From Eledone cirrhosa (lineage: Eukaryota), in NCBI GenBank assembly GCA_964016885.1, contig OZ024763.1, positions 4,526,001 through 4,590,000 of the forward strand: a stretch of DNA of 64,000 nt. The letters are read 5' to 3'. This document shows positions 1-64,000 of this stretch, in pieces (position 1 is the stretch's first letter; each line of letters begins with the position of its first letter). A model generated the notes under the pieces. It had not been told where the DNA came from. It saw only the letters and a list, made by a program, of their open reading frames with translations, and did no database searches. The translations under genes were made by a program, and so were the position numbers.

Positions 1-146
1 CACACATACATACATTTAACATTATGTAGTCGTGACAACCACGATATTGAGAACAGAAAGCAATTTTGCTAACCTTGAAGTTCTTTAAATCACACACACA
101 ACACCACACCACACCACACCACACCACACCACACACATACACACAT

Positions 147-204
<58 letters not shown>

Positions 205-259
205 AAATAAATGTATATAAATGTTTAATATACACATATGTGCATATATATATATATTC

Positions 260-298
<39 letters not shown>

Positions 299-699
299 TA
301 CACATGTATATATATATATATACATTTGTCTGTCTATTAATCTTCACTCTTTCTGTCTCTCTGTGCTTTCCCCCTCACACTATCTCTCTTCTGTCTTCCC
401 CCTCATTGACTCTAATACCCACCTCCATCATTTACCTGTCCAATACATCAGATGAAACCCCACCAATTACTCAATCTACCATCCTCTATAAGGATTCTCT
501 CCCCTTTCTTCCACTCTTTTCATTTCTCTCCTTCCCTTCTCTTTATTCTTTTCCTTCATTTCTACTTTCACTTTCGTCTAATAACTTTTGTTTTTTCCCT
601 AATTTATTCTTACGTTCTCTTTTAATTTCTCTTCGTTTCAATAATTTTCTTCTTTCTCTTTTATTCATGTATTTTTCTCCTTCATTCTTACTTTCTTTT

Positions 700-1115
700 T
701 CTTTCTTTCCCCGCTTCATTCATTCTTTTTCTTTCTTTCCCTGCTTCATTCATTCTTTTTCTTTCTTTCCCTGCTTCATTCATTCTTTTTCTTTCTTTCC
801 CTGCTTCATTCATTCTTTTTCTTTCATTCACTCTTTATTCCTTTTTCTTTCTTTCACTGCTTCATTCATTCTTTTTCTTTCTTTCACTGCTTCATTCATT
901 CTTTTTCTTTCATTCACTCTTTATTCCTTTCTTTTTCTTTCTTTCCCTGCTTCATTTATTCTTTTTCTTTCTTTCACTGCTTCATTCATTCTTTTTCTTT
1001 CTTTCACTCTTTATTCCTTTCTTTTTCTTTCTTTCCCTGCTTCATTAATTCTTTTTCTTTCTTTCCCTGCTTCATTAATTCTTTTTCTTTCTTTCACTGC
1101 TTCATTCATTCTTTG
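700..1115. repeat. Pyrimidine-rich ~33-bp minisatellite (CTGCTTCATTCATTCTTTTTCTTTCTTTC[C/A])
   Basis: Tandem near-identical units are visible and explain the repetitive FSFFPCFIHS translation. Confidence 0.85.
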
Positions 1116-2146
1116 TTTTAATTTCTTTCACCAATTCTTACGTTTTTTAATTATTTTTCTTAGTTTCGTTCATTATTTTGTTTTGTTTTTTCCTTTCATT
1201 TATTATTTCTTTCTTCTCTATCCCTTATTTCTTTCTCCTCCAACCCCCAACCTACCATCACCTCTCTTCTTTTCTCGCTCTCTTTCATTGTAGTCTTTCT
1301 TCATCTTTCTTTTTCTTTATTCTTTTCTATTATTCTTTCTCTCTTTCTCTTTCACTAATTCATTCTTACTTTCTTTTCTTTTCTAATTTGTTTTCTTCAT
1401 ATCATTCATTAGTTCTTTCTATTTCATCTATAACTTCATTTTTTTGTCTCTCCCTCTCTTTATTCTTTTCTTTTCTCCTTTTTCTCCCCCCCCCCTTCAG
1501 TTTATTCTGTTTGTCTCTCTGTCTGTCTATCTGTTTGTCTTTCTCTGTCAGCAAATGACGTCAAAGTTGAGAAAGGTGTTGGGAGTGGGGTTTATGTTGG
1601 GGTGGGGCGGAATAGTTGTTCTTTGTAAGTTTCTTTAAACACCAAGTCATGAGAAAGCTAGCTAGACACGTGACCACCGACAGAACCAACAGCCATTTCA
1701 AGTCAAGGAGTGAGTGTCTACGTGTTTGTTTGTTTGACCAGCTAGAAATAGCAGCCAAATCTCGTAGTCATAATCCATCGTGAACAGACCACCATCACAA
1801 TTACTAGCGCTACGACCACCACAATCACCACCACCACAATCACCAACAACAACACCAGCACGGCCACCAACAACAATACCACCACCACCACAACAACACC
1901 ACCACCACCACCACCACCACCACCACCACCACCACCACAACAACACCACCACCACAATCTCTCTCTCTCTCTCCCCCATTTCATATCACGTTGCTCTAGT
2001 ATATTCAACTGAAAATGTGTACTAGCAGTAGCTAGATCAACTGGCAGTTTGTTCTGTAGCAAATGTTGTAGTCACTTAAGACAAGGTAACCGAGATAAGC
2101 ACCGGCGTGAAGAGGCAGCTCGAGACAGATTTTGACTGTTTAGACA

Positions 2147-3170
2147 TTATTGGTGAATGGGCATTATCAGTAGAGGGTCGGACGCCATGCTTTCCAGCAT
2201 AGAATTACGCCCCTTTATGACCTGAGTTCAATTATTGGTGAATGGGCATTATCAGTAGAGGGTCGGACGCCATGCTTTCCAGCATAGAATTTACGCCCCT
2301 TTATGACCTGAGTTCAATTATTGGTGAATGGGCATTATCAGTAGAGGGTCGGACGCCATGCTTTCCAGCATAGAATTTACGCCCCTTTATGACCTGAGTT
2401 CAATTATTGGTGAATGGGCATTATCAGTAGAGGGTCGGACGCCATGCTTTCCAGCATAGAATTACGTCCCTTTATGACCTGAGTTCAATTATTGGTGAAT
2501 GGGCATTATCAGTAGAGGGTCGGACGCCATGCTTTCCAGCATAGAATTACGTCCCTTTATGACCTGAGTTCAATTATTGGTGAATGGGCATTATCAGTAG
2601 AGGGTCGGACGCCATGCTTTCCAGCATAGAATTTACGCCCCTTTATGACCTGAGTTCAATTATTGGTGAATGGGCATTATCAGTAGAGGGTCGGACGCCA
2701 TGCTTTCCAGCATAGAATTACGTCCCTTTATGACCTGAGTTCAATTATTGGTGAATGGGCATTATCAGTAGAGGGTCGGACGCCATGCTTTCCAGCATAG
2801 AATTACGTCCCTTTATGACCTGAGTTCAATTATTGGTGAATGGGCATTATCAATAGAGGGTCGGACGCCATGCTTTCCAGCATAGAATTACGTCCCTTTA
2901 TGACCTGAGTTCAATTATTGGTGAATGGGCATTATCAGTAGAGGGTCGGACGCCATGCTTTCCAGCATAGAATTACGTCCCTTTATGACCTGAGTTCAAT
3001 TATTGGTGAATGGGCATTATCAGTAGAGGGTCGGACGCCATGCTTTCCAGCATAGAATTTACGCCCCTTTATGACCTGAGTTCAATTATTGGTGAATGGG
3101 CATTATCAGTAGAGGGTCGGACGCCATGCTTTCCAGCATAGAATTACGCCCCTTTATGACCTGAGTTCAA
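2147..3170 (+). repeat. Tandem array (12 x ~85 bp) of the tRNA-like SINE head
   Basis: The unit ATTATTGGTGAATGGGCATTATCAGTAGAGGGTCGGACGCCATG...GACCTGAGTTCA matches the 5' half of the SINE at 29470. The last unit runs on into the SINE body. Confidence 0.92.
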
Positions 3171-3278
3171 ATTCCGCCGAGGTTAACTTTGCCTTTCATC
3201 CTTACAGGCTCGATAAAATAAAGTACCAGTAATGCACTGGGATAATTGCTGGCCTTGTGCCAATAGTAGAAACAATTA
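3085..3278 (+). mobile_element. tRNA-derived SINE (complete copy ending the head array)
   Basis: B-box GAGTTCAAATTC, core GCCTTTCATCCTTAC..GTCGATAAAATAAAGTACCAG, tail GAAACAATTAT. Confidence 0.88.
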
Positions 3279-3559
3279 TAGAAGATATCCTGGTGAATTG
3301 TATCCATCATTTAACAGCAGGCGAGAACTTGGTGGCATTAATTAGTTTGTTGTAATACGATCCGTTAACATTTGCCGCAACCACATCCATTAGTGTTAGC
3401 ATTAACGATCTCTGCAGAACGGAGCTAGCAATGCGTCTATTCTCTTTTGACAAGTGTCATTTAAACACGAAATATTGAATTATGAGCAGGCTGGTGCCAT
3501 GAGTTCTGCACGCCAGGGAACATTCTCCCACTTTGTCCATGCGAATATCATTGAGGTAG

Positions 3560-4580
3560 TGATGGTACAAGTTGGTCTTTATTCACGCTATGACCTCCTC
3601 TCCCACATCCACGACACCAATCACGCCCTTAGACTTTTCAACTTCTTCTTCTCTTCACCCTAGACATCATCTCTCTCTATACCGCCATTCATCACAATGA
3701 CGGCATCCGCGCTCTCCGACACTTTTTTAGACCTACACTCTAACCTTTATCCCTGCACTATTACTTTTCTCCGTCTTGCTGAGCTTGTTCTGGCCCTCAA
3801 TAGGTTTTCCTTTTCCGGAGAGTTTTACCAGCGGGTCTCTGGGGGTAGTCATGGGAACCAGAATAGGTCCGAACCATGCCGACTTGTTTGTTGGCTACGT
3901 CGAGGCGCAGATCTTCTCCCAGTACACTAGACCTACTCCTGAGCTATACGGTCGTTATATCGACGACTGCATCGGCACCACATCTCTCTCCCGTGAACAG
4001 ATCAATTGCTTTCTCTCCTTCGTCCAATCGTTTCATCCCGCTGTCAACTTCACCACTTCGTCGGCTCTGTTGCCAGGACCGCCATTTAGAGACCCAGTCT
4101 CTTTACATGGCCTCCCGCTTCATCCAGCATGGATATCCCCACGCCCTGATCCAAGCTGCCGTCACATGTGCCCGTGAAACCAACCGTGCTTTTTTCCTAA
4201 CCCACCCATCACCGCGTTTAAGTGTATCCGTAATCTCTGCGACCCCCTAATACACAGTTCGTTCCTTTCCTCTCCTAGAACTCCACCCGGCTCTCATCCT
4301 TGTTCTCGTCCCCGCTGTAACATTTGTTCGTTCATTTTTAATGGTTCATTCCGTATCTGCCACTCCTTCACCTCACATCCACTCGCATAGTCAATGCCCT
4401 CCGGTGTTCCCTTTGCGGGTCCTTCCTTATACATCGGACAAACAGGAGGCGGTTTGGCGGACCCCTTTTGCTGAACATTTAAAGGAAATACAACGCGGTA
4501 TGTATGGATACTCACCGCACTCGTCATTTCCGTTCCTCCCCAGGTCATCTTTCCACTACGTGTCTCAGTCCTTGCTGTCC
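3560..4580 (+). pseudogene. Decayed Penelope-like element (RT + GIY-YIG fragments)
   Basis: Frameshifted pieces read LAELVLALNRFSFSGEFYQ / GVVMGTRIGPNHADLFVG / YGRYIDDCIG (RT motifs), then CSRPRCNIC, YIGQTG and FAEHL (GIY-YIG region). Confidence 0.88.
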
Positions 4581-4598
4581 TTTAACATCATGGATCAC

Positions 4599-4697
<99 letters not shown>

Positions 4698-4757
4698 CAT
4701 ACATCATACACAAAACGCCAGCATCAATAGTTCTCCAAGAGATGCCAACATGAATGT

Positions 4758-5045
4758 TAATTTTCAAAATATGTAATTTAAGTTATTTCAGGGTAAAGAA
4801 TCATATTTTAGGTTTTAAAAGCTAATAGGTATTTGTATTAATATTATAATATAATTATGTTTAATTCCTAAAATTCAAATTTTATGAAAATTAAATTTTC
4901 ATAAAATTTGAAATTTCATAAAATTTGAATTTTAGAAATTAAACATAATTATATTATAATATTAATACAAATACCTATTAACTTTTAAAACCTAAAATAT
5001 GATTCTTAACCCTGAAATAACTTAAATTAAATATTTTGAAAATTA
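4758..5045. repeat. Long AT-rich fold-back palindrome (~135-bp arms)
   Basis: TAATTTTCAAAATAT...AATTTTATGAAA is the reverse complement of TTTCATAAAATT...ATATTTTGAAAATTA with few mismatches. The centre contains a nested extra inverted copy. Confidence 0.9.
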
Positions 5046-5450
5046 GCCGCCAACTATATTATTCTGGACACGTGTTGCTTACATAAAAATCTGTGTGTAT
5101 ATAAACTTGAACATAAACTATTTCCCTTTGTCTCTCTCGCTCTCTTTAATCATCTTTCATCTGTCTGTTCAAGCCACCTAGTAAATATATTATCACATCA
5201 GCTGTTTCTTCCTCTATGCTTTCCTTTCCCTCCTCTTTTTCCAGTAGTTTTTAAAAATTAAAATTTTATAACTGTTATATTGATGCCATGTATTTCTTAA
5301 ACTCTATTACACGCACCCTCTCTATTGTTTGTATTATGTTATCTCATGTTCTCAATATTAGGGTATAAATATTGAGTTTTGTCATAAGTTAATCACTACC
5401 TTGACTGAATCTTAACCATCTATTATGTCAGAGTATGTCATGTATCATTT

Positions 5451-5517
5451 TATTTTATCTGATGAGGACGTACTGTTGAACTTAACTCAGTACCTCTGAA
5501 ATATGTATAATAAAATA
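5451..5517 (+). ncRNA. Type I hammerhead ribozyme
   Basis: Stem I TATTTTAT/ATAAAATA (8 bp); CTGATGA at 5459; stem II GGACGTACTG/CAGTACCTCT; GAAA at 5498; short near-palindromic stem III ATATGTAT; UA cleavage site. Confidence 0.85.
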
Positions 5518-5721
5518 TAATTGATCACAAGAATATCTATTTTGTTTATATTTTGAATTAATATTATATATATATATATATATTTATTTATATATACATA
5601 ATTGATATATATACAAATTGATATATATATATGTGTGCGCGTGTGCGTGTGTCACCTTGATCCGCTTGACCGGCCAAACTGTCGGATGTCGCTTTGAATC
5701 CGATTACCACAGCATTTGTGT

Positions 5722-5900
5722 ATAATTGTTTCTACTTTTGGCACAAGGCCAGCAAATACCCAGTGCATTACTGGTACTTTATTTTATCGACCCCCGTAAG
5801 GATGAAAGGCAAAGCTAACCTCGGCGGGATTTGAACTCAGATCATAAAGGGCCGTAACTCTTTGCTGCAAAGCATGGCGTCCGACTCTCTACCGATGTAT
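5722..5900 (-). mobile_element. tRNA-derived SINE copy
   Basis: Reverse complement of the consensus seen at 29470-29660. Confidence 0.88.
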
Positions 5901-6074
5901 AATAATCATACATAAGACTCGCTCTAATCAGTTTAATTTGTTATCACAGCTCTCTCACATCATTACTGGGATAGTTGTGATATGATCACAACTCAGCACA
6001 TTCATGGCGAGACTCACATATATCTGTTATATATAAATATATCTTATATGCCTCCATATACACCTTGATTCGCA

Positions 6075-6248
6075 GTATCTGTAGACGTCGGACGCCATGC
6101 TTTGACGCATAGAGTTACGCCCCTTACCATTCTGTGTTCAATCGCGCCGAGGTTAACTTTGCCTTTCATCCTTACCTTGTCGATAAAATGAAGTACCAGT
6201 AATGTGCTGGGTAATTGCTGGCCTTGTGTCAAAAGTAGAAACAATTAT
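6075..6248 (+). mobile_element. tRNA-derived SINE copy
   Basis: Same head, core and tail as the other copies. Confidence 0.85.
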
Positions 6249-6559
6249 GAATTACACTGCGTTAGTGTTACTGTTAATAAAACAAATACAAATGTCGGTG
6301 CTTTAAGAAGGAAGTCTGCTGGAATATGTGTTCACCACCCAGGTACATGCAGACACCATTTTGTATGTATTGGCACCAGAGATGCAATGTAGCAGCGATT
6401 ACCACACCAGAAAAGCCGAACAATGTCCACGATTCCATTGTTTCCAAAAGATTTTGCGATATAAAATAAAATAAAATAAAATAAATGAAATAAATTACAT
6501 TATAAAATTCTGACTTTCATGTTTATGGCATGTAAAGATATTTAAATTCCATGGCTTCC

Positions 6560-8890
6560 TCATGTTGGTATTGGTACTGGTGTGTTAGTCGTTGGTGATG
6601 GTGATGGTGGTGGTGTTGGTGGTGGTATTGGTGTGTTAGTCGTTGTTGGTGATGGTGGTGTTGGTGGTGGTATTGGTGTGTTAGTCGTTGTTGGTGATGG
6701 TGGTGGTGTTGGTGGTGTTGGTGTGCTAGTCGTTGTTGGTGATGGTGGTGGTGTTGGTGGTGTTGGTGTGCTAGTCGTTGTTGGTGATGGTGGTGGTGGT
6801 GTTGGTGTGCTAGTCGTTGTTGGTGGTGTTGGTGGTGTTGGTGTTGGTATTGGTGGTATTGGTGTGTTAGTCGTTGTTGGTGATGGTGGTGGTGTTGGTG
6901 TGCTAGTCGTTGTTGGTGGTGGTGTTGGTGGTGTTGGTGTGCTAGTCGTTGTTGGCGATGGTGGTGGTGGTGTTGGTGTGCTAGTCGTTGTTGCTGATGG
7001 TGGTGGTGTTGGTGGTGTTGGTGTTGGTATTGGTGGTATTCGTATGTTAGTCGTTGTTGGTGATGGTGGTGGTGTTGGTGTGCTAGTCGTTGTTGGTGAT
7101 GGTGGTGGTCTTGGTGGTGTTGGTGTGCTAGTCGTTGTTGGTGGTGGTGGTGTTGGTGTGCTAGTCGTTGTTGCTGATGGTGGTGGTGTTGGTGGTGTTG
7201 GTGGTGTTGGTGGTGTTGGTATTGGTGGTATTCGTGTGCTAGTCGTTGTTGGTGATGGTGGTGGTGTTGGTGGTGGTATTGGTGTGCTAGTCGTTGTTGG
7301 TGATGGTAGTGGTGTTGTTGTTGGTAGTTGTGGGGGTTGTTGTTGGTAGTTGTGGTGTTGTTGGTAGTTGTGGTGTTGTCGTTGGTAGTTGTGGGGGTTG
7401 TTGTTGGTAGTTGTGGTGTTGTTGGTAGTTGTGGTGTTGTCGTTGGTAGTTGTGGGGGTTGTTGTTGGTAGTTGTGGTGTTGTTGGTAGTTGTGGTGTTG
7501 TCGTTGGTAGTTGTGGGGGTTGTTGTTGGTAGTTGTGGGGGTTGTTGTTGGTAGTTGTGGTGTTGTTGGTAGTTGTGGGGGTTGTTGTTGGTAGTTGTGG
7601 GGGTTGTTGTTGGTAGTTGTGGTGTTGTTGGTAGTTGTGGGGGTTGTTGTTGGTAGTTGTGGGGGTTGTTGTTGGTAGTTGTGGTGTTGTCGTTGGTAGT
7701 TGTGGGGGTTGTTGTTGGTAGTTGTGGGGGTTGTTGTTGGTAGTTGTGGTGTTGTTGGTAGTTGTGGGGGTTGTTGTTGGTAGTTGTGGGGGTTGTTGTT
7801 GGTAGTTGTGGTGTTGTCGTTGGTAGTTGTGGGGGTTGTTGTTGGTAGTTGTGGGGGTTGTTGTTGGTAGTTGTGGTGTTGTTGGTAGTTGTGGGGGTTG
7901 TTGTTGGTAGTTGTGGGGGTTGTTGTTGGTAGTTGTGGTGTTGTCGTTGGTAGTTGTGGGGGTTGTTGTTGGTAGTTGTGGGGGTTGTTGTTGGTAGTTG
8001 TGGTGTTGTTGGTAGTTGTGGTGTTGTTGTTGGTAGTTGTGGTGTTGTTGGTAGTTGTGGTGTTGTCGTTGGTAGTTGTGGGGGGTTGTTGTTGGTAGTT
8101 GTGGTGTTGTTGGTAGTTGTGGTGTTGTCGTTGGTAGTTGTGGGGGTTGTTGTTGGTAGTTGTGGTGTTGTTGGTAGTTGTGGTGTTGTCGTTGGTAGTT
8201 GTGGGGGTTGTTGTTGGTAGTTGTGGGGGTTGTTGTTGGTAGTTGTGGTGTTGTTGGTAGTTGTGGGGGTTGTTGTTGGTAGTTGTGGGGGTTGTTGTTG
8301 GAAGTTGTGGTGTTGTTGGTAGTTGTGGTGTTGTCGTTGGTAGTTGTGGGGGTTGTTGTTGGTAGTTGTGGTGTTGTCGTTGGTAGTTGTGGGGGTTGTT
8401 GTTGGTAGTTGTGGTGTTGTTGGTAGTTGTGGTGTTGTCGTTGGTAGTTGTGGGGGTTGTTGTTGGTAGTTGTGGTGTTGTTGGTAGTTGTGGTGTTGTC
8501 GTTGGTAGTTGTGGGGGTTGTTGTTGGTAGTTGTGGTGTTGTTGGTAGTTGTGGGGGTTGTCGTTGGTAGTTGTGGGGGTTGTCGTTGGTAGTTGTGGGG
8601 GTTGTTGTTGGTAGTTGTGGGGGTTGTTGTTGGTAGTTGTGGGGGTTGTTGGTAGTTGTGGTGTTGTCGTTGGTAGTTGTGGGGGTTGTTGTTGGTAGTT
8701 GTGGTGTTGTTGGTAGTTGTGGTACTGTTGTAGTGATGTTGTTGATGATGCTGTTGATCTTATGGTGCTGGTGGCACTGTTGTTGTTGTTTGTATTAGTG
8801 TTGTTGTTGTTGGTGGAACTGCTGGTGTTTTTGTTGTTGTTGTTGGTGGTGGAACTGCTGGTGTTTTTGTTGTTGTTGTTGTTGGTGTTG
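6560..8890. repeat. GGT/GTT-derived compound minisatellite
   Basis: Units such as GTTGTTGGTAGTTGTGG(GG/T) and GGTGTGCTAGTCGTTGTT repeat for about 2.3 kb. Confidence 0.9.
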
Positions 8891-9164
8891 ATCGACGTAA
8901 TGCTATTGCTTATACAATACAATTACAATAGAGTTAAAGGTATCTCAAAATATTAACTCATTCTACTATCACTTGTTCACATCTTAACAATACGTCGCTA
9001 TTCAGTAAAACTGGAGACTGGCTTTGACAGTTTTAAAATTATACAAAGGGAGTCATTTCTCTCTTGCTGGAGTTTTAAACAAATGGCGGCGAAATTGCAA
9101 AGTCTGGCGTTTGAAAGTTGGAGAGAATGTATTGTGTTATTTCTATCGATTTTCTTCCCCGTCA

Positions 9165-9244
<80 letters not shown>

Positions 9245-9305
9245 CATTATGAGTTCAAATCCCGCCGGTGCGACAAATGAAGTATCAATCCAGTAAACAC
9301 ACACG

Positions 9306-9577
<272 letters not shown>

Positions 9578-9605
9578 ATGTATATATATATATGTATATG
9601 TATAT

Positions 9606-9655
<50 letters not shown>

Positions 9656-9754
9656 GTGTGAATGAAGTAATTCCATCGGAAAAGTCCAGGAAAAAAAAGT
9701 GCTCTATGTAGGCAACAGAGCTTAATTATTATTATTATGTAATAAACAGGATTT

Positions 9755-9814
9755 TTTCATTCTGAGGATTGAAAGCAAAACCTTTTGCTTTTAAGAAACC
9801 ACTGGTAAATGGAA
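9755..9814 (+). ncRNA. Type I hammerhead ribozyme
   Basis: Stem I TTTCATT/AATGGAA; CTGAGGA at 9762; long stem II TTGAAAGCAAAA/TTTTGCTTTTAA; GAAA at 9795; stem III ACCACTGGT; GUA cleavage triplet. Confidence 0.9.
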
Positions 9815-10110
9815 TAATTGCCTTATGTTGTTTATTACATAATAATAATATATGTATATATATATAAGTTTGTCCCGGGTTCAATCGGGGGGTAACCACA
9901 GTAAGTAAGGTACTCAATACAAAGCGGAGTATAAATATTTAATGTAGAAAGGCTTCTACAGGACTAGAACTGTTTCATTCCGGAGAAATTATATATATAT
10001 ATAGGTATTGAAGTTTCCGTTGAAAATTGAAAAAAGTCATAGGAGTGAAGAGTGCTCTATGTAAGTACCAGAGCAAAATTTAATGTGTAATAAACAATAC
10101 AATATAATTA

Positions 10111-10180
10111 CCTCATTACCAGAGGTTTCCTGAATAAGACGAATACGAAAGAAACGTCTTCATTCGTTCGTCGGACGAGG
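10111..10180 (-). ncRNA. Type I hammerhead ribozyme, core variant CCGACGA
   Basis: Minus strand: CCTCGT-CCGACGA-acGAATGAAGACG...CGTCTTATTCag-GAAA-CCTCTGG-TA-ATGAGG. Stem I is CCTCGT/ATGAGG. Confidence 0.75.
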
Positions 10181-10298
10181 CAATATAAAACATAGTGAAA
10201 TATTTGGAAAGTCTCCTCAAGAAATGTTTAAAAAAATATATATATATAAATAAAGGTAATGCAATAGACATATAAAATATATAAAAATAGACATATAA

Positions 10299-10332
<34 letters not shown>

Positions 10333-11112
10333 TGACGAGCCTCTGCAGTTTCCGTCTACGAAATTCGCTTTCAGAGTATAGATCAACTTGAGCTTATAGT
10401 AATAGAAGATACAGATCAGGTGGTTGCTTAGTGAACTCCTTAACAATACAGTCATTATATTACTGGTATTAGTTTAGTTTGCTCTGTTCTGGATGAGAAA
10501 ATAATGGGTGAAGTCACTCTAGTGACAGTTTAAACGCTTTAAGGTGGCGTTTACGTCAATAAATGGAAAAATCGATAAATCAAATGAAGGATTGGTATCG
10601 ATCTTTTCCAGTTTCCCCTTCCCACTGCTTTCCTATTTTTATCGATTTCCTATTCTTTCATTCTTTCACGCGATTACTTGTTTCAAACATTGGATGACGA
10701 CTTCGCTTTCAAAGTACAAATTTTGTTCACTTCACACATATATGTGTGTGTGGGTACATATGAGACGGCAAACTGGTAAAGTCATTAGAACCTTCCATAG
10801 AACGTTTTGCAGCATTCGTTCCGGCTCTCTGTGTTCGCCATTCAACTTTTCATTCTTTCCGGATCAATAAAAAAAAAACAACGTACCAGACCCGACTGGG
10901 GTAGATTCTGGTGTATCTTTTTCTCACATCGTCTCTCCCATTTTCACTATCACTCTCTCTTCTCTAGAAGAAATAAGATGTGTTCAGTTCTGGAGAAGAG
11001 ATGGGTTGCGCAAGGGTTTTAAAACATGCCTATAAAACGCTGTATACGGCACCCCTATATCTCTACTAGGAGTAACGAGTCCATCCATCGACCAATACAT
11101 ACATACATATGT

Positions 11113-11223
<111 letters not shown>

Positions 11224-11249
11224 ACTGAATACGTACGTGTGTTTTTCTT

Positions 11250-11400
11250 CCCCCTTTTCACTCATTTTCCTCTGTTCTCACTCTTAATCTTTCTATAAAT
11301 CTTCTATTTCTAACTCTATCTTCTGATGAAGGATTAGTATCCTAAATGTTAAGACTTTTTTCCTGTTATTTCAAGCGTTAAACTAATATATTTCTTCAGT
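11250..11400 (+). mobile_element. PLE-type terminal repeat fragment with degenerate minimal HHR
   Basis: CTGATGA-AGGATTAGTATCC-TAAA-TGTTAAGAC (GAAA mutated). The flanks are homologous to the reverse complement of 32030-32200. Confidence 0.6.
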
Positions 11401-11556
11401 GTACTACGTCGTCTGTTTTTACACCCCCCCCCCCATATATATATATTTTTTTTTTTAAACGTTGGCCAATCAATGAGTAACATTGATTACCAGCTAAATT
11501 AACTATGGAGATATAAAATATATGGGAGAGTTACAGAGCTGTTACTATGATGTGTA

Positions 11557-11602
<46 letters not shown>

Positions 11603-12250
11603 CATATATATATTTTTATATATATATATAGGTATATTTAATCGATTTCCACGTACTGTTGAAATGTTGGGTAAAAATTCTATGGCGGTTGGCCGCGAAG
11701 AGATTGGTGTCGTTTATTTATCTACTGTTTCTTCATAGGTGCCTTTTAATCTTATAGCCTGGTCTAATTGATTTTTTTGTGTGGTTAATTATGCTAATTG
11801 GGAGAGGAAATGGTGTATATATATTATCAAATGATTCTATGGACATACTTTATAGTATATATATATATATATATGAGAGTATTGAAGTTTGCTTGAAGCA
11901 TTGTGGAATAATAAGGTATATTTCTTTAAGTCGTTTGGAAGCCTGGACAATGCAGATGGGTAAATCTCCGGGTAACAGGATCCGGTGGTGGAGAGAGGGA
12001 TGTAAGTGGGTGTACGTTGAGATGCGTGGCGTGTATAAGACGTGTAGAGGAATGAAGGATAGAGCGTAAAGGATAAAAATAACAACACGAGAGAGAGTTA
12101 CCTTGGGAGAGATTTAATTGTCCCTATATATTTCGGATTCACATCCATCAACTGAGGGTATTTTCCGGGGTGGGGGAAAGGTTGTCTGTCGGAAAGGTGC
12201 GAAACGTGTGCTCCGCTGTTCGTTGTTATATATATATATATATATATATA

Positions 12251-12340
12251 ATTACCCACTCTACTACCCACTCTACTACCTCAAGTATTGAGTACTTTGG
12301 TGCGTTATGGTCCACCTGGTTCCTTACCACATTTCCTTCG

Positions 12341-12343
<3 letters not shown>
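12251..12343 (+). mobile_element. 5'-truncated copy of (TA)n-associated short element family X
   Basis: ATTACCCACTCTACTACC..AAGTATTGAGTACTTTGGTGCGTTATGGTCCACCTGGTTCCTTACCACATTTCCTTCGTT, flanked by (TA)n on both sides. Confidence 0.85.
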
Positions 12344-12381
<38 letters not shown>

Positions 12382-12633
12382 CATACATACATACACGTCA
12401 TAGTATGATTCTTTAACTCTCATCAGAACCAGAGAAAAAAAAAAGAGAGGGTGAGAGGAGTGACCCCAGTGTTTGACTGGTACTTTATTTTTCGAGTAGG
12501 AAAAGATGAAAAACAAAGTCGACCAGAGCGTGATTCCGAATAATCACACAAACACACACACACGCATACACGCTCCTGCACACATACACACACGCCTGCA
12601 CACACATACTTACTGACGTACGCGTACACAATT

Positions 12634-12782
<149 letters not shown>

Positions 12783-13197
12783 TCCACGAACGAACTCGTG
12801 CACGTTTCCAGTCATGGATGTGGTATAGTCGAAACTAAAAGGTTCAATAATCTATCACAAGTCGCCAAGGTTCAATCCCACATCGCGTCATTTCGTGAAA
12901 TTGTCCTTTAATATAACCTCGGGTCAATCCAAATCTTGTGAGAGCAATTTTGGTTGGCGGAATCTATTCAGAAGCCCGTCTGATGTAGCGTACAAGTAAT
13001 TCAAAAGTTCAGCCTTCTCTCTCTGCTTCCCTCCTCTCTCTCTCTGCTAGCCTCCTTTCTCTTTCTCTCTCTCTGCTACCCCCTTTCTCCCTCTTTCTCT
13101 CTCTCCCTCTCTATCCCCCCCCCCCCTACCGCACATGTTGATATGCAATACAGCCTGACAACTACGTTTAACTCTTTACACACACACATACATACGT

Positions 13198-13232
<35 letters not shown>

Positions 13233-13324
13233 TACACATATATATATACATATAGACATATCTGTATATATATATATGTGTAAATATGTATATATATGTA
13301 AATATGTATATATGTATACATATG

Positions 13325-13446
<122 letters not shown>

Positions 13447-13561
13447 CATGTAAATATATAATCGCATGCATGTATACACGCATGCATGTATACATGCATG
13501 CGTGTATACATGCATGTGAATGTATAAATATACATACATACATGCGTATATATATATATAT

Positions 13562-13698
13562 ATAGGAACTAGTAGGACCCCGACGGCTTGAGCTCAGCCG
13601 TCGGGGTCCTACTCGTTCCTATTACCCACTCTACTACCCTAAGTATTGAGTACTTTGGTGCGTTATGGTCCACCTGGTTCCTTACCACATTTCCTTCG

Positions 13699-13702
<4 letters not shown>
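13562..13702 (+). mobile_element. Family X copy with 5' fold-back at the HHR stem III loop
   Basis: Palindrome ATAGGAAC..GTAGGACCCCGACGGCT-TGAGCTC-AGCCGTCGGGGTCCTAC..GTTCCTAT followed by the family X body, with (TA)n on both sides. Confidence 0.85.
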
Positions 13703-13753
<51 letters not shown>

Positions 13754-13867
13754 GTTGCCATGGAAACTGTTTAAATTTGGCAGTCGGTGATCCTATCGTT
13801 TGCTAATTTATAACCATAATTATATAGGATCCAACACAACACACATACACACACGTGCGCACACACG

Positions 13868-13954
<87 letters not shown>

Positions 13955-14188
13955 GCACACACACACGCACACACACGTACACACACATTCACATCCACGG
14001 ACGCATATACACTTGTAAGCATTCACGCAGGAAAGCAGGCACCTACATTCTTACACACACGCACGCACGCACACGCACGCACACGCACGCACGCACGCAC
14101 GCACCCACGCACGTACATGTACATAGTGATATCATCAATGTGACGTACGCATTAAACTAACTCAGTCATATGCACGCACACGCATGTA

Positions 14189-14744
14189 CAGTGTGCCCCC
14201 GACAATCGCGGCCCCGGTTATTCGCAAAATTTTCCTTAGAACCTAACTAATAATTGTTCGTGGGAACCACCACACATTCGCGGATTCGTAAATATCTTCA
14301 TCTTCCGCGAATTTTTATGGCTTTTTTTCGTGGCAACATATATTTTTTAAACGCTAAATTATTAATAACAATATACCGTATTTTCCGGCCTATTGGACGC
14401 ACCTTCGCATAAGACGCTCCCTCGTTTATTATAATTGTTTCTACATTTGGCACAAGGCCAGCAATTATCACAGTGTATTACTGGTACTTTATTTTATCGA
14501 CCCCCGAAAGGATGAAAGGCAAAGTTACCCTCGGCGCGATTTGAACTCAGAATGGCAAGGGCCGTAACTCTATGCGTCAAAGCATGGCGTCCGACCCTCT
14601 ACCGATACTGCCGTTTATTATAATACTTTACGTGATGTTTTGACGTTTATAGGCATTTTTATGAATCACGTCCAATATTCGCGGTTTTTCACTATTCGCG
14701 CATTGTCTAGGAATATAAACCCCGCGAATAGTGGGGGAGAATTG
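14189..14744. mobile_element. Possible Tc1/mariner-pogo (Tigger-like) MITE, interrupted by a SINE
   Basis: Imperfect TIRs CAGTGTGCCCCCGACAATCGCGG and CCGCGAATAGTGGGGGAGAATTG, with TA on both outer sides. Confidence 0.45.
14432..14612 (-). mobile_element. tRNA-derived SINE with TSD CGTTTATTATAAT
   Basis: Consensus match, with a direct repeat flanking both ends. Confidence 0.9.
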
Positions 14745-14747
14745 TAT

Positions 14748-14797
<50 letters not shown>

Positions 14798-15069
14798 GTT
14801 TAAAACCCAGATTAGATGTATACATAAACACACTCTAATACGCGTTTAAACACACAGTGAAGTGTACACATACACCTTCCTGTATATATATGCACTTGTA
14901 TAACACACAAATTGCAGTATGCATGCATTATTGCACAGGCATAAAATATAGAGCTGGCGTCATGGACATGCACATTTACATGTGCATTTAACGCGAATGC
15001 TTAACAATAGCAGCAACAACTGCACTAACAAGAAAGACAGCAACGTGGCAAAGTGAAATCACCGCATAC

Positions 15070-15760
15070 ACGCTTACATATAAACACATACATATGAACA
15101 CATACATATGAACACATACATATAAACACATACATATAAACACATACATATAAACACATACATATAAACACATACATATAAACACATACATATGAACACA
15201 TACATATAAACACATACATATAAACACATACATATAAACACATACATATAAACACATACATATAAACACATACATATAAACACATACATATAAACACATA
15301 CATATAAACACATACATATTGATAGACGTGCCCCGCACGCAACTTATATATGTACATATATGTATATATATATATGTATATATATATATGTGTGTGTGTG
15401 TGTATATATATGTGTATATATATGCATATATATATATATATATATGCATATATGTATATGCATATATATAGATATATATGTATATATATATATGTATATG
15501 CATATATATATGTATATGTATATGCATATGCATATATATATATATGTATATGCATATATATATATATGCATATATATATATATGTATATATATAAATATA
15601 TGTGTGTATGTATATGTATATGTTTATATGTATATGTTTATATGTATATATATATATATGTATATATGTATATATATATATATGTATATATGTATATATA
15701 TATGTATATATATATATGTATATATATATATGTATATATATATATGTATATATATATATG

Positions 15761-15791
<31 letters not shown>

Positions 15792-16001
15792 GTATATATA
15801 TATGTATATATATATGTATATATATATATATGTATATATATATGTATATATATATATGTATATATATGTATATATATATATATGTATATAGTAATAATAA
15901 TAAAATTGAAGACTAAAATCCAAAGAGGGCTCGATAAGGAAAATATATATCAAATATATAAAAACCGTAGAGCAAATAATATATATGTATATATATATAT
16001 G

Positions 16002-16086
<85 letters not shown>

Positions 16087-16837
16087 GTATATATATGTAT
16101 ATATATATGTGTATATATATATGTATATATATATATGTATATATATATATGTATATATATATATGTATATATATGTATATATATATGTATATATATATGT
16201 ATATATATATGTATATATATGTCTATATATGTATATATATATATGTATATATATGTATATATATATATGTATATATATATATGTATATATATATGTATAT
16301 ATATGTATATATATATATGTATATATATATGTATATATATGTATATATATATATGTATATATATGTATATATATGTATATATATATGTATATATATATGT
16401 ATATATATATATATGTGTCTATATATATATGTGTCTATATATGTATATATATATATATATGTGTCTATATATGTATATATATATGTGTCTATATATGTAT
16501 ATATATATATATATGTGTCTATATATGTATATATATATATATGTGTCTATATATGTATATATATATATATGTGTCTATATATGTATATATATATATATAT
16601 GTGTCTATATATGTATATATATATATGTGTCTATATATGTATATATATATATGTGTCTATATATGTATATATATATATGTGTATATATATGTATATATAT
16701 ATATATATGTGTATATATATGTATATATATATATATATGTGTATATATATGTATATATATGTGTATATATATGTATATATATATGTGTATATATATGTAT
16801 ATATATATGTGTATATATATGTATATATATATGTGTG

Positions 16838-16868
<31 letters not shown>

Positions 16869-17597
16869 GTATATATATATGTATATATATATATGTATAT
16901 ATATATGTATATATATATATGTATATATATGTATATAAATAAATGTGTGTATATGTATATATATATATATATAAATAAATGTGTGTATATGTATATATAT
17001 ATATATAAATAAATGTGTGTATATGTATATATATATATATATAAATAAATGTGTGTATATGTATATATATATATATAAATAAATGTGTGTATATGTATAT
17101 ATATATATATATAAATAAATGTGTGTATATGTATATATATATATATAAATAAATGTGTGTATATGTATATATATATATATAAATAAATGTGTGTATATGT
17201 ATATATATATATAAATAAATGTGTGTATATGTATATATATATATAAATAAATGTGTGTATATGTATATATATATATATAAATAAATGTGTGTATATGTAT
17301 ATATATATATACATAAATAAATGTGTGTATATGTATATATATATATACATAAATAAATGTGTGTATATGTATATATATATATAAATAAATGTGTGTATAT
17401 GTATATATATATATAAATAAATGTGTGTATATGTATATATATATATACATAAATAAATGTGTGTATATGTATATATATATATATACATAAATAAATGTGT
17501 GTATATGTATATATATATAAAAATAAATGTGTGTATATGTATATATATATATAAATAAATGTGTGTATATGTATATATATACATAAATAAATGTGTG

Positions 17598-17634
<37 letters not shown>

Positions 17635-17781
17635 ATATATATGTGTGTGTGTATATATATATATGTGTGTGTATATATATATATATATATATGTGTGTCT
17701 ATATATATATATATGTGTGTGTATATATATATGTATATATATATATATATATGTGTATATATATATATATATGTGTGTATA

Positions 17782-17824
<43 letters not shown>

Positions 17825-17936
17825 ATATATATATATACATATATATATACATATATATATATACACACACACATATATATATATATACACATTATATATA
17901 TATATATATACACATTATATATATATATATATATAT

Positions 17937-17982
<46 letters not shown>

Positions 17983-17985
17983 GAC
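15070..17985. repeat. Compound (TA)n/TATG microsatellite and derived minisatellites
   Basis: Nearly 3 kb of TA/TG dinucleotide variants, including an 18-bp CACATACATATAAA-type unit and an AAATAAATGTGTGTATATG unit. Confidence 0.95.
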
Positions 17986-18444
17986 AGAAAAATAGGAAAA
18001 TGCCAACTCACCATCTCTCGGTACCGAATGCCACGTTTTGGGATGGAATGAAGCAGTAAAGGCGGGAATATCCAACTTCGACTTGCATCTCTCACATATT
18101 CACATTGCAATGTTTACACACACCTCTATATGTGTATATATATATATATGTATGTATATGTGTGTGTGTGTATAGTATTAATTATACTATTTATGGTTAT
18201 GCAAATACAAAAACCTTTTTGCAGTTATATATACTTTTTTATACAAACCCTAAACAGTAGTAGGCAGTAATATATTACTACCTTATTCATATGTGTGTGT
18301 ATATATATATATATGTATATATGTGTGTGTGTGTGTGTATATGTATATGTATATATGTGTGTGTGTGTGTGTGTGTGTAAAAGAAATTAGAAATACAGGT
18401 TTCGTAGAAGGAGATATCTTTGAGTATGGACTGGATATTAACTG

Positions 18445-18935
18445 GTGTGTTGATGGTATGAACTGACGGGGGGGTGGGGGGGGGGGGTTGATGGTATGAA
18501 CTGACGAGGGGGGGGGGGTGATGGTATGAACTGACGGGGGGGGTTGATGGTATGAACTGACGAGGGGGGGTGATGGTATGAACTGACGGGGGGGGGGGGG
18601 GGGTTGATGGTATGAACTGACGGGGGGGTGGTTGATGGTATGAACTGACGGGGGGGTTGATGGTATGAACTGACGGCGGGGGGGGGGGGGTTGATGGTAT
18701 GAACTGACGGGGGGGGTGATGGTATGAACTGACGGGGGGGGGGGGGTTGATGGTATGAACTGACGGGGGGGGGTGATGGTATGAACTGACGGGTGGGTAG
18801 GTGGGTGATGGTATGAACTGACGGGGGGGGTTGATGGTATGAACTGACGTGGGGGGGTTGATGGTATGAACTGACGGGGGGGGGGGGGGTTGATGGTATG
18901 AACTGACAGGGGGGGGGGGTTGATGGTATGAACTC
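18445..18935. repeat. G-run minisatellite TGATGGTATGAACTGAC(G)nT
   Basis: About 16 units with a constant 17-mer and variable poly-G spacers. Confidence 0.9.
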
Positions 18936-19271
18936 AGGTGGATGATAAGAATCGTATGAACTAAGTGGATGGTGTTGGTGGTATTGGTGGTGTTGGTGGT
19001 ATTGGTGGTGTTGGTGGTATTGGTGGTGTTGGTGGTATTGGTGGTGTTGGTGGTGTCCTATAAGGGATTCCAAGATATGGAGGCTGCGATAAACAACAAC
19101 ATATATTTAACTATGTCTCTCCATATAGTTGTTCTTGGTTTTTTTTTTTTCATTAACGTTTTTATTTACACCTTTTGTTTCTTAGTTTTATTTCTTGTGA
19201 CACTTTCCCTCACACTCACGCAGAAACACAAACACACACACACACACTCTCTCTCTCCCTCTCTCTCTTTC

Positions 19272-19302
<31 letters not shown>

Positions 19303-19379
19303 CCTCTGTAACGGATTACCACCTCTACAGGGACGTTTAAATATTATTAGTATTATTGTTTCTTTTCTCAGAGTCTAAC

Positions 19380-20205
19380 GCTCGAGATGTATTACAGTAT
19401 TAGCTGTTCCCTACCAGATAACACGCCTTATCTCAGCTTCTAACACTAGAGATGTATTACAGTGAACTGGGGTAAAACCCCTTACCTCAGCTTCTAACAC
19501 TGGAGATGTATTACAGTGTTACCTGTTCACTACCAGTGAACTGAGGTAACACCCCTTATCTCAGATCCTAACACTAGAGATGTATTACAGTGAACTGGGG
19601 TAACACCCCTTATCTCAGATCCTAACACTAGAGATGTATTACAGTGAACTGAGGTAACACCCCTTATCTCAGATCCTAACACTAGAGATGTATTACAGTT
19701 AACTGGGGTAACACCCCTTATCTCAGATCCTAACACTAGAGATGTATTACAGTGAACTGAGGTAACACCCCTTATCTCAGATCCTAACACTAGAGATGTA
19801 TTACAGTGAACTGGGGTAACACCCCTTATCTCAGATCCTAACACTAGAGATGTATTACAGTGAACTGGGGTAACACCCCTTATCTCAGATCCTAACACTA
19901 GAGATGTATTACAGTGAACTGAGGTAACACCCCTTATCTCAGATCCTAACACTAGAGATGTATTACAGTGAACTGAGGTAACACCCCTTATCTCAGATCC
20001 TAACACTAGAGATGTATTACAGTGAACTGGGGTAACACCCCTTATCTCAGATCCTAACACTAGAGATGTATTACAGTGAACTGGGGTAACACCCCTTATC
20101 TCAGATCCTAACACTAGAGATGTATTACAGTGAACTGGGGTAACACCCCTTATCTCAGATCCTAACACTAGAGATGTATTACAGTGAACTGGGGTAGGAC
20201 CCCTT
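19380..20205. repeat. 63-bp tandem repeat (~13 copies)
   Basis: Unit TAACACTAGAGATGTATTACAGTGAACTG(G/A)GGTAACACCCCTTATCTCAGATCC, abutting the stop codon of the R4-like fragment. Confidence 0.92.
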
Positions 20206-20440
20206 ATTATTTGACTACCCTCCGGAGTATTTGAGCTGTTTCAAGCAATGCTGTCTCTTGTAAGTGTTCCATCCGTATTGCAATCCCTATTTGTATAATG
20301 TACTTCTCAACATCTTTACTCACTGTTTCCAGTGACCACAACTACTTAACCTCCCTAGCTAACCTGTCATATCTATCAATGTTGCCCCTCTTTATCACAT
20401 ACCTTGTTATCAGCTGAACAGGCTATATCTACGACCCAGC
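20205..20440 (-). pseudogene. 3' fragment of an R4/Dong-like (restriction-like endonuclease) non-LTR retrotransposon
   Basis: Minus strand reads VVDIACSADNKVCDKE..DRYDRLAREVK and GSLETVSKDVEKYIIQIGIAIRMEHLQETALLETAQILRRVVK*, resembling the RLE C-terminus (DIA..D..E..KY..L; LQK..LLGTA.ILR). Confidence 0.7.
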
Positions 20441-20699
20441 ACCGTTTGCTTTTTATATTTATAATTATTTTTTTTCTTAGTCTCTTTTATAAATTTTATT
20501 TTACACAAAGAAAAACACACACCGTATCGTCCTGTATCGTCTTTAATGTTTCCTTAATGTGAGCCCTGTGTGGCCAATAAAGAAATTATTATTATTATGT
20601 TATATTATATATTATAGTATGTTATATTATATATTATATGTTATATTATGTTATATATTATATTATAGTAAAATATAGTATATTATATTACATTATTTT

Positions 20700-20832
20700 A
20701 CCCGCCGAGGTTAACTTTACCTTTCATCCTTACGGGGTCGATAAAATAAAGTACCAGTCACGCACTGGGGTCGATTTAATCGACTTTCCCTCCCCAAAAT
20801 TGCTTGCCTTGTGCCTATATAAGAAATCATTA
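20700..20832 (+). mobile_element. 5'-truncated SINE (longer-tail variant)
   Basis: Core CCGAGGTTAACTTTACCTTTCATCCTTACGGGGTCGATAAAATAAAGTACCAG. Confidence 0.8.
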
Positions 20833-20859
20833 TTTTATGTTATAATGCATTATATTAGA

Positions 20860-21180
20860 TTATATTATATTATATCATACTATACTATACTATATAATAC
20901 TATATAATACTATACTATATTATATTATATCATACTATACTATACTATATAATACTATATAATACTATATAATACTATACTATATTATATTATATCATAC
21001 TATACTATACTATATAATACTATATAATACTATACTATATTATATTATATCATACTATACTATACTATATAATACTATATAATACTATACTATATTATAT
21101 TATATCATACTATACTATACTATATAATACTATATAATACTATATTATACTATATTATATTATATTATATTGTATTATAT
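20860..21180. repeat. (TATAC/TATAT)n pentanucleotide repeat
   Basis: Direct inspection. Confidence 0.9.
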
Positions 21181-22753
21181 TAGAAGGGTGCTGAACGATC
21201 AGTGTTTTCGCAACTTCGTCAAACGACAGGTAACAGTAAGTTTTCCTTAATTGTTTTTGTTATACAGAAAGTCGCATAGTAGTATCTCCTTAGTTGTTGT
21301 TGTTGGTATTGTTGTTGTTGTGGATATACATGAGTTCCGTAAGAGGGTTTCCTTAAATGTTGTTGTTGTTGTTAGTGTCGTTAGTGTTGTTGTTGGAGAT
21401 TTACAGAGAGTGCAGTAGTAGTTTTTGTTGTTGTCGATATACAGAGCACCTGTTGTTGCTGTTGGTGTTGGTGTTGTTATTGTTGTTATTGTGTTGATAT
21501 ACAAAATGCCGTAATAGTTTTCCCTTAGTTATTGTCGTTGTTGCGGTGGTGGTAGTAGTGGTGGTAGTAGTGGTGGTAGTAGTGGTGGTAGTAGTAGTGG
21601 TAGTAGTAGTGGTGGTAGCTATACAAAGATTGCCAAACCTTGTCTCTTCGGAGATTCTTCATCACTCCATACAACGAAGTGTTATAATACAGTAGTTTTC
21701 TTGAGTTGTTGTTGTTGTTGTTGTTGATACACAGAGTATGCCGAACACTCTTTTCACAACTATATTGAATGGCGTGTTATAGGGTTCCCAATGGTTTTCT
21801 TTAGTTATTATTGTTGTTTTTCTTTCAACACTTTTAATGCCAAACCGCCTAAAGCTGCTTCTCGTTCTTCGATAGCAAGCTATTTGTTTTAAGAGTGTTT
21901 TTATTCCATCACAATTTTATGTAAGAATCTTTGTAAAGTTCAAAATATGAACTCAATGAAAACAAAATTATATTACTAAAACATTCTTCTACATTCTTAG
22001 TAATATTCAAACTAGATGCAGTGTCTTTTATTATATTCAAACCATCTTTTATTATCTAAAAAAATAAACACTTCTACGAAAATGTTAAGTAAGAACCTTT
22101 GTTTCAAACCCTTATGTTTCAAACACCAACTTAATGATGAGATAGTTATATTACTAAATCTCTCCAAATTTTTATATTCAAAAGTATTTGGAAATCATAG
22201 GCAGTGTCTTTCGTTAGAAATATGGTAATTATATTTATCTAAAAGCATTCCAACATAATTTTATTAAAAATCCTATGCTAATTTATGTTCCAAAACGTCT
22301 TGATTATTTTCGAAAGTATTTGGAAATTACTGGCAATGTGTTGCAGTAGAAATATTGTAACGAAAGGGTTAAATATTGTTTCATAAATGTTCATGATGAG
22401 TACCATCCTACCACCACCAACATCATGTAAATGATAATAATTAGTTTTTTTAACATAGGTGGTACAAGAGTTATAGATTTGGTGGTGACGGTTGAGGTGT
22501 TAATTGGTTATATCGCTGCTAACAAATCCCCCAGTATATTACAGATAAATGACTGCTGTATAAAAAAACAGTTGTGTGGTTAAGTTTATTATTTCATTTT
22601 TATTTTACAAACATGGTGTATTTAGGTGTAACACTTCTTGGATAATATATGTATGTATACATACGTATGTGTGTGTGCAACCTTCCCCTTCACATTTATA
22701 TATATATATATCTATATCTATATATATATATGTATGCATATATGTGCGTGTGC

Positions 22754-22826
<73 letters not shown>

Positions 22827-22831
<5 letters not shown>

Positions 22832-23090
22832 AAGATGAATATAAAATGAAAGTGCTTTTATAAAGTAATTTATTAGGTATTGACATATGTTTCTGTAACA
22901 GACGGAATACCTATGTATCGCTGCTTGCGTAATCAATACCTAATAAATTCCTTTATAAAAGCACTTTCATTTTATATTCATCTTTTCTACATTTTCTCCG
23001 GAATATAATTTATACTCGTTGAGCAAACCTACACGTACGCTCTTCATCTCTAACGTGACGATATATTATCACTACATTATTGATAACCTG
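22827..23090 (+). mobile_element. (TA)n-adjacent element with 57-bp inverted arms and an HHR 3' half
   Basis: TAGAAAAGATG...GGTATTGA is the inverse of TCAATACC...CATCTTTTCTA. The minus strand at 22876-22893 reads GAAA-CATATG-TC-AATACC. Confidence 0.7.
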
Positions 23091-23179
<89 letters not shown>

Positions 23180-23184
<5 letters not shown>

Positions 23185-23408
23185 GAATAATCGAGTATCG
23201 AAAAATCGGCGCACGAGTTCACGATAAACAAAATTCGATATGAGCGGCAGAGGGCTCAATAATTCAGATAAATCAGAGCTATAACTATTGTTAAAATACC
23301 GTCACACATAGAACAAGTCTATAATCAACCGTACGACCGAAAGATTGCGATCTGGAAGATTCGGGACATTCAGAAAAAAATATCAAAAAATCAATAAATC
23401 AAATGAAT
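23180..23408. mobile_element. Unclassified ~225-bp (TA)n-flanked interspersed repeat (family Y)
   Basis: A highly similar second copy lies at 29092-29315 with the same start TAGTAGAATAATCGAGTATCG. Confidence 0.8.
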
Positions 23409-23409
23409 G

Positions 23410-23462
<53 letters not shown>

Positions 23463-23507
23463 TACACATATATTGAGAGAAAGAGAAGGGGAGATGTATA
23501 TATAATA

Positions 23508-23692
23508 ATAATCGTTTCTACGTTAGGCACAAGGCCAGCAATTACCCACTACATTACTGGTACTTTACTTTATCGACCCCGTAAGGATGAAAGGCAAAGT
23601 TAACCTCGGCGGGATTTGAACTCAGAATGGCAAGGGCCGTCACTCTATACGTCAAAGCATGGCGTCCGACCCTCTCCCAACACTGCCAATCC
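23508..23692 (-). mobile_element. tRNA-derived SINE copy
   Basis: Consensus match. Confidence 0.88.
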
Positions 23693-24122
23693 AAATGGTT
23701 TAAATCTATATCCAATGATTTCGATCTCGTTGTTTATGATTTGCTGAACAAATTCATTTGGAGCACATCATCGGATCAATAATAAGACGACATTCCTAAT
23801 ATAGGATGCACAGTCTGAATTTCTCCTTAGACACGAAACGTCAGCTGCGTGAGTGACTGCTGTGACTAAACAGATAAGTTCACTTATGCGCGCACACGCA
23901 CACACACACACACACACACGCAAATACACCCCCCCCCCCCCCCCCCACACACATGCATACTTTGAAAATTAAGATAACTTAAAGTTAGCTGCTACAACGC
24001 ACATGTTTTTGACTATGAAAGATAGTCTAAGTGGAGACGGAAAATGTGGACAGCACCGCTCGTGGGACACGAACTTACACCTTCCATATACCATGTTTCT
24101 CTCTCTTTCTCTCTCTCTCTCA

Positions 24123-24188
<66 letters not shown>

Positions 24189-24269
24189 GTATATGTGTGT
24201 GTATGTATGTGTGTGTGTATATATATATATATATACATATGTGTGTGTGTGTATGTATATGTGTGTGTA

Positions 24270-24378
<109 letters not shown>

Positions 24379-24699
24379 AAAGTGTCTGAATTTCTTATCA
24401 GGACGGAGGACGGAGATACTCAGTAATAAGCTGGGTGGTGATGGATGATGGAATGGAAGTTTGTACTTCTTCAATACAACTGTGTATATGGCTGACACTG
24501 CTAATACTTCTGCTAATACTCCTGTAGAATACAATGTGATATACAACAGTGCAGTGTGTGCATACAGCCTCCAGTACATTTGAGTAACCACGGCCAGTAT
24601 TTGTTATCATCGACCACGTAATATAGGGAAGTTGCAGCGGGTTTGTAAGGTGCGGTAATACCCCTTGTTAAGTAACTCCTTCGTTATTGTATCATTTAC

Positions 24700-25030
24700 C
24701 TATCCTGGAAACGACATCCCACCTTGTCTAAAATCTATGGCAAACTCCCTCGAGCCTCTGCCCTTCTAAAATCCCAGAGAGCTCAATTTGCTGGCCACTG
24801 TCACCGTGCCAGCAAGGAAATCATATCCGCTCTCTTGCTCTGGAACCCTGACTCCAGCCTGACTGGGAGTAGGAAGCTGTCATTCCCTGACGTTATCTCT
24901 AGAGATACGGAAATCAGTAGACGGGACCTGGGGGCAGCGATGGGGGACATGGAATTCTGGGGCATGAGGGTGAGATCCATCATCTCGACAGAGGTCGACG
25001 AATGATGATGATGATGATGATGATGATGTA
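24700..25030 (+). pseudogene. RTE-type LINE 3' end with (TGA)n tail
   Basis: HPTLSKIYGKLPRASALLKSQRAQFAGHCHRA..LLLWNP..RKLSFPDVISRDT, followed by a microsatellite tail. Confidence 0.8.
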
Positions 25031-25167
25031 TCATTTAGTCATTTAATTAGTTAGTTAGTTAGTTAGGTGAAGTGACTGGGGCCGCACTAGCATTCACAGC
25101 AGCTCCACATGCACTCGTAAAGACACAGATACGGATAGAAATACATCTGTCCATACATCTTCAATGT

Positions 25168-25395
25168 CATCATCATCATTCGTCGACTACTGTCGAGATG
25201 ATGGATCTCACTCTCATGCCCCAGAATTCCCCGTCCCCCATCGCTGCCCCCAGGTCCTGTCTACTGATTCCCGTATCTCTAGAGACAACGTCAGGGAATG
25301 ACAGCTTCCTACTCTTAGTCAGGCTGGAGTCAGGGTTCCAGAGCAAGAGAGCGGATAGGATTTCATTGCTGGCACGGTGACAGTGGCCAGCAAAT
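25168..25395 (-). pseudogene. Second RTE-type 3' end, inverted relative to the first
   Basis: FAGHCHRASNEILSALLLWNPDSSL..., highly similar to 24787-25010. Confidence 0.85.
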
Positions 25396-25689
25396 GTAAC
25401 GAGTATGTACAAGTTGCGAAACCAACGCTATATATACGTTTCAGAGAGCAAACTGTTTGGCGATGAACTGGCATCCTGTATAGGGAGAAAGCTTGTAATC
25501 TCAGTCATGTAACACCAATCTTTGGAGACTCGGGATACGCAACATTTGTGCGTCCATCCAGTCCTCTCAGATTTAAGCCCCATCGCAACTTCTTTCGTTC
25601 CTTGTTACCTCGCTTTGAAGTCCCTATGCGAATGTATTAGTATTTGTGTTCGGATAAATGGTACCCAGATGAAACTGAAACATTGGTTC

Positions 25690-26310
25690 TCTCAAAAAAG
25701 CTTAGGCAGTGTACTCTACATGTGTGTGGCGGCGCCCTAAAGTTGGTGGAGATGTTCAAGTATCTTAGGGTCATGTTCACGAGTACTGGAAAGCAGAAGG
25801 CTGAATTAAGTGTAAGAATTGCAAGAGCTGGTGCAGTAGTGCGCCAGCTTCAGAATTTGGTTATTAGAAGAAGGGAGGTAGGTGTAAAAACCAAACTTAC
25901 TATCTTTAATTCGATATTCGTGCCAAACCCTCATGAATCTTTGGTAATAACCGAAAGAATACGATCGCGAATACAAGCGGTCGAAATGGAGTTCTTCCGA
26001 AGGGTGTTTGGAGTAAGCTTACACGATAGAATAGCTCGGAGATCTGGGGGCTGTTCCAGGTAGAGCCGTAATTACTAGTATGTAGTCAGAATGCCACAGG
26101 AGAGGATCGATGGACAGATTTTACGGACAATGCCAAATGGTTGGAGGAGACCCCCAGGGGCAGATCACGAGTAACATGGTTGGATAACATCCATGAGCTT
26201 GGTTGGCCTCGTTTAAAGGTCCAGTCGGATCAATTAAAGAGGGTTTCTTCTGATATGACCTTCTAGAAAGCTTGTCTGAGGACTTTTCCCACACGACCCT
26301 CCTTAATCGA
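25690..26310 (+). pseudogene. Decayed RTE LINE fragment
   Basis: LKLVEMFKYLRV..RIARAGAV..KTKLTIFNSIFVP..RIQAVEMEFFRRVFGVSLHDRI. Confidence 0.8.
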
Positions 26311-26338
26311 CCCATACAGTATACACACACACACACAG

Positions 26339-26369
<31 letters not shown>

Positions 26370-26371
<2 letters not shown>

Positions 26372-26569
26372 ACGAAGGAATTGTGGTAAGGAACCAGGTG
26401 GACCATAACGCACCAGAGTACTCAATACTTAGGGTAGTAGAGTGGGAAATAGGAAAAAGTATGACCCCGACGGCAGAGCTCAGGCCGTTTTGACGGCTAT
26501 TTCTGGAGTCCAGAAATATCCGTCGAAACGGGTTGAGCTCTGCCGTCGGGGGTCATACTTTTTCCTATA
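26370..26569 (-). mobile_element. Family X copy with ~60-bp fold-back arms
   Basis: Body is the reverse complement of family X; palindrome 26449-26568 is centred on TTCTGGA-G-TCCAGAA. Confidence 0.85.
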
Positions 26570-26571
26570 TT

Positions 26572-26602
<31 letters not shown>

Positions 26603-27065
26603 GTGTGTATGTGTAGGAGCAAGTATTTGTGATTAAGGAGTTCACTTAGCAGCCACGTGGTTTCGGATGTGCTTGTAGTTGTAGTTGCAGTGGTAGTGTG
26701 GTGGTGGTGGTGGATACTGTCACAAGTGCATCACTGTAAACTACATGCAATACAGTAAATATTTCTACACTGGTGTTTATTATGCAAGTTGCAGCAACAG
26801 CAGTAATTGCAGCAGCAGTAATAGCAACAACATTAGCAGCAGTAGCAGTAGCAGTTGAAGCTGTAAGAAAAGAGCCAAGAACAAACACACAGACACACAG
26901 AAACTTGGAGAGAAGAGGGTGAAATAGGAGGAGGAGGAGGGAGAGGAGAATGGGGAGGGGGAGAGGAGGAGGAGAAGAAGAAGAAGAAGAAGAAGAAGAA
27001 GAAGATAGAAAATGACACAACGATAAATGTAACAATCCAGGGAGGCAAGACATGAAAACCTTTTT

Positions 27066-27370
27066 ATTGTGGCCTTCATATAACTCCACTTTGTGGCCTT
27101 CATATAACTCAACCTTATGGCCTTCATAAAACTCCACTTTGTGGCCTTCATAAAACTCCACTTTGCGCCCTTCATAAAACTCCACTTTGTGGCCTTCATA
27201 AAACTCCACTTTGCGCCCTTCATAAAACTCCACTTTGTGGCCTTCATAAAACTCCACTTTGCGCCCTTCATAAAACTCCACTTTGTGGCCTTCATAAAAC
27301 TCCACTTTGCGCCCTTCATAAAACTCCACTTTGTGGCCTTCATATAACTCCACTTCAAGGCCTTCATATT
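27066..27370. repeat. 24-bp minisatellite CCTTCATAAAACTCCACTTTG(TGG/CGC)
   Basis: About 12 tandem units with two alternating variants. Confidence 0.92.
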
Positions 27371-28654
27371 TCAAATGAAAAACACATCAAAGCATTTTGA
27401 AAATAATCAAAAGTTTGGAGGGATTCAAACTTTCTTATTTTTAAATTGCTGTTTGGAACATAACTAAACAAAGGTTTTTACATAAAGTTTTCATGAAAGG
27501 TCCTTAGATAAATATAAATGTTTTAACCCTTTTGTTACTATATTTGTTACTATATTTCTCATGCTTAGGATTTTCAAATAAATTTGAAAATAATAAAAAA
27601 TTTAGAGGATTCAGTGACATAAAATTCTCATAATTAAGCTGGTGTTTGGAATATAACCTAACAAAGGTTTCCACATAAAATTATGAAGGAACGTTTTAGA
27701 TATAAACACTTTAAAATAATTATATATCATAGTTTCGAGGGCGGTTTTCGGGAGGTTTGTATCAATAGAGTTAAGGGGAATTACTGGGAGGTGTCTGTGT
27801 GTGTGTGTGTGTGTGGGGTGGGGTGGGGGGTATAGTGCCACCATGCCTGACCTAAAATAAGTGACATGAACTTAAATCCGGCAGAAGGGGTGGAGGCGAC
27901 GAAACCAGTTGTTACCAGTAGCCTCGTTTCTACGATAATTCTTCGATAATTAATTGATGTTTAAAAGTTATTATTGCATGTAGTGTTTATTTTATTTTTC
28001 ATTTTATTTTTTTTAATTTCTTACTTTTAATTCAATTTTTTTTTCTCTTAATTGTGTCATATCAATATTTCTTTTATGATTAAAAAAAAAATCTTTGTGA
28101 CATTGGGAGGGAATAAAAGCACCCACACGCACACGAAATGTGTGTGTCTATACTTGTATTTATGTATATGCAGGGCAGTTACTGGTGTCCCCCTTCGGCA
28201 GCCGGGGGAACCACCAGTGACACCCGTAGCTATTTATTTGTGCCATCTGCTGGGCTTTTTAGTTTTATCCCTTTGACAACAAAACTATTTAATGTCCTTA
28301 ATTAAATTTTCTAAACTTAAGGGACATCAATTTCTTATCATAACAATATTCTGATAGAAAGTATTTGATGTAGGCCTGTAAAGAGGTTGTGCTGGTATCG
28401 CAAGAACAATGCGCCCAGTAAACACAGGAAGGGCATCCAACCATAGAAACCATGCCAAATATGTCATGTATGAGCAAGATGAGCTCTCTCCGATATGTCT
28501 GGTTTCAGACTACAACACCCTGTCCAACACATGCCAGTGTGGAAAGTGGACGTAAAATGGGGATGGTTAGACTTTTTTGAATTTAATACTTGTATGTATA
28601 ACTTTTCAATTTCAATTACTTGCGCCAGTCGACTTTGTTCTTCTTCGTCCACTT

Positions 28655-28935
28655 ATTTCTGAGAGGGTCGTGTGAGGGGCAGAGTCCTCAAACACTCTCT
28701 CCAGTGGGTCTTGTCAGCAGAAACCGTCTCCAACTGATCCGGCTGGATTCCTAAGCTTGACCGGCCAAGAATCTTGGGTAATGACCGAAAGAATACAATC
28801 GCGAACACAAGCAGCCGAAATGGTGTTCCTCCGAATAGTCTTTGGAGTAACGTTACTCGATAGAGTGCGTAGCTCGGAGACCAGAGAGTCACTCCAGGTA
28901 GAGCCGCAACTTCTCCGAATTGAGAGATCACAGCC
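28655..28935. pseudogene. RTE LINE fragment with internal inversion
   Basis: Plus strand 28768-28935 reads ESWVMTERIQSRTQAAEMVFLR..LLDRVRS. Minus strand 28655-28770 reads LGIQPDQLETVSADKTHWR, which lies downstream in the colinear copy at 49385-49775. Confidence 0.75.
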
Positions 28936-29091
28936 AGCTGACTTTTATATGTAAAATTGGGGGTTTGTTGTGTATTCTAATTTTTTATGTATGACCGCGC
29001 CTCAAACCTGAAGTACCACGGGCCCCCGCTAGGTCTTAACCCGGCTCTGTGTATATGGAAATATATACATGTGCATATGCATATATACATA

Positions 29092-29315
29092 TAGTAGAAT
29101 AATCGAGTATCGAAAAATCGGCGCACGAGTTCACGATAAACAAAATTCGAGATGAGCGGCAGAGGGCTCCATAATTCAAATAAATCAGAGCTATAACTAT
29201 CGTTAAAATACAGTCACACGTAGAATATGTCTACAATCAACCAAATAACCGAAAAATTTCGATATGGAAGATTCGGGACACTCAGATAAATTATCAATAA
29301 ATCAATAAATGAAAT
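29092..29315. mobile_element. Family Y second copy
   Basis: Near-identical to 23180-23408. Confidence 0.8.
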
Positions 29316-29469
29316 GATACATATGTGCATATGTATATATATATATGCCCAAATATATAGGGAATGTAACACTCAGTTACTGAAACTTCACCAGAGTGAA
29401 CACTCGATACGTAGTTTCCAGTCGGTAAAGAGATGTAGAACTAAGCAGAGTGTAATTATAATAATAAAA

Positions 29470-29660
29470 GGGCGGTGGATTGGCAGTATCGGTAGAGGGT
29501 CGGACGCCATGCTTTCCAGCATAGTTACGTCCCTTTACGATCTGAGTTCAAATTCCGCCGAGGTTGACTTTGCCTTTCATCCTTACGGGGTCGATAAAAT
29601 AAAGTACCAGTAATGCACTGGGTAATTGCTGGCCTTGTGCCTAAACTATAAACAATTATA
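29470..29660 (+). mobile_element. Full-length tRNA-derived SINE (reference copy)
   Basis: A-box-like TGGCAGTATCGG, B-box GAGTTCAAATTC, conserved core, AATTAT tail and TSD AATTATAATAATAAAA. From memory the core resembles the Meta-type SINE domain (unverified). Confidence 0.92.
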
Positions 29661-29934
29661 ATAATAAAAAATACGATTTATTATGTCTTCATTACATTTA
29701 TTGAGTAGTGACGCGCGTTTCGCTATTAATCAGCTCATAGTTCGATCCGTATCGATATAGCTGACTCTGGAGTCAAAAGCTCGTTGGACCATTTGCTGTG
29801 GAAATGACAGAATGAACCTGTAGGGCTTAGAAAGATCTATAACGATTCACATTCATTTGTGGTGGTCAGTTAATGCTTGTTTGTAAAATCTATTCCAACA
29901 TTAGGTTTTCCTGTTTTTTCTGTTCAAGTTCTTA

Positions 29935-29991
29935 CTGCCTGATGAGGTCATAGCTGTTGAATAATGACTATCACTGAAATATATATAGCAG
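29935..29991 (+). ncRNA. Type I hammerhead ribozyme
   Basis: Stem I CTGC/GCAG; CTGATGA at 29939; imperfect stem II GGTCATAG/CTATCACT; GAAA at 29976; palindromic stem III ATATATAT; UA site. Confidence 0.72.
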
Positions 29992-30040
29992 CGATTATGA
30001 ATAAACCAAGCTAATTTTAACCTGTTGACTTACACTTCCT

Positions 30041-30081
<41 letters not shown>

Positions 30082-30084
30082 CTA

Positions 30085-30408
30085 GGGCGGGTAAAATTCC
30101 CGAGATCCATGGACGAGTTCTCTCCAGCGGTCTCTGTCCCTCATTATTGTTGCCATGTCCTGCATCTCCAACAGACCAGTGTCTGTCCTTAGGGCATCAA
30201 CATACGTTAACCTTGGTCTTCCTCTTCCAGTGTGTCCATGTAGGGGCTCCCACAGGAGCACTGAGTGCAATGTCAACTCTGGATTCGGTGAGCATGTCCA
30301 GTTAACCTCAGTCTCCTCTGTGTCACTTTTGAGCTGACTTTTGGGAGGCTCCCGTACAGCTCTGAGTTTCCCATCCCCAGTGTATACTGATTAATGTTCA
30401 GAGCCATA
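30085..30408 (-). pseudogene. RTE-type LINE 3' end
   Basis: LHSVLLWEPLHGHTGRGRPRLTYVDALRTDTGL..MRDRDRWRELV. Confidence 0.8.
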
Positions 30409-31204
30409 TATATATATATATGCGCGCTCGTGTGTGTGTGTGTGTACATGCCTGTTTTAACTCATTGGTGTAACCCTTTCTGTTACGATGTTTGAAAATA
30501 ATCCAACAATTTGATCAATAGAAGACATTAAATATGTACATGGCATGTCCCAGTCTAGCCAAGATATGATCGTCTCAAATGTTTGAAGCCCCTTACACTA
30601 TAATTGAAAGGGTCACAAATGTAACACACTCTGTCATACTGAAAGTCAATGAGAACTACGTTATGGCTACATCGCGTATCTACGGAATGTGCGGTCACTT
30701 GAACGTTAAATTTGTGTGCATGCTTTCTCGTTGATCGAATGAGCTTAGTCACTCTTCGTCGGAATTGTTAAAGGAACACGTGTATATGGAATAACCCGTT
30801 CACTAATCAGCTGGGATACTCGGCGTCGAAAGTGACGGAGGTCCTACCCCCCCCCCCCATTCTCAAGTAGCTTCTAATTAATTTGAAACAGGTCAACACG
30901 CTGAAGAAGCCATAGAAATAACTACTTCAGTGAATGCTGTGATAGTTAATGTGGCGAGGAAATAGATTTTGATTAATTAAAACTATCTCCATAACCGGAG
31001 AGGAAACCATGAAATTAATGCCTGCAGTCAGGACAATCTAGCGAAAAATAATAAATAAATAATTATGAATTAAAACTAATTTCATAATTAATTTTGACAA
31101 TGTGCAGTCTTAAACACAGTTAATGATCTACCAAATACTGAGTACGACATAATAAGCTTACCAAATAACTTACCGTTGTTAAGAACTATTATTTAATATT
31201 AACA

Positions 31205-31586
31205 ATGGGGCAGTGGATTGGCAGTATCGGTAGAGGGTCGGGCGTCATGTTTTGACGCATGGAGTTATGGCCCTTGCCATTCTGAATTCAAATCCCACCG
31301 AGGTTAACTTTGCCTTTCATCCTTACGGGGTAGATAAAATAAAGTACCAGTAATGTACTGGGGTAATTGCTGGCCTTGTGCCAATAGTAGAAACAATTAT
31401 TTGGATTGGCAGTATCGGTAGAGGGTCGGACGCCATGCTTTCCAGCATAGTTACGTCCCTTTACGGTCTGAGTTCAAATCCCGCCGAGGTTGACTTTGCC
31501 TTTCATCCTTACGGGGTCGATACAATAAAGTACCAGTAATGTACTGGGTAATTGGTGGCCTTGTGCCAAAAGTAGAAACAATTATT
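31205..31586 (+). mobile_element. Head-to-tail SINE dimer
   Basis: Two consecutive copies of different subtypes; ATTATTTAATATTAACAA flanks the pair on both sides. Confidence 0.88.
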
Positions 31587-32071
31587 TAATATTAACAAAC
31601 TATACTGACATTAAACTTTGTACGGAATGTGATACATAGGCATTCCATGTAATGTACACACACGCATACACAGCAATCTAACCCACTTACATTGCACGGC
31701 TTTCTATGTAAACGAACGTTTCACATGTACATATAAGTATATATATATATATAAGTAGTAGAGGTGCAATTTGATTGCGTTCACAGGCGGTATGCCAAGA
31801 TGAGCACTCGATGCTATTGGGGATCAGAGCATCAATAATAATAAATAGGGAACAAAGAATCAGTATTGCATCATACACATATTTAATTACATATTACATA
31901 TGTTCCACTGCCAATCAGCTCGAAGAACGATCGATTATGTTCGTTCCTGACTCTGGAATCGAAAGCTCTTCAGACATGTGTTCTCACATGTAGACGTGAG
32001 TCTACAACAAAACAAAGAATGCAGAGCAATGAAAATATACATTAGTTTGACGCTTAATATAGTAGGAAAAG

Positions 32072-32109
32072 TCTTTAACGTTTCGGACGCTAGTCCTTCG
32101 TCAGAAAAT
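32072..32109 (-). ncRNA. Minimal type I hammerhead ribozyme
   Basis: Minus strand: TTTT-CTGACGA-A-GGAC-TAGC-GTCC-GAAA-CG-TT-AAAG. Stem III is only the palindrome ACGT. Confidence 0.75.
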
Positions 32110-33881
32110 AGAATGAGAAATAAAAGAAAAAAATAGAAAGCTAGAGGAGAGTGAGAAAAGGAAGATACGGAAAAAAATCTTTTTGAAGAAAAAGCACAAG
32201 CGTATTCAATCAGTGACATGGCGATTAGAGAGTTGGATTCACAATTGTAGGGTTGTGTATTCGATGAGTAAAACATTTTAGTTCACATTGCTCTAGAATC
32301 TAGAGCAACGTGATCTAGAGTCTAGATCACTCAGCTGCAGAAATGTGTTGTGACGTCACTGGTGTCAATTTGTGTCGGCCTTTGTCTTTCCACTGGAGAT
32401 TTGCATGCGTGGGTGATTGCTTGTCTTCCGCAAAATACTTTGTCACATATTGTATAACGCAGAATCACCCTCTGAATTACGTTAAACATGCCTGTGTAAT
32501 GTTTAGCTATTTGTACATTAATTTTACGAGAAAGCTTTTCCGTCGATCATCAAACAACTGGAACGGTTGTCAATTCTATACTTGATTATAAAGCAATTAT
32601 AATGGCATCTGCAGTAAATGGCAATGACATAGTTTGGAATAATATTGTAGCTAATTAATCACTGATGAGTTGTCTTTCATAGCGACAAATCATCCAGCAT
32701 TTGCAGTTGATTGGAGAGAACAGTTGTTGATTTGTGTTGAATGTACGCCACTATCATTATGAAAAACCATCATCACTATAAAGTCAAATATATATCGTAA
32801 TAGTTATATATACAACCATACACAACAATCATCATTGTACACCTTCAACATCGTGTAAACCACCATCTCTATATAGTCCACTATATAACATGAAAATTAT
32901 ATATAACAAAATACACGATCATTTTACAGATCAATCACTGTACAAGTTTCTTATCATAGCTATACAACAATGATCGCTATAGATTATCACCACCATCAAT
33001 ATGCAAATATATATGAATCCTCATCACTGTAACAACCAACATCATACACCAACAATATACAACAGCATCTCTATAAAAATCAAAACCATCATCGCTGCGA
33101 ACAAATTTTAATTATTTATACCAATAACACCACTATGTGGTAGTGGTAGTACATGTGGTAGTACATGTGGTAGTACGTGTGGTAGTGGTAGTATATGTGG
33201 TGGTACATAACGCTAGACCACTGCAACTTATAATTGATGACATAATTGAAGACTATGCACGTTGGCCCCCAACACTCCACCTAACATCTACTCTATCAAT
33301 GCCACTTAACGTTGGCAAGTTATAATTCAATTTTTTTAAATACACCACAGTTACTTAACTTAGATAATTATGCCCCTTTATAGCCGCCATTTTAGATAAA
33401 TAAGTTTGTTCTTTTAAACGTATTACGGATCAAGATATGAGCTGTAATGTATATTTACCTCTAAGTATTCCTCTGAAGGAATATTTATACCATTAATGGA
33501 TAAATTCGTTTTGCTTTCCTCCAACATTAAAGACAATGTTTCTTCTCTGAAAATTCTGAAGTGCATGAGCTGCATAATAACATATACGCATACACATATA
33601 TATAGACCTGTTGTATTGTAATTGTACATTAGATGAAACACTGAGTAACAAGTAAATCTTGCTTTTAAATGTATTGTTTTCTCCTTCATATATTTAGTTT
33701 ACACCTGCTCTGCTTCCCTTCTGTGCTGAACTCTCATGAAATATTAACCTCACTATAATATTTAACATTGCACCTCCAGGCACTGGGCACACTTGGCTTC
33801 GGCTATAGGTATCTTACATTTTATATCATAGTTCTTTCTCTTCTACTCGTATGATATGTCTCTTTCTTATATATATATCAT

Positions 33882-33944
<63 letters not shown>

Positions 33945-34106
33945 AAATTAATTGGATGAAAATCAACTAACTTTCATAAAAAATGTTTATTCACCGTTTA
34001 GCGTGGAAAAATGGACGTTAAACGGCGATGATGATGATACACGCATAAATAAATATACATACATATGTGTTTATACATACATATGTATGAATCAATATGT
34101 CTATAT

Positions 34107-35113
34107 AGAGTTACGGTACTTGCCATTCTGAGTTCAAATCCCGCCGAGGTTAACTTTGCTTTTCATCCTTACGGGGTTGATAAAATAAAGTACCAGTAAT
34201 GCACTGGGGTAATTGCTGGCTTTGTGCCAAAAGTAGAAACAATATGTGTATATAACAGTTATTGGTAAATTGTATAAGTGAGTTAGCTTCCTTAGGTTCT
34301 TATTGAAAAAAAAAATGTAAAAAACATCGAAACAATTCGATTTAAATTCAAGGAGATTCGGAGAGAAAAACGAAAGTACCAGTAATGCACTGGGTAATTG
34401 CTGGCTTGTGCCAAAAGTAGAAACAATATGTGTATATAACAGTTATTGGTAAATTGTATAAGTGAGTTAGCTTCCTTAGGTTCTTATTGAAAAAAAAAAT
34501 GTAAAAAACATCGAAACAATTCGATTTAAATTCAAGGAGATTCGGAGAGAAAAACGAAAGTACCAGTAATGCACTGGGGTAATTGCTGGCTTGTGCCAAA
34601 AGTAGAAACAATATGTGTATATAACAGTTATTGGTAAATTGTATAAGTGAGTTAGCTTCCTTAGGTTCTTATTGAAAAAAAAATGTAAAAAACATCGAAA
34701 CAATACGATTTAAATTCAAGGAGATTCGGAGAGAAAAACGAAAGTACCAGTAATGCACTGGGGTAATTGCTGGCTTGTGCCAAAAGTAGAAACAATATGT
34801 GTATATAACAGTTATTGGTAAATTGTATAAGTGAGTTAGCTTCCTTAGGTTCTTATTGAAAAAAAAATGTAAAAAACATCGAAACAATTCGATTTAAATT
34901 CAAGGAGATTCGGAGAGAAAAACGAAAGTACCAGTAATGCACTGGGTAATTGCTGGCTTGTGCCAAAAGTAGAAACAATATGTGTATATAACAGTTATTG
35001 GTAAATTGTATAAGTGAGTTAGCTTCCTTAGGTTCTTATTGAAAAAAAAAATGTAAAAAACATCGAAACAATTCGATTTAAATTCAAGGAGATTCGGAGA
35101 GAAAAAACGAAAG
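34107..35113 (+). repeat. 5'-truncated SINE followed by 5 x ~185-bp tandem of SINE tail plus unique flank
   Basis: Each unit starts AAGTACCAGTAATGCACTGG (SINE 3' part) and continues into about 130 bp of non-SINE sequence ending GAGAAAAACGA. Confidence 0.9.
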
Positions 35114-35228
35114 ACGCAGTGATGTAGATCTGGAAAGAGCGGTTCCAGTCAATACTTTAATTATTATCAATCTACTCAGGATTTTGTGTAAATCCCGTTC
35201 AACAAACAAATAAACTTGCTTTTATATA

Positions 35229-35754
35229 TCTATATATATAAAACTGTGGTTGTCTGTCTGTCTATCGATTTTTGGCACACATCTCCTCTTAGAATCTCTC
35301 ACGGAATTGCACCGAAATTGCTATACTTGTACATTGAGCCCTAGCGAAGACATCGGAAAAAAAAATTTCAAATTGACCCACCCTATGTGACGAAATCGAA
35401 TATAATGTATCGATTTTTGAGTGTAAGTGACGAGTTATTTCCCTTTGTTCTGTTTACATTGAGCGTCTTACGTTGTTTTTCTCTGCGTTGCAGTGTTTAC
35501 ATTTTCGATCTTTGTTAATAAATAACCAGTGCAGTTTTTATCCCCAGCATCCTCTTTTGTTATAACATTCGGGTTATCGTTATGTTTTCTTAACTTCATA
35601 AGGCATATTGTTGGTTGAGGGAATATTAATCAAAAACACCACATGCAAGTCTGCACAGTAGACACTACAGTTTTTAAGCCAAAAAAGAAACTTAACATTG
35701 TAACTTTAACACAGCTACTGAGCGACCCCGAGCAACGCCGGGCTTTACTGCTAG
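35229..35754 (+). mobile_element. Non-autonomous Helitron
   Basis: 5' A|TCTATATATATAAAAC; 3' hairpin CCCGAGCAACGCCGGG about 8 nt before the terminal CTAG|T. Confidence 0.8.
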
Positions 35755-36235
35755 TAGTCTATAGATGTAGATGTTCATTCAACCTTGAAGTGTGGTTGAT
35801 TGGCAGAAATGTTACAGCATCGTACACATTGATTTGTGTCATTTGTTCCTAAATGCTACATTCAGAGTTCAAGCCTCACCAAGGTCAACTTTACCATTCA
35901 TCCTTCTGAGGTTTATATAATCGACTTGTTCCCCCCCCACACACACACACACACCACGCCGAAATTGCTGGCCTTGTGTCAAAATCAGAAATCAATAATT
36001 TTATGTGAAGGCACCTAGCTCAGTGGTTAGTGTGTTCTGCTCATGATTGTCTGAGTTCGATTTCCAGCGATATCTTGAGTCTTTGAGCATGACACGTATT
36101 TTTTTCGCCCATGATGCAATATACCCATTCTTGGGCTCCGAACTCTTAGCGGCGGTGTAAGGGCGCCATTGTGACATTTAAGGTGCTTTGGATATTTAAA
36201 CCTAGCAAATCCCATCCTTTTACATGTCTGAACAC

Positions 36236-36298
<63 letters not shown>

Positions 36299-36554
36299 TC
36301 GACTTTAGTATTTAACTGGTATTTTATTTATTGACCGAGTAAAGATGAGAGGCAAATTGGACGACCTCGGTGGGGTGTGATCTCATAGCATAGAGATCTG
36401 GGTGTTTTAATGATTTGGCCCCCAGTTCTATCATGTTACAGCTCACTCCTATGTAGTGTTAGTTTGGCTTTTATGAGGATGTATCTCGAAAAAGGTTTCT
36501 CAAAATGTTTGATGATGTCGGCTCCAGTACTACCATATTGTTACAACCTATGTT

Positions 36555-36892
36555 AGGTTTAGCTGGCTTCCTATATACTATAGGAACATCCTCAGCTGTT
36601 TTAATGTTACGGATCCCTGTCCCATCAGGTCATTTCTGTTGTTACAGCTCACACCTATGTAGGTTTATCTGGCCTCCTATATACTATAGGAACATCCTCA
36701 GCTGTTTTAATGTTACGGATCCCTGTCCCATCAGGTCATTTCTGTTGTTACAGCTCACACCTATGTAGGTTTATCTGGCTTCCTATATACTATAGGAACA
36801 TCCTCAGCTGTTTTAATGTTACGGATCCCTGTCCCATCAGGTCATTTCTGTTGTTACAGCTCACACCTATGTAGGTTTATCTGGCCTCCTAT
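36555..36892. repeat. ~108-bp tandem repeat (3 copies)
   Basis: Unit CCTATATACTATAGGAACATCCTCAGCTG...CCTATGTAGGTTTATCTGG. Confidence 0.88.
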
Positions 36893-38611
36893 CGTATTGT
36901 ATCTCCTAGGAGGTCTCTTGGTTTTAATGATAGGGGCCCTGGTCCGTGCATACATTGTGGTGGTTCACACCATTGTAGGATTAGCTGGTCTCATACGAGG
37001 TTATATACCATTGGAGGATTCCTGTGTGTTTTAATGATGAGAGTGGTGGGGGTAGGGGGGCTTCGGTCCTATCACGAAAAGCATTGTGAAATGAAGCGTC
37101 TTGCTGTAGAAGCCAGCACCCCAACCAATCCAGGAGACCACCTGGAGTCATTGTAATCACGAGTCTAATAACCTAACCACTAGGCTAAACATCTTCACAG
37201 CTCTGCCTACTTTTGACAAGAAAATATCATGATTCTTCCTTAGAGCTATTAATAGAAATTTAAATACTTAGTATATAAAAGTGGCGGAAGAGTGGTTAAT
37301 TGGTTATAAAATGTTCTGTACACAATAAACAAAGCAGTAAATTGATAAATTCATATTCTGGGATAATAGAAATCAATAACGATGTTATGAAATAAGTGGT
37401 TATATAAAAATTGCTTTGTGATTTTGTATTTTATTTTATTTTAATGGATATCAGAATGTTTACAGGCGATGGTGAAGGCACGTGTCTTAGTGGTTCGGAT
37501 GTTGAACTCACAATTATAAAGTGGAGGGTTCGATTCGTGGACCGGTTGGTACGCTGTGGTCTTTAGAAAGACCCTTTATTTCACACTATCCAGTATTTAA
37601 AGAATCATTATTTCAGAATTGAACGTAACGTTGCACACTGTCTCCTTGAAACTTGTTGACTGCCACATATATTTCACACAGCTACAGTTGCCCCCCCCCC
37701 CCCCCCCGTAAAATGACTACTTTGATTGACAAACGTCACATCAATAAACTGTTAACCCCATCTAGCTTTGAAGTTATGAACTGTTGGACAGGAGTTCAAA
37801 CATGTTATATCGTCTGTGGAACTGGAATGCATACATGTTAGGGCGAGTTTTCTCGTCGACGGCATTGAAGAGGTTAACGAGACTTATTTCTAAAGTCTAC
37901 TGAAAATGTCATGATGGACACACGATCAAACATCTATAGTAGCAGCTCAATGACTTGACTGGCTCAACTAGTTGCAAGAACTTGTTTTTTCATGATAGAA
38001 CTAGAGGCCTCTACAATTAAAACATCCGAGAACATTTCTAAGAGATGCAACATTGTAAGGGGACAACTAAATCTACATAGTTGTGAGCTGTAACAACATG
38101 GTAGGTCTGAGGACCCCATCATTCAAACACCAAAGTAACCTGAAATACACCCTTGAAGAGGTCTAGCTCAACCGACATATGTGTAAGCTGTAACAAAAAC
38201 ACCACCATGAAAGGGCTGGGTATCACTTATCATTAAAACGCTCGAGAAACCTCTTATGAGGTGCAACCTTAAAGGAGGCCAGCTAAACCTGTATGAATGT
38301 GAGCCTAAAATAGTTGTGTGGCTAGAGAGCATAGACATGGTTGTGAAGGGACAGGGTTTAGTGGTCTTGTATCCTTGATCAAGACACTTGATTTCACGTT
38401 GCTCAAGCCATGTCCCACATTGTATTATGATAAATCTCTCTAATGACTTCTTTAAGCGTAAAACTGTGTGGAATGTTCAGCCACTTGCACGCGAATTTCA
38501 TATGCAGGCTGTTCCATTAATCAAATGAACACTCTGGTTAAAACGGGTTGTATGCCACTAGAAACGTCCTAACCACTCAACCATGCCAGCATCTTCCCAA
38601 TGTTATATAAC

Positions 38612-38714
38612 TGTTTCTACTTTTGGCACAAGGCCAGCAATTATTCCAGTGTATTACTGGTACTTTATTTTATCGACCCCGTAAGGATGAAAGGCAAAGT
38701 TAACCTCGGCGGGA
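38612..38714 (-). mobile_element. 5'-truncated SINE
   Basis: Core and tail match the consensus. Confidence 0.85.
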
Positions 38715-38877
38715 TATAACATTACTTGAAATTGGACATAGGTTTACATGTGTGGACACATAACTCCTAACGGTGTCGTAGGGCATCTGTCGTGAATTAC
38801 GCTTTGTCTTGAGTGTTTAAACCTGGCAGAGTCCATCCTCTCTCCAGGTTTTGAACATAGCTGATTTCTTTCAGAGG

Positions 38878-38917
<40 letters not shown>

Positions 38918-38949
38918 GGGAGGCAAGAAAAAGATATAGGGGGAACTTT

Positions 38950-39184
38950 GGTCCCACTATTGGACTGGTAATTGTTTCATCGACCGCAGAAGGATGAAAG
39001 CTAAGTTGACCATGGTGGAATTTGAACACAGAGTGCATAGAAACAGGATGAATGCCGTGAAGCATTCTATCCGACATTCAAACGACATTGCCTATTATCC
39101 CCTTTGGCTAAACCAGTTAAACCTGAGGCAACTCATCTATCGCCATGTCTGAACACAGCTGAACACTCCCAGACAAAGAAAGAG

Positions 39185-39238
<54 letters not shown>

Positions 39239-39700
39239 TAGATAGGGGTGGGGTGCATTCAACCCCAGTATTGGTCTGGTATTTTATTTATTGACCTCAA
39301 AAGCATTAAAGGCAAATTCGAGCTCAAGTTTGAGCTTTGAGCGGAGAAAGTCAGAACAAATACTACAAAATATTCTATCTGACGTTCTTCTGATTCTGCC
39401 AATGTTCCACTTTATATAACAGGTAGTTTAGATGGTGAATTTAATCCTGGTGGAGTTCATACGTGTCCAGGTCTGAATACAGCAAATTTCTTCCAGAGAA
39501 GTAGTGAGAGTCACACAGCGAAAGGGGTGGGGTGGTATCGACCCCAGTATTAGACTGGTACTTTATTTATCAACTTTGAAAAGGATGAAAGACAAAGTTG
39601 ACCTCAATTGGTTTTGAACTTGAAGCAGAGAGAGCCAGAAATGAAGAGTGCGAAACATTCTACGTGACACACTTTAACAACTCTACCACGTTGCCACTCT
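38950..39700 (-). mobile_element. Cluster of three older, diverged SINE relatives
   Basis: Degenerate ACTGGTA..TTTATCGACC..AAGGATGAAAG..AAGTTGACC..TTTGAAC motifs near 38965, 39275 and 39555. Confidence 0.6.
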
Positions 39701-41099
39701 ATATAACAGTTATTTTAAATAAATGGTGCTGATAAAACATACTGATAAACCTCAATTGTATTTCTAATGTTAATCCACCGAGAAGATGCTTTAAGTTGAA
39801 CTACATAAAGGTACCTCCTTCCCCCCTACAAAAAATAACAACTAAAACAAAAACAAAACTATTAAAAATAAATAAACTAATTCTGAAACTAACATTTAAT
39901 TTTACTCATGCATTATTTATATTTTCAGACATGAAATTTTGTCTCTAAAATAGTGTTTTAATTTACAAAATTGAACAAAATGAATTATTCTTCTAGCCAA
40001 TAGCATTTTCTAATATCTATGGAAATGTTTCTGAGGTTTGTTATTTCAAACTAAAAATCACAAATTTCGAGAAAAACTATGTCAAATATCTTCTTGAAAA
40101 GATGGGCTTCCGACACCTAAATACAAAACTGTGGCTGACAATCACAAACATACATGCGCTTCCAGTTCACTCAGTTGAAATTTAAAAGAGAAACATTTCC
40201 ACCAGCAACAATAACTTGGAGTTAATCTCTGCATTGGATTGGCTTGGAGCCCAGTCCGGAGGTTGGGGGGGGGGGGGCTTTTCATAATAGAACTGGGACT
40301 CCTATCATTAAAACACCCCTGAAAAACATCTCATGAGGTATACAGTAAGGAGCCAGCTTAACAGTGAGCTGTAACAACTTGACAGGACTGAGGCCTTGAT
40401 CATCAAAACACCTGAAAAAGATATGAGATGGGACCTCTTATGGCGTCTGTTAAATCTACTAAGGTGAAGGTTTAAAACAGCAGCATTATAAGAATGGAGG
40501 CCCTATAATTAAAACACACAAGAAATACTTTATGAGCTACATATCAGAATAAGAAACAGTATACTAGTTTGTAGTAATACTAATGAACCTCATAGGAAAA
40601 TTGCAAGATAGTTGTTTATTTTTAGTCATACATTTTAATAAAAAGATTTTATTAAAAGCAAATTTCTGTTTTTAATTTCATTTCTGCTTGTCTATGCAAT
40701 CGATATTATCCAATATTTTGTTTTACCTCTCTAAAATCAAGATATTTTTTGGCCCCCAAAGTGAATTGCTTTTTAAAATCGATCAATAGCCTCTCGGAAT
40801 TATTAAAATCGATCTGTTGAAATATTTCTTTAATGGTTATACTGTCTGCACACTTTATAAAATGGGATTCTGCATTTTCTTCAAATGGCGTCAACTCAGT
40901 ACATTACGAAGAAAATGTTCTGTAATTGGAATAAAATCTATCTGTCTATTGCACTATAGTATAGCTGTTGCATATTTCGTGTAAAACGTCGGTCACGCTA
41001 GAAAGGGGATCGTAAGAGAGTTTATGCACGCGTTAGAGATACAGAGGGATAGAGAGAAACAGTGTTGGCAGCAACACAGAATCTTTTAAACACTTGACG

Positions 41100-41134
<35 letters not shown>

Positions 41135-41460
41135 TTATATCAAAGTTTAATGGGCTTCCACTGATGATTTATAAACGCCCACCTAAATATATTCTTACAT
41201 GAATGTATATTAGGCTTCTACATAAACTGGAAATATTCTCCCAATTTGTAGAAAACTTATAATGAAACAATTGTTTGGAAAGAGAGATGTATTTTAACTT
41301 TAATTATATCTCATAAAATAATACAACTGGCTTTTCCACATAATACATATTGTTAGCACCCCAAACACTTAAATTGGGTTTATATTAAAATATAACCTAA
41401 TGTTTGTTGAGTGAGATGGTTACCAGTCAGAGTTTAGCTTTAAACTATCTGTTATTGTAT

Positions 41461-41579
<119 letters not shown>

Positions 41580-41596
41580 TGTGAGTGTGTATATAT

Positions 41597-42566
41597 ATTA
41601 GCTGAATGACCGGTCGTTGCTCGGGTTACTGCTGTTCTTATTCGGATTAGTAAACAATAAATATGAGGATATTTTTTTTTCTCATAATTATTTCAAGATA
41701 TCTATATTTATAAAAAAAAAAATAGCAAAATTGTAATGATAATACAATTTAGAAATGAAAATCTGTCAATCTTGAAACACCTCAAAGTAAACAATATTCA
41801 TTGTGTGAATTTTTGTTGGTGTCCAAATGAATAAATTGTTGCTGCTTCCAACTTGTCAGCAATTAACACAGAGTTGACCGTGGGAGAAACATGTAGTAGA
41901 GAGATCAAGTCCAACTACCTTCAGGGATTGACCCTGAGATTTGTTAATTGAAATAACAGAACTTAGTTGGACTGGAAACTGAAGCCTCTTAAATTCAAAT
42001 GGAACAGCTATAGGTATGAGAGGAAATTTTAGAATAAAGACATTTTCTTTTTCAATATTGTAACCAAATAAGTATCAACATCCCAAAGAAATATATATTA
42101 TTATATTTAAATCCGGTGTAAATTAACCAAATTTAAGCAAATGAATTAACTGCTAATTTAAATAACAGACACTCACACATACACTTATAAAAAAAGCCAC
42201 ACATACATACATTCATACAAACACACATAGTTTCACCCATGAACAGATACACATACACTCACACAAAATTATAAAAAACACACACAGACATACATTCATA
42301 CAAACGCACACAATTTCACCCCGCCAGCGTTTATGTCAGTCGTTACAGAAATGTATGTATACTCACATACACTCACTCACACACATATACACTCGCACAT
42401 ACACTCACACACATATACTTGTCAGTCATCACATGTGAAGATGTGTGTGTGTGTGTTTAATTCTCTGTGTATATGATTAAATATTTACGTGAAGATGTAT
42501 GTATTTGTAACTTACTAAGGCCTAACGTACGTAACGAACGCGTACACACACACACACACGCACGCA

Positions 42567-42613
<47 letters not shown>

Positions 42614-42815
42614 GCAAAATGTGACGTCATCGTCGCCGTAGTGTTATAAAATGTCCGTTCAATATAGTTAACTATAGAAAGATTATTTTAGATAAAATGT
42701 TTTATTGTTTTATTCCAAATGAAAACAAAAAAAATACATGTTGTTAACTCCGGGCTCTAATACTATTACGTTGTAAAATTTGATTTGATTTGATTTGGTC
42801 GTTTATATATATAGA
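41597..42815 (-). mobile_element. Internally deleted Helitron retaining the RepHel helicase C-terminus
   Basis: Minus-strand 5' end TCTATATATATAAAC at 42815; 3' hairpin CCCGAGCAACGACCGG then CTAA. Minus 41845-42030 reads PFEFKRLQFPVQLSSVISINKSQGQSLKVVGLDLSTTCFSHGQL (Pif1-family motifs V/VI) with a stop. Confidence 0.88.
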
Positions 42816-43219
42816 TCATAGTTTCATGTGAGGAAGAATTCTTATTTGAACCACCAATAATTGAGGAATCCACCGCCATACTTTTCAGTGGGGTTTAATT
42901 CTTCAAAAGCTAAGAGAAATTGACCAAGAAATCATACATACTGTTTTATTTGCCGAGGTAGCATACTGGAATAAAAACGCGTGTAGTGTTACGTGATCAA
43001 AAATCCCCTACCAAATTAGAACTATGTGACAGGCTTATAATGTCGATAGAAATAGCAGCCAAAAGATAGCAGCATGTATGATTTTAGATTTAAGAAGTGG
43101 CCGAAACACACAAGAGCTCAGAATATATCCTTGAGCTTTCATAACAGGCGATATCGCGCGTGTCTGTAATTTCTTAGATACGGCATCTTTATTCATTTTA
43201 GTAATATATATAAAAGTTT

Positions 43220-43259
<40 letters not shown>

Positions 43260-43261
43260 TA

Positions 43262-43403
43262 TGGGTCCAGAAATAGCCGTCGAAACGGCTTGAGCTCTGC
43301 CGTCGGTGTCATACATTTTCCTATTACCCACTCTACTACCCTAAGTATTGAGTACTCTGGTGGTGCGTTATGGTCCATCTGGTTCTTTACCACAACCCCT
43401 TCG

Positions 43404-43410
<7 letters not shown>
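43262..43410 (+). mobile_element. Family X copy with HHR 3' half
   Basis: GCCGTC-GAAA-CGGC-TTGAGCTCT-GCCG-TC-GGTGTC then the family body; (TA)n on both sides. Confidence 0.85.
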
Positions 43411-43469
<59 letters not shown>

Positions 43470-44379
43470 CGAAGGGGTTATATATATATATATATATATA
43501 AACATATGCGGAGTTTTATTACAGATAATTGTGTTTTTCTATTTCAAAGCAATGAATGGTTATTCTTCGTAGATTCCATATTTTCAAAGTTCGATCTGAA
43601 ATGAAATTTTGCAATCTCTTCAAATGAGAGGAAGACAATACCATTTGAGAGAAAAAAATAATAATAGTAAAATATTTTCCATATTTGAAAATTGAATTCG
43701 AGTCACCGAATGGGTTTTCTCATGAATTCTAAATTTCCAAAATCCATTATGCATGTTGTTTACCGGAATTACATGTAAAATATCTAAAAACTATAAAAAA
43801 TAAAATGAAAATATGTTCTTTCATTTAATATTTAAGTATTTTAAACTTGAGGCAAAATTTTATAAAGATCATCAACATCCTACTTCAAACCAACGATCAT
43901 ATAATCCTTTGTATGATAAACATTTTTTCTTGTCAAAATTTCTACGAAAAACAGGATTTCAGTGAAACACGCAATATTTAATGCTTAGAACTTACACAAA
44001 GTTAACAAACTTGTACCAGGAATCGAACTCTTTCACTAAGGTGTAGAGTCGTCTTTTTTTCAAAACACATGCAGATATTGATTTTTAAATGAAGCAGAAT
44101 ATCAGCAAATTATAAGGAAGGGCAGAGTTGATAAATCAACCCCCAATACATGACTGTTAACAACCCTAGAAGGATCAAAGGTAAAGTTGATTAAATCAAC
44201 CCCAGTACTTGACTGGTACTTTATTTTATCGACCCTGGAAGGATAAAAGACAGAGTTGACCTCAGTGAGATTTGAATTCAGAATGTAAAGAACCAGTACA
44301 AATAAGGCAATAGTATTTTATCGGACCCTCTAGCAATTCTGTCAACTAACTGCCCGAAACAGACGCAGATATAAACATT

Positions 44380-44881
44380 AATTGTTTCTACTTTAGGCAC
44401 AAGGCCAGCAAATACCCAGTTCATTACTGGTACTTTATTTTATCGACTCCGTAAGGATGAAAGGCAAAGTCAACCTCGGCGGGATTTGAACTCAGATCGT
44501 AAAGAGACGTAACTATGCTGGAAAGCATGGCGTCCGACCCTCTACCGATACTGCCAATCCACCGCCCTAACATGGTGTCCGACCCTCTACCGATACTGCC
44601 AATCCACCGCCCTAGCATGGCGTCCGACCCTCTACCGATACTGCCAATCCACCGCCCTAGCATGGTGTCCGACCCTCTACCGATACTGCCAATCCACCGC
44701 CCTAGCATGGCGTCCGACCCTCTACCGATACTGCCAATCCACCGCCCTAGCATGGCGTCCGACCCTCTACCGATACTGCCAATCCACCGCCCTAGCATGG
44801 TGTCCGACCCTCTACCGATACTGCCAATCCACCGCCCTAGCATGGTGTCCGACCCTCTACCGATACTGCTAATCCACCGCC
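44380..44881 (-). mobile_element. SINE with 8 x 45-bp amplified head inside one TSD
   Basis: TSD GATATAAACATTAAT at 44368 and 44882; unit CATGG(C/T)GTCCGACCCTCTACCGATACTGCCAATCCACCGCCCTAG. Confidence 0.92.
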
Positions 44882-45142
44882 GATATAAACATTAATAAAA
44901 GAAAGTGATAGACAAAGACAGCTTTACAACTGTTAAATGTCTGTTGAATATGTTTGTAGATTCCGTGTATTGGAAAATCTTGTTTACGTTTGGTAGATCC
45001 TTCACAATATACGGCACCTCTAGCATTGCTAGTGTTTTAAATGACCACTTTTAAAACGTTCTCTCTTTCCTTCTTTCTGTTTTCTTTTTCTTTATCCCCC
45101 CTCCCCCTATATATATATAATATAAAAGAAAGATGTGTGTTA

Positions 45143-45346
45143 GTTGGTTGGTTGGTTGGCTGGTTGGCTGGTTGGTTGGCTGGTTGGCTGGCTGGTTGGT
45201 TGGTTGGTTGGTTGGCTGGTTGGTTGGTTGGTTGGTTGGTTGGTTGGTTGGTTGCTTGGTTGGTTGGTTGGCTGGCTGGCTGGTTGGTTGGTTGGTTGGT
45301 TGGTTGGTTGGTTGGTTGGTTGGTTGGTTGGTTGGCTGGTTGGTTG
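45143..45346. repeat. (TTGG/CTGG)n tetranucleotide microsatellite
   Basis: Direct inspection. Confidence 0.95.
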
Positions 45347-46418
45347 AATCACACGAAAACTACACACACACATCCAAAAATAGAGAGAGAGAGACAGAGA
45401 GAGAGAGAGAGGGGGAGGCAGAAAGAGAGAGATAGGCCGTTATAGAGAGATATACAATTAAAGTGTTAGATTATTTAGAGAGAGAGGGTGGCGTGCCACA
45501 AAAGTATCAGTGGAAGGTTTAACAATATTGCGTTAGCTTTTATAAAGTCGTTTTACAGAACAAAGAAAAATTATTATTTGAAATTAATCAACCCTCCATC
45601 TTTTATCCCTATACTACTTACAGTCCGTACTAACGAAGCAACACTTCAGAAGCAATGTTATGCGGTATATTGCTGTGTTTCAGATGACGTCCTTTGGAGC
45701 TGAAAAAGATCATACTGACTATGGTTATTTCACAACACTATGGTTATCTCTCTCTCTCTCTCTCTCTTCCTTAGTCAGCTTGCTGCTTCTATTCTCGGAA
45801 CTTTCCTGGTCTGGAAAAATTATATTTATGGTTGGAAGACTCTGGCCAATATATTGAAACTAATTGTTATAAAGATCAGTTTTAAAATATTCCCTACTCT
45901 GTCCCACATCCTCTCTCTGTCTCTCAGACTGGTAGCCTTTTGTTGGCTGTCATATAATATTTGGCTCTACCTGTGTGTAATAATCTAACTTTTACAATCA
46001 TTTTGCTGTTTGTCGAATATTTAAGGTTTGTTGTGTTTTCTTCTTCTTCAGAAAATTGCCCAGAATGAGGCAAGAGAATAAATAAGGAAAACTAAAAACA
46101 AAGCAAATGATATTCACTTCCTAATGGTTCATTACGCACAGAAAATAATCACTGAAGCCTCAAAAACTAAAGTTAGAAATTCTAACTACGTTAGAATTTC
46201 TAAAGTATATATTTTATCATTAGATTTAACAGGATTTCTATTTTATTATACATCTCTGTCGGGTTTAGATAGATGTAAACACCTTATTTTTATAGACACA
46301 AAAATCTTCTATTAGGTACAGCGTCGGTCAAAATCTCTAGATATACTCTATAGTGCAATAGGTACAAATGCGTTTACATAATGATTTGTTTAAAACTATA
46401 AATATATTCTGGTGTGCA

Positions 46419-46465
<47 letters not shown>

Positions 46466-46515
46466 TAAACAAATAATGAATAAACAATTCCTTATATTAA
46501 ACAAAAAAAGTTCAT

Positions 46516-46659
46516 TATTTAACGATCGTTTCTAGGATATATATGTGTTAGAGTTGGCATGCATATTCAACAGATCTATGTACAAAATTATACAAAATTA
46601 TACAAACTATCAAGATTAAATATATATACCAACACATATATACGCCGTCTTCAGAAATA
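46516..46659 (-). ncRNA. Type I hammerhead ribozyme with very long stem/loop II
   Basis: Minus strand: TATTT-CTGAAGA-cggcgTATATATGTGTTGG...CTAACACATATATAtccta-GAAA-CGATCG-TT-AAATA. Confidence 0.68.
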
Positions 46660-47058
46660 TCCTAGAAACGATCGTTAAATAATGAACTTTTTTTGTTTAA
46701 TATAAGGAATTGTTTATTCATTATTTGTTTAATATTTTATCTTGACTCTGTATACCGTTTATCTTTCACCGAAAGTGATTTTTCATTACATTTCTTCTTT
46801 CCATGATATCCGGAATACATTGAGTTCTTCATACGGATTGGACACTACCGTAAACTCTTGGTAGATTTATCTACATATATATATATATATATATATATCA
46901 CTGATGAAGGACTATTTTTTTTCATATGTAACCCATGTGCAACCACGCAGCACTCAATTCTTCTATATATATTTTTTTATCCTACATTGAAACGTTCGTA
47001 GAGTAAAATAATGTTGTAAATATAGGATATATATTGGAAAACCCTAATATAACCTAAC

Positions 47059-47097
<39 letters not shown>

Positions 47098-47103
<6 letters not shown>

Positions 47104-47433
47104 ATGATATTAATAAATGGAAACTATATTTATAAAACCATATTTATTCTATTTTATATATTTCAAGGGTACCAAAGTACGCTCTCATCAGATAAAATAC
47201 AAAGTTTGTTTTATAAATATTGACATATCCAGGAATGAGACCTCAACGGTTCAAGTTTTACCTGGATTGGTAAAACTTGAACCGTTAAGGTCTCATTCCT
47301 GGATATGTCAATATTTATAAAACAAACTTTGTATCTTATCTGATGAGAGCGTACTTTGGTACCCTTGAAATATATAAAATAGAATAAATATGGTTTTATA
47401 AATATAGTTTCCATTTATTAATATCATTGATAT
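47098..47433. mobile_element. Near-perfect palindrome (~165-bp arms, 6-nt loop) of a PLE terminal repeat, one HHR-like core per arm
   Basis: About 2 mismatches between the arms. CTGATGA-GAGCGTACTTTGGTACCCTT-GAAA-TATATA is at 47340 (+) and mirrored at 47150-47199 (-). Stem III is shortened, so it may be inactive. Confidence 0.9.
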
Positions 47434-47470
47434 TATACTCCAGCGTATATTTTAATGTGTTGCCTGATCA

Positions 47471-47504
<34 letters not shown>

Positions 47505-47509
<5 letters not shown>

Positions 47510-47685
47510 TCGGAACCCCGACAGCTGAACTCCTTCCGTTTCAACAGCTAGATCCGAACTAAATCTGTTCGGATCTAGCTGTTGAAACTGCAGGAACTCA
47601 GCCGCCGGGGTCCCGAATTTTTCATATTACCCACTATACTACCCTAAGTAATGGTCTAACTGGTCTTTACCGCTTCCATTGTGAT
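47505..47685 (+). mobile_element. Diverged family X relative with fold-back
   Basis: Palindrome 47505-47621 (TTTCAACAGCTAGATCCGAAC-TAAATCT-GTTCGGATCTAGCTGTTGAAA) followed by ATTACCCACTATACTACCCTAAGTA. Confidence 0.75.
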
Positions 47686-47885
47686 ATATGTATATCTGTA
47701 TATGTGTGTATATGTGTGTGTATATATTAATATGTATATAAATATAGACACACGTGACATTTTAATGGTTGATTTTATCAATTACTGTACACTTCAGTCC
47801 TATTAGCCTAGGATTTGCTGATTAGGTTTCATAAGGTCTAAAGTTGCCTAAATTTGTCTCCCCTATTTGCTGAAATGATTGAAAT

Positions 47886-48073
47886 AATTGTTTCTACTTT
47901 AGGCACAAGGCCAGCAATTACCCAGTACATTACTGGTACTTTATTTTATCGACCTCGTAAGGATGAAAGGCAAAGTTAACCTCGGCGGGATTTGAACTCA
48001 GACTGTAAAGGGACGTAACTATGCTGGAAAGCATGGCGTCCGACTCTCTACCGATACTGCCAATTCCCCGCCC
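47886..48073 (-). mobile_element. Full-length SINE with 19-bp TSD CTGAAATGATTGAAATAAT
   Basis: TSD at 47870 and 48073. Confidence 0.92.
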
Positions 48074-49046
48074 TGAAATGATTGAAATAATATCGGTTAT
48101 CTGCCTTTGTAATAAACATTTTATTCTTCTGGTAATTTCTCTGATTCTCATGACAATAAATGTGTTTCCACTAACTTCAACATGCCATATGTCTATGCCG
48201 AGAAATGGCGTGATTCTCTAATTTATTCATTAATTGGTTTGTTTTGATTAAAAGAAGAATATTTATAAATTAGTTCAGAATTTTAAAAGAAATCAGAGAA
48301 ATAAAATTTTTCTTTGATTCAAATAATTAAAAAACATTTCTTTTGATGTAGGATTTCTTTTTAAAATCTATTAATGAGTCAGTTTTGTCCGCCAGAAATT
48401 TACTTCAAGAAATAAAGACATAATTTCTATAATAATAATTATTATTTCTGATTTTGGCATTTGAGTGTGTCTGGCAAGATCCTCTGTTAATATGTTTTAG
48501 TCTTTTATTCGGCGGCGTATGCTAGGGCAGATGTAGCGAAGGAGTCGACAAATAGAGAGATGCTGTGCTGAAAAAGACCTGTCCATTGCAAGTGTGGAAC
48601 AGGGAGGGAGGTGGGGGTGATGTCAATGTCGACGACGATGACGATGATGATAATGATGTGAAATACTTTTGAAAGAAAGTAGTGGTTAGTTTCCATATTC
48701 GGGCTATAAAAACTATAAAAAACAGACAGTACAAAGTATTTGTAGAACTGTCTTCAGGTGAATTATTCATCAAATATGAGATTACATGAGATAGAGTTTT
48801 AAACGTCTACCATTACATATTGGTTGCATACGGACAAATAAATGAATAATTAATAGAGAGCTATTATAGCAGATTTGTACATGTAATAAATATATGAATA
48901 ATATGTGAATACTTTTATATTAACTATCAAAATATTAAATAGGACTTTAGAATACTTTAGAATGTATCTATGTATGTATGTATGTATGTATGTATGTAGG
49001 AATATAAAAAACAACAACGCAGGAGTACAAGTATATTATATATATA

Positions 49047-49091
<45 letters not shown>

Positions 49092-49110
49092 TATATATAT
49101 ATATTATAGA

Positions 49111-49285
49111 AGGGCGGTAGATTGGCAATATCAGTAGAGGGTCGGACGCCATGTTTTCCAGCATAGTTACGTCCCTTTACGATCTGAGGTTGACTTTGCC
49201 TTTCATCCTTACGGGGTCGATAAAACAAAGTACCAGTAATGCACTGAGTAATTGCTGGCCTTGTGCCTAAAGTAGAAACAATTAT
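49111..49285 (+). mobile_element. SINE copy with internal deletion removing the B-box
   Basis: GATCTGAG|GTTGACTTTG joins across a GAG microhomology. Confidence 0.85.
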
Positions 49286-49308
49286 ATATATATATATTAT
49301 ATATATAT

Positions 49309-49361
<53 letters not shown>

Positions 49362-49382
49362 ATATATATATATTATATAGTT

Positions 49383-49775
49383 ATGAATCTTGGGAAATGA
49401 CCGAAAGAATACAATCCCAAATACAAGCGGCTGATATGGGGGTCCCTCTGAAGGGTCTTTAAAGTAACGTTACTTTATAGAGTGCATAGCTTGGAGATCA
49501 GAGTCGCTCTAGGCCGAACCGCTACTTCTCCGAATTGAGAGATCATAACTCCGATATTACGGGAATGTGGTTAGGACGTTTCAGGAATGATTCACTGGAC
49601 AGATTTTACAGGCAAAACCAACAAGCCAGAGAGCCAGAGGTAGACTGCAAGATATTTGGATGACATTCATAAACTCGGCTGGTCTCGCTTGCTGATCCAG
49701 CCTGATCAGTTGGAGACGGTTGCTACTGACAGACCCTGCTGGAAGGCGTCCTTGAGTACTCTGCCCCTACGACTT
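49383..49775 (+). pseudogene. Decayed RTE LINE 3' fragment
   Basis: Homologous to 25935-26310 and 28655-28935 (YESWEMTERIQ...LGWSRLLIQPDQLETVATDRPCWK). Confidence 0.78.
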
Positions 49776-50737
49776 GACGCAGCTGAAGAGTCCTCCAACC
49801 CTTTGTTTGGAAAGCTTTTTATGGCTGGATACTCTTCCTATCCCCAACCGCTTTACAACGTCTACTGGGTGTGTTTAATCATGTAGATCACGAACATTGG
49901 GGGGAGGTTGTAACATTGTTGACATAACTGAAGGATCCTCTTAACCCTTTTAGGCAAAGTTTCTGCAGCGGGGTCCCCTTCCTCTCCCCAACCCTCTTAC
50001 AGGGTATACCAAGTGCTTTTTCGTAGCATCAACACTATTGAAGTTGTTGCTCAGTCCCAACTGAAGAGCGCTTTCTGGTGGGGTTTGGTGGGAGGAGTAT
50101 TATGGATGTATAACATGTATGATGCTATTTGACAGGGTGATGAGTGTGGAAAGGGAGGTATAGTGAGGTAGAGTGTAGCTGAGGAGGGGAAATAGGTGCA
50201 CATGGGTAAAGAGAGTACTGTATACATGATTGGAAGATCTAATAATATAACTAACACTATGTAGCTGGTGTTTGGAACATAACTCAACAAACGTTCTTAC
50301 ATAAAATTATAATGGAAAGTTGTTCTAGATAAAGATAAAAGTTTTAAATCTTCCATAACCATAGTTCTAATGAAAGTCTCTGACTGATTTTCAAATAAAT
50401 TTAATAATCAAGAATTTTGAGTAAGTTAGCAATATAACTAAATTTTCTCATTATCGAACTGGCGTTTGGAACGTAACTTAACAAAGATTCATACATAAAA
50501 CTATAGAAGAAGGTTTTTAGATACAAAACACTTTTGTTTTTATATTTCTAGGAAGATATACCTATGTGATTCTTTACACGGCATAGAATTCGTATAATGT
50601 AGTTTATGTCACAAAGTTCAATTAAGTTAACTAGTAAGAAAAATAAGAACATGATTAGGGGAGCAAGGAAAGACAGACATTTTATTCACATTAATTTTAT
50701 ATGCACACACGTATCTGTACACATATATATATTTGCA

Positions 50738-50792
<55 letters not shown>

Positions 50793-50905
50793 AATCAAAA
50801 AGAACAGAAAGATGCAGTAAAATAGATTTATTCGGTTCTAACGTACGTTTCAATAGACATCAATTTGCCTAGATCTCGATGCATCTATAATATTATATAT
50901 ATATA

Positions 50906-50974
<69 letters not shown>

Positions 50975-51111
50975 GTATACATACATATACATACTGATGT
51001 AGGTAGTAGAGTACATGCGCAGTAATGAACCTTAGCTACTACAAGAAATCTAATTTCACTGTACAAATTGTTTAATTCCTTCAGTGTAGTGCATTGCAGA
51101 CAGTACCTGAC

Positions 51112-51220
<109 letters not shown>

Positions 51221-51268
51221 ATATATAATATTGGATTGTATGTAGATAGATAGGAACATCTCAGTTTC

Positions 51269-51304
<36 letters not shown>

Positions 51305-52227
51305 TAGTAGCACAATGATCCTCTTTTCACACCTTTGTTGATTTAATTATTCCCGTTCAATCAGGTGTGTCATCGATATAGCCACGACAATTTCAGATTT
51401 GTTGATTCTGGATTTTCAGACCCTACTAACCCCTATCCAAACACACTCAGCTCTTCACCCTATATGTCTCGTTCCACTCTCTCAGGTGGAGTTTACACCT
51501 ATTCAGGATAAACTGATAACCAAATATAAATATTTAATTATCTATTCCGATATCGATTATTCTCTACCGTTCAGTTATTCCTTTCACCCCACCCCACCCC
51601 ACCTCATCTTCTCTATGTCTTCTCTTTCCCCACCTTCATCATTCTCTCCATTTTTCTGCTTTACCCTCCCCCATGAACATACATGTAAACATATATACAC
51701 ATATATATATATATACATGTCTACAGGTATTCATGCATATATGTATTTATGTATGTATGTAGAAAAAGAAAACGGATAAATATCCCATACCTCCTTGTGG
51801 AGTCATAGAGGCACCGTCATACGGCGTGCCTGGGGCTCATTTAAGCTTGGTAGAACCCAACCCTCTCCAGGTCTGAACACAGCCAATTTTTACTGTAGAG
51901 GAAGAATCGACCCCAGTACTGGACTGGTACTTTTTTTTTATCGACCTCCAAAGGATGAAAGGCAAATTTGACCTGGGCGGGATTTGAACTCAGAACACGC
52001 AATGAGGTGGGACGAATAACGTAAAGCATTCAATCCGACGACTTAACAACTCTACCCATTCGTCACCTTATATTTATGTATACATGTGATTCTATATGAA
52101 ACGAGGGAGTTTTTAGGTAACACTTCAGATAGCAAGGCAACAAAGCTGGGAAGGAAGGAATTGACAGAGATGAAGTAGGGAAGTAAAAGAACAACGACTG
52201 ATTGTTACTTTAATACTTTAGTAGTCA

Positions 52228-52375
52228 TAATTGTTTCTACGTTAGACACAAGGCCAGCAATTACCCAGTGTATTACTGGTACTTTATTTTATCGACCCCG
52301 TAAGGATGAAAGGCAAAGTTAACCTCGGCGGGATTTGAACTCAGAATGGCAAGGGCCGTAACTCTATGCGTCAAC
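52228..52375 (-). mobile_element. 5'-truncated SINE with TSD TACTTTAGTA(G/A)TCATAAT
   Basis: Consensus match plus flanking direct repeat. Confidence 0.88.
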
Positions 52376-52472
52376 TACTTTAGTAATCATAATATTTCAG
52401 ATATACCATACATAACCAAGGAGGAGCTGGGTAAGTAGAGTAATACACCTCGGAGATTGTTCTTTTTGGTCG

Positions 52473-52519
<47 letters not shown>

Positions 52520-52523
<4 letters not shown>

Positions 52524-52960
52524 AACCAGTAAGACCCCGACGGCTGAGCTCAAGCCGTTTCGACGGCTAATTCTGGACTAAATGAAAATTTATCCTGGTA
52601 TTTAAATAGCCGAGCTTCTCAAGGGGTAATTCCATATATGGTCAAAGTGATTGTCAAAAGTTAGTAGTAATTCTGTGATTGTAAATTAGTAGGAGAGATG
52701 GTGGCTAAACCTGCCAGTAGGAGAAAAAGTAGAGGGGGTGGAGTAGACCCAATCATGCGTTGGTAGTGCCAACATGGGCATGAGGTCAAAGAAGATACTG
52801 GGGAGGGGAGGGGGAGGAAGTCGAAACGGTAGGTAGAACAATGAGGGGTAAAAATATATATATGAAAGAAAAAATACTGAGAGTGATGAAAAGCGAATAA
52901 GTGTAAAGAAAAAAGAGTATAAAAGCAAGTTCTACGACCTAAGTCTCTGGCTATTGTTAG
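52520..52960 (-). mobile_element. Family X upstream portion with full but degenerate HHR (52534-52627)
   Basis: Minus strand: ACCCC-TTGAGAA-gctCGGCTA...TAGCCGtc-GAAA-CGGCTTGAGCTCAGCCG-TC-GGGGT. The core deviates from CUGANGA at two positions; a pyrimidine-rich tract lies upstream. Confidence 0.6.
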
Positions 52961-52991
52961 GCTAGATAAATAAATAATATTTATTTTCTGG

Positions 52992-64000: not shown

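What the first reader, a model, noticed from the sequence alone, without database searches (positions are those of the whole stretch)
9726..9850. Best-formed ribozyme sits inside a ~22-bp terminal inverted repeat
Seen: TATTATTATTATGTAATAAACA ... TGTTTATTACATAATAATAATA encloses an intact HHR with a GUA site, giving a ~125-nt rod with the catalytic core at its apex, between (TA)n tracts. The inverted arm continues leftward with GTGCTCTATGTAGGCAACAGAGC, which is shared with the 10050-10180 element. This is the top candidate for an active ribozyme.
Basis: partly seen in the sequence, partly recalled or inferred. Interest (0 to 1): 0.7.

Follow-up and report, generated by a model that had tools for sequence, protein, structure and literature searches.

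The report
Clipped Penelope retrotransposon end with hammerhead
This hairpin is the clipped end of a jumping gene that has thousands of copies in this animal genome: the hammerhead motif in it is real but ordinary, its mirror-image arm likely arose while the element was being copied in, and on its own the RNA is predicted to cut itself poorly.

Summary
The sequence is as described: a type I hammerhead at 9755-9814 (GUA site, cut after 9807) inside a perfect 22-bp inverted repeat. The reading as a terminal inverted repeat that presents a top-candidate ribozyme is wrong. The locus is a 190-bp, 5'-truncated insertion of a young Hydra-clade Penelope-like retrotransposon, with thousands of 3' ends and intact 710-aa RT/GIY-YIG copies. 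The left arm (9661-9748) is the element's 3' end plus a ~65-nt 'tail', inverted. The right arm (9747-9850) is the same 3' end without the tail. Arm overlap ranges from a few bases to kilobases between copies, so 22 bp is incidental. The hammerhead is identical in 49 of 86 sampled ends. The rod is predicted to lower, not raise, hammerhead folding. The motif looks like a dimer-type ribozyme with no partner here. The two neighbours are ends of other repeat families with the same design. The architecture is published (Craig 2021; Arkhipova 2013; Frangieh 2024), and the scan noted similar two-armed Penelope ends elsewhere in this genome. Verdict: a new family of a known kind, of modest interest.

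The parts
9320..9655 (.). (TA)n-type microsatellite, left flank and likely insertion target
   Evidence: family ends abut (TA)n throughout
9661..9748 (-). Inverted arm: last ~22 nt of the element's 3' end followed by the ~65-nt 'tail', which is the start of the 5' UTR of full-length copies
   Evidence: 86 of 88 nt identical to the 3'-end/5'-UTR junction of intact copy L061; the tail runs on into the ORF in L032 and tandem copies
9727..9748 (+). Left arm of the 22-bp inverted repeat (the overlap of the two arms)
9747..9748 (.). Head-to-head junction, 2-nt overlap CA; an AATAAACA word lies beside it in both arms of the family sequence
   Evidence: loose contig ends at 9747 and 9748 in public runs
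9747..9850 (+). Sense arm: 5'-truncated 3' end (pLTR) of the Hydra-clade element, ending at the 'short' end
   Evidence: near-identical to the terminal pLTR of L061
9755..9814 (+). Type I hammerhead motif: stem I 7 bp, CUGAGGA, stem II 12 bp (U10.1-A11.1), GAAA, palindromic helix III, GUA; predicted cut between 9807 and 9808
9829..9850 (+). Right arm of the 22-bp inverted repeat, the element's 3' terminus
9851..9866 (.). Short (TA)n run, right flank
9867..9989 (-). Neighbour: tail-bearing 3' end of a second hammerhead repeat family with the same two-armed design; truncated inside its hammerhead (no CUGAUGA)
10004..10290 (-). Neighbour: tail-bearing 3' end of a sister Hydra-type family, hammerhead with a CCGACGA core at 10117-10174
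   Evidence: ORF ends 57-59% identical to this family's protein lie upstream in L073 and L074, and a 72%-identical ORF abuts it in L088

Best explanation
The locus is a 190-bp, 5'-truncated, two-armed insertion of a young Penelope-like retrotransposon with the motifs of the Hydra clade, and the hammerhead is that element's standard 3'-end motif, predicted to need a dimer partner or the element's protein to cut. Shown: full-length copies read tail/5' UTR, a 710-aa telomerase-like RT plus GIY-YIG-type domain, a GUG hammerhead, a microsatellite spacer, then this hammerhead and the 3' end; insertions end in (TA)n at two fixed points about 65 nt apart; head-to-head pairs carry the tail on exactly one arm. 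Inferred: the protein nicks (TA)n and primes reverse transcription inside the RNA at those two points (by analogy with Frangieh 2024). The second arm is likely made by fold-back (self-priming) copying, because most short insertions are symmetric palindromes whose arms share subfamily marks. This copy is an asymmetric product, likely made by a template jump or a deletion across the palindrome centre at a 2-nt overlap, which left 22 bp of overlap by chance. Cleavage at 9807/9808 is probably not needed for insertion.
For: Dispersed family: 3,927 exact matches of a 27-mer and 1,868 of the young 3' end. The 150 ORF matches scored were all 95-100% identical. 19 of 20 loci picked for long frames hold a 709-711-aa ORF, and 18 of the 20 hold the identical hammerhead. 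The model (pLDDT 94) matches telomerase RTs best (Foldseek rank 1-4; Z 17.6, rmsd 2.9, 274 aligned). RWK, DKT, CxCx5C, CxxC and CxH motifs are present and conserved in 117 sequences. 23 of 23 head-to-head pairs in a chromosome-order sample have one tailed and one short end. 15 of 18 short pairs in that sample, and 9 of 10 in a tail-picked set, are symmetric with loops of 0-9 nt. Arms of 20 short pairs differ by 1.7 positions on average and share subfamily variants. Two copies of the hammerhead co-fold into the double-hammerhead as MFE, -32.8 against 2 x -12.4 kcal/mol. Recurrent stem I variants keep pairing and N7 varies. Literature: inverted truncated copy, tail and (TA)n target in PMC8557442; two RT start sites equal to the tail, and a protein-assisted hammerhead not needed for insertion, in PMC11167929; junction palindromes read as self-priming in PMC3846280; monomers inactive in PMC4209133.
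Against: This copy is in the asymmetric minority, and simple fold-back from a tail-primed strand cannot give a tailed arm shorter than the other arm without a further jump or deletion. All 6 long pairs in the sample are asymmetric, in both directions. Shared variants between arms fit two primings on one RNA, or later gene conversion, as well as fold-back. Pfam finds no RT or GIY-YIG family in the protein; the GIY-YIG call rests on motifs and a profile alignment to another PLE (prob. 95%), not on a separate fold search. The tail here is about 65 nt, longer than the 30-40 bp in the papers. No tree with published Hydra proteins was built. No RNA or cleavage data.
Confidence: 0.9

Rival explanations
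1. Same element, but the two arms come from two independent primings, one at each nicked target strand and each start site, later joined head to head; no fold-back is involved.
For: 23 of 23 pairs have one tailed and one short end. The Anolis protein nicks and extends both strands and is predicted to be a dimer (PMC11167929). Asymmetric copies such as this one, with either arm the longer, arise naturally.
Against: Two independent copies should stop at unrelated points, yet 15 of 18 short pairs stop within 9 nt of each other at positions from about -36 to -123, often at local hairpins such as stem II.
Confidence: 0.3
2. A MITE-like DNA element or a rod-shaped retrozyme monomer with true terminal inverted repeats that present an active ribozyme.
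For: Perfect 22-bp repeat and a stable rod; intact core; a hammerhead-compatible fold lies only 2.1 kcal/mol above the MFE.
Against: Repeat length is not fixed (3 to more than 1,000 bp). The element extends 65 nt past the repeat. The sequence is the 3' end of an RT-coding unit. There is no tandem array of this unit here. The arms lower stem I pairing from 0.6-0.8 to 0.12.
Confidence: 0.04
3. This copy has been kept by the host as a functional ribozyme or hairpin RNA.
For: The core is intact.
Against: It is identical to the commonest family sequence (110 of 209 terminal hammerheads in the fetched loci), so intactness reflects youth. No credible gene overlaps it.
Confidence: 0.03

Closest known systems
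Hydra-clade Penelope-like elements, nearest named family Hydra-1_Obim (Craig et al. 2021, PMC8557442; passages, section 11, supplement hits and part 2 read)
   Same: C-terminal-EN ORF with RWK, DKT, CxCx5C, CxxC and CxH; (TA)n target; 3' type I hammerhead with palindromic helix III (ACCA.TGGT in both); inverted 5'-truncated copy and tail.
   Different: A different family: 23 of the first 40 residues match Hydra-1_Obim by eye, and stems I and II differ. The unit is about 4.3 kb instead of under 3 kb, because of a second hammerhead and a 1.3-1.5-kb microsatellite spacer. The tail is about 65 nt. Thousands of young copies, many with intact ORFs.
Poseidon element of Anolis, PAc (Frangieh et al. 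2024, PMC11167929; parts 1-2 of 4 read)
   Same: Two fixed ends that bracket a tail; AT-rich target; hammerhead near the pLTR-ORF junction; no sign of cleaved RNA being the template.
   Different: Different clade. There the hammerhead overlaps the start codon; here it ends about 230 nt before it. The two start sites were shown in vitro there and are inferred from genomic ends here.
Minimal or dimer-type PLE hammerheads (Cervera and de la Pena 2014, PMC4209133; parts 1-2 of 4 read)
   Same: Type I, long helix II, palindromic helix III, mostly solo truncated copies, close pairs on opposite strands.
   Different: U10.1-A11.1 instead of the conserved G10.1-C11.1; 12-bp helix II; GUA site.
Adineta Penelope elements (Arkhipova et al. 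2013, PMC3846280; passages read)
   Same: Head-to-head inverted pLTR, tail on one arm, palindromes at the junction, 3' pLTR set off by a captured spacer (Pen1_Av).
   Different: There a few copies; here enough copies to count symmetry and end types.
Non-LTR retrozymes (PMC7229834, passages; bioRxiv 10.64898/2026.07.22.740005, part 1 of 5, supplements closed)
   Same: Type I hammerhead of PLE ancestry in a short non-coding insertion.
   Different: Not a tandem repeat; a single truncated fragment of an autonomous element.

Membership tests
Penelope-like elements (EN+) | Single ORF with telomerase-like RT | tested here: met
   710-aa ORF in linked copies; best structural matches are TERTs; YRDD 100% conserved. 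The window copy itself has no ORF.
Penelope-like elements (EN+) | C-terminal GIY-YIG endonuclease | tested here: inconclusive
   VVY..YVG motif with Y576, Y594 and G596 invariant, aligned to the EN of another PLE; Pfam gives no hit; the domain was not fold-searched alone.
Penelope-like elements (EN+) | Partial tandems (pLTR) and inverted 5'-truncated copies | tested here: met
Penelope-like elements (EN+) | Optional tail on one end, equal to the start of the unit | tested here: met
   23 of 23 pairs; the tail continues into the 5' UTR; about 65 nt rather than 30-40
Hydra clade | RWK and DKT motifs | tested here: met
   R37-W-K and D114-K-T
Hydra clade | CxCx5C linker; CxxC and CxH around the conserved E and N; no CCHH | tested here: met
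   C555/C557/C563, C658/C661, E664, N680, C689/H691; the two Cys of the other PLE's EN have no counterpart
Hydra clade | Insertion into (TA)n and a canonical 3' hammerhead | tested here: met
Hydra clade | Generally under 3 kb | tested here: not met
   Unit about 4.3 kb; UTR to first hammerhead about 2.8 kb. The paper gives this as a tendency, not a rule.
Hydra clade | RT phylogeny with published Hydra proteins | not tested
   Published sequences were seen only as text in a supplement and compared by eye
Type I hammerhead ribozyme | CUGANGA, GAAA, NUH with helices I-III | tested here: met
Type I hammerhead ribozyme | G10.1-C11.1 pair typical of canonical and PLE hammerheads | tested here: not met
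   U9769-A9794, nearly fixed in the family; many published Hydra motifs also deviate here
Type I hammerhead ribozyme | Mg2+-dependent self-cleavage | not testable with these tools
   needs a bench assay
MITE / TIR DNA transposon | Fixed-length inverted repeats at both termini | tested here: not met
   The repeat varies from 3 bp to kilobases and is not terminal on the left
Non-LTR retrozyme | Head-to-tail array of 150-450-nt hammerhead units, independent of an ORF | tested here: not met
   No such array at this locus; the motif is the end of an ORF-bearing unit

The most novel reading that the evidence does not exclude
The full-length element carries a built-in one-way hammerhead pair: the upstream copy, fixed for an uncuttable GUG (43 of 43) but with its core intact in 39 of 43, lends its core to cut the terminal GUA site and is never cut itself, so each unit is cleaved once. 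Against it: the mixed pair did not fold into the double hammerhead as MFE in any of 3 copies tried, core identity between the two motifs is within chance at about 16% divergence, and no genomic footprint of cleavage was found.
Probability: 0.08. Interest if true: 0.55.

Novelty: new member of a known kind. Interest (0 to 1): 0.22.

Why it matters
The locus itself is one of thousands of debris copies and explains nothing new. The family has some use. It is young, has many intact 710-aa ORFs, and gives countable footprints (two fixed ends, tail on one arm in 23 of 23 pairs, symmetric junctions in 15 of 18 short pairs) for an open question: how Penelope-like elements make their inverted arms. Of the papers read here, only a Poseidon element has been reconstituted in vitro; a Hydra-clade protein with a defined RNA would allow fold-back and twin priming to be told apart. 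As a ribozyme lead it is weak.

Tried and rejected
Rfam scan of the window: no match at gathering score. Pfam and PDB sequence searches of the ORF: nothing meaningful. Genomic footprint of self-cleavage: of 106 copies that depart from the family at the cut site, 47 were inspected (all 20 listed with A or G, 27 of 80 listed with C; 6 were not listed). Six were clear truncations there and 3 ambiguous. At a control position 4 nt upstream, 5 of 24 were truncations, one ambiguous. Against 3,927 intact copies this is no clear excess, so the lead was dropped. A cluster of junctions 75-95 nt upstream of the cut site was considered as an RNA 5' end; a local TTTTAAAA-type palindrome explains it as well, so it is unresolved. 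The long-pair figure mixes the two hammerhead types and was not used. One row of 25 (L226) was mis-parsed and left out. Mixed upstream/terminal hammerhead dimer: not the MFE. A-to-G editing marks in this copy's arms: none seen in the alignments. Sequencing runs: no RNA holder listed; contigs laid say nothing on expression. Earlier scan notes near this place or like this sequence: none. Literature searches listed no paper on this family; Repbase and Dfam could not be searched, so it may be catalogued there. The host is taken to be an octopus-like animal by inference only (genome size, nearest named family, earlier notes).

Full report
The observation. The 22-bp inverted repeat is real and perfect (9727-9748 and 9829-9850) and exceeds chance (longest 12 in 300 simulations), though half of it is a (TAT)n run. 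Between the arms lies a type I hammerhead: stem I 9755-9761/9808-9814, CUGAGGA, a 12-bp stem II closed by U-A, GAAA, a palindromic helix III and GUA, with the cut predicted after 9807. My motif scan found only this one and one at 10117-10174 on the minus strand in the window; Rfam found none.

It is a repeat. A search of the window's own 3.0-Gb genome gave 534 candidates, 40 scored, on many chromosomes. Exact-pattern counts are 3,927 for a 27-mer just 3' of the cut site and 1,868 for the young 3' end. Copies end at the same point in (TA)n, and many are preceded by an inverted copy that begins at a second fixed point about 65 nt further on. The window's left arm therefore starts at 9661, not 9726, and is 86 of 88 nt identical to the junction between the 3' end and the 5' UTR of an intact tandem copy.

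The parent element. Flanks of longer copies hold an ORF upstream of the same hammerhead. All 150 scored matches to a 222-aa piece were 95-100% identical. Of 20 loci picked for long frames, 19 have a 709-711-aa ORF and 18 hold a hammerhead identical to the window's. The unit reads tail/5' UTR, ORF, a GUG hammerhead, 1.3-1.5 kb of microsatellite-rich spacer, the GUA hammerhead and the 3' end. Pfam does not recognise the protein. A model built from 117 sequences (pLDDT 94) matches telomerase RTs best, and the profile aligns over 564 columns with another PLE protein of this genome. The Hydra-clade marks listed by Craig et al. 2021 (PMC8557442, section 11) are present and conserved. Their table has one octopus family, Hydra-1_Obim, which is related but distinct. 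No tree was built.

The inverted repeat. Its length is a property of each copy, from 3 bp to kilobases. In a chromosome-order sample of 86 ends (47 short, 38 tailed, 1 read-through; drawn from the first 100 listed matches), 23 of 23 head-to-head pairs have one tailed and one short end. Of 18 short pairs, 15 are symmetric palindromes with loops of 0-8 nt; 3 short and all 6 long pairs are asymmetric. Arms of short pairs share subfamily variants. The window copy is asymmetric: the tailed arm stops 21 nt 3' of the cut site, the sense arm starts about 61 nt 5' of it, and they overlap by CA at 9747-9748. Contigs of public runs have loose ends at exactly this junction. Inverted truncated copies and tails are described in PMC8557442, junction palindromes and self-priming in PMC3846280, and the tail as the span between two RT start sites in PMC11167929.

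Mechanism. Shown here: the anatomy, the two ends, the symmetry counts. Inferred: nicking of (TA)n, internal priming at the two ends, fold-back synthesis of the second arm, and a jump or central deletion in this copy. Twin priming on one RNA remains possible (about 30%).

The ribozyme. The arms do not help it: stem I pairing falls from 0.6-0.8 to 0.12, and the hammerhead fold costs 2.1 instead of 0.5 kcal/mol. Helix III is paired at about 0.1 in the monomer, while two copies give the double hammerhead as MFE. This copy has no sense partner of its own family nearby. Cervera and de la Pena 2014 (PMC4209133) found PLE monomers inactive and dimers weak, and list G10.1-C11.1 as conserved; this motif has U-A. 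Frangieh 2024 found the Anolis motif to need the protein and to be dispensable for insertion. I found no clear excess of copies truncated at the cut site (6 clear of 47 inspected, against 5 of 24 at a control position). In favour of some function in the parent, recurrent stem I variants keep pairing and N7 is the core position that varies.

Neighbours. The stretches 9867-9989 and 10004-10290 (both minus strand) are tail-bearing ends of two other repeat families (1,529 and 2,570 candidates). The second is linked to a related ORF; for the first, no ORF link was shown by tblastn in 15 loci. The shared GTGCTCTATGT..CAGAGC is a conserved tail hairpin of sister families. The (TA)n tract has collected three insertions.

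Verdict. Real motif, known kind of element, family not found in the papers searched (Repbase and Dfam not searchable; the preprint's supplements were closed). Earlier notes of this scan describe two-armed Penelope-type ends on other DNA of this genome; they agree but are not independent evidence. Interest 0.22.

Noticed in passing
L051-L070, 300-500 nt after the ORF: Full-length units carry a second, upstream hammerhead with GUG at the cut site in 43 of 43 copies and an intact core in 39 of 43.
   Followed up: partly
L008, L009, L010, L013, L026, L186; L112, L113, L115, L123, L230, L248, L253: Palindrome centres cluster at the stem II hairpin and at 75-95 nt upstream of the cut site, next to a TTTTAAAA-type palindrome.
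   Followed up: partly
window 60640-62128 (+): Fragment of a more distant Hydra-type ORF, 33-41% identical, with one frameshift; no canonical hammerhead found after it.
   Followed up: partly
window 10117-10174 (-): The sister family's hammerhead has CCGACGA in all 20 loci inspected, a fixed U4-to-C change in a high-copy family.
   Followed up: partly
L031:2147-6237: A 615-bp unit repeated about 6.6 times at 99.9% identity between two inverted arms of this family.
   Followed up: no
L098: A 91-bp tandem run of the third family's hammerhead end, a small retrozyme-like array.
   Followed up: no
L206, L208, L161: Tiny palindromic insertions in which one or both arms stop at or within 1-2 nt of the cut site.
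   Followed up: partly
L038:2-2164 (-) and 4369-5964 (-): Two other RT ORFs of PLE type, the first with a canonical GIY-YIG end, lie beside a copy of this family.
   Followed up: no
window 2146-3170, 31214-31587, 34187-35113, 44524-44881: Young tandem arrays (85, 186, 184 and 45 bp), three of them sharing a SINE-like sequence; the SINE label is recalled, not tested.
   Followed up: no
L063, about 110-125 nt upstream of the terminal hammerhead's cut site: A strong polypyrimidine tract ending in CAG, a possible splice acceptor in the pLTR.
   Followed up: no

What the first reader, a model, noticed from the sequence alone, without database searches (positions are those of the whole stretch)
47098..47433. 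Near-perfect 336-bp palindrome links the non-coding HHR elements to the coding PLE
Seen: both strands encode the same HHR-like core. The arm sequence AAATGGAAACTATATTTATAAAACCATATTTATT is identical to about 60320-60353 beside the PLE's HHR, with further similarity (GTTTTATAAATA), yet stem II is entirely different. This is direct in-window evidence that these short elements are terminal repeats of relatives of the 60.2-62.2 kb PLE. Near-identical arms imply a recent hairpin-primed origin.
Basis: partly seen in the sequence, partly recalled or inferred. Interest (0 to 1): 0.75.

Follow-up and report, generated by a model that had tools for sequence, protein, structure and literature searches.

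The report
Twin-copied stub of a Penelope retroelement
This DNA hairpin is real but is a common, known kind of footprint: two short head-to-head copies of the end of an abundant Penelope-like jumping gene, likely copied from two start points back to the likely beginning of the element's RNA, with a self-cutting RNA motif that is predicted to be dead here.

Summary
The palindrome is real: 165-nt arms, 2 mismatches. It is a short insertion of a high-copy Hydra-clade Penelope-like element (family B), made of two 5'-truncated 3' ends joined head to head at a (TA)n run. The 60216-60560 stretch is family A's own inverted 3' end. Head-to-head copies with a one-sided tail are in print. The genome sample adds detail. 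57 of 59 classifiable inverted pairs carry one short and one long 3' end, about 92 nt apart. 5' ends stop sharply at a homologous ACTA(T/C)CC motif in both families, likely the transcription start. Simple fold-back self-priming fails, because each arm has bases the other lacks. Both arms share a private 6-nt deletion and a core U16.1-to-A change, so the ribozyme is predicted dead and arm identity does not date the insertion. No read spans the locus. The scan noted the same layout before in this and other genomes. Verdict: ordinary, with a useful mechanistic footnote.

The parts
47061..47097 (.). (TA)n run, the insertion target at the left end
   Evidence: sequence; family 3' ends run into (TA)n in most copies
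47098..47267 (-). Left arm: inverted, 5'-truncated family B 3' end with the SHORT end; reaches 76 nt upstream of the hammerhead C3
47145..47199 (-). Type I minimal hammerhead motif of the left arm (C3 at 47191); 6-nt loop II deletion; U16.1 changed to A at 47154
47263..47268 (.). Head-to-head junction: 5 nt of element sequence found only in the left arm, plus 1 extra or changed base
47269..47443 (+). Right arm: 5'-truncated family B 3' end that continues past the short end, so it was begun at the LONG end; starts 71 nt upstream of C3
47269..47307 (+). Remainder of the stem-loop that begins at the ACTATCC 5' cliff (likely 5' end of the RNA)
47332..47386 (+). Type I minimal hammerhead motif of the right arm (C3 at 47340); same 6-nt deletion; U16.1 changed to A at 47377; stem I mismatch at 47335
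47434..47443 (+). First 10 nt of the family's tail of about 92 nt; the rest of the tail is missing and was not found in the window
60216..60560 (-). Inverted, 5'-truncated 3' end of family A with the long end and its hammerhead motif (C3 at 60407); sister sequence of the palindrome arm
60565..62150 (+). 5'-truncated, frameshifted family A RT-endonuclease frame (residues 208-737 of 741), Hydra-clade motifs; own 3'UTR absent

Best explanation
The palindrome is two 5'-truncated 3' ends of an abundant Hydra-clade Penelope-like element joined head to head at a (TA)n run, likely made when the element's enzyme primed two cDNAs from the two target ends, one at each of two start sites on the RNA, and both likely ran back to near the RNA's 5' end. 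Shown: family membership and an own coding family; two discrete 3' ends about 92 nt apart; one short plus one long end per inverted pair; a sharp 5' cliff at a homologous motif in two families; changed core bases in both arms. Inferred: twin priming (from the pair rule plus published in vitro work on another clade); that the cliff is the transcription start (about 0.6); joining of the two cDNA ends by end repair or microhomology; later loss of most of the tail. Predicted: the ribozymes are inactive and the copy is dead.
For: Copy number: 1345 candidates for the arm and 792 exact copies of the 36-nt hammerhead stretch. Other head-to-head copies with different flanks and junctions. Own reading frame. 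3' ends: family B 50 short, 32 long, 5 other, 1 unscored of 88 loci; family A 35 short, 30 long, 1 other of 66. Inverted pairs: B 33 short+long, 2 long+long, 0 short+short, 11 unclassifiable of 46; A 24, 0, 0 and 10 unclassifiable of 34. 8 of 43 partner arms are long-end arms that stop inside the tail, and two family A long arms stop at +100, the short start site, as expected if two enzymes share one RNA. 5' cliff: B 54 of 88 ends in the 26 nt up to the A of ACTATCC against 1 in the next 26 nt (p 3e-15); A 13 of 70 against 1 at ACTACC (p 0.002). Hammerhead stem II has an equally stable cDNA hairpin (-7.4 against -7.6 kcal/mol) yet stops 1 of 31 partner arms, against 22 of 23 at the cliff. In family A the long end lies about 48 nt before the start codon in tandem copies, matching internal initiation at the repeat-frame junction (PMC11167929, parts 1-2 read).
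Against: No RNA data, so the transcription start is untested. The cliff coincides with the 5' base of a stem-loop in both families, and family B, with the stronger hairpin, has the stronger cliff. Among family A copies that carry the frame, 3 of about 14 upstream repeats reaching the zone stop there (my count), the same rate as the general sample, which a hairpin-stall model explains without a promoter. Smaller clusters of ends lie at other paired regions (-3 to -12 and -44). One copy in the score-ranked set (L024) appears to have two short ends. The shared private deletion has no donor copy in this assembly, which twin priming alone does not explain. No read spans the locus.
Confidence: 0.85

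Rival explanations
1. Fold-back self-priming (first reader; Arkhipova 2013): one cDNA snaps back on itself and copies itself, making the second arm.
For: The window junction has fold-back geometry (8-bp stem, 6-nt loop). Both arms share two variants that are private among the 162 arms sampled, and the deletion occurs only here in the genome. PMC3846280 (passages read) proposes self-priming for head-to-head junctions.
Against: If the left arm was first, it cannot supply the 10-nt tail of the right arm. If the right arm was first, it cannot supply the 5 extra centre bases of the left arm. The short arm reaches further 5' in 23 of 33 (B) and 17 of 24 (A) pairs.
Confidence: 0.07
2. Same twin-primed insertion, but the 5' cliff is a stop caused by the RNA stem-loop or by snap-back of the new cDNA, not the start of the RNA.
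For: The strongest 55-nt RNA hairpin of family B's last 600+ nt begins at the cliff. The commonest end (-77, 12 loci) is the base of the perfect stem. Family A has a weaker hairpin and a weaker cliff (13 of 61 at risk).
Against: An equally stable cDNA hairpin (stem II) stops almost nothing. Ends do not overshoot the motif: none between -81 and -104 in B, none between -89 and -100 in A. The motif resembles the initiator-like TCACT noted in another Penelope repeat (PMC3846280).
Confidence: 0.3
3. The palindrome moves as a unit (a MITE-like or retrozyme-like non-autonomous element).
For: Most family B copies are short: 71 of 88 end at or after -80. Some junctions recur at separate loci (L010, L024, L025).
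Against: Junctions and arm lengths differ widely between loci, either arm may carry the tail, and many copies have one arm only. No tandem direct repeats of a unit as retrozymes have. This copy's deletion variant has no second locus.
Confidence: 0.05
4. Read fold-back or assembly artefact.
For: No contig or read spans the centre or joins an arm to its flank.
Against: The arms differ at 2 sites, the symmetry ends exactly at the family's short end, the right arm carries the family tail, flanks are unrelated, and the layout recurs across the genome with a fixed short/long rule.
Confidence: 0.03

Closest known systems
Hydra clade of C-terminal EN+ Penelope-like elements (Craig et al. 2021, PMC8557442; includes Hydra-1_Obim of Octopus bimaculoides)
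   Same: RW(R/K), DKT (family A), YRDD, CxCx5C linker, CxxC and CxH motifs, (TA)n targets, sense hammerhead near the 3' end.
   Different: Elements here are about 3.7 kb with a 3'UTR of 1.2-1.5 kb (published ones generally under 3 kb); tail about 92 nt; hammerhead has only a 2-bp stem III, where the listed Hydra motifs have longer ones.
Inverted 5'-truncated copy plus one-sided tail in EN+ Penelope-like insertions (PMC8557442 section 6; Adineta vaga Pen2a, PMC3846280)
   Same: Head-to-head inverted terminal copy, tail at one end only, initiator-like TCACT and a palindrome near the 5' end of the repeat.
   Different: Here the whole insertion is only the two terminal pieces; the tail is 92 nt rather than 30-40; the one-short/one-long rule and the 5' cliff are counted; self-priming is not supported.
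Poseidon of Anolis carolinensis, internal initiation of reverse transcription (PMC11167929)
   Same: Two start sites on the RNA define the tail; both target strands are extended; AT-rich target; predicted dimer.
   Different: Other clade; there the start sites lie inside the frame, here upstream of the start codon; the parts read do not describe 5' run-off products or palindromic stubs.
Non-LTR retrozymes (PMC7761336; bioRxiv 10.64898/2026.07.22.740005)
   Same: Short non-coding type I hammerhead sequence derived from a Penelope terminal repeat.
   Different: Retrozymes are tandem direct repeats with two same-strand ribozymes; this is an inverted pair with broken cores.

Membership tests
Hydra-clade PLE | Single frame, RT followed by C-terminal GIY-YIG-type endonuclease | tested here: met
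   741-aa open frame in family A; colinear broken frame in family B L266. Pfam gave no hit for the two window fragments; homologues carry PF26215 and one PF00078.
Hydra-clade PLE | RWK motif in place of GxKF/Y | tested here: met
   RIRWRAF in A, KLRWRAF in B (RWR variant); Hydra-1_Obim has RMRWKAF.
Hydra-clade PLE | DKG changed to DKT | tested here: met
   SDKTNN in A; the one family B copy read has SDETNN.
Hydra-clade PLE | CxCx5C linker; CxxC and CxH motifs in the endonuclease | tested here: met
   CNCRDRSKC, CDLC, CRH in A; CNCRIESNC, CHLC, CRH in B.
Hydra-clade PLE | Insertion into (TA)n and hammerhead motif in the terminal repeat | tested here: met
Hydra-clade PLE | Placement in the clade by phylogeny | not tested
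   No tree built; only by-eye comparison with supplement sequences.
EN+ PLE inverted insertion unit | Head-to-head inverted 5'-truncated copy, tail at one end only | tested here: met
   window arms; 57 of 59 classifiable pairs
EN+ PLE inverted insertion unit | Target-site duplication | tested here: inconclusive
   Left flank is (TA)n; right end is cut off inside the tail, so no duplication can be read.
Active type I hammerhead ribozyme | Intact core with U16.1 before the cleavage base | tested here: not met
   A in both arms, where 64 of 89 sampled copies have the full majority 22-mer with T and nearly all raw reads show T at 47377. The need for U16.1 is recalled, not from a call.
Active type I hammerhead ribozyme | Self-cleavage | not testable with these tools
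   Needs an in vitro assay; read-through RNA is predicted to form one long hairpin instead.
Non-LTR retrozyme | At least two tandem direct units each with a complete hammerhead | tested here: not met
   Arms are inverted; definition.

The most novel reading that the evidence does not exclude
Palindromic stubs like this are the 'strong-stop' products of Penelope replication. Two enzyme copies on one promoter-started RNA initiate 92 nt apart at the repeat-frame junction and run off the capped 5' end. The genome therefore records both start sites and the transcription start of each family, and most copies of a family can be such by-products.
Probability: 0.5. Interest if true: 0.5.

Novelty: new member of a known kind. 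Interest (0 to 1): 0.3.

Why it matters
How Penelope-like elements, the closest relatives of telomerase, make their inverted ends and one-sided tails is still open. The locus itself is dead debris. The counts across copies (57 of 59 pairs with one short and one long end; a hard 5' edge at the same motif in two families) argue for two-site priming over self-priming in a clade without biochemistry. They give exact coordinates for a 5' RACE and an in vitro test. They also warn that near-identical arms do not date such palindromes.

Tried and rejected
Rfam: no hammerhead among the 150 rows shown; the hits are simple-repeat noise. Pfam on the two window frame fragments: no family. A short AT-rich DNA query returned nothing because common words are skipped; an exact pattern was used instead. 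Splice acceptor as cause of the cliff: family B has ...TATCCAG|G, but ends lie upstream of the AG and family A has no AG there; rejected. Naiad identity and an antisense hammerhead in the 5'UTR: rejected, the endonuclease is C-terminal and the hammerhead is sense in full copies. Gene conversion against shared donor for the private variants: 9 of 41 tight pairs against 2 of 22 spaced pairs carry shared private variants, p 0.30, inconclusive. Sequencing runs: no RNA holder listed; contigs and RAD reads cover family sequence only, none spans the centre or a flank. Place look-up of earlier findings was empty. Literature: three full-text searches listed no paper on a 5' cliff or a counted short/long rule; subscription papers are not covered and bioRxiv supplements are closed, so this is not proof of absence.

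Full report
Observation. The palindrome is as described: arms 47098-47262 and 47269-47433, two mismatched pairs, 6 nt between them, symmetry ending exactly there. As RNA it folds into one hairpin far beyond chance (z -52.9). The 34-nt string is shared with 60320-60353, and the right arm aligns with the reverse complement of 60216-60560 at 126 of 195 columns. Hammerhead-like cores lie at 47340 (+), 47191 (-) and 60407 (-). Stem II is diverged but alignable.

What the arm is. The window lies in a 3.0-Gb animal genome. The arm had 1345 candidates, 40 scored, and an exact 36-nt stretch of the family hammerhead occurs 792 times, control 0. Several hits are head-to-head pairs with other flanks. Copies that extend upstream lead through about 1.2 kb of non-coding sequence into an RT-endonuclease frame in the same sense as the hammerhead. 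L266 holds the whole frame, broken, preceded by a tail piece and followed by the hammerhead region; it is 60-62% identical in protein to the 60 kb element over most of its length and 49% at the C-terminal end. So the arm is the 3' end of family B, a coding sister family.

The 60 kb element (family A) is very abundant: 24,726 candidates, 150 scored, all 97-100% identical. A complete copy has a 741-residue frame, a 3'UTR of about 1.4 kb and a sense hammerhead near its 3' end. The window copy is 5'-truncated, frameshifted, lacks its 3'UTR, and carries an inverted copy of its own 3' end at 60216-60560. Motifs RWR, DKT, YRDD, CxCx5C, CxxC and CxH and the (TA)n targets match the Hydra clade as defined in PMC8557442 section 11. 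That paper's supplement lists an octopus member, Hydra-1_Obim, with similar motifs by eye. Named protein relatives come from Argonauta. No tree was built.

Two 3' ends. I took the first listed exact matches of a hammerhead pattern as a sample not ranked by length: 90 loci fetched of 100 listed for B, two dropped as partner arms, 88 used; 70 for A, 66 after dropping four partner loci for the pair count. Both families end either at about +99 from the hammerhead C3 (short) or at about +191 (long), each followed by (TA)n: B 50 short, 32 long, 5 other, 1 unscored; A 35, 30, 1. Among loci with an adjacent inverted piece, B has 33 short+long, 2 long+long, 0 short+short and 11 unclassifiable of 46; A has 24, 0, 0 and 10 of 34. 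One copy in the score-ranked set (L024) looks short+short. The window fits the rule: the left arm has the short end against (TA)n, and the right arm continues 10 nt into the tail before it is cut off; the rest of the tail is not in the window.

A 5' cliff. In B, 54 of 88 5' ends lie in the 26 nt up to the A of ACTATCC (79 nt before C3) and 1 lies in the next 26 nt (p 3e-15). In A, 13 of 70 against 1 at the homologous ACTACC, 88 nt before C3 (p 0.002). The window arms end at -71 and -76. A splice acceptor is excluded because A has no AG there. A stem-loop starts at the cliff in both families, stronger in B, so a structural stop is a real rival. Against it, hammerhead stem II makes an equally stable cDNA hairpin but stops 1 of 31 partner arms, while the cliff zone stops 22 of 23, and ends do not overshoot. 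For it, the commonest end is the base of the stem, smaller clusters lie at other paired regions, and family A copies with a frame stop there at about the general rate (3 of about 14, my count). The motif resembles the initiator-like TCACT noted in an Adineta Penelope repeat, and Penelope transcripts start inside the upstream repeat (PMC2377424). I put the transcription start at about 0.6.

Mechanism. PMC11167929 showed in vitro, for another clade, that both target strands are cut and extended, that copying starts at two sites inside the RNA near the repeat-frame junction, and that the tail is the stretch between them. In family A the long end lies about 48 nt before the start codon in tandem copies. 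An RNA started in the upstream repeat and primed at that junction would give two short cDNAs limited by the RNA's 5' end; joined head to head they give this palindrome. Long arms that stop inside the tail (8 of 43 partner arms) or at +100 (two family A loci) suggest two enzymes on one RNA. These steps are inferred.

Fold-back. The self-priming idea is in print and the window junction has that geometry. But the left arm has 5 centre bases that the right lacks, and the right has 10 tail bases that the left lacks. Across the sample the short arm reaches further 5' in 40 of 57 pairs, the long arm in 13, equal in 4. A single cDNA copying itself cannot give this.

Shared private changes. Both arms carry a 6-nt deletion in loop II found nowhere else in the genome (1 forward, 1 reverse match) and a T-to-A change at U16.1; raw reads of the family show T there. 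This means either one variant donor RNA that is absent from this assembly, or later conversion between arms. The test was inconclusive (9 of 41 tight against 2 of 22 spaced pairs, p 0.30). Two differences between arms is within the usual range of tight pairs (0-18, mostly 2-5), so 'recent' is not shown. With U16.1 lost (its role is recalled) and the arms pairing with each other, the ribozymes are predicted dead. The family majority has the minimal type I form with a very short stem III described for Penelope elements.

Artefact. No contig or read spans the locus. Two arm differences, ends that match the family's two natural ends, unrelated flanks and genome-wide recurrence make an artefact unlikely.

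Papers seen: PMC8557442 passages, section 11 and supplement rows; PMC11167929 parts 1-2 of 4; PMC3846280, PMC2377424 and PMC7761336 passages; bioRxiv 10.64898/2026.07.22.740005 part 1 of 5. Three searches listed nothing on a counted short/long rule or a 5' cliff. Earlier scan notes, seen after these analyses, report the same layout in this and other genomes, and one proposes an RNA start for another family; I did not check their loci.

Verdict. Real, explained, a new member of a known kind. Interest 0.3; the run-off reading would merit 0.5 if confirmed.

Noticed in passing
window 46457-46875: A second inverted unit between (TA)n runs: 89-nt arms (46457-46545, 46652-46740) with an extension of about 135 nt on one side; the same extension occurs reversed in L066. 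Looks like a third family with the same short/long layout.
   Followed up: partly
window 5459 and 29939 (+): Other hammerhead-like cores followed within about 100 nt by (TA)n; no BLAST similarity to family A or B; probably 3' ends of other families.
   Followed up: partly
window 47502-47624: Small inverted-repeat element (58-nt arms, 86%) after the (TG)n run, with a partial relative at 52534-52583; MITE-like.
   Followed up: no
L102/L103 and L105/L106: Palindromes with no difference between arms over about 155 nt but 8-10 shared variants, 1-3 of them private; candidates for conversion between arms.
   Followed up: partly
L028 1-1120: Tandem array of about 22 copies of a 51-nt inverted piece of the family B hammerhead.
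   Followed up: no
L284/L285: Tandem units of about 450 nt made of the family A 3' end plus the first 195 nt of the frame; retrozyme-like arrangement.
   Followed up: no
window 61380-61480; L266 frame: Asparagine-rich stretches between RT and endonuclease in both families, like those described in Adineta Penelopes.
   Followed up: no
family B, about 70 nt upstream of the cliff (L012, L020, L083): Octamer-like ATTTGCAT; family A has TATATAA about 23 nt upstream of its cliff. Possible promoter elements; labels recalled.
   Followed up: no
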